NCBI RefSeq assembly: GCF_024298765.1
Contig: NZ_CP101210.1
Length of the DNA stretch: 64,000 bases
Source: Escherichia coli
GTDB taxonomy: Bacteria > Pseudomonadota > Gammaproteobacteria > Enterobacterales > Enterobacteriaceae
Direction: 5' to 3' (one strand)
Shown here: piece after piece, positions 1-64,000 of the stretch
How the letters are laid out: every line of letters begins with the position of its first letter
Numbering within the stretch: the first letter of the stretch is position 1
Made by a program: the position numbers and the translations under genes
Notes under the pieces: generated by a model
Told to the model about the DNA's origin: nothing
The model's database searches: none
What the model saw: the letters and a program-made list of their open reading frames with translations, nothing else

Positions 1-25794: not shown

Positions 25795-27031
25795 TGAATA
25801 TTCGATTCTGCTGATTGATGATGATGCTGACGTGCTGGACGCCTACACACAGTTACTTGAACAGTCGGGCTATCGTGTTTTTGCCTGTAACAATCCTTTT
25901 GAGGCGCAGGCGTGGATACAACCAGACTGGCCAGGCATTGTGCTAAGTGATGTGTGTATGCCTGGCTGCTCTGGTATCGATTTGATGATGTTATTCCACC
26001 AGGATGATCAACAGCTCCCCATTCTGCTTATCACCGGGCACGGCGATGTGCCAATGGCAGTTGATGCGGTGAAAAAAGGCGCGTGGGATTTTTTGCAAAA
26101 ACCGGTCGATCCCGGCAAATTGCTTTCTCTGGTTGAAGAGGCACTACGCCAGCGTCAATCAATCATTGCGCGTCGTCAGTATTGCCAACAGACATTGCAG
26201 GTGGAGTTGATAGGGAGAAGTGAATGGATAAATCAGTATCGGCGACGTTTACAGCAGTTGTCTGAGACAGATATTGCCGTCTGGCTCTACGGTGCCCCTG
26301 GCACAGGACGGATGACCGGTGCACGTTATCTGCACCAATTTGGACGTAATGCACAAGGCGAATTTGTCTACCGCGAGCTGACACCAGACAATGCACCACA
26401 GCTTAATGATTTCATTGCGCTGGCTCAGGGGGGAACATTAGTGCTCAGCCATCCTGAACACCTGACGCGTGAACAGCAGTACCATCTGGTTCAGTTACAA
26501 AGCCAGGAACACAGACCTTTTCGCCTGATTGGTATTGGAGACACCTCGCTGGTCGAGCTGGCCGCCAGCAACCATATCATCGCGGAGCTCTATTACTGCT
26601 TTGCAATGACACAAATCGCTTGCCTGCCATTAACTCAACGCCCCGACGATATTGAACCACTGTTTCGCCACTACCTTTGTAAGGCATGTCAACGGCTTAA
26701 CCATCCTGTTCCGGAAGTGGGAAAAGAGATGTTCAAAGAGATGATGCGCCGCATGTGGCCAAATAATGTGCGAGAGCTGGCCAATGCAGCAGAACTGTTT
26801 ACTGTAGGAATATTACCGCTGGCAGAAACAGCAAACCCGTTGATGCACGTCGGAACCCCGGCACCGCTTGACAGGCGAGTGGAGGACGCTGAGCGACAGA
26901 TAATCACAGAGGCGCTTAATATCCATCAGGGGCGTATCAATGAGGTTGCTGAATATTTACAAATCCCGCGGAAAAAACTCTATCTCAGAATGAAAAAATA
27001 CGGTCTTAGCAAGGAGCATTATAAAAATTAA
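25775..27031 (+). CDS. pgtA: NtrC-family response regulator PgtA-like
   Basis: Receiver domain (ILLIDDDADVL...D...KPV), degenerate AAA+ central domain (GAPGTGR), C-terminal Fis-type HTH; alternative start ATG 25784. Confidence 0.75.
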   Translation: MWKMLSSEYSILLIDDDADVLDAYTQLLEQSGYRVFACNNPFEAQAWIQPDWPGIVLSDVCMPGCSGIDLMMLFHQDDQQLPILLITGHGDVPMAVDAVKKGAWDFLQKPVDPGKLLSLVEEALRQRQSIIARRQYCQQTLQVELIGRSEWINQYRRRLQQLSETDIAVWLYGAPGTGRMTGARYLHQFGRNAQGEFVYRELTPDNAPQLNDFIALAQGGTLVLSHPEHLTREQQYHLVQLQSQEHRPFRLIGIGDTSLVELAASNHIIAELYYCFAMTQIACLPLTQRPDDIEPLFRHYLCKACQRLNHPVPEVGKEMFKEMMRRMWPNNVRELANAAELFTVGILPLAETANPLMHVGTPAPLDRRVEDAERQIITEALNIHQGRINEVAEYLQIPRKKLYLRMKKYGLSKEHYKN

Positions 27032-27171
27032 ATATCAGTCTATCCAGCACAGAAATTATGGAGCCCCCCAGTCTTGGTACCAGTCCCGGGTACTGCTGTA
27101 AGTTTCTGCACCGATTCAGTAAATTTCAGCAGGGATAAAATAGTGCAGATAATCGAAGCATTACTTCCAGA

Positions 27172-27687
27172 GTGGGGAACATCCAGAGTTTTGTTCACAA
27201 AGTGGTGGAGCACTGGCCAAATCTGTTGGCATTTCACTTCACGCTCTATTCGGCAGAAGGAATCTATGGTCAACAGATTCAGACATTTTGTAGTTCCTTT
27301 CACCGACGGGTACACGAACGTATTACGGAGCATAATCACACGGTCAGCCCATCAGCGCCGGTGGTATTACGCTGGTTGCGGGAACAACATGAAGGAGCAC
27401 AGATACGATGTCTGTTGCTGCTCAGCCAGACGAGTATTTGCCATCCGCGAGTCGGCGTCATGGCTGATGAAGAATGTGCGCAACTGGTGGATTTACTGCA
27501 ACAGACCTGGTCGGTGATAAGTGCTGGCGGACAATGCCGGGTGGAAAGATGTTTTCGGGTTGCCCGGGGTGATACATCCGGCCAGTATATTGCGTTAAAA
27601 ACAGTTGCATTGTCTCTGGGGTTACCGGTTGTGACCGGTATTACCCATCGCCCGGTACAGCGCTGTACATTGATTACAGCTCAGTGA
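27172..27687 (+). CDS. Conserved island-associated hypothetical protein, copy 2 (paralog of 53..601)
   Basis: 171 aa, ~85 percent identical to copy 1 by eye; upstream overlapping ORF 27074..27517 suggests possible frameshift at the 5' end. Confidence 0.4.
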   Translation: MGNIQSFVHKVVEHWPNLLAFHFTLYSAEGIYGQQIQTFCSSFHRRVHERITEHNHTVSPSAPVVLRWLREQHEGAQIRCLLLLSQTSICHPRVGVMADEECAQLVDLLQQTWSVISAGGQCRVERCFRVARGDTSGQYIALKTVALSLGLPVVTGITHRPVQRCTLITAQ

Positions 27688-27704
27688 ACAGCGCTGTTGT
27701 GCAG

Positions 27705-28216
27705 TCAACGAGGTTTTCTGTCTTTTCGTCGGTCATTCAGCATCATTAAACGGGTCTCTGCCTCTTTCTGTTCCTGTGGTGTCACTTCCCCGCACGGCTG
27801 ACCGTTCAGGTTGTAACGGGCGCCACCTGCTATTAACGCACGGTAATAGCACGGAGACTGCACATAAGACGCCACTGCTGCATGTAATGTACCAGCGCCA
27901 AACGCCAGTTCTCGGATGGCGATATCCTGTATCAGGTCGTCAGGTATCCCCACTTTAAGTGGTTTTGTTTTTTTCCCGGTTGAATGACTCAGGCCAGAGT
28001 TCCACAAGACGAATAATGCGCTTACGGTTTTTGCTCTGGCGTTTTGTCATGTCGCCACGGTGTTTTATCAGCAGGTTTCTGTTTATCGTTCAACTGTGGT
28101 ATCTGGTCACCGGCCTTCATTTTGTATGCTGTGTCCGTTTTATTCTGCAGCGGCGTTGCCGGTGATTTACTGAAAATACCCTGCGGTTTACGGTTAATGG
28201 TCAGAGTTACCATCAA
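27705..28216 (-). pseudogene. ProQ/FinO-domain gene, copy 2, frameshifted
   Basis: FinO-domain part in ORF 27705..28007 (KPLKVGIPDDLIQDIAIRELAFGAG...), N-terminal part (MMVTLTINRKPQGIFSKSPATPLQ...) in a different frame at 28022..28216. Confidence 0.45.
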
Positions 28217-28808
28217 TTTTGTTACCTCGCGCTGTCAATGGAAGTAGTACCTCATCCGATATCTGAAAATGTTTTCCGGTGGATGTTACAGCGAATTTCA
28301 TGTAAGACATGTTGTTGTCGGTATTGTTCAGTACTGTGCGTTGTGAGCGTATTCGTTATCAGACAGAGGGGCAGGGAACAAACGTCAGAGGTTAAGGATA
28401 TCCGGGAACAAATGGCGTAAACGGACATCTCAGTGCCTGAGAAACAGTACAGGTCAGGCCATCATGGCCTGCAAACAGAGCCCTGGCGACCCCGTGGCCG
28501 AAAACGAAACAATAACCCGCGCGCAGTGCGAGGAATCCGGATGTGAAGCAATCAGCAGGTAATATTAATGGCAGGACCAGCAGGTTCTTTAAACAAACGA
28601 ACATGCTGTAATTGATATTTTGCTTATTGTATTTTCTTTTTAGTTATTAAATTAATTTATTTACGAAAAATTTTCTGCAGATACAGGATGGGAATTCAGG
28701 GTGTCATCACGCCTTATGATGACACCCTTCCCCTGGTTGTGGAAAACCGAAGGATATATCAGGTTCAGCAACAAAATCAGTGAGCTGAAAGATACCAGTC
28801 CCCCAGCT

Positions 28809-29828
28809 TCAGCAGCTTTCACGTAAACATAAACAGGGCTCAATGAATATCTGATTGCTCCAGTTACCTTCTTTAATTCGTTCCAGCAAAACATTTCCTG
28901 CTTCCAGACCAATTTTCCTGTGAGGAACGGCCATTGTTGTTAATGATGGTTGGCAAACTTTGCTGACGTCACTGTCACCAAATCCTACTACGGCGAGCTC
29001 GTCTGGAACTTTGATCCGTCTTCGTTGACATTCATAGAGAACACCGCAGGCTAACTCATCTGACACACATACCAGGGCATCCAGTTCCGGCCATGCGAGC
29101 AAAAATTCCGGTAGTTGTGATGCTCCGGTGGAAAAAACAGGTGGCAGAGCAGCGTTAATAACACGGTTGGGAGACATATGATGGCGTAACATAGCTTTAT
29201 ACCATCCCTGTAAATGCTGCTGAAAGATCCACTGTTCCTGGTTAGCGCATAGCAAACCGATATTCTGATAACCACGTTGTACCAGCATATCCGTCAGCTC
29301 GAACATTGCTGCAACATTATCAATACCAATGTTGATATCTATCGGATCAGTACGAATGGCACCGATTTCTATAACAGGAATCGAGGCATTTTTGAGCAAG
29401 TGACGCACGGTACTATTATGCTCAACACTAAGCAAAATTGCTGCAGCGATATTAGAAGCCAGCAGGGTTTCCAGCAGTTTTTCTTCTTGTTCCAGACGAT
29501 GGCGTGACTCAGCCAGGATTATTTGATACCCCGCTGGTTGTAGCACATGTTGCAGCCCGGCAAACATTTCCGTGCATCCCGCTTCAGCCAGGTTTGGCAC
29601 GACCATTGCGATCGTGTGTGAAGATGCCGATGCCAGTGCGCTTGCAGTGAGGTTGGGCATATACCCTAATTCATTAACTGCGGCTTCAATCTTCTCCCTC
29701 AATTTATCTGAAACTTGTTCGGGAGTGCGTAACGCTCTGGATACAGTCATTGTGCCAACTCCCGCGAGTTGCGCGACATCAGCAATAGTGACTTTACCTG
29801 TACTACGACGTTTTCGGGTTATTGCCAT
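28809..29828 (-). CDS. LacI-family transcriptional repressor
   Basis: N-terminal HTH VTIADVAQLAGVGTMTVSRAL, periplasmic-binding-protein-like sugar-binding core; divergent from the PTS operon. Confidence 0.8.
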   Translation of the reverse strand: MAITRKRRSTGKVTIADVAQLAGVGTMTVSRALRTPEQVSDKLREKIEAAVNELGYMPNLTASALASASSHTIAMVVPNLAEAGCTEMFAGLQHVLQPAGYQIILAESRHRLEQEEKLLETLLASNIAAAILLSVEHNSTVRHLLKNASIPVIEIGAIRTDPIDINIGIDNVAAMFELTDMLVQRGYQNIGLLCANQEQWIFQQHLQGWYKAMLRHHMSPNRVINAALPPVFSTGASQLPEFLLAWPELDALVCVSDELACGVLYECQRRRIKVPDELAVVGFGDSDVSKVCQPSLTTMAVPHRKIGLEAGNVLLERIKEGNWSNQIFIEPCLCLRESC

Positions 29829-29960
29829 ACAAAATCCTGCTCAGCGACTACATATGGAGATCTTTTATTACTTATCATCAACGGCTTCCTGCACTGCCAG
29901 TAGCAGAGTATACCTCTTAATATCTGCCATAAGTCTGGATTTAATCAGTGAAATCTATTT

Positions 29961-30008
29961 TGATAGCGCTATCACAAATTCGAACAATACCTCCTGATAG
30001 CGCTATCT
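29961..30008. promoter_or_regulatory. Two LacI-type palindromic operators in the regulator / PTS intergenic region
   Basis: TGATAGCGCTATCA (29961-29974, perfect 14-bp palindrome) and TGATAGCGCTATCT (29995-30008), 34 bp apart. Confidence 0.5.
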
Positions 30009-30079
30009 TTGTGATATTGATCGCAGATATACCGTCGTTACTTGAATACATTCTGGTCATATAAATAAGAAATTAGGGG

Positions 30080-30529
30080 GTGGGAGTGCTTAATATCTGG
30101 CTTTCTGATTCAACAATCGCATTACGAAAGAATGCCGCAACCTGGCAGCAGGCATTAGATATCTGTGCCAGACCGTTACTGGATGCAGAGATAATTACGA
30201 CGGATTATCTCAGTGCGATAAAGACACAACATGAAAAACTGGGGCCTTATTATGTCCTGGCACCCGGGCTGGCCATGCCGCATGCCCGACCAGAAGAAGG
30301 GGCAAAAGGATTAGGTTTATCATTATTAAAACTTGAAGAAGGTGTCAGTTTTCATACAGAGGAATTTGATCCTGTAGATGTTATCATTTTACTTGCCGCA
30401 CCAGACAAACACAGTCATATCGAAATGATATCTGCACTGGCTGAGTTATTCTCCAGCGAAAAAGATTTACATGAATTGCATCAGGCTCGCAATGTGGAGG
30501 AAATAAAAAAGATAATTTCACGGTTCTGA
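30080..30529 (+). CDS. PTS EIIA component (ascorbate/mannitol-type, EIIA-2 fold)
   Basis: ~149 aa with phosphorylatable His motif LAMPHARPE; GTG start at 30080 or 30086. Confidence 0.75.
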   Translation: MGVLNIWLSDSTIALRKNAATWQQALDICARPLLDAEIITTDYLSAIKTQHEKLGPYYVLAPGLAMPHARPEEGAKGLGLSLLKLEEGVSFHTEEFDPVDVIILLAAPDKHSHIEMISALAELFSSEKDLHELHQARNVEEIKKIISRF

Positions 30530-30607
30530 TTACATTATAAATTCAGTCTTTTCACAACATTGCGCCGTTGCGTGATGGGACTTCTTCAACTTAAAATGGT
30601 GAATATA

Positions 30608-30880
30608 ATGAAAATTATGGCTATTTGTGGCTCAGGGCTTGGTAGTAGTTTTATGGTCGAAATGAATATTAAAAAAGTTCTGAAAAAAATGGATATAGAG
30701 GCGGAAGTGGAACATTCCGATCTCTCATCAGCAACGCCAGGGGCTGCCGATTTATTTGTGATGGCCAAAGATATTGCTGCCAGTGCCAGCGTACCGGAAA
30801 GTCAGTTGGTGGTTATCAACAACATCATTGATATTAATGAACTCGAAACGCAACTGCGTAACTGGTTAGCAAAACAATAA
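30608..30880 (+). CDS. PTS EIIB component (ascorbate-type, UlaB/SgaB-like)
   Basis: MKIMAICGSGLGSS... with the active-site Cys in the N-terminal CGxG motif; ~90 aa. Confidence 0.7.
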   Translation: MKIMAICGSGLGSSFMVEMNIKKVLKKMDIEAEVEHSDLSSATPGAADLFVMAKDIAASASVPESQLVVINNIIDINELETQLRNWLAKQ

Positions 30881-30896
30881 CCTTAATTGAAGCGAG

Positions 30897-32291
30897 GTGG
30901 ATATGTTTATCCTTGAAACGCTGAATTTTGTTGTTGATATACTTAAAGTGCCCGCGATACTGGTCGGCTTGATTGCCTTAATTGGTCTGGTTGCCCAGAA
31001 AAAATCTTTTTCAGATGTTGTTAAAGGTACAATTAAAACTATTCTCGGCTTTATTGTACTGGGCGGTGGTGCCACTGTTTTGGTTGGTTCGTTAAATCCT
31101 CTTGGGAGTATGTTTGAACATGCCTTTAATATTCAGGGCATCATTCCGAATAATGAGGCTATTGTTTCTATTGCGCTGGAAAAATATGGCGCATCGACGG
31201 CCCTTATTATGGCATTTGGTATGGTGGCGAATATTATTGTTGCCCGCTTTACCCGCCTTAAATATATCTTCCTGACCGGACACCACACATTTTACATGGC
31301 CTGCATGATTGGTGTGATTCTGACAGTGGCTGGTTTTGAAGGTATATCACTGGTCTTTACCGGTTCTCTTATTCTGGGACTTGTGATGGCATTTTTCCCG
31401 GCATTAGCACAACGCTATATGAAGCGTATTACGGGGAATGATGACATTGCTTTTGGTCACTTTGGCACTCTGGGATATGTACTTTCTGGCTGGATTGGCA
31501 GCGTGTGCGGTAAAGGTTCCCGCTCCACCGAAGAGATGAATTTGCCCAAAAATCTGAGCTTCCTGCGCGACAGTTCCATCTCTATTTCTCTTACGATGAT
31601 GGTGATTTATCTGATCATGGCGATCAGTGCTGGTCGTGAGTTCGTTGAAAGCCAGTTCAGTGGTGGTCAAAACTACCTTGTCTACGCCATCATAATGGCC
31701 ATCACCTTCGCTGCTGGTGTATTTATTATTCTGCAAGGCGTGCGTTTAATCCTTGCTGAAATAGTTCCGGCATTTACCGGGTTTTCAGAAAAGCTGGTGC
31801 CGAATGCCCGTCCGGCCCTCGATTGCCCGGTTGTGTATCCGTATGCGCCAAACGCAGTGTTAGTTGGTTTCTTGTTTAGCTTTTTTGGCGGTCTGGTAGG
31901 GCTATTTTTGTTGGGACAGATGAAACTGGTGTTGATTCTTCCGGGTGTCGTTCCTCACTTTTTTACCGGGGCGGCTGCTGGCGTATTTGGTAACGCTACG
32001 GGGGGACGTCGTGGCGCAATGATTGGTGCTTTTGCGAATGGCTTATTGATTACCTTCCTGCCAGTACTGTTATTGCCGGTTCTTGGGGCGATAGGCTTTG
32101 CTAATACGACCTTTTCCGATGCAGATTTTGGTGCTGTCGGCATCGTCCTCGGAAACCTGGCACGTTATCTCTCACCTTTTGCCATCACCGGACTTGTAGT
32201 AGCGCTATTTGTGCTGCTGGTTGCCTGGAACATTTTCGCCAGTAACAAAATCGCTGCCAAAGCGCAGAAGAAGAGTGGAGCCAAATCATGA
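30897..32291 (+). CDS. PTS EIIC component (ascorbate-type, UlaA/SgaT-like permease)
   Basis: 464 aa polytopic membrane protein with UlaA-family organisation; overlaps downstream transketolase gene start. Confidence 0.8.
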   Translation: MDMFILETLNFVVDILKVPAILVGLIALIGLVAQKKSFSDVVKGTIKTILGFIVLGGGATVLVGSLNPLGSMFEHAFNIQGIIPNNEAIVSIALEKYGASTALIMAFGMVANIIVARFTRLKYIFLTGHHTFYMACMIGVILTVAGFEGISLVFTGSLILGLVMAFFPALAQRYMKRITGNDDIAFGHFGTLGYVLSGWIGSVCGKGSRSTEEMNLPKNLSFLRDSSISISLTMMVIYLIMAISAGREFVESQFSGGQNYLVYAIIMAITFAAGVFIILQGVRLILAEIVPAFTGFSEKLVPNARPALDCPVVYPYAPNAVLVGFLFSFFGGLVGLFLLGQMKLVLILPGVVPHFFTGAAAGVFGNATGGRRGAMIGAFANGLLITFLPVLLLPVLGAIGFANTTFSDADFGAVGIVLGNLARYLSPFAITGLVVALFVLLVAWNIFASNKIAAKAQKKSGAKS

Positions 32292-33118
32292 ATGTTAAAG
32301 AATTGACTCAATTTGCACGGGATATACGTATCCAGACGCTTAAATCATTAACTCATCTCGGCTTCGGTCATTATGGTGGCAGCATGTCGGTTGTGGAAAC
32401 GCTGGCAGTGCTTTATGGCGCTGTAATGAAAATTGATCCTGCTGCTCCCGACTGGCCTGAGCGTGACTATTTTATCCTGTCCAAAGGACATGCCGGACCT
32501 GCTCTCTACAGTACTCTGGCGCTGAAAGGCTACTTTCCACTGGAAGAATTAAGCACCTTAAATCAGAACGGAACCCGCTTACCAAGTCATCCGGATCGGC
32601 TAAAAACGTGTGGTGTTGATAGCACCACAGGATCGCTGGGGCAGGGGATATCCATTGCCGGAGGGATGGCGCTGTCGCATAAACTGGCGGGGCGCAAGAA
32701 TCGGGTTTTTTGTATTGTCGGCGATGGCGAACTTAATGAAGGCCAATGTTGGGAAGCTTTCCAGTTTATCGCGCATCATCGTTTGAATAACCTCACTGTG
32801 TTTGTGGACTGGAACAAACAGCAGCTTGATGGTCAACTGGATGAAATTATTAATCCATTTGATTTGGAAGGAAAATTCCGGGCTTTCGGTTTTGATGTCG
32901 TGACAGTGAAGGGCGATGATATTGAGGGCTTGTTGAATGTAGTTAAACCTGTCCTGCCAGCTGAGGCCAGACCGAGAGTGGTCATTCTCGATAGCATTAA
33001 AGGGCAGGGGGTGCCGTGTCTCGAGCAACTCAGTAATTCTCATCACTTACGCCTCACAGAAGAGATGAAGGGGACGCTAAACGAAACAATTCGCCAACTG
33101 GAGGCTATGCATGATTAA
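32288..33118 (+). CDS. Transketolase, N-terminal (thiamine-diphosphate-binding) subunit
   Basis: 276 aa, motifs SKGHAGPALY and GSLGQGISIAGGMA...VGDGELNEGQ characteristic of split transketolase N subunits. Confidence 0.8.
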   Translation: MNVKELTQFARDIRIQTLKSLTHLGFGHYGGSMSVVETLAVLYGAVMKIDPAAPDWPERDYFILSKGHAGPALYSTLALKGYFPLEELSTLNQNGTRLPSHPDRLKTCGVDSTTGSLGQGISIAGGMALSHKLAGRKNRVFCIVGDGELNEGQCWEAFQFIAHHRLNNLTVFVDWNKQQLDGQLDEIINPFDLEGKFRAFGFDVVTVKGDDIEGLLNVVKPVLPAEARPRVVILDSIKGQGVPCLEQLSNSHHLRLTEEMKGTLNETIRQLEAMHD

Positions 33119-34064
33119 TCTCGCACCGGCAGGACAAAAAGACAGCATTGAAATGCGCAAAGTTTATGCAGATTTTATCGCGCAACAGAGTAAAAACGTC
33201 AGTTCTGTCATTGCTCTTGAGGCTGATTTAATGAGTTCCATGGCAATGGACAGCGTGGCGCAGGATTATCCAGATCACGTCATTAATTGCGGCATTATGG
33301 AAGCCAATGTTATCGGCACAGCTGCAGGGCTGGCCTTAACCGGGCGCAAGCCATTCGTGCATACCTTTACCGCATTTGCCAGTCGTCGCTGTTTTGATCA
33401 ACTCTTTATGTCGCTTGATTACCAGGGCGCTAACGTCAAAGTTATAGCTTCTGATGCGGGTGTTGCTGCTTGCCACAATGGCGGAACACATATGTCATTT
33501 GAAGATATGGGAATTGTGCGCGGGCTGGCGCATTCGGTGGTGATGGAGATGACAGATGCCGTAATGTTCAGCGATATCTTGCGTCAACTCGTTGCACTGG
33601 AAGGATTTTATTGGATTCGTACCATTCGGAAGCAAGCAGCGAGTATTTACGCACCAGGTACAACCTTTACAATTGGCAAAGGGCAGGTATTACGTGAAGG
33701 TACGGATGTCACCTTAATTGCTAATGGCATTATGGTGGTGGAAGCCCTGGAGGCCGCACGTCAACTTGAGCTGGCTGGGGTAAGTGTAGCGGTGATTGAT
33801 ATGTTTACGCTCAAACCCGTTGATCGGATGTTAATTAAAAATTATGCCGAAAAAACAGGACGGATCGTAACATGTGAAAACCATAGTATTCATAATGGAT
33901 TAGGTTCAGCGGTTGCTGAAGTGCTTGTAGAAACTTGTCCTGTGCCCATGCGTCGGGTGGGGGTTAAAGAGCGGTATGGCCAGGTTGGAACTCAGGACTT
34001 TTTACAGAGAGAGTACGGGTTAACCGCGCAAGATATTGTGGCGGCAGCCAGAGAGCTATTGTAA
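33111..34064 (+). CDS. Transketolase, C-terminal (pyrimidine-binding) subunit
   Basis: 317 aa, overlaps N-subunit gene by 8 bp; transketolase Pyr and C-terminal domains. Confidence 0.8.
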   Translation: MINLAPAGQKDSIEMRKVYADFIAQQSKNVSSVIALEADLMSSMAMDSVAQDYPDHVINCGIMEANVIGTAAGLALTGRKPFVHTFTAFASRRCFDQLFMSLDYQGANVKVIASDAGVAACHNGGTHMSFEDMGIVRGLAHSVVMEMTDAVMFSDILRQLVALEGFYWIRTIRKQAASIYAPGTTFTIGKGQVLREGTDVTLIANGIMVVEALEAARQLELAGVSVAVIDMFTLKPVDRMLIKNYAEKTGRIVTCENHSIHNGLGSAVAEVLVETCPVPMRRVGVKERYGQVGTQDFLQREYGLTAQDIVAAARELL

Positions 34065-34182
34065 TTCATGGAGTTTGTTTACCATTCTGTTTTTCTTAAA
34101 AGTGAGTGTCTGTGCGGTCACTAAACTCGGTAATAAAGCAGTTCATTGCAGGATAAGAAGCGTTTGGTTGTGTCGTTTTACC

Positions 34183-34450
34183 GTAAGAACCGACCGCCGT
34201 ATGTAGCCATTAAGCCAGTATTGGTAACGTAGGTGCCCACCTTTTCAAACTGGTGGACGCCTGTTATGGAGCAAAAACATTATCCGCAGAACCCCGCAGA
34301 TCATTTTCAAATGAGTTAAACTTCAAATGGTTAAACTGGTTTTGCAACCAGGAGCCTCTGTTGCCCGTATTGCCCGGGAACACGATATCAATGATAACCT
34401 CCTGTTCAAATGGCTCAGACTCTGGCAGAACGTAAGGTAAAGGGAGATGA
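34183..34450 (+). mobile_element. IS66-family relic: left terminal repeat plus tnpA (orf1) fragment
   Basis: GTAAGAACCGACCGCCGTATGTAGCCATTAAGCCAGTATTGGTAAC resembles the left end of the IS66-family element at 58800-58860 (reverse strand); translation LVLQPGASVARIAREHDINDNLLFKWLRLWQN matches TnpA. Confidence 0.5.
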
Positions 34451-35290
34451 AAAAGGCAATAGCAGAACTGAGTGACAGTGAAACCATTCTGGCGTACAGG
34501 GTTGGATGGTGAAACTGATAAAAAACCCCCTCTGAAATTCTGTCAGAGGGGCTAGTCAATAAGGGAATAATATTCAACATGAAGATGTCTTCTGGGAATG
34601 TTTATATAGCAAATGCTTTCACTCCGGTAATTAATTTCCGTGATTAACTGCTTTCGATCAATAAAGGAATTGCAAAAGTGTGATCTTGTTCACGACATCG
34701 TGGATAATAATATGCCTGATGTCTGAATCCGGAAACAGTGCTCTGGCGGGTTTCATGTGAAGTTGACGGATAAAAAATCCGCACGACCAGACAGACGTGC
34801 GGTTTACGAAATTCGTAACAAGAGGCTTTTCTACGGATCACGTGGTGCGTGCCACGTGAAATTTTTGTAGCGCAAAATGTGTGATGTGTAAATACAAGGA
34901 AGGAAAAAAGTTAAATCGGTGGAAGTCCATACCTGCCACGTGTACGTCTGCATTCCTCGTTTTGAACAGAATTCTCACCAGACATCGTGAATTTCTCATT
35001 CAATCATCAGAGATATTAACCAGGATTTTTATTGTTTTGTGATATCAGCAGTGCAGGTATACAGACATTAAAGTAATCAGGTTTATTATAACCACCTTTA
35101 CAAAGTTGTATGTGTTTATAATTTAAGGATTTTAATGCCAGTCGTTTTCTGCTGCTTAAATTGAGGTCGCATATTATACACAATAATATTCCTGGCATTA
35201 TTAAATTAATAAAAGAGGATTCTTATCACTGTATTTTTGCTCCGCACTACCGTTCTGGCTGGTGAAATAATAATACAGGAGAATAACAGA

Positions 35291-36550
35291 ATGCTTAAAA
35301 GACGTGATGCTTTTTTAAAGAAAAGCGCGCTGGCAGTGAGTGTGGCCCTGCTGCTCTCATCTCAGGCTTTGGCTCATAAAACAATTACTGATTCAACGGC
35401 GGGTATTATCTGGATTGATAATGGCACTCAGTCACTTGAAAGTGCAAGTGTGATTGACAGAAATGGAAATGCTAACGATGGTGGTAGTGTTACTGGAAAA
35501 AACTTTGCTGTTGGTTCCGATGCAATAATTTGGGATGCGGATAAATCCATGGCAACAGGAAATAAGACAGCTGTTTTTAATGCAGACAACAGTGTCGCTC
35601 TGGGGTATGGCTCTCAGGTGAATGGAGAAAGCAATGTACTTTCTGTAGGGGCCGGTCCTTCAGGATATGGATTTTCAGTTGATGGTGCACCGGAAACCCG
35701 CCGGATTATAAATGTTTCAGATGGTGTTAAGGATAGTGATGCGGCCACAAAAGGACAGATGGACAACGCCATTGCAGGTGCTGTACGGGTGTCGGGGGAT
35801 GCCCTGCGCGGTGAGATAGGAGCTGTCTACCGTGATGCTGTTTCTCATACTGACAGTCAGGTCACAGCAGTACGTGATGAACTGAAGGCAGAGGGAGACA
35901 GTCTGCGCGGTGAGATAGGCGGTGTATACAGAGATGCCCGTGCTCATACTGACAGTCAGGTTACAGCAGTACGTGATGAACTCAGCAGGGATATTATTGC
36001 AGGCACATCGGCAGCGGTGGCGTATACGGATGCATCTTCTCTTGCTCTTCAGGATGAAATAAAAGAAAAAGCGGATGAAACAGTTCAGGTTTCCCGGGCT
36101 TATACAGATAAAAGTGTACGGGATGCCCGTAAAGAAGCGAAAAGCCAGGCAGAACATCTCAGCGATGTGCTTGTGAAGAACAGGGCGCAGACGGATGCAG
36201 CAATAGCCTCAAATACAGCAGCGATAAGGAATAACAGTCATCGTCTGGATTTGACGGAAGCCTGGCAGAAGATGGCGACAGAGAGAATGAATAATATGCA
36301 GGAGCAGATTAAAGAGAACCGGAAGGAGTTAAGGGAGAGTGCAGCCCAGAGCGCGGCACTGGCAGGTCTTTTCCAGCCATACAGTGTTGGAAAATTTAAC
36401 GCGACAGCAGCCGTTGGTGGTTACCGTGATGAGCAGGCCATTGCGGTGGGCGTGGGCTACCGTTTCACAGAGAATGTGGCAGGAAAAGTTGCAGTTGCTG
36501 CAGGTGGGTCATCCGCATCGTGGAATGCTGGTGTGAATTTTGAGTTCTGA
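35291..36550 (+). CDS. Trimeric autotransporter adhesin (YadA-like, type Vc)
   Basis: Signal peptide [28 protein letters not shown], head repeats ([23 protein letters not shown]), coiled-coil stalk, C-terminal YadA anchor ...[47 protein letters not shown]. Confidence 0.8.
35804..35982 (+). repeat. In-frame tandem duplication (2 x 99 bp, 33-aa period) inside the adhesin stalk
   Basis: [27 protein letters not shown] / [27 protein letters not shown]; nucleotide units nearly identical. Confidence 0.7.
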
Positions 36551-36572
36551 CAGGTCAGGATTTAGATATCTG

Positions 36573-47282: not shown

Positions 47283-47621
47283 ATGACAGAGCAGTGACGG
47301 CACAGGTGAGACGTGGTGGATTGAATTTGATCCTGCTGTTGACAGTGAAATCCGCAAGACATGTCCGGCAGTGATCGTGAGCAATGACGCAGCAAACAGG
47401 AACCTCGCTCGAGTAGTCGTCGTTCCTCTGACCAGTAACACAGAGCGAGTGTATCCAAGTGAGGCTGTTGTGACCGTAGGTGTCAGAGCAGCAAAGCGAT
47501 TGTAGAGCAGATTATGGCGGCGGATAAGTCCTGTCTCAAAACACATATTGGCTCGTTGTCCAAAGCAGATATGTTGTCTGTTGAGGACGCAATCAAGATC
47601 CATCTTGGTTTACTGCGGTAA
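47283..47621 (+). pseudogene. PemK/MazF-family toxin gene relic (frameshifted, no antitoxin gene)
   Basis: Translations in two frames: ...WIEFDPAVDSEIRKTCPAVIVSNDAANRNLARVVVVPLTSNTERVYPSEAVVTV... then ...IGSLSKADMLSVEDAIKIHLGLLR*; the 5' ATG is out of frame. Confidence 0.4.
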
Positions 47622-48189
47622 CGCCATGTGAATCTGTCGGCTACCGCCATTAGTGACGGAATTTTCTGTGGGGCAGCGTACCAATGGCATTCGGTTAAGT
47701 TCTTGCTGGAGCATCAAAAGAGTTCCAGCGCGTTCTGGGCCGTACATATTTTCGTGGGTAACACCTCCCTGGCCTTACTCGCTGAGTCATACAACTGCGA
47801 TCGATTCAGATGCCATTTTGCAATCAGCCTCTCAGAAAGAGCGCAACAGAATGATTTTAAATGTTTTCCTGTTACCCGAATCAGTAAAGACAAGTACCTC
47901 ACTACGAGAAACAAGCAGTTTTTGAAATTAAAATTTTGTTTATTTCTACTACTACCGATGAAAACGTTATTATCTTAATAATTAATGTCATTTCAGGATA
48001 TCCATGTAAGGTTAAGTAATAATATATGAGCCTGTATTTTTATTTTACATCTTTCTCACTCTGTGAATGAAAATCTTCAATAGAAAATTTGATTTGAATA
48101 ATTTATATAACTCTTCTATATTACATCAATGCCGATAGAAATCGTAAAAAGCTTCGTTTTCATAAAAATCTCTTTCAATAATATTTGTA

Positions 48190-49340
48190 GCTGGACCAGC
48201 CCCTTGAAACGCCAGATAGTGGATGTATCTTAAAATAAGAGACAGGCTTGGATATATGTCTGACACTGGTTCTAATTTTGAGATGACTGGAACTTTGCCG
48301 GGGCTGGAGCTTCGTAAACGTAAAACTCCTCAGGAAAAAATTGGCATTATTCAGCAGACAATGGAGCCTGGCATGGCGGTGTCACATGTGGCGCGTTTGC
48401 GTTGTATTCAGCCCTGCCTGTTGTTTAAGTGGAAAAACAATCTCTGGAAGGAAGTCTCACTGCTGTTGCTTCAGGAGAGGGTGTCGTTCCTGCCTCAGAA
48501 CTGCCTGCCGCTATAAAACAAATAAAAGAGTTACAGCTCTTGCTGGGTAAAAAACCATGGAAGTTTAGATCCTCAAAGAAGTGGTGGAGTATGCGCAATC
48601 GCGAAAATGGATAGCGCATGTGCCCTTGTTACCTTCGGACAAGGAATAGCCCCGGTAAGCCGTGTTCTGGGCGATACTCAGGCGGCAGTCCCTAAATGAA
48701 GGACTACCGTTAGTGAATGCAAAGCGCGTTTACCGGATAATGAGCGAAAATATCCTGTTGTTACATGACAAACCATCACGACTGCAGCGGGAACATAAAG
48801 GCCGAATATCGGTAAGGAAAGCGACCAGCGTTGATGTTCTGATGGCTTTGAGTTCGGTTGCGATGATGGCGAAAAAGTCCGGGTTACGTTCGCCCTGGAC
48901 TGTTGCGATCGTGAAGCTATCGACTGGGCATCCAATACGGGAGGTTACAATAAAGCGACAGTGCAGGATGTGATGTTAGGAGCGATAGAAAAACTCTTTG
49001 GCGATAAAGTACCGGAACAGTCCATCCGGTGGTTGACAGATAACGGTTCAGCGTATAGAGCGCATGAAACACGGCAGTTCGCCAGAGAGTTGGATCTGGA
49101 GCCCTGCACAACGGCAATCAGCAGCTCTCAGAGTAATGGAATGGCAGAAAGGTTAGTGAAAACGATGAAGGAAGACTACATTGCGTTCATACCGAAACCG
49201 AATGTAATAACGGCATTGCATAACCTTGCATAGGCGTTCGAGAATTACAATGAGAACCACCCGCATAGTGCGTTAGGTTATCTCTCACCACGGGAATATC
49301 GATGTCAGCGGATAACGTCACCTTAGATGTAGCAGTTGCC
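48190..49340 (+). mobile_element. Degenerate IS2-group (IS3 family) element; orfA and orfB broken into at least four frames
   Basis: Fragments RKRKTPQEKIGIIQQTMEPGMAVSHVAR..., [77 protein letters not shown]...[32 protein letters not shown] parallel IS2 InsC/InsD at ~60 percent identity. Confidence 0.6.
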
Positions 49341-49448
49341 AAACAGTGACTCAAGGGCAGGCTTACCGCATACGCTGACACTTAGCTGATCGACAGAATA
49401 TTATTAACAGTTCATCACTGAACGCTACATAATCAGAGTTGCATAAAT

Positions 49449-49471
49449 AAAATGTTATGTTATAACATTTT
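49449..49471. promoter_or_regulatory. Near-consensus Zur box overlapping the promoter of the TonB-dependent receptor gene
   Basis: AAAATGTTATG-T-TATAACATTTT: 11-bp arms, 10 of 11 positions palindromic; matches the gammaproteobacterial Zur consensus GAAATGTTATANTATAACATTTC at ~21 of 23 positions; 22 bp upstream of ATG 49493. Confidence 0.6.
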
Positions 49472-49492
49472 AATACCAACATATGTTTTCGA

Positions 49493-51463
49493 ATGTATAT
49501 GAATGTAATCAGAACTGTCATTTGTACATTAATTATAGTCCCGGTGGGACTACAGGCAGCGACCAGTCATTCTTCTATGGCTAAAGATACAATCACCATT
49601 GTCGCGACAGGAAATCAGAACACGGTATTTGAAACGCCGTCGATGGTCAGTGTCGTCACGAATGACACACCGTGGAGTCAGAATGCGGTTACATCGGCCG
49701 GCATGCTGAAAGGTGTTGCCGGTCTCAGCCAGACTGGTGCAGGACGGACCAATGGGCAGACCTTTAATCTACGCGGCTATGACAAAAGCGGGGTACTTGT
49801 TCTTGTTGACGGCGTCCGCCAACTCAGTGACATGGCAAAAAGCAGTGGCACTTATCTGGATCCGGCTCTTGTCAAACGTATCGAAGTTGTCCGCGGGCCA
49901 AACTCCAGTCTGTACGGCAGTGGCGGGCTGGGAGGTGTAGTGGACTTCAGAACTGCCGATGCAGCAGATTTCCTTCCCCCCGGAGAGACAAACGGTTTAA
50001 GTCTGTGGGGAAATATTGCCAGTGGTGACCACAGCACAGGCTCGGGGCTCACCTGGTTCGGTAAAACCGGAAAAACAGATGCGCTCCTTTCTGTCATTAT
50101 GCGTAAAAGAGGTAATATCTATCAAAGTGATGGTGAGCGCGCACCTAACAAGGAAAAACCTGCAGCCCTGTTTGCGAAAGGCTCTGTCGGTATAACAGAC
50201 AGTAACAAAGCAGGTGCCAGCTTGCGTCTCTACCGGAATAACACCACTGAACCGGGCAATCCCACTCAGACACATGGTGACAGCGGCCTGCGTGACAGAA
50301 AAACAGTACAAAATGACGTACAGTTCTGGTACCAGTACGCTCCTGTGGATAACAGCCTCATCAATGTAAAGTCAACGTTATATCTCAGTGATATCACTAT
50401 CAAGACAAACGGTCACAACAAAACGGCAGAATGGAGAAACAACAGAACCTCCGGTGTTAATGTTGTCAACAGGAGTCATACTCTGATTTTTCCGGGAGCC
50501 CATCAGTTAAGTTATGGCGCTGAATATTACCGTCAGCAGCAGAAGCCAGAAGGCTCTGCCACACTATATCCGGAAGGAAATATTGACTTTACATCGTTGT
50601 ATTTCCAGGATGAAATGACAATGAAAAGCTACCCTGTTAACATTATCGTCGGTTCCCGCTATGACCGGTACAAGAGCTTCAATCCCCGTGCCGGAGAACT
50701 GAAAGCCGAACGCCTGTCCCCAAGGGCGGCGATTTCAGTCTCACCGACAGACTGGCTGATGATGTACGGCTCCATATCCTCTGCATTCCGAGCGCCCACA
50801 ATGGCAGAAATGTACAGGGATGATGTACATTTTTACCGCAAGGGTAAACCCAATTACTGGGTTCCTAACCTTAATCTGAAACCAGAAAATAACATCACCC
50901 GTGAGATTGGCGCAGGTATTCAACTGGATGGCCTGCTTACAGACAATGACCGGCTGCAGTTAAAAGGCGGATATTTCGGAACGGATGCCAGAAACTATAT
51001 TGCCACACGCGTGGATATGAAACGGATGCGTTCTTATTCTTATAATGTATCCCGGGCCCGTATCTGGGGATGGGATATGCAGGGAAATTACCAGTCTGAT
51101 TATGTTGACTGGGTGCTTTCTTATAACCGGACGGAAAGTATGGATGCCAGCAGCAGGGAATGGCTGGGCTCCGGCAATCCTGACACACTTATCAGTGACA
51201 TCAGCATACCTGTTGGTCATAGAGGCGTTTATGCCGGATGGCGTGCTGAACTTTCAGCATCAGCCACGCATGTGAAAAAAGGCGACTCCTATCAGGCTGG
51301 CTATGCCATACATTCCTTTTCACTGTCTTATAAGCCTGTAAGTGTTAAAGGCTTTGAGGCGTCAGTAACTCTGGATAATGCCTTCAACAAGCTTGCCATG
51401 AATGGCAAAGGTGTGCCGCTTTCAGGCCGAACTGTCAGTCTTTATACCCGTTATCAGTGGTAA
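49493..51463 (+). CDS. TonB-dependent outer-membrane receptor, heme-receptor-like (ChuA/ShuA/ZnuD relatives)
   Basis: 656 aa, signal peptide, plug motifs (VLVLVDGVRQ, RIEVVRGPNSSLYGSGGLGGVV), barrel ending ...YTRYQW; ~50 percent identical to ChuA by eye in conserved blocks. Confidence 0.85.
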   Translation: MYMNVIRTVICTLIIVPVGLQAATSHSSMAKDTITIVATGNQNTVFETPSMVSVVTNDTPWSQNAVTSAGMLKGVAGLSQTGAGRTNGQTFNLRGYDKSGVLVLVDGVRQLSDMAKSSGTYLDPALVKRIEVVRGPNSSLYGSGGLGGVVDFRTADAADFLPPGETNGLSLWGNIASGDHSTGSGLTWFGKTGKTDALLSVIMRKRGNIYQSDGERAPNKEKPAALFAKGSVGITDSNKAGASLRLYRNNTTEPGNPTQTHGDSGLRDRKTVQNDVQFWYQYAPVDNSLINVKSTLYLSDITIKTNGHNKTAEWRNNRTSGVNVVNRSHTLIFPGAHQLSYGAEYYRQQQKPEGSATLYPEGNIDFTSLYFQDEMTMKSYPVNIIVGSRYDRYKSFNPRAGELKAERLSPRAAISVSPTDWLMMYGSISSAFRAPTMAEMYRDDVHFYRKGKPNYWVPNLNLKPENNITREIGAGIQLDGLLTDNDRLQLKGGYFGTDARNYIATRVDMKRMRSYSYNVSRARIWGWDMQGNYQSDYVDWVLSYNRTESMDASSREWLGSGNPDTLISDISIPVGHRGVYAGWRAELSASATHVKKGDSYQAGYAIHSFSLSYKPVSVKGFEASVTLDNAFNKLAMNGKGVPLSGRTVSLYTRYQW

Positions 51464-51481
51464 CCTCTCAGGAAATAAATC

Positions 51482-52273
51482 ATGATGAAAAATACAGGCT
51501 ATATCTTAGCTCTTTGTCTGACAGCATCGGGGCATGTCCTGGCCCATGATGTCTGGATTACCGGCAAACAGGCAGAGAACAACGTTATCGCAGAGATTGG
51601 TTATGGTCATAATTTCCCCTCAAAGGGCACGATTCCTGACAGAAGGGATTTCTTTGAAACTCCCCGGCTTTATAACGGGAAAGAGACAATAACGCTGAAG
51701 CCAACATCCACGGATTATGTCTATAAAATTGAGTCTGCAGGCAACGGTAATAGCTACGTTCTGTCAACGAAAATGAAACCGGGATACTGGTCGAGAACCT
51801 CGTCAGGATGGAAGCCTGTCAGCCGGGAGGGCAGAAATGATGTGGCATACTGTGAGTTTGTGACTAAATATGCAAAATCTTTTATTCCTGGTGAACAGCA
51901 GATGCCAGCACAACTCTATCAGTATCCAATAGGGGATGAGCTTGAAATCATTCCGTTATCCGATATCAGTCGTTTCGGTGAAGATGTGAAGCTGAAAGTT
52001 CTGTATAAAACTTCCCCGCTTGCCGGAGCCACTCTGGAGCTTGACTCTGTCAGTTATCTGAAATCATCCCGCCATACTCATGCGGCAGAGCATAAACATT
52101 CGGCTCATAAAGCAGAACTTACCTTTGTAAGTAATGAGGACGGTATCATCACTGTACCCTCCCTTCATGTCGGGCAATGGCTAGCTAAAGTCAAAAATAA
52201 GAAAGTATTTCAGGACAAAAACCTGTGTGATGAAACTGTCGATGTGGCAACCTTAAGCTTCTCCCGAAATTAA
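51482..52273 (+). CDS. Secreted protein with His-rich segment, co-transcribed with the receptor (family unassigned, possibly DUF4198-like)
   Basis: Signal peptide MMKNTGYILALCLTASGHVLA; His cluster SSRHTHAAEHKHSAHK; 18-bp spacing after the receptor stop. Confidence 0.45.
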   Translation: MMKNTGYILALCLTASGHVLAHDVWITGKQAENNVIAEIGYGHNFPSKGTIPDRRDFFETPRLYNGKETITLKPTSTDYVYKIESAGNGNSYVLSTKMKPGYWSRTSSGWKPVSREGRNDVAYCEFVTKYAKSFIPGEQQMPAQLYQYPIGDELEIIPLSDISRFGEDVKLKVLYKTSPLAGATLELDSVSYLKSSRHTHAAEHKHSAHKAELTFVSNEDGIITVPSLHVGQWLAKVKNKKVFQDKNLCDETVDVATLSFSRN

Positions 52274-52283
52274 TAATACTATT

Positions 52284-52307
52284 CCTGCCCTGTAATTTAC
52301 GGGCAGG
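52284..52307 (+). terminator. Possible terminator hairpin after the receptor operon
   Basis: CCTGCCC-TGTAATTTAC-GGGCAGG. Confidence 0.3.
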
Positions 52308-52573
52308 GTATATCAACCGGAAATAGCCTACTGACATCCATGTATAAAGCCACATAATTATTTTGTTGATGTATCTTACCTAATACGTAAGCGTAAAGCC
52401 AATGCCGTCTGTAACTCCTGATCCTTGCAGACTAAATGTAAGCGCTCCTTCTGTGCCGTCTTGTGGTGGTTGTCCTGTCTGGCAACAATCGCGTCCATCT
52501 ATTGATGGACACGAATGATGAATTCTCAGACAACAAAAGATATGTAAGCGGCTCGTCAGAACCGTATTGATAT

Positions 52574-54145
52574 TTACTGAGAGCTCAGATCAACTTTCCA
52601 GGGCAACAGATCGCGTACCCGGTTTGCCGGCCAGTCCTGGATATGTTCAATGACGTAACGCAGCCACTTTTCTGGCTCCACATTGTTCAGACGGCATGTG
52701 CCGATCAGCGAGTACAACACCGCCGCATGTTCACCACCGCTGTCGGAACCCGCGAACATCCAGTTTTTCCGGCCTACGGCCACTCCCCGTAAGGCGTTCT
52801 CTGCGATGTTGTTGTCGATTTCCACCCAGCCATTACTGCAGTACACGTTCAGTGCATCCCACTGTTTCAGCAGGTATGCGAACGCTTTTGCCGTATCTGA
52901 GTGACGCGACAGTGTTTTCATCTGTTGCTGTATCCAGTCATACAGTGACTGCATCAGTGGCGCGGCTCTGGCTTTTCTTGCCGCCAGACGCTGTTCTGCT
53001 GAACAGCCCCGGACCTCTGCCTCGATGGCATACAGTTCACCGATACGCTGCAGGGCTTCCGTGGTGATGTCGGTGGGCGCTCTTGCATGCACATCGTGGA
53101 TTTTTCTCCGGGCATGAGCCATACACGCGGCTTCCGTTATTCTGCCGGATTCGTATAACACCCGGTAACCACCGTAAGCATCGGCCTGAAGCACACCGCT
53201 GTAACCGGCCAGGTGATTTTGTGGATGGATACCTTTCCGGTCCGGACTGTACGCGAACCAGACCGCCGGGGGCATCTGTGAACCGGCGTTGCGATCATCA
53301 CGGACGTAGACCCACAGCCGGGCTGTCCGGGTTTTACCGCTGCCCGGCTCCTGGACCGGGACGGGGATATCATCGGCATGGACTTTACCGGGCATCAGCA
53401 CATACTGGCGCAGGACGTCATACAGCGGCTCCAGCAGTTCAGCAACAGCACCTGTCCAGCGCCCCAGTGTGGCACGGCTCAGCTCCACGCCCTGGCGACG
53501 GTATATTTCTGACTGGCGGTATAACGGCAGATGGTCTGCATATTTCCCGGTGACAACATGGGCCAGAAGCCCCGCTCCGGCATAACTGCGTGCAATGGGT
53601 TTTGAAGGCACCGGTGCCTGCACGATATGGTCGCACCGGCAACAGGCCTGTTTCGGACGTTGTGTTTCGATAACCTTAAAGGCACTGCTGATAAGCTCCA
53701 GTTGCTCTGACACATCACATCCCAGTGGACTGAGTTCACCACCACAGGCCGGACAGCATTCCTCTTCCGGCCGGATGACCCGGGGTTCACGGGGAAGTGA
53801 AGCCGGTAACGGTTTACGGGCTGAAGACTGGCGCAGGGGGGATGGCAGTACCGGGTCATATTGCTCACCCAGCGTTTCTGCCATTTCTTCCTGAAGTGCG
53901 CTGATTCGCTCCTGTGCTTCCTGTATCTGCCGTTCGGTTTTTGCGCGAAGTTTTTCTGAGCTTTTACCGAACTGCATACGCTGCAGTTTCGCAACCAGCG
54001 CCTTCAGCCGGTTGATTTCGGAAGCATAAGCCGCCACCCGCTGTGAGAGCAGGCGGTTGTATTCGGCCATCTGGCGGATGGTGTCCTGTTGCGTCTGCAA
54101 CAGTGCCTGCAGGCGGGCATTCTCATGAGCAAGTGAGGTGTCCAT
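52574..54145 (-). CDS. IS66-family transposase TnpC
   Basis: 523 aa with N-terminal coiled coil, CCPACGGEL zinc motif and DDE-type core. Confidence 0.85.
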
Positions 54146-54164
54146 ATCCTCACTTTACAACGGG

Positions 54165-54512
54165 TTATATACGGATTCCAGCGCGTTCCGTTCGTTTCGG
54201 GTGCTTCCAGTCGATGCCCTCGAGAAGCATGGATAACTGAGCCGGAGTAAGGTGCACCTTGCCGTCACGGGTGACTGGCCAGACGAAGCGGCCCCGCTCC
54301 AGGCGTTTGGTGAAGAGGCACAGTCCGTCACTGTCAGCCCACAACACTTTTATCTGGTCACCCCGGCGTCCGCGGAAGATGAACAGGTGTCCGGAGAACG
54401 GGTCATCCTTCAGGACGTTCTGAACTTTTGAGGCCAGGCCGTTAAAGCCATTTCGCATATCGGTGATACCTGCAACCAGCCAGATACGCGAACCTGCAGG
54501 GAGAGATATCAT
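54165..54512 (-). CDS. IS66-family TnpB (orf2)
   Basis: 115 aa, conserved IS66 orf2 (MISLPAGSRIWLVAGITDMRNGFNGLA...). Confidence 0.85.
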   Translation of the reverse strand: MISLPAGSRIWLVAGITDMRNGFNGLASKVQNVLKDDPFSGHLFIFRGRRGDQIKVLWADSDGLCLFTKRLERGRFVWPVTRDGKVHLTPAQLSMLLEGIDWKHPKRTERAGIRI

Positions 54513-55189
54513 CAGTGGCTGCTCCCTTTTATTTCGCGGATAAGTGTCTGTAATAACGCCGGCGTCAGTTTACCTTTAAGCCTGAGAGTTCCGGCCGGCA
54601 GAACCAGCTCACAACACAGACTGTCGGACGGTGTATTTATCTGCTCTGGTTCCTGTGCGGGGGCCGGGATTTTATTATCCGGCTCCGGCGTTAACGTCAC
54701 GGGAAGCAGTGCCGGCATATTTTTTCCGGAAGGCAGCAGGCCACCTTTCCGGTATTGATGGCGCCAGTTGAAGAGCAGGTTATCGTTGATTCCGTTTTCC
54801 CGGGCGATCTGCGCCACACAGGCTCCGGGCTGCAGTGACTGCTCCACTAAGGCGATTTTAAACTCATAAGGGAAGTTGGGCCGCCGGGGACGTTTTTTTA
54901 CCACGGGGGCTTCGGATATAACGGTGCTTTCAGGACGTACGACTGGTACCGTGGAAAATTGTCCGTAAAGGCAGGCATCAAGTTCCTGCTCCGACATGCC
55001 TGCGGGCAAAGGCCACGAAAGGCCAGCTCTCCGAAAGCGCACGAACATACTACAAACTGTTGATTTTGATACACCCAGGCGACGCCCGGCCACAACCCGG
55101 GGTAAATGTTCTTCAAAGTGAAGACGTAAAGCTTCAGTGATCCAGGTCCGGTGTTTCATACGATAGTGTCCATTAAAAATGATGGACAT
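54512..55189 (-). CDS. IS66-family TnpA-like (orf1) with long N-terminal HTH extension
   Basis: 225 aa; C-terminal half identical to 19866..20516. Confidence 0.6.
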   Translation of the reverse strand: MSIIFNGHYRMKHRTWITEALRLHFEEHLPRVVAGRRLGVSKSTVCSMFVRFRRAGLSWPLPAGMSEQELDACLYGQFSTVPVVRPESTVISEAPVVKKRPRRPNFPYEFKIALVEQSLQPGACVAQIARENGINDNLLFNWRHQYRKGGLLPSGKNMPALLPVTLTPEPDNKIPAPAQEPEQINTPSDSLCCELVLPAGTLRLKGKLTPALLQTLIREIKGSSH

Positions 55190-55394
55190 TATTTTTGTAG
55201 AGCCGGAGGAAACAGACCAGACGGTTTAAATGAGCCGGTTACAAAGATATCACCGGCTTTCGCTCTTATTTTCCAGATGTATTGCGACTAATATTCGAAG
55301 AGCAATTATCTGTTCGGGCTATCGCACTGGAGCAGTTAGGCCTCAGTCATTCCACCGTTCATAATATCTTTCAACGGTTTAATGCCTCTGGCAT

Positions 55395-56349
55395 GTAAGC
55401 GTAAACCGACCGTTGTATTGACGCTTATTTATAGGGGAGAACTACGTTCCATGGCAGGAGTTCGTCAGTAAGCGTACAGCCTGAACCGTCTGGTCAGAAT
55501 CTGACGCATTAGACAAAGTGGTGTCCACAAAATAAGTAGTGGGAACCAAAGTGTCAGATATGCAGAAAAATGTGACTCCCGGCAGGCGAAAAGGCTGCCC
55601 TAATTATCCTCCCGAATTTAAACAGCTGCTCGTTGCTGCCTCCTGTGAACCCGGGATATCCATCTCAAAACTTGCTCTTGAAAATGGCATTAACGCCAAT
55701 CTGTTGTTCAAATGGCGACAACAATGGCGCGAGGGAAAGCTGCTATTACCTTCTTCAGAGAGCCCCCAGCTACTTCCTGTGACTCTCGATGCAGCTGCCG
55801 AACAGCCAGAATCGCTCGCAGAGGACCCGGAAACCCTCAGTATCAGCTGTGAGGTAACGTTCCGGCACGGGACGCTCCGCTTCAATGGCAATGTCAGCGA
55901 AAAACTCCTGACTCTGCTGATACAGGAACTGAAACGATGATCCCGTTACCTTCCGGGACCAAAATTTGGCTGGTTGCCGGTATCACCGATATGAGAAATG
56001 GCTTCAACGGCCTGGCTGCGAAAGTACAGACGGCGCTGAAAGACGATCCCATATCCGGCCATGTTTTCATTTTCCGGGGCCGCAGCGGCAGTCAGGTTAA
56101 ACTGCTGTGGTCCACCGGTGACGGGCTGTGCCTCCTGACCAAGCGGCTGGAGCGTGGGCGCTTCGCCTGGCCGTCAGCCCGTGATGGCAAAGTGTTCCTT
56201 ACGCAGGCGCAGCTGGCGATGCTGCTGGAAGGTATCGACTGGCGACAGCCTAAGCGGCTGCTGACCTCCCTGACCATGCTGTAAATCTCTTTATCCTGGT
56301 TGTCACAGAATAAGCCCGGTAAAATACGGGCTTATGAACGACATCTCTT
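55395..56349 (+). mobile_element. Second IS66-family element type, partial: left end plus tnpA (55539..55940) and tnpB (55937..56284); tnpC absent
   Basis: Begins GTAAGCGTAAACCGACCGTTGTATTGACGCTTATTTATAGG...; orf1/orf2 homologous to 58350..58775 / 58003..58353. Confidence 0.6.

Positions 56350-64000: not shown

What the first reader, a model, noticed from the sequence alone, without database searches (positions are those of the whole stretch)
28809..34064. LacI-regulated ascorbate-type PTS operon translationally coupled to a split transketolase
EIIA, EIIB, EIIC and the two transketolase subunit genes overlap or abut (EIIC/tktN overlap 4 bp, tktN/tktC overlap 8 bp), indicating one operon. The divergent LacI-family gene faces two 14-bp palindromes TGATAGCGCTATCA. 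The combination implies uptake and phosphorylation of an unidentified sugar or sugar acid whose product enters the pentose phosphate pathway directly via a dedicated transketolase. As far as I recall, similar PTS-transketolase sets exist in Salmonella, but the substrate is not established.
Basis: partly seen in the sequence, partly recalled or inferred. Interest (0 to 1): 0.55.

Follow-up and report, generated by a model that had tools for sequence, protein, structure and literature searches.

The report
Orphan sugar PTS with split transketolase
This is an island-borne E. coli copy of a six-gene cassette found across enterobacteria (a repressor, a three-part sugar-import system and a two-piece transketolase); it matches Salmonella STM2340-STM2345 and is already annotated and partly studied, but the sugar it handles is still unknown.

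Summary
The genes are real and at the stated coordinates: a LacI-family regulator (28809-29828, minus strand) faces EIIA, EIIB, an Asc-type EIIC, tktN and tktC (30086-34064).

- **Overlaps.** The 4-bp and 8-bp overlaps are correct. EIIA/EIIB are 78 nt apart and EIIB/EIIC 22 nt apart.
- **Palindromes.** One is exact. The other matches 13 of 14 bases.
- **Conservation.** In 77 loci from Escherichia to Gilliamella the first operator never changes. The second is kept in 76, 34-36 bp away. It is followed directly by a conserved CRP-like site and a -10 element spaced as in a class II CRP promoter.
- **Origin.** The cassette normally lies between yfcD and yfcC-pta. By gene order and 72-94% identity it corresponds to Salmonella STM2340-STM2345 (TktC; the regulator is called PagR). 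In E. coli it sits on a pathogenicity island: 132 of 5426 complete genomes carry it and 233 keep only an IS1-truncated stub.
- **Not the ula system.** EIIC is 29% identical to UlaA, and there is no UlaR, ulaG or ulaDEF.
- **Transketolase.** Cofactor residues are intact, but Asp115 and Asn123 replace a conserved His and Asp. A subfamily found mostly in accessory sugar clusters shares this.

The system is already known and its substrate is not. Interest is modest.

The parts
28809..29828 (-). LacI/GalR-family transcription regulator (339 aa), counterpart of Salmonella STM2345 ('PagR')
   Evidence: ORF. Best NCBIfam hits are P. aeruginosa-type GntR, IdnR, E. coli GntR and CytR, all below their cut-offs. 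The Salmonella counterpart has Pfam LacI + Peripla_BP domains and is 88% identical.
29907..29913 (-). Conserved AGTATAC block, which reads TATACT on the minus strand; possible -10 element of the regulator's own promoter
   Evidence: Conserved in alignment A1. The promoter assignment is inference only.
29961..29974 (.). Operator O1, perfect palindrome TGATAGCGCTATCA, centred about -91.5 from the predicted operon start
   Evidence: Exact match. Invariant in 77 of 77 orthologous loci.
29995..30008 (.). Operator O2, TGATAGCGCTATCT (13 of 14 bases of the palindrome), centred about -57.5
   Evidence: TGRTAGCGCTAYCT is kept in 76 of 77 loci at 34-36 bp from O1.
30010..30025 (.). CRP-like site TGTGAtattgaTCGCA, one base after O2
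   Evidence: 74 of 76 loci have 2 or fewer mismatches to TGTGA-N6-TCACA at this fixed position, while the N6 spacer varies freely (alignment).
30047..30052 (+). Predicted -10 hexamer TACATT (TAAAGT or TAGAGT in most other species); predicted transcription start near 30059
   Evidence: T30047 and A30048 are invariant and T30052 is at least 90% conserved. The hexamer starts 29.5-30.5 nt after the CRP-site centre in 72 of 76 loci, which is class II geometry. No transcript data.
30086..30529 (+). PTS EIIA (147 aa, PTS_EIIA_2 type); predicted phosphorylated residue His66 in the LAMPHA motif
   Evidence: The Salmonella counterpart carries PF00359. The His assignment is by motif only.
30608..30880 (+). 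PTS EIIB (90 aa, PTS_IIB type); predicted phosphorylated residue Cys7
   Evidence: The Salmonella counterpart carries PF02302.
30903..32291 (+). PTS EIIC of the L-ascorbate (Asc, UlaA/SgaT) family, 462 aa
   Evidence: NCBIfam NF009549 scores 989 bits against a cut-off of 890. 29% identical to the solved UlaA structure 4RP8. 77-97% identical across Enterobacterales.
32288..33118 (+). Transketolase N-terminal (thiamine-diphosphate-binding) subunit, 276 aa
   Evidence: Closest solved structure is the split transketolase 6YAK (220 bits). The His28, His68, His102, GDG/Asn and His252 positions align with human transketolase.
33111..34064 (+). Transketolase C-terminal (pyrimidine-binding plus C-terminal domain) subunit, 317 aa, with atypical Asp115, His122 and Asn123
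   Evidence: Closest solved structure 6YAJ (242 bits). The residue-by-residue alignment shows SDAGVAACHNGGTHM where canonical enzymes have (T/S)H.G....GEDG.(S/T)(H/Q). The motif is conserved in the enterobacterial orthologues read.

Best explanation
This is a self-contained uptake-and-entry module for one sugar, probably a ketose, whose identity is not known.

**Repression (inferred).** With no inducer, dimers of the LacI-family regulator sit on O1 and O2. O2 directly abuts a CRP site centred about 41.5 bp upstream of the predicted start. A repressor bound there should prevent CRP or the RNA polymerase alpha subunit from activating the promoter. This is the arrangement of GalR at the O_E operator of gal P1.

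**Induction (inferred).** When glucose is absent (cAMP-CRP present) and the inducer is present (the sugar or its phosphate), the five genes are transcribed together. EIIC, tktN and tktC are translationally coupled.

**Transport (inferred by homology).** The general PTS proteins pass phosphate to EIIA (His66), then to EIIB (Cys7). EIIC imports the sugar, which is phosphorylated on entry.

**Entry into metabolism.** The two-subunit transketolase moves a two-carbon unit between this sugar phosphate and a partner. That yields ordinary pentose-phosphate or glycolytic intermediates, so no other dedicated enzyme is needed.

**Shown here:** gene content, synteny, conservation of the sites, and intact cofactor residues. 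**From the literature:** the Salmonella counterpart is an active transketolase. **Inferred:** repression, CRP dependence, the direction of flux and the substrate.
For: - **Conserved six-gene order.** About 76 of 80 species share it, with no other gene consistently attached. The flanks are housekeeping genes: yfcD on one side and yfcC-pta-ackA on the other.
- **Regulatory sites.** O1 and O2 are invariant or nearly so, while the surrounding intergenic DNA averages 39% column identity. The CRP-like site and the -10 element have class II spacing in 72-74 of 76 loci.
- **PTS parts.** All three are present with family-level matches.
- **Transketolase.** Cofactor and catalytic residues are conserved against human transketolase and the split transketolase 6YAK/6YAJ.
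- **Salmonella counterpart.** It is 86-88% identical and is listed as a third transketolase gene of Salmonella (PMC8360588; PMC12651746, citing Shaw 2018).
- **Same logic elsewhere.** Related split transketolases sit beside other uptake-plus-kinase sets: PTS in L094, ABC transporter plus FGGY kinase in L093, and TRAP transporter plus PFK-like kinase in L097.
- **Gilliamella.** It keeps regulator-EIIA-EIIB-EIIC without the transketolase, which suggests the PTS product can be handled by ordinary metabolism.
Against: - No substrate, inducer, transcript start or DNA-binding result exists for this cassette, here or in the held literature.
- The operators lie upstream of the predicted promoter core rather than over it, so simple occlusion is not demonstrated.
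- A weak alternative sigma-70 match (TTGATA-17-AACAAT) would instead place O1 on the -35 and O2 on the start site.
- Two substrate-contacting residues of the transketolase are atypical, so its real reaction may not be the textbook one.
- In Salmonella the regulator is described as a virulence (SPI-2) regulator (PMC12413039), which a plain sugar repressor does not explain.
- In E. coli more genomes carry the IS1-deleted stub (233) than the intact cassette (132). This argues against strong selection for it in this species.
Confidence: 0.6

Rival explanations
1. It is a second uptake system for L-ascorbate, or for dehydroascorbate or a breakdown product. The transketolase only adds capacity to process the xylulose-5-phosphate made by the chromosomal ula enzymes.
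For: - EIIC belongs to the Asc family and NCBI names it 'PTS ascorbate transporter subunit IIC'.
- The similarly organised Streptococcus pneumoniae ula2 operon (EIIB-EIIC-tktN-tktC) is induced 2-3-fold by ascorbic acid (PMC4324149).
- A pneumococcal mutant lacking the main ascorbate PTS still grows partly on ascorbate (PMC3302838).
Against: - EIIC is only 29% identical to UlaA.
- The regulator is LacI-type, not UlaR.
- No ulaG or ulaDEF is linked in any of the 80 loci.
- The pneumococcal induction is weak and could come from a breakdown product.
- The pneumococcal authors of PMC3302838 themselves proposed ketopentoses instead.
Confidence: 0.12
2. The transketolase carries out a non-standard cleavage of an unusual ketose phosphate, branched or short-chain. 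This would resemble AptA/AptB acting on apulose-4-phosphate, so the cassette would be a two-step route for a rare plant or host sugar.
For: - Asp115 replaces the phosphate-binding His (E. coli TktA His461) and Asn123 replaces the hydroxyl-binding Asp (Asp469). Both are conserved in the orthologues read.
- Among the nearest 50%-identity representatives, the Asp/Asn pattern accounts for about 43 of the roughly 140 longer than 280 aa that were aligned.
- 6 of 7 informative contexts for that pattern are accessory sugar clusters.
- E. coli already has one dedicated split transketolase of this kind, in the D-apiose cluster (PMC13001218; L083).
Against: - AptA/AptB are only 39% and 28% identical and carry a different motif.
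- One member with the Asp/Asn pattern sits among housekeeping genes (L089).
- Gilliamella keeps the PTS without any linked transketolase.
Confidence: 0.2
3. The main role is not catabolic. The cassette supplies a stress or stationary-phase transketolase isozyme, and the regulator and PTS proteins act chiefly in signalling or virulence control.
For: - In Salmonella tktC expression is said to be regulated in a similar manner to tktB, which is under RpoS control (PMC12651746).
- STM2345/PagR is reported to raise SPI-2 expression and promote systemic infection (PMC12413039; PMC7873081).
- In E. coli the cassette rides on a pathogenicity island together with ireA, fec and pgt.
Against: - A complete EIIA-EIIB-EIIC set with a full-length permease, 77-97% conserved across free-living and plant-associated genera, points to real transport.
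- A CRP-type promoter is typical of carbon catabolism.
- E. coli lacks SPI-2.
Confidence: 0.08

Closest known systems
Salmonella enterica STM2340-STM2345 (TktC split transketolase, Asc-type PTS, regulator STM2345/PagR)
   Same: - Same six genes in the same order and orientation.
- Protein identities: regulator 88%, EIIA 72%, EIIB 94%, EIIC 93%, TktN 88%, TktC 86%.
- The same O1, O2 and CRP-like sites.
   Different: In Salmonella, and in most Enterobacterales, the cassette lies in the core chromosome between yfcD and yfcC-pta-ackA. Here it is cargo of an IS-rich ExPEC/APEC pathogenicity island next to pgtABCP and a YadA-like adhesin. The assignment of STM numbers rests on gene order, not on a look-up of the LT2 record.
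Streptococcus pneumoniae ula2 operon (ulaR2-ulaB2-ulaA2-tktN-tktC; SP2127-SP2131)
   Same: An Asc-type PTS followed by the two transketolase subunit genes in one transcript. The substrate is not established: ketopentoses have been proposed, and ascorbate induces it weakly (PMC4324149; PMC3302838).
   Different: The pneumococcal operon has no separate EIIA. It is switched on by a PRD-containing activator encoded inside the operon, not by a divergent LacI-type repressor, and its predicted regulatory site is different. The sequences were not compared here.
E. coli ulaABC / ulaG / ulaDEF / UlaR L-ascorbate system
   Same: The same PTS family and the same three-protein EIIA/EIIB/EIIC layout. The EIIC is related to the solved UlaA structure.
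   Different: 29% identity to UlaA. There is no lactonase, decarboxylase or epimerases, no DeoR-type UlaR, and a transketolase is present instead.
AptA/AptB apulose-4-phosphate transketolase of the D-apiose cluster (E. coli ST131/SE15)
   Same: A two-subunit transketolase with overlapping genes, dedicated to a sugar catabolic cluster, with a non-canonical motif in the C-terminal subunit (PMC13001218).
   Different: 39% and 28% identity, and a different motif (LNAG...GPLASTHH). It is linked to an ABC transporter, an FGGY kinase and oxidoreductases rather than a PTS, and lies at a different chromosomal site.
gal operon P1 control region (GalR at O_E, CRP at -41.5); own knowledge
   Same: A LacI-family operator immediately upstream of a class II CRP site. 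Here the predicted centres are -57.5 for O2 and -41.5 for CRP.
   Different: No downstream operator was found. The second site lies further upstream (-91.5) at about 34 bp, too close for a gal-type loop. Nothing has been tested.

Membership tests
PTS L-ascorbate (Asc, TC 4.A.7) family | EIIC of the UlaA/SgaT type | tested here: met
   NF009549 scores 989 bits against a cut-off of 890. PF03611 in the Salmonella counterpart. 177 bits to the UlaA structure 4RP8.
PTS L-ascorbate (Asc, TC 4.A.7) family | Separate EIIB (PTS_IIB, N-terminal Cys) and EIIA (PTS_EIIA_2, active-site His) | tested here: met
   Family hits. PF02302 and PF00359 in the counterparts. Cys7 in MKIMAICGSG and His66 in LAMPHA are visible in the translations. 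Phosphorylation itself was not tested.
ula/sga L-ascorbate utilisation system | UlaR (DeoR-family) regulator | tested here: not met
   The regulator is LacI-family.
ula/sga L-ascorbate utilisation system | Linked ulaG lactonase and ulaD/E/F | tested here: not met
   Absent from the window around the cassette and from the flanks of the loci analysed.
ula/sga L-ascorbate utilisation system | EIIC orthologous to UlaA | tested here: not met
   29% identity over 385 aligned residues.
ula/sga L-ascorbate utilisation system | Transport of L-ascorbate | not testable with these tools
   Needs uptake or growth assays.
Transketolase (thiamine-diphosphate dependent, split type) | Cofactor and metal binding (GDG...N), active-site His residues in the N-terminal subunit, cofactor-activating Glu in the C-terminal subunit | tested here: met
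   Alignments to human transketolase and to 6YAK/6YAJ. Positions located.
Transketolase (thiamine-diphosphate dependent, split type) | Canonical substrate pocket: Arg, Ser and Arg, plus His (E. coli TktA 461) for the phosphate and Asp (469) for the hydroxyl | tested here: not met
   Arg16, Ser45 and Arg173 are present. Asp115 replaces the His and Asn123 replaces the Asp, in the same register with no gaps. Residue roles come from published transketolase structures (own knowledge).
Transketolase (thiamine-diphosphate dependent, split type) | Transketolase activity | not testable with these tools
   Reported for the Salmonella counterpart (Shaw 2018, which is not held). It is cited in PMC8360588 and PMC12651746.
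Salmonella STM2340-STM2345 cassette (orthology) | High identity of all six proteins, with the same order and orientation | tested here: met
   72-94% identity with the same layout.
Salmonella STM2340-STM2345 cassette (orthology) | Same chromosomal position (yfcD / yfcC-pta) | tested here: not met
   In the window it lies between pgtA and a YadA-like adhesin gene on a pathogenicity island. The native position is seen in 62-67 other species.
LacI/GalR repressors | N-terminal helix-turn-helix plus a periplasmic-binding-protein-like effector domain | tested here: met
   Full-length matches to 17 LacI-family models. PF00356 plus PF00532/PF13377 in the counterpart.
LacI/GalR repressors | Palindromic operator of about 14-16 bp with a central CG near the regulated promoter | tested here: met
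   TGATAGCGCTATCA occurs twice and is phylogenetically invariant. Binding was not tested.
AptA/AptB apulose-4-phosphate transketolase | Close sequence relationship and linkage to apulose kinase and apiose genes | tested here: not met
   39% and 28% identity. No kinase or oxidoreductase is linked.

The most novel reading that the evidence does not exclude
The cassette would be a complete two-protein-system pathway (PTS plus transketolase) for a free ketose not known to be a PTS substrate. Candidates are sedoheptulose, D-xylulose or D-ribulose, or an erythrulose- or apulose-like sugar of plant or host origin. Its transketolase would belong to a distinct 'catabolic' subfamily whose remodelled pocket (Asp115/Asn123) gives it a donor specificity different from the housekeeping enzymes.
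Probability: 0.3. Interest if true: 0.55.

Novelty: already known. Interest (0 to 1): 0.3.

Why it matters
The cassette is widespread in Enterobacterales, including Salmonella, Klebsiella, Enterobacter, Citrobacter and Serratia. It also travels on an ExPEC/APEC pathogenicity island, yet nobody has said which nutrient it takes up.

Identifying the sugar would assign a function to an orphan PTS. It would also explain why these bacteria keep a third transketolase, and might link the Salmonella virulence regulator PagR to a metabolic signal.

The conserved operators, the CRP site and the two atypical active-site residues described here give concrete handles: reporter screens, ligand-binding tests and point mutants. 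For E. coli itself the importance looks limited. Only 2.4% of complete genomes carry the cassette, and more genomes have lost it to an IS1 deletion.

Tried and rejected
- **Is this the 'tkt1' island of APEC O1?** No. tkt1 is a full-length transketolase on a 16-kb island between metE and ysgA, with a glucose-type PTS (PMC3349570).
- **Is it the E. coli D-apiose cluster (aptA/aptB)?** No. That is a different locus, with only 39% and 28% identity and a different motif.
- **Extra catabolic genes nearby.** Clustering of flanking ORFs in the related loci found only housekeeping neighbours: yfcD, yfcE/F/G, folX, yfcH, pta and ackA.
- **Literature search for a substrate or operator.**
  - Searches on the operator sequence, STM locus tags, tktC/tktN, 'split transketolase' and apulose gave no substrate assignment.
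  - Shaw 2018 (JBC), the apiose paper of Carter 2018 and the PagR paper are not held. Statements about them rest on citing papers and my own knowledge.
- **First homologue search.** It returned only relatives at 75% identity or more, so the representative search was used for diversity.
- **Three context look-ups were uninformative.** The contigs were too short (L087, L091 and L092).
- **Third palindrome-like hit.** The match at 50389-50402 has 2 mismatches and has lost the central CG. By coordinates it lies inside the ORF at 49493-51463. I treated it as chance.
- **Terminator after tktC.** The scan found no plus-strand terminator-like site downstream of tktC.
- **Not attempted.** Structure prediction, because a single-chain model would not settle substrate specificity.

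Full report
**What is in the sequence.** Between 28809 and 34064 the window holds six ORFs:
- a 339-aa LacI-family regulator on the minus strand (28809-29828);
- on the plus strand, EIIA (30086-30529 with the RefSeq start), EIIB (30608-30880), EIIC (30903-32291), a transketolase N-terminal subunit (32288-33118) and a C-terminal subunit (33111-34064).

EIIA/EIIB are 78 nt apart and EIIB/EIIC 22 nt apart, so only the last three genes are translationally coupled.

TGATAGCGCTATCA is exact at 29961-29974. The second site, 29995-30008, ends in T and so matches 13 of 14 bases. Three matches at up to 2 mismatches occur in the window against 0.22 expected.

**Protein families.**
- The regulator matches LacI-family models over its full length. 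The best are the Pseudomonas-type GntR, IdnR, E. coli GntR and CytR, all below their cut-offs, so it is none of these.
- EIIC passes the cut-off of a narrow NCBIfam model (NF009549, 989 bits against 890). It is only 29% identical to the solved UlaA ascorbate permease.
- The transketolase subunits are closest to the split transketolase of Carboxydothermus hydrogenoformans (6YAK/6YAJ), then to human transketolase.

**Where it comes from.**
- The DNA is E. coli. 132 of 5426 complete genomes carry at least 80% of the cassette, nearly all at about 100% identity, always on the chromosome.
- In APEC IMT5155 it lies in an IS-rich island with ireA and a YadA-like adhesin. The paper on that genome calls the island PAI I5155. 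[quoted passage not shown]
- The window also carries fecI, fecA, pgtP, pgtB and pgtA, which fits that island.
- Another 233 genomes keep only the last 179 bp of tktC. In the one stub inspected it lies next to a degenerate IS1, which points to an IS1-mediated deletion.

**Comparative genomics.**
- A scan of one genome per species with EIIC returned 80 loci in Enterobacterales at 77-97% identity.
- The order regulator / EIIA-EIIB-EIIC-tktN-tktC is kept in about 76 of them.
- The usual flanks are yfcD on the regulator side and (yfcC-)pta-ackA on the transketolase side. No other catabolic gene is consistently attached.
- In Salmonella enterica the order is ackA, pta, yfcC, tktC, tktN, EIIC, EIIB, EIIA, regulator, yfcD. 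Counting from ackA = STM2337 and pta = STM2338 (my own knowledge of the LT2 numbering), this gives STM2340-STM2345.
- The window proteins are 72-94% identical to the Salmonella ones.
- Citing papers list tktC as a third Salmonella transketolase gene (PMC8360588; PMC12651746). They name STM2345 as PagR, a regulator that raises SPI-2 expression (PMC12413039; PMC7873081). The primary papers are not held.

**The control region.**
- In 77 intergenic regions O1 is invariant. O2 (TGRTAGCGCTAYCT) is present in 76, at 34-36 bp from O1. Overall column identity of the aligned region is only 39%.
- One base after O2 comes TGTGA-N6-TCACA. It has 2 or fewer mismatches in 74 of 76 loci and a freely varying spacer, which is the signature of a CRP site.
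- A -10-like hexamer (TAAAGT or TAGAGT; TACATT in the window) starts 29.5-30.5 nt after the centre of that site in 72 of 76 loci. That is what a class II CRP promoter centred at -41.5 requires.
- In window coordinates: CRP site 30010-30025, -10 at 30047-30052, predicted start near 30059, O2 centre near -57.5 and O1 near -91.5.
- A LacI-family operator just upstream of a class II CRP site is the layout of gal P1 (own knowledge). The likely mechanism is therefore interference with CRP or the polymerase alpha subunit rather than occlusion of the core promoter. This is inference.
- A weak alternative promoter match would put O1 on the -35 and O2 on the start, but its -10 is poorly conserved.

**The transketolase.**
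- Alignment to human transketolase and to 6YAK/6YAJ shows the cofactor-binding GDG/Asn, the N-terminal-subunit histidines, the activating Glu, and Arg16/Ser45/Arg173 all in place.
- In the C-terminal subunit, canonical enzymes have (T/S)H.G....GEDG.(S/T)(H/Q). This protein has SDAGVAACHNGGTHM in the same register.
- So Asp115 stands where E. coli TktA has the phosphate-binding His461, and Asn123 where it has Asp469 (residue roles are own knowledge).
- The motif is conserved in the enterobacterial orthologues read.
- Among the nearest 50%-identity representatives, the roughly 140 longer than 280 aa were aligned. About 43 of them show the Asp/Asn pattern.
- Contexts for that pattern were informative in seven cases:
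  - a PTS-transketolase cassette (L094);
  - an ABC transporter plus FGGY kinase (L093);
  - an ABC transporter plus DeoC-type aldolase (L095);
  - a LacI regulator plus PFK-like kinase plus TRAP transporter (L097);
  - alcohol dehydrogenases (L088, L096);
  - one housekeeping-like setting (L089).
- The pattern therefore marks a mostly 'catabolic' subfamily, but it does not prove an unusual reaction.
- The E. coli apiose enzymes AptA/AptB are only 39% and 28% identical and have a different motif.

**Substrate.**
- Nothing in the held literature assigns one.
- For the similarly organised pneumococcal operon, ketopentoses were proposed without validation (PMC3302838), and a 2-3-fold induction by ascorbic acid was measured (PMC4324149).
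- Because no other enzyme is linked, the phosphorylated product should itself be a transketolase substrate.
- Gilliamella keeps the regulator and PTS but no linked transketolase. This hints that the product is an ordinary intermediate.
- Candidates are xylulose, ribulose and sedoheptulose. A rarer ketose would fit if the atypical pocket matters.

**Verdict.** This is an island-borne copy of a known enterobacterial cassette that is annotated, mentioned in print and partly characterised in Salmonella. The added value here is the footprinted O1-O2-CRP promoter, the native locus, the loss pattern in E. coli and the atypical active-site residues. The open question is the substrate. Interest is modest.

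Noticed in passing
window 33886-34064 (last 179 bp of tktC); L086 6001-6179: 233 complete E. coli genomes keep only this 3' stub of tktC. In the one genome inspected (EC1515) it lies directly next to a degenerate IS1, with the same ProQ/FinO-side and YadA-side neighbours. More genomes carry the stub than the intact cassette (132).
   Followed up: partly
window 20808-27031: A phosphoglycerate transport system lies just upstream of the cassette. pgtP, pgtB and pgtA match above the NCBIfam cut-offs, and the ORF between them is probably pgtC. In IMT5155 the DNA upstream of the cassette is different (ireA and IS elements).
   Followed up: partly
window 7023-14568: A ferric dicitrate uptake cluster. 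fecI and fecA are confirmed by NCBIfam, and the following ORFs have the sizes expected for fecB, fecC, fecD and fecE. This fits the tRNA-Phe-associated island PAI I5155 described for APEC IMT5155.
   Followed up: partly
window 35291-36550: The YadA-like trimeric autotransporter adhesin gene appears to be 33 codons (99 bp) shorter than the copy annotated in IMT5155 and EC1515. This comes from coordinate arithmetic. The translation shows an internal repeat of about 33 aa, so the cause may be repeat-number variation. The two copies were not aligned.
   Followed up: no
window 29907-29913: An AGTATAC block is conserved in the intergenic region of most species. It reads TATACT on the minus strand, so it may be the -10 of the regulator's own promoter. 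O1 would then lie near -67 of that promoter, leaving autoregulation unclear.
   Followed up: partly
window 50389-50402: A third palindrome-like match, TGATATCACTATCA (2 mismatches, central CG lost). By coordinates it lies inside the 656-aa ORF at 49493-51463, which corresponds to the TonB-dependent receptor gene annotated in IMT5155. Probably chance.
   Followed up: no
L081 5908-9359 (Gilliamella sp.): The bee-gut symbiont has the regulator (49% identity), EIIA, EIIB and EIIC (77%) with O1 but no O2 and no transketolase genes. The next ORF downstream (183 aa) is not a transketolase and was not identified.
   Followed up: partly
L094 1-7942 (unidentified metagenomic contig): A homologous EIIA-EIIB-EIIC-tktN-tktC cassette with the same Asp/His-Asn motif lies next to a divergent DeoR regulator, a PdxA-family dehydrogenase, a GntP permease and a 3-hydroxyacid-dehydrogenase-like gene. 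From my own knowledge, such genes occur in four-carbon acid-sugar (threonate/erythronate) clusters. This is a possible link to ascorbate breakdown products.
   Followed up: no
hits H1/H16 and H24 (E. coli 23CRST013 and GF60): In two strains the cassette matches in two pieces, with an ISVsa5 (IS4-like) or ISEc8 (IS66-like) transposase annotated within the matched span. This suggests further IS disruption of the cassette.
   Followed up: no
window 38267-41502: A second accessory sugar module lies on the same island. It comprises a glucose/maltose-type PTS EIIBC (NCBIfam hits below cut-off), a gene annotated in IMT5155 as N-acetylmannosamine-6-phosphate 2-epimerase, and a divergent RpiR-family regulator.
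   Followed up: partly

What the first reader, a model, noticed from the sequence alone, without database searches (positions are those of the whole stretch)
47283..47621. Degraded PemK/MazF-family toxin gene without an antitoxin
Two frames together reconstruct a MazF-like protein of ~110 aa, but the start codon is out of frame and there is an internal frameshift. No antitoxin ORF fits upstream, since that space is the ugpB promoter. This fits loss of a toxin-antitoxin module after the adjacent rearrangement.
Basis: seen in the sequence. Interest (0 to 1): 0.3.

Follow-up and report, generated by a model that had tools for sequence, protein, structure and literature searches.

The report
Dead MazF toxin gene remnant
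This is the non-functional leftover of a plasmid-type MazF/PemK toxin gene, which lost its antitoxin and start in one DNA junction and later picked up a frameshift; it is an ordinary genomic fossil in an E. coli genomic island.

Summary
The MazF/PemK-like sequence is real. Stitching 47305-47481 (frame 1) to 47484-47621 (frame 3) gives 105 of the 108 residues of intact relatives (Pfam PF02452, E=2.9e-22; 79-82% identity to 108-aa toxins). It is a pseudogene with three kinds of lesion. (1) The first three codons, the ribosome-binding site, the promoter and the whole upstream antitoxin are missing. Toxin homology starts at 47305/6, and homology to the ugpB upstream region ends at 47310, so the junction is a 6-bp overlap, GGTGAG. 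(2) One nucleotide is deleted in the Gly61 codon (47482-47483), giving a TAG stop at 47503. (3) Seven of 66 near-invariant residues are changed, including Arg-to-Cys at the catalytic Arg29 position of E. coli MazF. It is the complement of a Pho-box-like CTGTCAT half-site in front of ugpB. Intact relatives on IncFII-type and other plasmids always have a 75-87-aa antitoxin overlapping the toxin start, and no trace of one exists in the window. The same broken copy is found in about 195 of 5,426 complete E. coli genomes, so it is not a sequencing error. RefSeq already labels the larger fragment as a PemK/MazF toxin. This is ordinary and of low interest.

The parts
47305..47481 (+). Toxin remnant, part 1 (frame 1). 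It encodes GETWW...VTVG, equivalent to residues 4-62 of 108-aa intact homologs. There is no in-frame start codon: an in-frame TGA lies at 47284-47286 and no ATG/GTG/TTG lies between it and 47305.
47305..47310 (.). Junction. The hexamer GGTGAG is shared by the ugpB upstream homology (which ends at 47310) and the toxin homology (which starts at 47305/6, Gly4-Glu5). This is a microhomology breakpoint; everything 5' of toxin codon 4, including the antitoxin, is missing.
47362..47364 (+). TGT (Cys) codon at the position of the catalytic Arg (E. coli MazF Arg29). This position is Arg in 118 of 120 closest homologs.
   Evidence: role of the Arg from PMC10893535
47482..47483 (+). Frameshift site. Only two nucleotides (GT) remain of the codon that is Gly in 97.5% of homologs, a net 1-nt deletion. 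Exact placement is ambiguous within 47479-47487.
47503..47505 (+). Premature TAG stop in frame 1, caused by the frameshift.
47484..47621 (+). Toxin remnant, part 2 (frame 3). It encodes QSSKAIVEQIMAADKSCLK...GLLR plus a stop, equivalent to residues 64-108; the stop is at the same position as in homologs. RefSeq calls its Met-initiated tail (47514-47621) a 35-aa hypothetical protein.
47350..47505 (+). The 51-aa CDS that RefSeq/PGAP annotates as 'type II toxin-antitoxin system PemK/MazF family toxin' (WP_232380132.1). It has a non-canonical ATC start, is a fragment of the pseudogene, and is not flagged as pseudo.
47150..47310 (-). ugpB upstream (promoter) region, homologous to the canonical ugpB-livF intergenic region. 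Five 11-bp-phased Pho-box-like half-sites lie at 47300-47246 on the ugpB-sense strand.
   Evidence: Pho-box consensus from established knowledge
45833..47149 (-). Context: an intact orphan ugpB (438 aa), 93% identical in DNA to the canonical chromosomal locus, divergent from the remnant.
47650..47668 (+). A 19-bp exact match to sequence downstream of the intact toxin on an IncFII-type E. coli plasmid contig (L009 5511-5529). It is possibly the last trace of shared 3' flank.

Best explanation
This is a non-functional relic of a plasmid-type type II toxin-antitoxin module, made of a small upstream antitoxin (weakly ribbon-helix-helix-like) and a 108-aa MazF/PemK endoribonuclease. [quoted passage not shown] A single illegitimate-recombination or deletion junction at a 6-bp microhomology (GGTGAG, 47305-47310) fused the upstream region of an orphan ugpB to codon 4 of the toxin. 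That one event removed the module's promoter, the whole antitoxin gene, the toxin's ribosome-binding site and its start codon. Because the toxin became untranslatable in the same step that removed its antidote, no lethal intermediate was required (inference). The dead gene then drifted: one nucleotide was lost in the Gly61 codon, giving a premature TAG, and seven near-invariant residues changed, including the catalytic Arg to Cys. The order of these later lesions relative to the junction is not resolved. Nothing functional is expected to be made from it. The 51-aa and 35-aa CDSs in RefSeq are annotation fragments of the pseudogene.
For: Shown:
- Family assignment: PF02452 at E=2.9e-22 over the full profile. 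There are 4,261 homologs at E<=1e-10, and the best are 108 aa at 79-82% identity. The closest solved relative is M. tuberculosis MazF9.
- Split across frames: tblastn HSPs for aa 4-69 and aa 64-108 fall in different frames, with a net 1-nt deletion.
- Junction: homology to the ugpB upstream region of the canonical locus (L012) and of a variant island (L010) ends at 47310, and toxin homology begins at 47305/6. L010 and L012 stay homologous to each other for about 98 bp beyond that point, so the window's junction is the derived state.
- Intact modules: in every intact relative examined, a 75-87-aa gene overlaps the toxin start (6 metagenomic plasmid-like contigs; an IncFII-repA contig; plasmid pSTEC640_4, annotated 'addiction module antitoxin'; further PLSDB plasmids).
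- Antitoxin absent: the best hit in the 64-kb window has E=0.14.
- No usable start: an in-frame TGA lies at 47284 and no start codon lies before 47305. The longest conventional ORF in the toxin frame is 44 aa, starting at GTG 47371.
- Relaxed constraint: 7 changes at 66 columns that are >=95% conserved, against a mean of 0.88 and a maximum of 4 in 120 homologs.
- Catalytic residue: Cys aligns with MazF Arg29. Mutating the equivalent Arg abolishes RNA cleavage in MazF-sth, and the Arg is described as essential in MazF-bs (PMC10893535).
- Real sequence: the same broken copy is present in about 195 of 5,426 complete E. coli genomes, and one variant checked (H61) does not repair it.
- No promoter-like site lies on the + strand upstream of the remnant.
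Against: Expression was not measured. RefSeq annotates two short CDSs without a pseudogene flag. Two full-length homologs (P0004, P0053) also carry Cys at the catalytic-Arg position, so that substitution alone does not prove inactivity. The one-step order of events is an inference: the toxin could have been inactivated earlier, for example by the Arg-to-Cys change or the frameshift, and the antitoxin lost later. The 6-bp microhomology could be coincidental.
Confidence: 0.93

Rival explanations
1. The fragments are still functional. A truncated toxin peptide (the 51-aa PGAP CDS or the 44-aa GTG ORF) or the 35-aa C-terminal ORF would be expressed and have an activity, such as a dominant-negative partner or decoy for related plasmid-borne MazE/MazF.
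For: RefSeq keeps both as CDSs rather than pseudogenes. The sequence is 100% identical across many genomes.
Against: The flanking island DNA is equally conserved (99.4-99.8% over 24 kb), so the identity reflects recent common descent and not selection. The 51-aa CDS needs an ATC start. Any product from the 51-aa CDS or the 44-aa ORF lacks at least the N-terminal 18 residues, and the 51-aa CDS carries Cys at the catalytic-Arg position. No + strand promoter-like site lies upstream. Conserved residues show excess change. Some genomes have the remnant further truncated at 47573.
Confidence: 0.03
2. The frameshift and missing start are sequencing or assembly artefacts, and the real gene is intact.
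For: Single-base indels are a common error type.
Against: About 195 independently sequenced complete genomes carry the region at >=99% identity, and at least 56 listed records match at 100% over 551 bp. The 5' truncation is a homology breakpoint, not an indel. No intact protein more than 82% identical exists among 5.8 billion protein clusters.
Confidence: 0.01
3. The toxin is made by programmed events, namely a -1 ribosomal frameshift at 47482 plus non-canonical initiation, so the gene is an antitoxin-less but regulated toxin.
For: None, beyond the observation that a single -1 shift restores the frame.
Against: There is no slippery X XXY YYZ heptamer at the shift site (the sequence is GTAGGTGTCAGAG). 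There is no in-frame start after the TGA at 47284. Intact relatives are single ORFs with no frameshift. An unneutralised active MazF would be toxic.
Confidence: 0.01
4. The real gene lies on the opposite strand (the 130-aa ORF 47211-47603 or the 101-aa ORF 47153-47458), and the MazF similarity is incidental.
For: These are the longest ORFs that overlap the region.
Against: Neither ORF has a Pfam match at E<=1. The + strand similarity to MazF is overwhelming. Both minus-strand ORFs run through the ugpB promoter and Pho-box region.
Confidence: 0.01

Closest known systems
Plasmid-borne PemK/MazF-family toxin with a small upstream antitoxin, next to IncFII-type repA in E. coli (for example pSTEC640_4, CP061001.1, UIV71483/UIV71484; contig DBBEWH010000038.1) and on Xylella, Azotobacter, Sulfuricystis and Hydrogenophilus plasmids
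   Same: The toxin is about 80% identical in protein and 78% in DNA over codons 4-108, and the stop codon is at the same position. A 19-bp stretch of the downstream flank is shared with one such plasmid contig.
   Different: The plasmid copies are intact 108-115-aa ORFs with a 75-87-aa antitoxin overlapping the start. The window copy has no antitoxin and no start codon, carries a 1-nt deletion, and has 7 substitutions at near-invariant sites.
Mycobacterium tuberculosis MazF9 (MazF-mt1), PDB 5HJZ / 6KYS
   Same: It is the closest experimentally solved relative of the subfamily consensus (E=4.4e-20, full-length alignment), and it has the same conserved motifs (GEIW, DP..GSE, RPAV.VSND, VP.TSN).
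   Different: It is a distant relative, compared by sequence only. MazF9 is an active endoribonuclease paired with MazE9, whereas the window copy is a pseudogene.
E. coli chromosomal MazF (ChpAK) and R100/R1 PemK/Kid
   Same: They belong to the same Pfam family, PF02452. The window copy is 25% identical to MazF, with the catalytic Arg29 and Thr52 positions alignable.
   Different: They belong to a different subfamily: the NCBIfam MazF equivalog scores 37.5 bits against a cut-off of 120. In the window copy the Arg29 equivalent is Cys, and the locus is not the relA-mazEF or chpB locus.
Toxin-antitoxin pseudogenes and orphan toxin remnants in genomic islands (general phenomenon)
   Same: It is a decayed addiction module embedded among IS remnants in a tRNA-associated island. 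tRNA-Sec and an integrase lie about 20 kb away in the matching genome XDL.
   Different: There is nothing distinctive, except that the breakpoint can be mapped to a 6-bp overlap with a Pho-regulated promoter region.

Membership tests
PemK/MazF toxin family (Pfam PF02452) | Significant full-length match to the family profile | tested here: met
   The stitched 105-aa translation scores 79.4 bits against a cut-off of 23.1, E=2.9e-22, covering profile positions 3-108 of 109.
PemK/MazF toxin family (Pfam PF02452) | Single uninterrupted ORF of about 100-120 aa with a start codon | tested here: not met
   The gene has no start codon and is truncated at codon 4. A 1-nt deletion splits it into two frames, with a premature TAG at 47503.
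PemK/MazF toxin family (Pfam PF02452) | Catalytic Arg (E. coli MazF Arg29 / MazF-bs Arg25) and Thr (Thr52 / Thr48) conserved | tested here: not met
   The Arg position is Cys (TGT, 47362-47364), while the Thr position is retained (PLTSN). The essentiality of the Arg comes from PMC10893535. Caveat: 2 of 120 intact-length homologs also have Cys at this position.
PemK/MazF toxin family (Pfam PF02452) | Sequence-specific endoribonuclease activity | not testable with these tools
   This requires expression and an RNA cleavage assay. Given the lesions, no activity is predicted.
Type II toxin-antitoxin module (mazEF/pemIK-like operon) | Cognate antitoxin gene immediately upstream, overlapping or abutting the toxin start | tested here: not met
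   The antitoxin is present in all intact relatives examined. It is absent here: the upstream 155 bp is ugpB promoter DNA, and tblastn of three antitoxins against the whole window gives a best E of 0.14.
Type II toxin-antitoxin module (mazEF/pemIK-like operon) | Own promoter/operator upstream of the antitoxin | tested here: not met
   The sequence upstream of 47305 is homologous to the ugpB-livF intergenic region, and no + strand sigma-70-like site was found in 47100-47310.
E. coli MazF equivalog (NCBIfam NF007386) | Score above the curated equivalog cut-off | tested here: not met
   It scores 37.5 bits against a cut-off of 120. It is a family member but not an ortholog of chromosomal MazF.
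selC-associated genomic island of ExPEC/APEC (AGI-3-like) | Insertion at tRNA-Sec with an adjacent integrase, and carbohydrate-uptake gene content | tested here: inconclusive
   In genome XDL, which matches window 36000-60000 at 99.6%, tRNA-Sec and a tyrosine recombinase lie about 20 kb to the right of the remnant, and PTS, transketolase and LacI genes lie to the left. Identity with the published AGI-3 sequence could not be checked because the paper is not held. AGI-3 is described as selC-related and common in ST95 in PMC9781279.

The most novel reading that the evidence does not exclude
The remnant may be retained because it has been co-opted. The fused mazF-derived DNA now forms the distal upstream boundary of the Pho-box promoter of the island's orphan ugpB, so it might modulate phosphate-starvation expression of that gene. 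Alternatively, the 35-51-aa fragments might bind and titrate MazE/MazF of incoming IncF plasmids carrying the related module. Neither reading is excluded by sequence alone.
Probability: 0.03. Interest if true: 0.35.

Novelty: already known. Interest (0 to 1): 0.08.

Why it matters
It matters little biologically. It is a textbook example of addiction-module decay inside a mosaic genomic island. There are three small practical points.

1. RefSeq/PGAP propagates two short CDSs in about 195 complete E. coli genomes: WP_232380132.1 'PemK/MazF family toxin', with an ATC start, and WP_001313273.1 'hypothetical protein'. Both would be better annotated as one pseudogene. Toxin-antitoxin censuses that count 'orphan toxins' would miscount this locus.

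2. The mapped breakpoint illustrates how a toxin-antitoxin module can be lost safely. One deletion takes out the antitoxin and the toxin's translation start together.

3. The ATG that looked like a start codon is part of a Pho-box half-site. This is a reminder that start-codon calls next to divergent promoters need homology support.

Tried and rejected
- Antitoxin remnant elsewhere in the window: I ran tblastn with three antitoxins from intact relatives. There was no hit better than E=0.14 (at 16722-16862), which I treated as chance.
- Intact or intermediate copy in E. coli: megablast and sensitive blastn over 5,426 complete genomes found only the identical broken copy, plus one 77.7%-identical plasmid gene. 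A search of 5.8 billion protein clusters found nothing above 82% identity.
- Repair variants: the one full-length variant with an indel (H61) has its deletion at 47180, in the ugpB upstream region, and a substitution at 47465. Neither restores the frame.
- Opposite-strand ORFs (130 aa and 101 aa) and ORFs in the 600-bp downstream spacer: none has a Pfam match at E<=1 that means anything.
- Downstream flank 47622-48222: I looked for a donor element in plasmids and in E. coli genomes. It occurs only together with the remnant, apart from a roughly 35-bp motif and the 19-bp match to L009. tblastx against the plasmid flanks found nothing significant.
- Antitoxin family: the Pfam scan gave only sub-threshold RHH_1 and VAPB_antitox hits (E about 0.02), so the ribbon-helix-helix assignment is tentative.
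- The original AGI-3 paper (PMC1347334) could not be read.
- The toxin's ATG aligning to GTG 47294 with a 2-nt insertion: I considered this and rejected it, because 47283-47310 aligns better to the ugpB upstream region of two independent comparators.

Full report
**1. What is in the sequence**

Translating 47230-47660 in three frames shows two pieces. Frame 1 reads GETWWIEFDPAVDSEIRKTCPAVIVSNDAANRNLARVVVVPLTSNTERVYPSEAVVTVG from 47305 to 47481, then runs into VRAAKRL and a TAG stop at 47503-47505. Frame 3 reads QSSKAIVEQIMAADKSCLKTHIGSLSKADMLSVEDAIKIHLGLLR from 47484, with a stop at 47619-47621.

Joined, the 105 residues match Pfam PemK_toxin (PF02452) at E=2.9e-22, 79.4 bits, over profile positions 3-108 of 109. 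The NCBIfam MazF equivalog scores only 37.5 bits against a cut-off of 120. The sequence is therefore a family member but not an ortholog of chromosomal MazF.

A search of 5.8 billion protein clusters returns 4,261 homologs at E<=1e-10. The best are almost all exactly 108 aa, 79-82% identical, and begin MKRGEVWWVEFDP.... The similarity is far beyond chance.

**2. The lesions**

(a) Frameshift. The window has 317 nt where intact genes have 318 between codon 4 and the stop. Only two bases (GT, 47482-47483) remain of the codon that is Gly in 97.5% of 120 homologs. tblastn with an intact plasmid toxin accordingly gives two HSPs in different frames, aa 4-69 and aa 64-108.

(b) 5' truncation. Frame 1 has a TGA at 47284-47286 and no ATG, GTG or TTG before 47305. 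The longest conventional ORF in the toxin frame is 44 aa, starting at GTG 47371.

(c) Missense decay. At the 66 alignment columns that are at least 95% conserved among the 120 closest homologs, the window differs at 7: V to I, G to D, R to C, M to I, D to E, R to C and P to L. The homologs themselves differ at a mean of 0.88 columns, with a maximum of 4. One of the two R-to-C changes (TGT, 47362-47364) aligns with Arg29 of E. coli MazF. The equivalent Arg is reported as essential for catalysis in MazF-bs and MazF-sth (PMC10893535). The Thr52 equivalent is retained. As a caveat, two full-length homologs also have Cys at the Arg position.

**3. The 'start codon' is not the toxin's**

Comparison with three sequences shows otherwise:

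- a variant of the same island that lacks the toxin (L010, strain EC6563);
- the canonical chromosomal ugpA-ugpB-livF locus (L012);
- intact plasmid toxins (L003, L009, L011).

Homology to the ugpB upstream region runs from the ugpB ATG (47149) to exactly 47310 in both L010 and L012. Toxin homology begins at 47305/6. The six bases GGTGAG (47305-47310) belong to both. L010 and L012 remain homologous to each other for about 98 bp beyond this point, so the window's junction is the derived state.

On the ugpB-sense strand, positions 47300-47246 read CCGTCAC-tgct-CTGTCAT-cttt-CTAACAC-ttta-CTGTCTA-acac-ATGTAAT. These are five 11-bp-phased repeats resembling PhoB half-sites (Pho-box consensus CTGTCAT, from established knowledge). 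They are conserved in the canonical locus. The ATG at 47283-47285 is the complement of the CAT in CTGTCAT. The toxin remnant therefore begins at 47305 and lacks codons 1-3 (M-K/R-R).

**4. The missing antitoxin**

In every intact relative examined, a 75-87-aa gene overlaps the toxin start by 14-35 nt. This holds for six plasmid-like metagenomic contigs carrying relaxase/MobC, ParA and Xre-RES genes. It also holds for an E. coli contig where the pair follows IncFII repA, and for plasmid pSTEC640_4, where the gene is annotated 'addiction module antitoxin'. Further plasmids of Xylella, Azotobacter, Sulfuricystis and Hydrogenophilus show the same two-gene annotation.

The antitoxin (MHKRMTITLDEAVYEGLYRTVGKRRMSQFIEDLL...) has only sub-threshold ribbon-helix-helix hits. 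tblastn of three such antitoxins against the whole window finds nothing better than E=0.14. The junction at 47305-47310 therefore removed the promoter, the antitoxin, the ribosome-binding site and the start codon together.

**5. Context and distribution**

The window from 36000 to 60000 matches E. coli strain XDL at 99.6%. In that genome the locus lies in an island bounded about 20 kb to the right by a tyrosine recombinase and tRNA-Sec (selC). The island contains IS3, IS66, IS110 and IS91 remnants, a TonB-dependent receptor, an autotransporter and sugar PTS/transketolase genes. It resembles the selC-associated island AGI-3 of APEC, which is reported as common in ST95 (PMC9781279). I could not verify identity with the published AGI-3 sequence.

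The ugpB next to the remnant is an orphan. Only 45778-47310 is homologous (93%) to the canonical locus, and an IS110 pseudogene follows instead of ugpAEC.

The broken toxin occurs in about 195 of 5,426 complete E. coli genomes, and 193 of those copies are at least 99% identical. Sensitive blastn finds only one other related gene in the collection, an intact plasmid copy at 77.7% identity. A full-length variant with an indel (H61) does not restore the frame. Some genomes have the remnant further cut at 47573. Sequencing error is excluded.

RefSeq annotates 47350-47505 as a 51-aa 'PemK/MazF family toxin' with an ATC start, and 47514-47621 as a 35-aa hypothetical protein. Neither is flagged as a pseudogene.

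**6. Mechanism**

Best explanation (confidence about 0.93): this is a dead relic of a plasmid-type mazEF-like module.

The following are shown directly:

- the family assignment;
- the breakpoint;
- the frameshift;
- the missing antitoxin;
- the excess of changes at conserved sites.

The one-step scenario is inferred. A deletion or illegitimate recombination at the GGTGAG microhomology would have removed the antitoxin and the toxin's translation start together. This avoids the lethal state of an active toxin with no antitoxin. The 1-nt deletion and the missense changes would then have accumulated neutrally. The alternative order, toxin inactivated first, cannot be excluded.

I considered four rivals and rate each at 3% or less:

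- functional fragments;
- a sequencing artefact;
- programmed frameshifting (there is no slippery heptamer at GTAGGTGTCAGAG and no start codon);
- a gene on the opposite strand (no family matches).

**7. Comparison with known systems**

The closest relatives are the intact plasmid modules described above, at about 80% protein and 78% DNA identity. The closest solved structure for the subfamily consensus is M. tuberculosis MazF9 (5HJZ, E=4.4e-20). E. coli MazF is 25% identical.

The sequence passes the family's profile test. It fails the tests for an intact ORF, the catalytic Arg, an adjacent antitoxin and its own promoter. It is a pseudogene derived from a family member, not a working member.

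**8. Novelty and score**

Decayed toxin-antitoxin genes in islands are commonplace, and public annotation already names this one as PemK/MazF. The added value here is modest: a precise breakpoint, a corrected 5' boundary and a flag for an annotation error. Interest is about 0.08.

Noticed in passing
window 45778-47310 (ugpB CDS 45833-47149, minus strand): The ugpB here is an orphan second copy inside the island. Only this 1.5-kb patch is homologous (93%) to the canonical ugpBAECQ-livF locus. The ORF is intact (438 aa) and five Pho-box-like half-sites are preserved, but an IS110 pseudogene follows instead of ugpAEC. The neighbouring genes are an 'esterase-like activity of phytase' protein and, in a variant island, PhoX. 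This hints at a phosphate-scavenging theme.
   Followed up: partly
window 47093-47310 compared with L010 2944-3160: There is a sharp step in divergence between the window and the toxin-less island variant: 10 differences in 44442-47092 (0.4%) but 22 in the last 218 bp before the junction (10%). This suggests that a recombination tract edge lies inside the 5' end of ugpB. The ugpB-mazF junction may therefore have formed on a different ugpB allele and then been recombined in.
   Followed up: partly
window 47650-47668; L009 5511-5529: The 19-bp sequence TTAGTGACGGAATTTTCTG matches exactly, downstream of the toxin stop, in both the window (29 nt after the stop) and an IncFII-type E. coli plasmid contig (163 nt after the stop, just before a relE/parE-like remnant). 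It occurs once in the window, against 0.01 expected by chance. It may be the last trace of a shared 3' flank or the end of an element.
   Followed up: partly
window 47793-47829: A motif of about 35 bp in the non-coding spacer downstream of the remnant recurs at 95-100% identity on Salmonella, E. albertii and E. coli plasmids, in some records under an IS30-family transposase annotation. It is probably a fragment of a mobile-element end.
   Followed up: no
window 47622-48222: This 600-bp AT-rich spacer (37% GC, against 49% for the window) has no recognisable coding potential. In E. coli genomes it occurs only together with the toxin remnant. Its origin is unknown.
   Followed up: partly
window 48223-49260: A degraded IS3-family/DDE transposase (frameshifted, with internal stops) lies immediately to the right. 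It is followed by an intact TonB-dependent receptor (49493-51463, 656 aa), and in the matching genome XDL a DUF4198 gene follows that receptor.
   Followed up: no
RefSeq records, e.g. NZ_CP033635.1 4313141-4313412 (= window 47350-47621): PGAP annotates the pseudogene as two separate protein-coding genes, WP_232380132.1 with an ATC start and WP_001313273.1, in every one of the roughly 70 RefSeq records with the full region listed in these searches. This is an annotation artefact that would inflate counts of 'orphan toxins'.
   Followed up: yes
homologs P0004 and P0053: Two full-length 108-aa homologs from metagenomes also carry Cys in place of the catalytic Arg (KTCPAV). Either inactive toxin alleles circulate in this subfamily, or this CGY-to-TGY change recurs.
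   Followed up: no

Follow-up and report, generated by a model that had tools for sequence, protein, structure and literature searches.

The 64-kb window, i.e., the whole stretch of Escherichia coli DNA that was analysed, contains two co-oriented genes preceded by a palindromic sequence (Table 1). The first gene codes for a TonB-dependent receptor, and its start codon agrees with that given by RefSeq. The second, which begins 18 nt after the receptor stop codon, codes for a secreted protein of the DUF4198 family. The histidine cluster that the sequence-only reading had noticed in this downstream product is SSRHTHAAEHKHSAHK, at residues 195–210, and the His-rich loop comprises residues 198–209. 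The same reading had described a near-perfect 23-bp palindrome located 22 bp from the receptor start codon. The palindrome is indeed there, but the spacing turned out to be 21 nt. It had also placed insertion sequence relics on both sides of the pair, and these are an IS2-like remnant upstream and an IS66-family element downstream.

Table 1. Features of the receptor/DUF4198 locus (positions refer to the 64-kb window).
Feature	Position	Strand	Basis and details
Degenerate IS2-like (IS3 family) transposase relic, upstream	48283..49326	+	RefSeq: frameshifted DDE-type transposase with internal stop; ORF fragments
Mobile unit (operator and both genes)	49410..52297	+	Stretch about 94.8% identical to IncF-type plasmid copies
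Candidate promoter overlapped by the operator	49439..49466	+	-35 TTGCAT 49439-49444, TG 49458-49459, -10 TATAAC 49461-49466; inferred by reading the sequence
Putative Zur operator	49449..49472	.	23-bp palindrome 49449-49471 overlapping 20-mer TGTTATGTTATAACATTTTA at 49453-49472
TonB-dependent receptor, 656 aa, ChuA/ShuA paralogue	49493..51463	+	Pfam Plug and TonB_dep_Rec barrel domains; TIGR01785; PDB matches; alignment, NJ tree
Secreted DUF4198 protein, 263 aa	51482..52273	+	Pfam PF10670, Zcp match, AF2 model and Foldseek, clade alignment
Possible weak terminator	52284..52307	+	7-bp G+C-rich inverted repeat CCTGCCC, 10 nt, GGGCAGG; inferred by reading the sequence
IS66-family element (ISCro1-type tnpC, tnpB, tnpA), downstream	52574..55189	-	RefSeq annotation and ORFs

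The palindrome is composed of the arms AAAATGTTATG and TATAACATTTT separated by a single T, with 10 of the 11 arm positions being complementary. The overlapping 20-mer shows one mismatch to the structure-based EcZur pattern TGWNAYRWTATAWYRTNWCA, as do the operators of ykgM and pliG, and the site matches RNNNYRNNRYNNYRNNNY with zero mismatches. Within the window, this locus is the only one having two or fewer mismatches to TGWNAYRWTATAWYRTNWCA (in two overlapping frames; 0.14 expected). Scoring the site against the known operators, a check proposed earlier, gave 23.8 bits with a matrix made from four K-12 operators alone, i.e., inside the range of 19.9–25.1 bits that the K-12 operators themselves reach on the same kind of matrix in leave-one-out scoring. 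The next independent site in the window scores 13.2 bits, and pattern and matrix scans of the 64 kb, including the region upstream of the c-type lysozyme inhibitor gene, reveal no further Zur site. The 16-bp core TGTTATGTTATAACAT is identical to that of the hlyII Zur site of strain J96, to which Zur binding was proven by EMSA, and 15 bp are identical in the ykgM operator of K-12. A scan of the window for the consensus Fur box, in turn, finds no match when up to three mismatches are allowed. The locus shares the 20-bp dimer-of-dimers pattern with the E. coli Zur operators (ykgM/L31p, zinT, znuC, pliG, and J96 hlyII) but differs from them in its target, since the operon behind it is accessory and mobile and encodes an outer-membrane receptor. 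No outer-membrane receptor is among the members of the K-12 Zur regulon described by Gilston et al. 2014.

The same gene pair is preceded by a Zur box with 0–2 mismatches in seven lineages whose flanks are otherwise unrelated. The box is conserved in IncF, STEC639, Klebsiella, Salmonella, Providencia, and metagenome alleles, the IncF allele being a perfect 20-bp palindrome. The closest approach to a Fur box within 300 bp upstream differs at 7–8 of 19 positions in these seven lineages. All three sampled homologues that keep the plug heme ligand His86 behave differently: they are part of hemP-hemR-hemS-hemTUV operons, each with a Fur box of 2–3 mismatches, and their best Zur match has at least 5 mismatches. 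Fur control of the pair was considered and is rejected. As the region is A+T-rich and adjoins IS debris, one could argue that the palindrome, an A+T-rich repeat at an IS junction, arose by chance or is a vestige and that the genes are expressed regardless of zinc. However, the palindrome belongs to the plasmid-shared segment and not to the IS relic, it is kept in seven lineages despite divergent or unrelated flanks, and none of 200 shuffles of the window reaches its score, so that this explanation appears very improbable. Regulation of the pair by Zur, as predicted from these sequence features, is very likely. The earlier preference for Zur over Fur gains from the operator pattern, the hlyII-identical core, the matrix score, and the Zur box of the divergent lineages.

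The position of the operator relative to transcription depends on the promoter chosen. The candidate promoter listed in Table 1 would set the operator at about -20 to -1; the operators of znuC and zinT are located at -22 to -3 and -23 to -4, respectively. A consensus promoter scan picks another candidate, TTAACA at 49404–49409 with CATAAT at 49428–49433, which would set the operator just 3′ of the transcription start, at about +8 to +31. Beyond the second gene, the inverted repeat that may serve as a weak terminator begins 10 nt past the stop codon. It has no T-run and was not flagged by a terminator scan.

Only the segment designated as the mobile unit is common to hundreds of IncF plasmids, which bears out the earlier view of the pair as horizontally acquired cargo. 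The pair is present in 1313 of 5426 complete E. coli genomes, about a quarter, and on 762 PLSDB plasmids. These are mostly conjugative IncF plasmids of human clinical isolates, and Klebsiella plasmids carry the pair too. The two genes, 18 nt apart, travel together with the operator, which speaks for an operon. No paper naming the E. coli pair was found in the openly searchable literature.

The receptor belongs by sequence to the heme receptor lineage, in agreement with the heme-receptor-like barrel assumed earlier. The heme/hemoglobin receptor HMM TIGR01785 gives it 414.1 bits (cut-off 316.85), the ChuA- and ShuA-type structures 9dhe and 3fhh match it with E-values of 1e-166 and 1e-162, respectively, and the identity to ChuA is 42% over the full length. 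Like ChuA, ShuA, and HemR, it has a TonB box, FRAP/NPNL-type boxes (invariant across its clade), and an equivalent of ShuA His420. The latter is H446, located in FRAPTMAEMYRDDVHF...VPNLNL and invariant in 113/113 aligned sequences. At the same time, the alignment and NJ tree place the receptor in a separate monophyletic clade (n = 8). The plug heme ligand His86 (ShuA numbering) is K116 in the receptor; it is replaced in 8/8 clade members (by Lys in seven) and kept in 105/105 ChuA/HemR-type homologues. The plug-apex motif that ends at this position reads M-[A/D]-[K/I] in all eight members vs. TGH in the 105 others. The substitutions T84M, N416R, and S422Y are invariant in the clade, and the clade-specific changes cluster at both heme-ligand sites, beside the plug His86 and beside the retained loop-7 His. 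Further differences from ChuA/ShuA/HemR are the Zur box in place of a Fur box and the DUF4198 partner in place of hemP/hemS/hemTUV. Heme-utilisation genes (hemP/S/TUV, chuS/TUV) are not linked to the receptor or to the clade loci inspected.

The parallel drawn earlier with ZnuD (TdfJ) of Neisseria meningitidis holds as an analogy and not as family membership. ZnuD is a precedent for receptor-mediated zinc entry through the outer membrane, and what the present protein would share with it is the TonB-dependent receptor type, expression in zinc limitation, and Zur control. In the family HMM check, the receptor passes TIGR01785 and fails the ZnuD model NF038289, reaching 46.7 bits where the cut-off is 950, with a match in the plug domain only. 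Loop 3 of ZnuD is His/Asp-rich and held by two cysteines, whereas the mature receptor contains no cysteine and no His/Asp-rich loop; none of its 12-residue stretches has more than 2 His, and the total is 10 His vs. 9 in ChuA. Unlike ZnuD, it is paired with a DUF4198 gene with which it is predicted to be co-transcribed. Membership in the ZnuD family is rejected on these grounds. The receptor has no zinc-type motif, which speaks against zinc as its cargo.

The ancestry of the receptor raises the question of whether heme or another metalloporphyrin remains the cargo, with the receptor under Zur control acting as a zinc-sparing bypass and the DUF4198 protein as a co-expressed, independently useful periplasmic zinc buffer. 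The porphobilinogen synthase HemB of E. coli is a zinc enzyme, so the import of ready-made tetrapyrrole would relieve a zinc-dependent step. The TIGR01785 score (414 bits vs. 317), the full-length likeness to ChuA, and the clade-invariant boxes and His420 equivalent agree with such a role, as do the substitutions at both heme-ligand sites, which bring Met, Lys, and Tyr, typical heme axial ligands. To judge from the sequence, T84M, N416R, S422Y, and Lys at position 86 together with His446 would suit the axial ligation of a tetrapyrrole better than the coordination of Zn2+. On the other hand, His86 is lost throughout the clade, the Fur box is absent, and the pair has no hemS, hemTUV, or chuS-type genes, which the sampled His86-type genes do have. 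To our knowledge, heme import under Zur control is without precedent. In sum, heme as the retained cargo seems fairly unlikely. The more specific version, in which a ChuA-derived receptor passed from Fur to Zur control and acquired a new set of heme-pocket ligands (Met, Lys, and Tyr beside the retained His) to import heme or zinc-porphyrin and bypass HemB, is a doubtful proposition as well.

The partner protein matches Pfam PF10670 at 9.4e-25. It is a homologue of Zcp of N. gonorrhoeae (NGO1049, PDB 9MHI–9MHO), a Zur-regulated periplasmic protein for which zinc binding was proven crystallographically (Kd 0.31 μM). The match to Zcp (9MHI) has an E-value of 3e-22 at an identity of only 24%. The AF2 model of the partner (pLDDT 81.8) shows a three-layer beta-sandwich. 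The top Foldseek matches are 9MHJ/9MHL and the Ni-bound DUF4198 protein 9GCB, all with a probability of 1.00; the TM scores are 0.72–0.83 for Zcp and 0.65/0.79 for 9GCB. Cys124 and Cys249 are invariant and correspond to the cysteines of the Zcp disulfide C127–C250. The two proteins have the Pfam family, fold, disulfide cysteines, secretion, and a Zur box in common. The earlier idea of a His-rich metal-binding partner is strengthened by this homology, and metal binding by the partner itself is putative.

The likely metal site differs from that of Zcp. A Zcp-type zinc triad was considered and is rejected: the partner has no His at the corresponding positions, H29/H31 align with a K-Q-A segment and gaps, and H142 with a gap that follows Glu. 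Where the partner has His43 of the GYGH motif, Zcp has Glu, and the internal His-rich loop is found in the partner, which fits neither Zcp cluster 1 (triad) nor cluster 2 (C-terminal His tail). The predicted signal cleavage between VLA and HDVW obeys the -3/-1 rule and would leave His22 at the N-terminus; this motif is invariant in 9/9 aligned sequences. An N-terminal His after signal-peptide cleavage is reported for 79% of the DUF4198 family. The N-terminal His and His43 are invariant in the clade and face each other in the hairpin register of the AF2 model. This arrangement resembles the site of IsDUF4198 from Ideonella sakaiensis (PDB 9GCB), made up of the N-terminal His and His18, i.e., a second His about 20 residues on. 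Since phmmer and the clade profile aligned only the central part of the partner with 9GCB, the correspondence of His22/His43 to His1/His18 rests on the hairpin register and the likeness of the folds. Genes of the DUF4198 family often lie beside TonB receptors; IsDUF4198 itself has 17% identity to the partner, prefers nickel, stands in a NikR-type context, and is without the His-rich loop. On sequence grounds, the partner would extend the DUF4198/Zcp family by a third metal-site architecture.

The family also informs on what the partner may do. Zinc import does not require Zcp, whose proposed role is the buffering of periplasmic zinc, so the partner need not take the cargo of the receptor. Zinc import proceeding without Zcp is compatible with heme as the cargo; against this, many other bacteria have DUF4198 proteins adjoining metal-responsive TonB receptors, which points to the two working together. 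Zcp-type relatives in Neisseriaceae often carry Zur boxes of their own and are solitary genes, a ChuA-like receptor being absent within 4 kb. Scanning species-representative genomes with a DUF4198 profile returned mostly such Neisseriaceae genes and a single enterobacterial pair, in Salmonella diarizonae, which makes the clade appear sporadic and accessory. The lack of the Zcp triad, together with the nickel preference of the characterised N-terminal-His DUF4198 protein, speaks against zinc as the cargo.

It is conceivable that another metal acting as a zinc stand-in (cobalt, nickel, or copper) or a metal-metallophore complex is imported. IsDUF4198, the sole characterised DUF4198 protein with an N-terminal His site and structurally the closest of that kind, has a Kd of 18 nM for Ni, and both Zn and Co stabilise it too. 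Cu, Co, and Ni were also taken up by Zcp crystals, and Zur-regulated receptor clusters in P. aeruginosa are reported to handle cobalt-pyochelin. Nevertheless, Zur is the regulatory signal in every lineage, a NikR-type context is absent, and the mobile pair has no metallophore synthesis genes. As far as is known, most characterised Zur-controlled TonB receptors carry zinc. Import of another metal thus appears quite unlikely.

We propose that the locus is a Zur-repressed bicistronic zinc-starvation operon that moves as a 2.9-kb cassette. At sufficient zinc, two Zn-Zur dimers would occupy the operator over the promoter or the transcription start and shut transcription off; a shortage of zinc would allow the receptor and partner genes both to be expressed. 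This regulatory step, repression by Zn-Zur and derepression under zinc scarcity, seems highly probable in its own right as far as the sequence can tell. The receptor would be an offshoot of the ChuA/HemR lineage that serves as a TonB-energised gate in the outer membrane, its ligand pocket remodelled by the loss of the plug His86 and by the clade-specific changes beside it and beside the retained loop-7 His. Zinc, either free or bound to or stripped from a carrier, is the most probable transported species. In the periplasm, the DUF4198 beta-sandwich may catch the incoming metal via the His22/His43 pair and the His-rich loop, and then either buffer it or hand it over, the recipient being ZnuA/ZinT-ZnuBC or zinc enzymes of the envelope. 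The whole chain, with zinc as the cargo, has in our estimation about an even chance of being right.

The passage of zinc across the outer membrane of Enterobacteriaceae in host-imposed starvation is an unsettled matter. If zinc is the cargo, the cassette is a candidate outer-membrane zinc route in E. coli; it could add fitness against calprotectin, and the receptor would be a candidate surface-exposed antigen. If the cargo is heme or zinc-porphyrin, the zinc-starvation regulon would extend into tetrapyrrole supply, a function that IncF plasmids of epidemic E. coli would spread. In general, the locus offers a compact natural case of a receptor lineage that appears to have changed its regulator (from Fur to Zur), its partner genes, and the residues of its ligand site together.

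The receptor gene and its co-oriented partner lie behind a palindrome and are bordered by insertion-sequence material on either side (Table). The sequence-only reading described the palindrome, the two ORFs and the IS flanks accurately, as judged by the sequence and the RefSeq annotation; the palindrome does sit near the receptor start, at 21 nt rather than the claimed 22 bp. The spacer between the two genes is 18 nt long and carries an AGGAAA Shine-Dalgarno sequence. The RefSeq names of the genes are generic, 'TonB-dependent receptor domain-containing protein' and 'DUF4198 domain-containing protein', respectively. Directly downstream of the pair, from 52574 to about 58700, there are three IS66-family copies, consecutive or nested, and beyond them lie IS3 and IS91 fragments and a large autotransporter gene from about 60990.

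Table. The receptor-DUF4198 pair, its palindrome and the adjoining mobile elements (window positions)
Feature	Position	Remark
Frameshifted DDE transposase relic	48283-49326	flank of the pair, RefSeq annotation
Palindrome AAAATGTTATG-T-TATAACATTTT	49449-49471	read from sequence
Receptor ORF, 656 aa	49493-51463	starts 21 nt downstream of palindrome
Partner ORF, 263 aa	51482-52273	co-oriented with receptor
IS66-family element	52574-55189	other flank of the pair, RefSeq annotation

Based on the crystal structure of Zur bound to DNA, Gilston et al. described the pattern recognised by E. coli Zur as RNNNYRNNRYNNYRNNNY, with the more specific form TGWNAYRWTATAWYRTNWCA, and listed the K-12 Zur operators znuC, zinT, L31p (ykgM) and pliG, the tightest affinity in their Table 3 being that of the ykgM operator (PMC4219657). 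These four operators, taken from MG1655, served as the comparison set. The 20-mer TGTTATGTTATAACATTTTA (49453-49472) fits the 18-mer pattern exactly; from the 20-mer pattern it departs by a single mismatch, as the ykgM and pliG operators also do. A run of 15 consecutive bases is common to it and the ykgM operator, and one of 16, TGTTATGTTATAACAT, to it and a J96 hlyII promoter oligonucleotide that was shown to bind Zur by EMSA (PMC5916954). With two or fewer mismatches allowed, this is the sole place in the whole window that matches the Zur pattern (in two overlapping frames; 0.14 expected). Scored with a weight matrix made from the four K-12 operators only, the operator reaches 23.8 bits, inside the 19.9-25.1 bits of the true operators left out in turn, in line with the Zur control for which the sequence-only reading had proposed this comparison. 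The runner-up independent position in the window has 13.2 bits on the same matrix, and in 200 shuffles of the window 23.8 bits is never attained. Nowhere in the window is the Fur consensus matched with three or fewer mismatches, and its best match upstream of the receptor gene still has 7 mismatches out of 19. The best-supported step of the proposed mechanism, which we consider highly probable, is that Zn-Zur would bind this operator and that, upon zinc starvation, its control would be lifted and the receptor and DUF4198 genes derepressed.

In one reading of the promoter, a TTGCAT -35 is paired with an extended TGnTATAAC -10 that lies inside the operator; the box would then span about -20 to -1, a position comparable to that in znuC and zinT (PMC5916954). 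A consensus promoter scan favours a different promoter, 30 nt further upstream than this candidate.

Of 5426 complete E. coli genomes, 1313 carry the pair, at 860 chromosomal and 819 plasmid places. In PLSDB it is carried by 762 plasmids (727 from Escherichia and 30 from Klebsiella), 592 of them conjugative. The plasmid copies are homologous to the window over 49410-52297 only, which makes the operator plus the two genes a single mobile unit of 2.9 kb; this joint mobility, together with the 18-nt spacing, suggests that the two genes are co-transcribed. The same receptor-DUF4198 order is found in more distant pairs, with receptor and partner protein identities of 83% and 79% on a Klebsiella plasmid, 51% and 42% in Salmonella enterica (including subsp. 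diarizonae), and 48% and 42% in Providencia rettgeri; in a metagenome contig the receptor is 55% identical. In all these distant pairs the receptor gene is preceded, at 20-60 nt, by a Zur box with 0-2 mismatches, set in unrelated surrounding DNA, and none of the pairs has a Fur box upstream of the receptor. The orthologous loci thus retain the palindrome, the opposite of the absence that the sequence-only reading had named as counter-evidence. The allele on an IncF plasmid of strain MS14387 has the operator TGATATGTTATAACATATCA (locus L002, 6043-6062), whose 20 bp form a perfect palindrome and match the E. coli Zur pattern throughout. It scores 26.9 bits, more than any of the four K-12 operators in the leave-one-out comparison, which may mean tighter repression of the plasmid copy than of the chromosomal one.

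The window corresponds to bases 64001-128000 of chromosomes such as that of E. coli STLEFF_47 (NZ_CP058874.1), and over its full length (1-64000) it is a mosaic genomic island crowded with copies and relics of IS66, IS3, IS2, IS30, IS1 and IS110. The complete ferric-citrate system fecIRABCDE (7023-14568), situated between an IS1 relic and IS3/IS30 relics, is the second mobile system with a TonB receptor in this island. The island also contains an H-NS-family paralogue (1999-2433) and a hemolysin E (hlyE) copy (4899-5783), as well as the phosphoglycerate transport system pgtP with pgtC-pgtB-pgtA (20808-27031), better known from Salmonella, which adjoins a truncated IS66. An orphan ugpB for the sn-glycerol-3-phosphate binding protein (45833-47149), without adjoining ugpAEC, has an IS110 relic on one side and a PemK/MazF toxin fragment on the other. 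A c-type lysozyme inhibitor gene is located at 37424-37762; the g-type inhibitor pliG of K-12 is Zur-regulated, and the pattern and matrix scans found no Zur-box-like site near the c-type gene.

The receptor consists of Plug and barrel domains, passes the curated heme/hemoglobin receptor model TIGR01785, and aligns end to end with the crystal structures of the heme receptors ChuA and ShuA (E 1e-166, 42% identity). Its membership in the ZnuD family was rejected (46.7 bits on the ZnuD model vs. a cut-off of 950). No ZnuD-like zinc-capture features were found in it: the mature protein is cysteine-free, has at most two His per 12-residue window, and contains 10 His in total, compared with 9 in ChuA. 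The two residues of ShuA with a reported role in heme extraction are His86 and His420. Aligned with ChuA, the receptor retains the loop-7 His420 as H446 within FRAP...NPNL-type boxes and has Lys116 in place of the plug-apex His86. Of 113 full-length homologues placed in a neighbour-joining tree, the eight receptors with a Zur box group as a single clade. The His86 position reads M-[A/D]-[K/I] in all eight and T-G-H in all 105 others, while the loop-7 His is present in 113 of 113. The clade has 36 specific invariant substitutions, among them T84M and N88S beside the lost His86, and N416R, S422Y, F426G and T428P around the retained loop-7 His. The ligand pocket is therefore remodelled, not simply degraded. 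Three sampled His86-type homologues (Citrobacter, Buttiauxella, Serratia) all lie in hemP-hemR-hemS-hemT-hemU-hemV operons, each with a Fur box of 2-3 mismatches and a best Zur match of 5 mismatches. Whereas these three combine a Fur box, hemP/S/T/U/V neighbours and His86, the clade has a Zur box, a DUF4198 partner and another residue, and therefore departs from classical heme receptors in regulator, partner genes and ligand residue all together.

This loss of the heme ligand and of adjacent heme-utilisation genes points away from heme, and we regard heme or porphyrin as an unlikely cargo. It is nevertheless a real rival, since His446, which is retained, and the newly gained Met, Lys and Tyr amount to heme-like chemistry; porphyrin import would also be physiologically sensible as a bypass of HemB, a zinc enzyme.

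The partner is a DUF4198 protein (Pfam 9e-25), and its nearest solved structures are those of the gonococcal zinc binder Zcp, 9MHI-9MHO (E 3e-22). Structural comparison of its AlphaFold model (pLDDT 81.8) gives TM 0.72-0.83 with Zcp and TM 0.65/0.79 with the Ni-bound DUF4198 protein of Ideonella sakaiensis (IsDUF4198, 9GCB). Zcp is periplasmic, homodimeric and Zur-regulated, binds one Zn per subunit via H29, H31 and H142 with a Kd of 0.31 μM, and is required for full low-zinc growth but not for zinc import (PMC12663993). The E. coli partner keeps both disulfide cysteines of Zcp and none of the three His of the triad. All eight clade partners instead have an N-terminal His directly past the predicted signal-peptidase site (A|HD[V/I]W), a GYGH His where Zcp has Glu, and a variable yet always His-rich loop, here SSRHTHAAEHKHSAHK, part of which is modelled with low confidence. 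Strands 1 and 2 of the model (24-31 and 34-41) form a hairpin whose register would place His22 opposite His43. This modelled arrangement resembles the metal site of IsDUF4198, where Ni is coordinated by the N-terminal His together with His18 (Kd 18 nM) and Zn and Co are also stabilising (PMC12537917). In the Zcp paper, cluster 1 is defined by the triad and cluster 2 by a C-terminal His tail (PMC12663993); given its different His layout, the partner therefore falls outside both.

In Neisseriaceae, Kingella, Cardiobacterium and Serratia silvae, no ChuA-like receptor was found within 4 kb of the Zcp-type genes, which stand alone, many with their own Zur box; in other bacteria, DUF4198 genes have metal-responsive TonB receptors as neighbours. 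The stand-alone gene of Serratia silvae has its own Zur box TGTTATGTTATAACGTATCT (locus L019, 3909-3928) and encodes an internal His-rich loop DQHEHHGHTHSHAK, but GYGD for GYGH, and looks intermediate between the Zcp and E. coli types. In the 9MHI chain, residues 24-27 show that the crystallised Zcp construct had extra residues ahead of the conserved would-be native N-terminal His. A possible N-terminal His metal site like that of IsDUF4198 could not form in those crystals, so the reported triad is perhaps not the sole site, and native Zcp may have a further one.

Zinc or a complex of it is what most Zur-controlled TonB receptors characterised so far transport. It is likewise the favoured cargo here because of the Zur signal itself and the metal-ion-binding partner, and we give it an even chance; against it, the receptor has no obvious zinc ligand set. 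Another metal, such as Co or Ni as a surrogate, or a metallophore seems a little less likely than heme or porphyrin, and a non-functional pair is considered very improbable.

No description of the pair was found in the full-text literature open to search, which leaves subscription journals and regulon databases outside, and an earlier in silico prediction may exist. As kinds, both TonB receptors and DUF4198 proteins under Zur control are already known. Here they are combined in a putative single operon that joins a ChuA-lineage receptor lacking His86 to a DUF4198 protein of a third architectural type. This combination is also mobile and common in E. coli, and the pair is of interest because it is directly testable in this organism.

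Follow-up and report, generated by a model that had tools for sequence, protein, structure and literature searches.

The window (the whole stretch of Escherichia coli DNA that was analysed, 64 kb in length) carries an IS66-type insertion sequence, IS66 copy 2, within the remains of other mobile elements. The site lies in a pathogenicity-island junkyard, with a TonB-dependent receptor gene and a DUF4198 gene upstream of it. Two questions are raised by this locus: did the element enter older IS debris as a clean insertion with an 8-bp target-site duplication (TSD), as a preliminary description of the sequence proposed, and has the same spot been targeted repeatedly?

The inserted element and its empty site

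The inserted element and its flanking duplication comprised the following features:

52536-52543, no strand: left copy of the target-site duplication AAAGATAT, corresponding to nt 99-106 of relic B (described below)
52544-55242, minus strand: intact ISCro1-like IS66-family insertion sequence (IS66 copy 2), 2,699 bp, with full-length matches elsewhere
52544-52569, plus strand: terminal inverted repeat (IR) of the tnpC side, GTAAGCGGCTCGTCAGAACCGTATTG, 19/26 match to the other end
52574-54145, minus strand: tnpC, 523-aa DDE transposase (Pfam and NCBIfam)
54165-54512, minus strand: tnpB, 115-aa IS66 Orf2-type accessory protein (Pfam TnpB_IS66, 3e-40)
54512-55189, minus strand: tnpA, long-type accessory protein of 225 aa that has an additional HTH region at its N-terminus (NCBIfam and Pfam)
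55167-55188, no strand: subterminal palindrome in the inserted IS (TGTCCAT-N8-ATGGACA), at 55-76 nt from its tip on the tnpA side
55217-55242, minus strand: terminal IR of the tnpA side (minus-strand sequence GTAACCGGCTCATTTAAACCGTCTGG), matching the other end at 19/26 positions
55243-55250, no strand: right copy of the duplication AAAGATAT, a perfect match to the left copy

TnpC contained the Pfam domains DDE_Tnp_IS66 (PF03050; 8e-104), zf-IS66, LZ_Tnp_IS66 and DDE_Tnp_IS66_C, and scored 476 bits against the NCBIfam model transpos_IS66 (NF033517; cutoff 180). TnpB scored 129 bits against IS66_TnpB (NF033819; cutoff 50). TnpA scored 296 bits against IS66_access_TnpA (NF038385; cutoff 150), with Pfam HTH_Tnp_1 at residues 102-159. 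Both IRs were imperfect, started with GTAA(G/C)CG, and lined up with seven further IS66 tips of the window in the same register. By its TnpC type, its accessory genes tnpA and tnpB, its IRs and its 8-bp TSD, the element at 52544-55242 belongs to the IS66 family. It would be named ISCro1 only by way of the PGAP label "IS66-like element ISCro1 family transposase", which is carried by copies 98.8-99% identical to it.

A truncated second copy in the window, "copy 1", had the same tnpA-side tip and diverged from the inserted element right after GGTTAC; by BLAST, the shared sequence was limited to 53157-54829 (94%) and the final 24 nt of the tip. Because copy 1 is such a truncated mosaic, an ungapped comparison with it gave no guidance on the element boundaries. 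The interval 52544-55242 was matched over exactly positions 1-2699, at 99-100% identity, in many E. coli chromosomes and plasmids and in unrelated contexts. Perfect 8-bp duplications of their own were present at the same two ends in six of the eight other ISCro1-like copies examined. The element boundaries were thus set independently of the 8-mer.

The two AAAGATAT copies abutted the element ends directly, with the element beginning GTAAGCGGCTCG... at 52544 and finishing ...GAGCCGGTTAC at 55242. Removal of the element and one repeat gave a reconstructed empty site of 494 bp with a single AAAGATAT. All 30 matches listed contained this empty site in full and without mismatch (100% coverage, 100% identity), and it was found in at least 119 complete E. 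coli genomes at ≥80% coverage; the insertion was therefore clean. In the empty-site locus L001, positions 7563-9264 corresponded to window 50842-52543 and positions 9257-10363 to window 55243-56349, so that the two flanks overlapped by exactly 8 bp.

The preliminary description had itself raised the case against its reading, namely a coincidental 8-mer match at IS boundaries mis-set by more than a few bases; there would then be no simple insertion. The 8-mer was somewhat over-represented in the 64-kb window (six copies vs. 2.2 expected), which lends this case a little weight. The chance of an 8-mer match exactly at both ends of an element is 4^-8, however, and coincidence is ruled out, to the point of having practically no probability left, by the single-copy empty site with its exact 8-bp flank overlap, the 1-2699 matches in unrelated contexts and the TSDs at identical ends of six of eight other copies. 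No empty-site sequence that failed to join at the 8-mer was seen, nor were copies of the IS with ends deviating by more than a base or two. The 8-bp duplication is real. Joining the flanks restored MMNSQTTKDITGFRSYFPDVLRLIFEEQLSVRAIALEQLGLSHSTVHNIFQRFNASGM followed by a stop, the short HTH-type fragment that had been described.

The findings are best explained by transposition of the 2,699-bp ISCro1-like element, with its three genes intact, into the left (tnpA-side) end of the resident, already truncated relic B at nt 99-106; the 8-bp duplication AAAGATAT, typical of the family, arose through staggered cleavage and repair of the target. What was split is a dead remnant, 58 codons long, of the relic B tnpA, and no functional consequence is evident.

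Relic B and the neighbouring IS66 ends

The inserted element was surrounded by a stack of IS66-type ends in the order stub A, relic B, stub C and element D (ISEc8-like):

52387-52437, plus strand: stub A, the outermost 51 nt of an ISEc43-like IS66-family element at its left (tnpA-side) end, cut by the tip of relic B
52438-52543, plus strand: relic B, left part, with a terminal IR (GTAAGCGCTCC...), palindrome, start codons and first codons of a long-type IS66 tnpA
55251-55394, plus strand: relic B, right part, carrying the tnpA codons as far as about residue 57 and ending at 55394, where the tip of stub C cuts in
55395-55467, plus strand: stub C, 73 nt from an element of the IS66 family related to element E (tnpC-side end), cut by the tip of element D
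55468-56349, plus strand: element D, the left 882 nt of an ISEc8-like element, with tnpA at 55539-55940 and tnpB at 55937-56284

GTAAGCG occurred at 52387 and 52438, in both cases in register with the seven other IS66-type tips in the window (GTAAGCG-N11-CCGTMT). Stub A was 51/51 to 49/51 (96-100%) identical to the left tip of tnpA/tnpB/tnpC elements in L005 and L006, of which the L005 element was labelled "ISEc43 family" by PGAP, and its sequence was present in 703 genomes. From these matches, stub A is identified as an IS66-family, ISEc43-like tip. The two upstream GTAAGCG sequences that had been likened to IS66 ends are accordingly IS66 ends: the one at 52387 opens stub A, and the one at 52438 is the terminal repeat of relic B.

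The layout of relic B was an IR in register with the other tips, then a palindrome (GTCCATC/GATGGAC at 52493-52510), then ATG, with start codons at 52515 and 52518; the ORF takes the G of its final ATG, as well as its TAA stop, from the tip of stub C. Over its 250 nt, relic B aligned from its first base with the left end of the L003 element (90%) and with O157 copies annotated as tnpA (77%). The L003 element had a full-length 225-aa tnpA, a tnpB interrupted by ISEc11 and a partial tnpC. The DNA was colinear with the L003 left end at 90% identity from the first base of the IR, so the relic ORF and the GTAAGCG motif at 52438 are one object, not two. With an IR and a tnpA 5' end colinear with an intact member, relic B is assigned to the left end of another IS66-family element.

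The 58-aa ORF of relic B matched positions 1-45 of the IS66_access_TnpA profile (NF038385; E=4e-13), with a score below the full-length cutoff, being a fragment. It was 86% identical to the N-terminus of the intact 225-aa L003 TnpA and 44% identical to residues 14-57 of the ISCro1 TnpA. Pfam gave only weak generic HTH matches for the ORF, and a faint IS21 match occurred in the N-terminal region of the related full-length L003 TnpA. These would suit debris of an unrelated HTH-type transposase (e.g., of the IS21, IS630 or IS3 family) lying beside separate GTAAGCG motifs. Such an origin is very improbable in view of the profile match, the 86% identity to an IS66 TnpA and the colinearity of the DNA from the 52438 tip through the ORF with a related IS66-family left end. 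By homology, the ORF is the N-terminal 57 residues of a long, 225-aa-type accessory TnpA. The "older transposase relic" of the preliminary description was correctly recognised as a fragment of an HTH protein of IS origin; the protein was the accessory TnpA, not the transposase proper.

Stub C was 88% identical to 56349-56422, and its minus-strand translation ended ...ELLPWNVVLPYK and a stop, a TnpC C-terminus. Element D was cut in the window by element E and was intact (2,441 bp) in the empty-site genomes.

How the older junctions arose was considered separately. There is an even chance that A|B, B|C, C|D and D|E arose through IS-mediated adjacent deletions or recombination among copies of IS66 and not through insertions nested one after another. 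None of these junctions had a duplication or a recoverable other half, IS3-family DNA and not the rest of C followed the right end of D in L001, and the flanks of E were CATCTCTT and CTTTATCC. Nesting of the older junctions cannot be shown, given the IS3-family DNA after D in L001 and the missing duplication at E. Against deletion or recombination, at an independent locus (L073) an ISEc8 tip abutted a 60-nt (not 73-nt) stub of the same kind of end, consistent with repeated entry of tips into the outermost few tens of nt of another IS66 end; insertion with later deletion would also yield the same picture. The question concerns the older junctions only, not the ISCro1 insertion.

Recurrent insertion into IS66-family left ends

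The preliminary description suggested repeated targeting of this spot on the weak grounds of the adjacent end motifs. Comparative data support the suggestion with at least five further independent ISCro1 insertions within ~330 bp. In other E. coli strains, insertions in the same island had different TSDs 2, 23, 82 and about 322 bp away. Independent events were recognised by a different TSD or by opposite orientation, and each copy was 2,699 bp with a perfect TSD:

Relic B nt 101-108, APEC IMT5155: TSD AGATATCA, 2 bp from the window's site and thus a different event
Relic B nt 122-129, XDL: TSD TTATTTTC
Relic B nt 181-188, strain 64.1: TSD CACTGGAG
ISEc8 nt 98-105, TUM9754: TSD GAAAAATG
Same 8-mer, strain 23CRST013: IS in opposite orientation

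In total, at least six independent events fell within ~330 bp of one island vs. ~0.09 expected under a uniform genome-wide model. The recurrences were found with a junction query that detects only insertions within ~650 bp and in one orientation, making their fine-scale distribution ascertainment-limited. We are highly confident that the element and its boundaries, the duplication and the empty site are correctly established, that A, B, C and D are correctly identified, and that independent insertions recur.

A wider survey covered ~137 ISCro1 sites, comprising 130 distinct flanks from one draft Escherichia genome and metagenomes and seven sites from complete genomes. Two loci, L069 and L094, were left out of the survey, having matched the IS66 library only through an ISEc11 (IS110-family) insertion in the L003 reference. 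Twelve sites lay inside IS66-family elements; the share of such sites was only about 4% in the sample from metagenomes. Six of the 12 internal sites, in five different element types, were 64-121 nt from the tnpA-side tip. Half of the internal events thus occupied 2.3% of the element length (binomial probability 1e-7, or 3e-5 with unbiased scans only, for a zone that was defined after seeing the data), and four events in three element types started 98-103 nt from the tip. As a modest observation, ISCro1 lands recurrently in this stretch of the island and, more generally, in a zone of IS66-family elements that runs from roughly 65 to 190 nt inward of their tnpA-side tip. A report of IS66-into-IS66 targeting was not found in full-text literature searches.

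Part of this enrichment is certainly due to dead IS DNA tolerating insertions. It is possible, though short of probable, that the clustering is entirely passive, with neutral insertions in dead IS DNA persisting, a mild preference for A+T or bendability concentrating them in the A+T-richer region around the tnpA start, and no element-specific recognition involved. The TSDs were 61% A+T vs. 52% in the background, with a weakly palindromic consensus, the zone scored slightly above the element average with the TSD matrix, and other ISCro1 copies adjoined other IS families or sat in prophages and on plasmids, all of which agree with passive accumulation. The target consensus was weak, however (GnWTAWnC; 1.35 bits, from a matrix of 116 non-IS66 TSDs), and did not single out the zone, and sequence preference was rejected as its sole cause. 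The hot-zone sites were not top-scoring (percentiles 0.60-0.98), and about 2-4% of positions elsewhere in the same elements scored as well or better. The share of internal events in so short a zone, the density of events in the island and the shared starts at 98-103 nt also argue against passive accumulation.

Protein-directed capture, and not tolerance of junk DNA alone, may tentatively be put forward to explain the recurrence. Target capture might be directed by a protein that binds a conserved subterminal segment of IS66 ends, with the palindrome GTCCAT..ATGGAC, about 65 nt from the tip, as the candidate recognition site. A broader form of this idea, equally tentative, is that ISCro1, and perhaps the IS66 family generally, may actively home to the tnpA-proximal subterminal region of resident IS66-family elements, distant relatives included. 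An element-encoded protein, possibly TnpA, would recognise the palindrome, and insertions would mostly follow about 35-40 nt beyond it. If homing occurs, it would knock out resident tnpA genes and build the end-stub stacks of E. coli islands, as a family-specific IS-into-IS targeting mode for which the literature searches yielded no IS66 description.

Significance and comparison with known systems

The ISCro1-like element and its insertion are already known biology, and the hotspot is a modest observation for which no report was found. The insertion itself is of value for annotation only. What PGAP annotates as a "helix-turn-helix domain-containing protein" pseudogene, in well above 100 E. coli genomes, is a tnpA 5' end of the IS66 family, and the short sequences that start with GTAAGCG are what remains of the ends of three further elements of this family. 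Where ISCro1 sits in the stack (99-106, 101-108, 122-129 or 181-188, or ISEc8 98-105) offers a cheap lineage marker for ExPEC/APEC. If confirmed experimentally, recurrent insertions at near-equal distance in different IS66 left ends would inform on target choice by the poorly understood IS66 transposition machinery, and the hotspot would help to explain nested IS66-family debris in pathogenicity islands and virulence plasmids.

ISCro1 was named from Citrobacter rodentium, in which it expanded to 24 copies (PMC3072379). The inserted element had the same three-gene layout as ISCro1 (long tnpA, tnpB, then DDE tnpC) and the same 8-bp duplication; ISCro1 is widespread on enterobacterial chromosomes and plasmids. 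The "ISCro1" of EC958 was given as 2,824 bp in one paper (PMC8764528), vs. 2,699 bp for the inserted element. No C. rodentium record with the exact 25-nt right end was found in a scan of species-representative genomes, so the inserted element is probably an E. coli variant rather than a copy of the type ISCro1.

Canonical IS66-family elements (IS66, IS679, ISEc8) have IRs that begin GTAAGCG, tnpA and tnpB genes that overlap in ATGA, an 8-bp target duplication, and a TnpC with zf-IS66, DDE_Tnp_IS66 and C-terminal domains. The IR start, ATGA overlap, TnpC domains and 8-bp duplication were common to the inserted element. Its 225-aa TnpA differed in the extra N-terminal HTH region, which was lacking in the TnpA of ISEc8 (133 aa) and of the E-type element (141 aa).

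Repeated landing in or beside the ends of resident related elements is known from the "IR-targeting" of IS30 and from the insertion of IS911/IS3 elements beside IR-like sequences. By analogy, the recurrence of ISCro1 may be the same general kind of behaviour. The zone favoured by ISCro1 was not the IR itself but a subterminal one around the tnpA start codon, ~65-190 nt inward of the tnpA-side tip. Unlike targeting of the IS30/IS911 type, ISCro1 insertion also extended to elements only distantly related to the incoming IS.

The inserted element and its target site

The ISCro1-like element (52544-55242, minus strand; 2,699 bp) begins with GTAAGCGGCTCGTCAGAACCGTATTG and ends with the reverse complement of GTAACCGGCTCATTTAAACCGTCTGG, the two ends matching at 19 of 26 positions. 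It encodes three intact genes:

54512-55189, minus strand: tnpA, 225 aa
54165-54512, minus strand: tnpB, 115 aa, start overlapping the tnpA stop
52574-54145, minus strand: tnpC (DDE transposase), 523 aa

All three proteins belonged to the IS66 family, scoring far over the curated cutoffs of Pfam and NCBIfam models (DDE_Tnp_IS66, zf-IS66, TnpB_IS66, IS66_access_TnpA, and transpos_IS66), and every IS66-family feature tested was present. Matches spanning exactly positions 1-2699 (99-100% identity) occurred in unrelated contexts on many E. coli chromosomes and plasmids, and at least 80% of the element was present on ~1,400 plasmids from Escherichia, Shigella, Salmonella, Klebsiella, and other genera. 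The element is thus a common, already catalogued IS; the name ISCro1 is provisional, being taken only from the PGAP label of close copies ("IS66-like element ISCro1 family transposase"). In the draft genome of Escherichia sp. MOD1-EC7003 (loci L017-L043), at least 27 contig-end junctions carried this exact IS tip, indicating a recent ISCro1 expansion like that reported for Citrobacter rodentium.

The 8-bp target-site duplication (TSD) AAAGATAT abuts both tips (52536-52543 and 55243-55250). Removing the IS and one repeat and joining the flanks gave a 494-bp empty-site query. Every one of the 30 matches listed spanned this query completely at 100% identity, and 119 of the 5,426 complete E. coli genomes covered at least 80% of it. 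In strain 26561, an empty-site genome, window 50842-52543 aligned to 7563-9264 and window 55243-56349 to 9257-10363, so the flanks overlap by exactly 8 bp. Six of eight other fetched IS copies had their own perfect 8-bp TSDs at the same two ends. The clean insertion proposed in the preliminary description is borne out, and the empty site, the 8-bp overlap, and the TSDs of other copies exclude a chance 8-mer match with misplaced boundaries. Transposition by the DDE enzyme TnpC with an 8-bp staggered target cut is established for the IS66 family. Its sequence signature is present here, and the insertion is an ordinary event of this kind. A copy near terW in a tellurite-resistance island (loci L010 and L011) lacked a duplication (TTTTAGAC vs. 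TGAAAATC); in L010 it lay 9 bp outside an ISEc8 left tip.

Elsewhere in the window, the sequence labeled as the first IS66 copy (18495-20601) is not another copy of this IS; only 18511-20183 matched the ISCro1-like element (94%). In that first copy, a truncated tnpC of 334 aa adjoins IS3-family DNA, the tnpA is its own (216 aa; 19866-20516), and the subterminal sequence, which ends at 20601, differs. Direct repeats of ~1.4 kb (85-1459 and 27174-28603; 87-94% identical, 27 kb apart), which may be duplicated island modules, span two small genes (53-601, plus strand; 620-1099, minus strand). Two 80-nt copies at 35804-35982 (88% identical, 99 nt spacing) are probably a repeat within a large surface-protein gene.

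The interrupted relic and its neighbors

The insertion lies within a series of IS66-type ends and elements:

52387-52437: stub A, ISEc43-like left (tnpA-side) tip, 49-51 of 51 nt identical
52438-52543 and 55251-55394: relic B, interrupted by the ISCro1-like element
55395-55467: stub C, right of B, 73 nt of a tnpC-side end, 88% identical to the end of E at 56349-56422
55468-56349: element D, ISEc8-like, reduced in the window to its left 882 nt by E
56350-58860: element E, complete IS66-family element, 2,511 bp, cutting D
56380-57972, minus strand: tnpC of E
58003-58353, minus strand: tnpB of E
58350-58775, minus strand: tnpA of E

The open reading frame across the joined flanks of B is MMNSQTTKDITGFRSYFPDVLRLIFEEQLSVRAIALEQLGLSHSTVHNIFQRFNASGM followed by a stop; the last base of its final ATG and the TAA stop come from the abutting IS66-type end, whose tip cuts B at 55394. 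The frame matched positions 1-45 of the NCBIfam IS66_access_TnpA profile (E = 4e-13), the N-terminus of a plasmid-borne, intact TnpA of 225 aa (locus L003; 86% identity), and, over residues 14-58, residues 14-57 of the inserted element's TnpA (44%). The 250 nt of joined B DNA, from GTAAGCG at 52438 to 55394, were 90% identical to the left end of the L003 element from base 1, and 77-82% identical to many copies annotated as tnpA, one of them in O157:H7. A terminal repeat is followed by the palindrome GTCCATC-N4-GATGGAC at nt 56-73 and an ATG at nt 78 or 81, the layout of the tnpA-side ends of the window's other IS66-family elements. The TnpA matches, the L003 alignment, and this layout identify B as part of a second IS66-family element, one of the long-TnpA subgroup, of which it is the left end; the fragment described earlier as HTH-type and from an older IS can now be specified as the N-terminus of an IS66-family TnpA. 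In E. coli O157:H7 F7349, a B-type element near tRNA-Phe (L004, 2709-3501) begins ~170 nt from a truncated ISEc8 tnpC, another case of adjoining IS66-family elements.

Two further GTAAGCG motifs, previously suggested to be IS66 ends, are such ends: the first is stub A and the second (52438) is the terminal repeat of B itself. The last base of stub A, a sequence present in 703 genomes, directly adjoins the first base of the B tip, and the ISEc43-like elements that it matches carry tnpA, tnpB, and tnpC. Nine IS66-type tips shared GTAAGCG-N11-CCGTMT in register. The window holds more GTAAGCG copies (14) than expected (six), and seven of them fall within 52387-58860.

The A-B-C-D stack is ancestral to the ISCro1-like insertion, since it is contained in the empty-site query; genomes with the empty site have D in full (2,441 bp). 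E lacks a target duplication at its flanks (CATCTCTT and CTTTATCC), which makes a later rearrangement likely. The older junctions of the stack also lack duplications and could equally have arisen by deletion, leaving the ISCro1-like insertion as the sole demonstrably clean junction. On metagenome contig ERZ786681.173 (L073, flank nt 36-95), an ISEc8 left tip abuts a 60-nt E-type tnpC-side stub; as the locus is unrelated and the stub differs from the window's 73 nt, this arrangement arose independently. The E-type tnpC-side end is a hairpin-like palindrome, GTAAGCGTCAA-N12-TTGACGCTTA (56350-56382 and 55395-55427), and a 34-nt version stands alone beside a tnpC fragment in locus L077 (flank nt 131-164). 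Overall, a known IS inserted cleanly into the debris of a related IS, and the original observation is correct and ordinary.

Recurrent insertion near IS66 left ends

The window's exact left junction was absent from all genomes matched in the left-junction search. The same island carried ISCro1 at other positions, each copy being 2,699 bp with a perfect TSD:

APEC IMT5155: TSD AGATATCA, B nt 101-108
XDL: TSD TTATTTTC, B nt 122-129
64.1: TSD CACTGGAG, B nt 181-188
TUM9754: TSD GAAAAATG, nt 98-105 of the adjacent ISEc8
23CRST013: TSD GAAAAATG, the ISEc8 site of TUM9754, IS orientation reversed

In the match listing, DE17 and VTB96815v had the same one-piece 303-bp match as IMT5155, and BEN2908 the same 324-bp match as XDL. 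The IMT5155 site is 2 bp off the window's and is therefore a separate event. Repeated targeting of this spot, suspected from the motifs, is thus supported by strain comparison: at least six independent insertions, the window's included, occurred within ~330 bp, against ~0.09 events predicted for 650 bp by a crude uniform model. The search reached insertions within ~650 bp in one orientation, so it carries little information on the detailed distribution of sites or on any bias in orientation.

Species-representative genomes and metagenome contigs were scanned for the exact tnpA-side tip, yielding 130 distinct flanks (27 from one draft Escherichia genome with ISCro1 expansion); seven further distinct sites were added from complete genomes. 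Of all these sites, 12 fell within IS66-family elements, and for six of the 12 the distance from the tnpA-side tip was 64-121 nt:

99-106 nt: in B
98-105 nt: in ISEc8
84-91 nt: in ISEc8
103-110 nt: in an element of the first-copy type
114-121 nt: in an E-type element
64-71 nt: in an ISCro1-like derivative

Four more sites lay 9-190 nt outside an IS66 tip. With the zone set post hoc, the binomial probability of six of 12 events in 2.3% of element length is 1e-7, and that of four of nine in the two unbiased scans is 3e-5; the post hoc definition weakens these figures and does not cancel them. On plasmid NZ_LR883051.1 (IS at 301-2999, TSD TTTTGAAC), the ISCro1 target looks like an IS66 derivative that lacks tnpA and tnpB and in which a tnpC fragment directly follows a left end extending as far as the palindrome.

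In several IS66 subgroups, a GTCCAT..ATGGAC palindrome (an imperfect one in ISEc8 and E-type elements) is centered 64.5-67 nt from the tnpA-side tip, with the start codon of tnpA shortly downstream, and may serve as an operator or bind a protein:

52493-52510, 55167-55188, and 20521-20549: window instances
L003 and L004: instances in the plasmid and O157:H7 F7349 loci

In four events involving three element types, TSD centers lay 35-40 nt past the palindrome center. The favored explanation of the recurrence is that target DNA would be captured near a protein bound at the conserved subterminal region of IS66 ends. Comparable weight is given to the main alternative, a passive model in which insertions into IS debris are neutral and so are retained, and A+T content or bendability mildly favors some targets. 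The consensus of the target sites (GnWTAWnC, 1.35 bits) is weak, and the hot-zone sites were not among its top scores.

End-directed target choice is known for other families, IS30 and IS911; for IS66, a literature search, with the 2001 IS679 paper outside its coverage, returned no report of it. The recurrent hits ~100 nt inside IS66 left ends, not found reported, are a modest lead.
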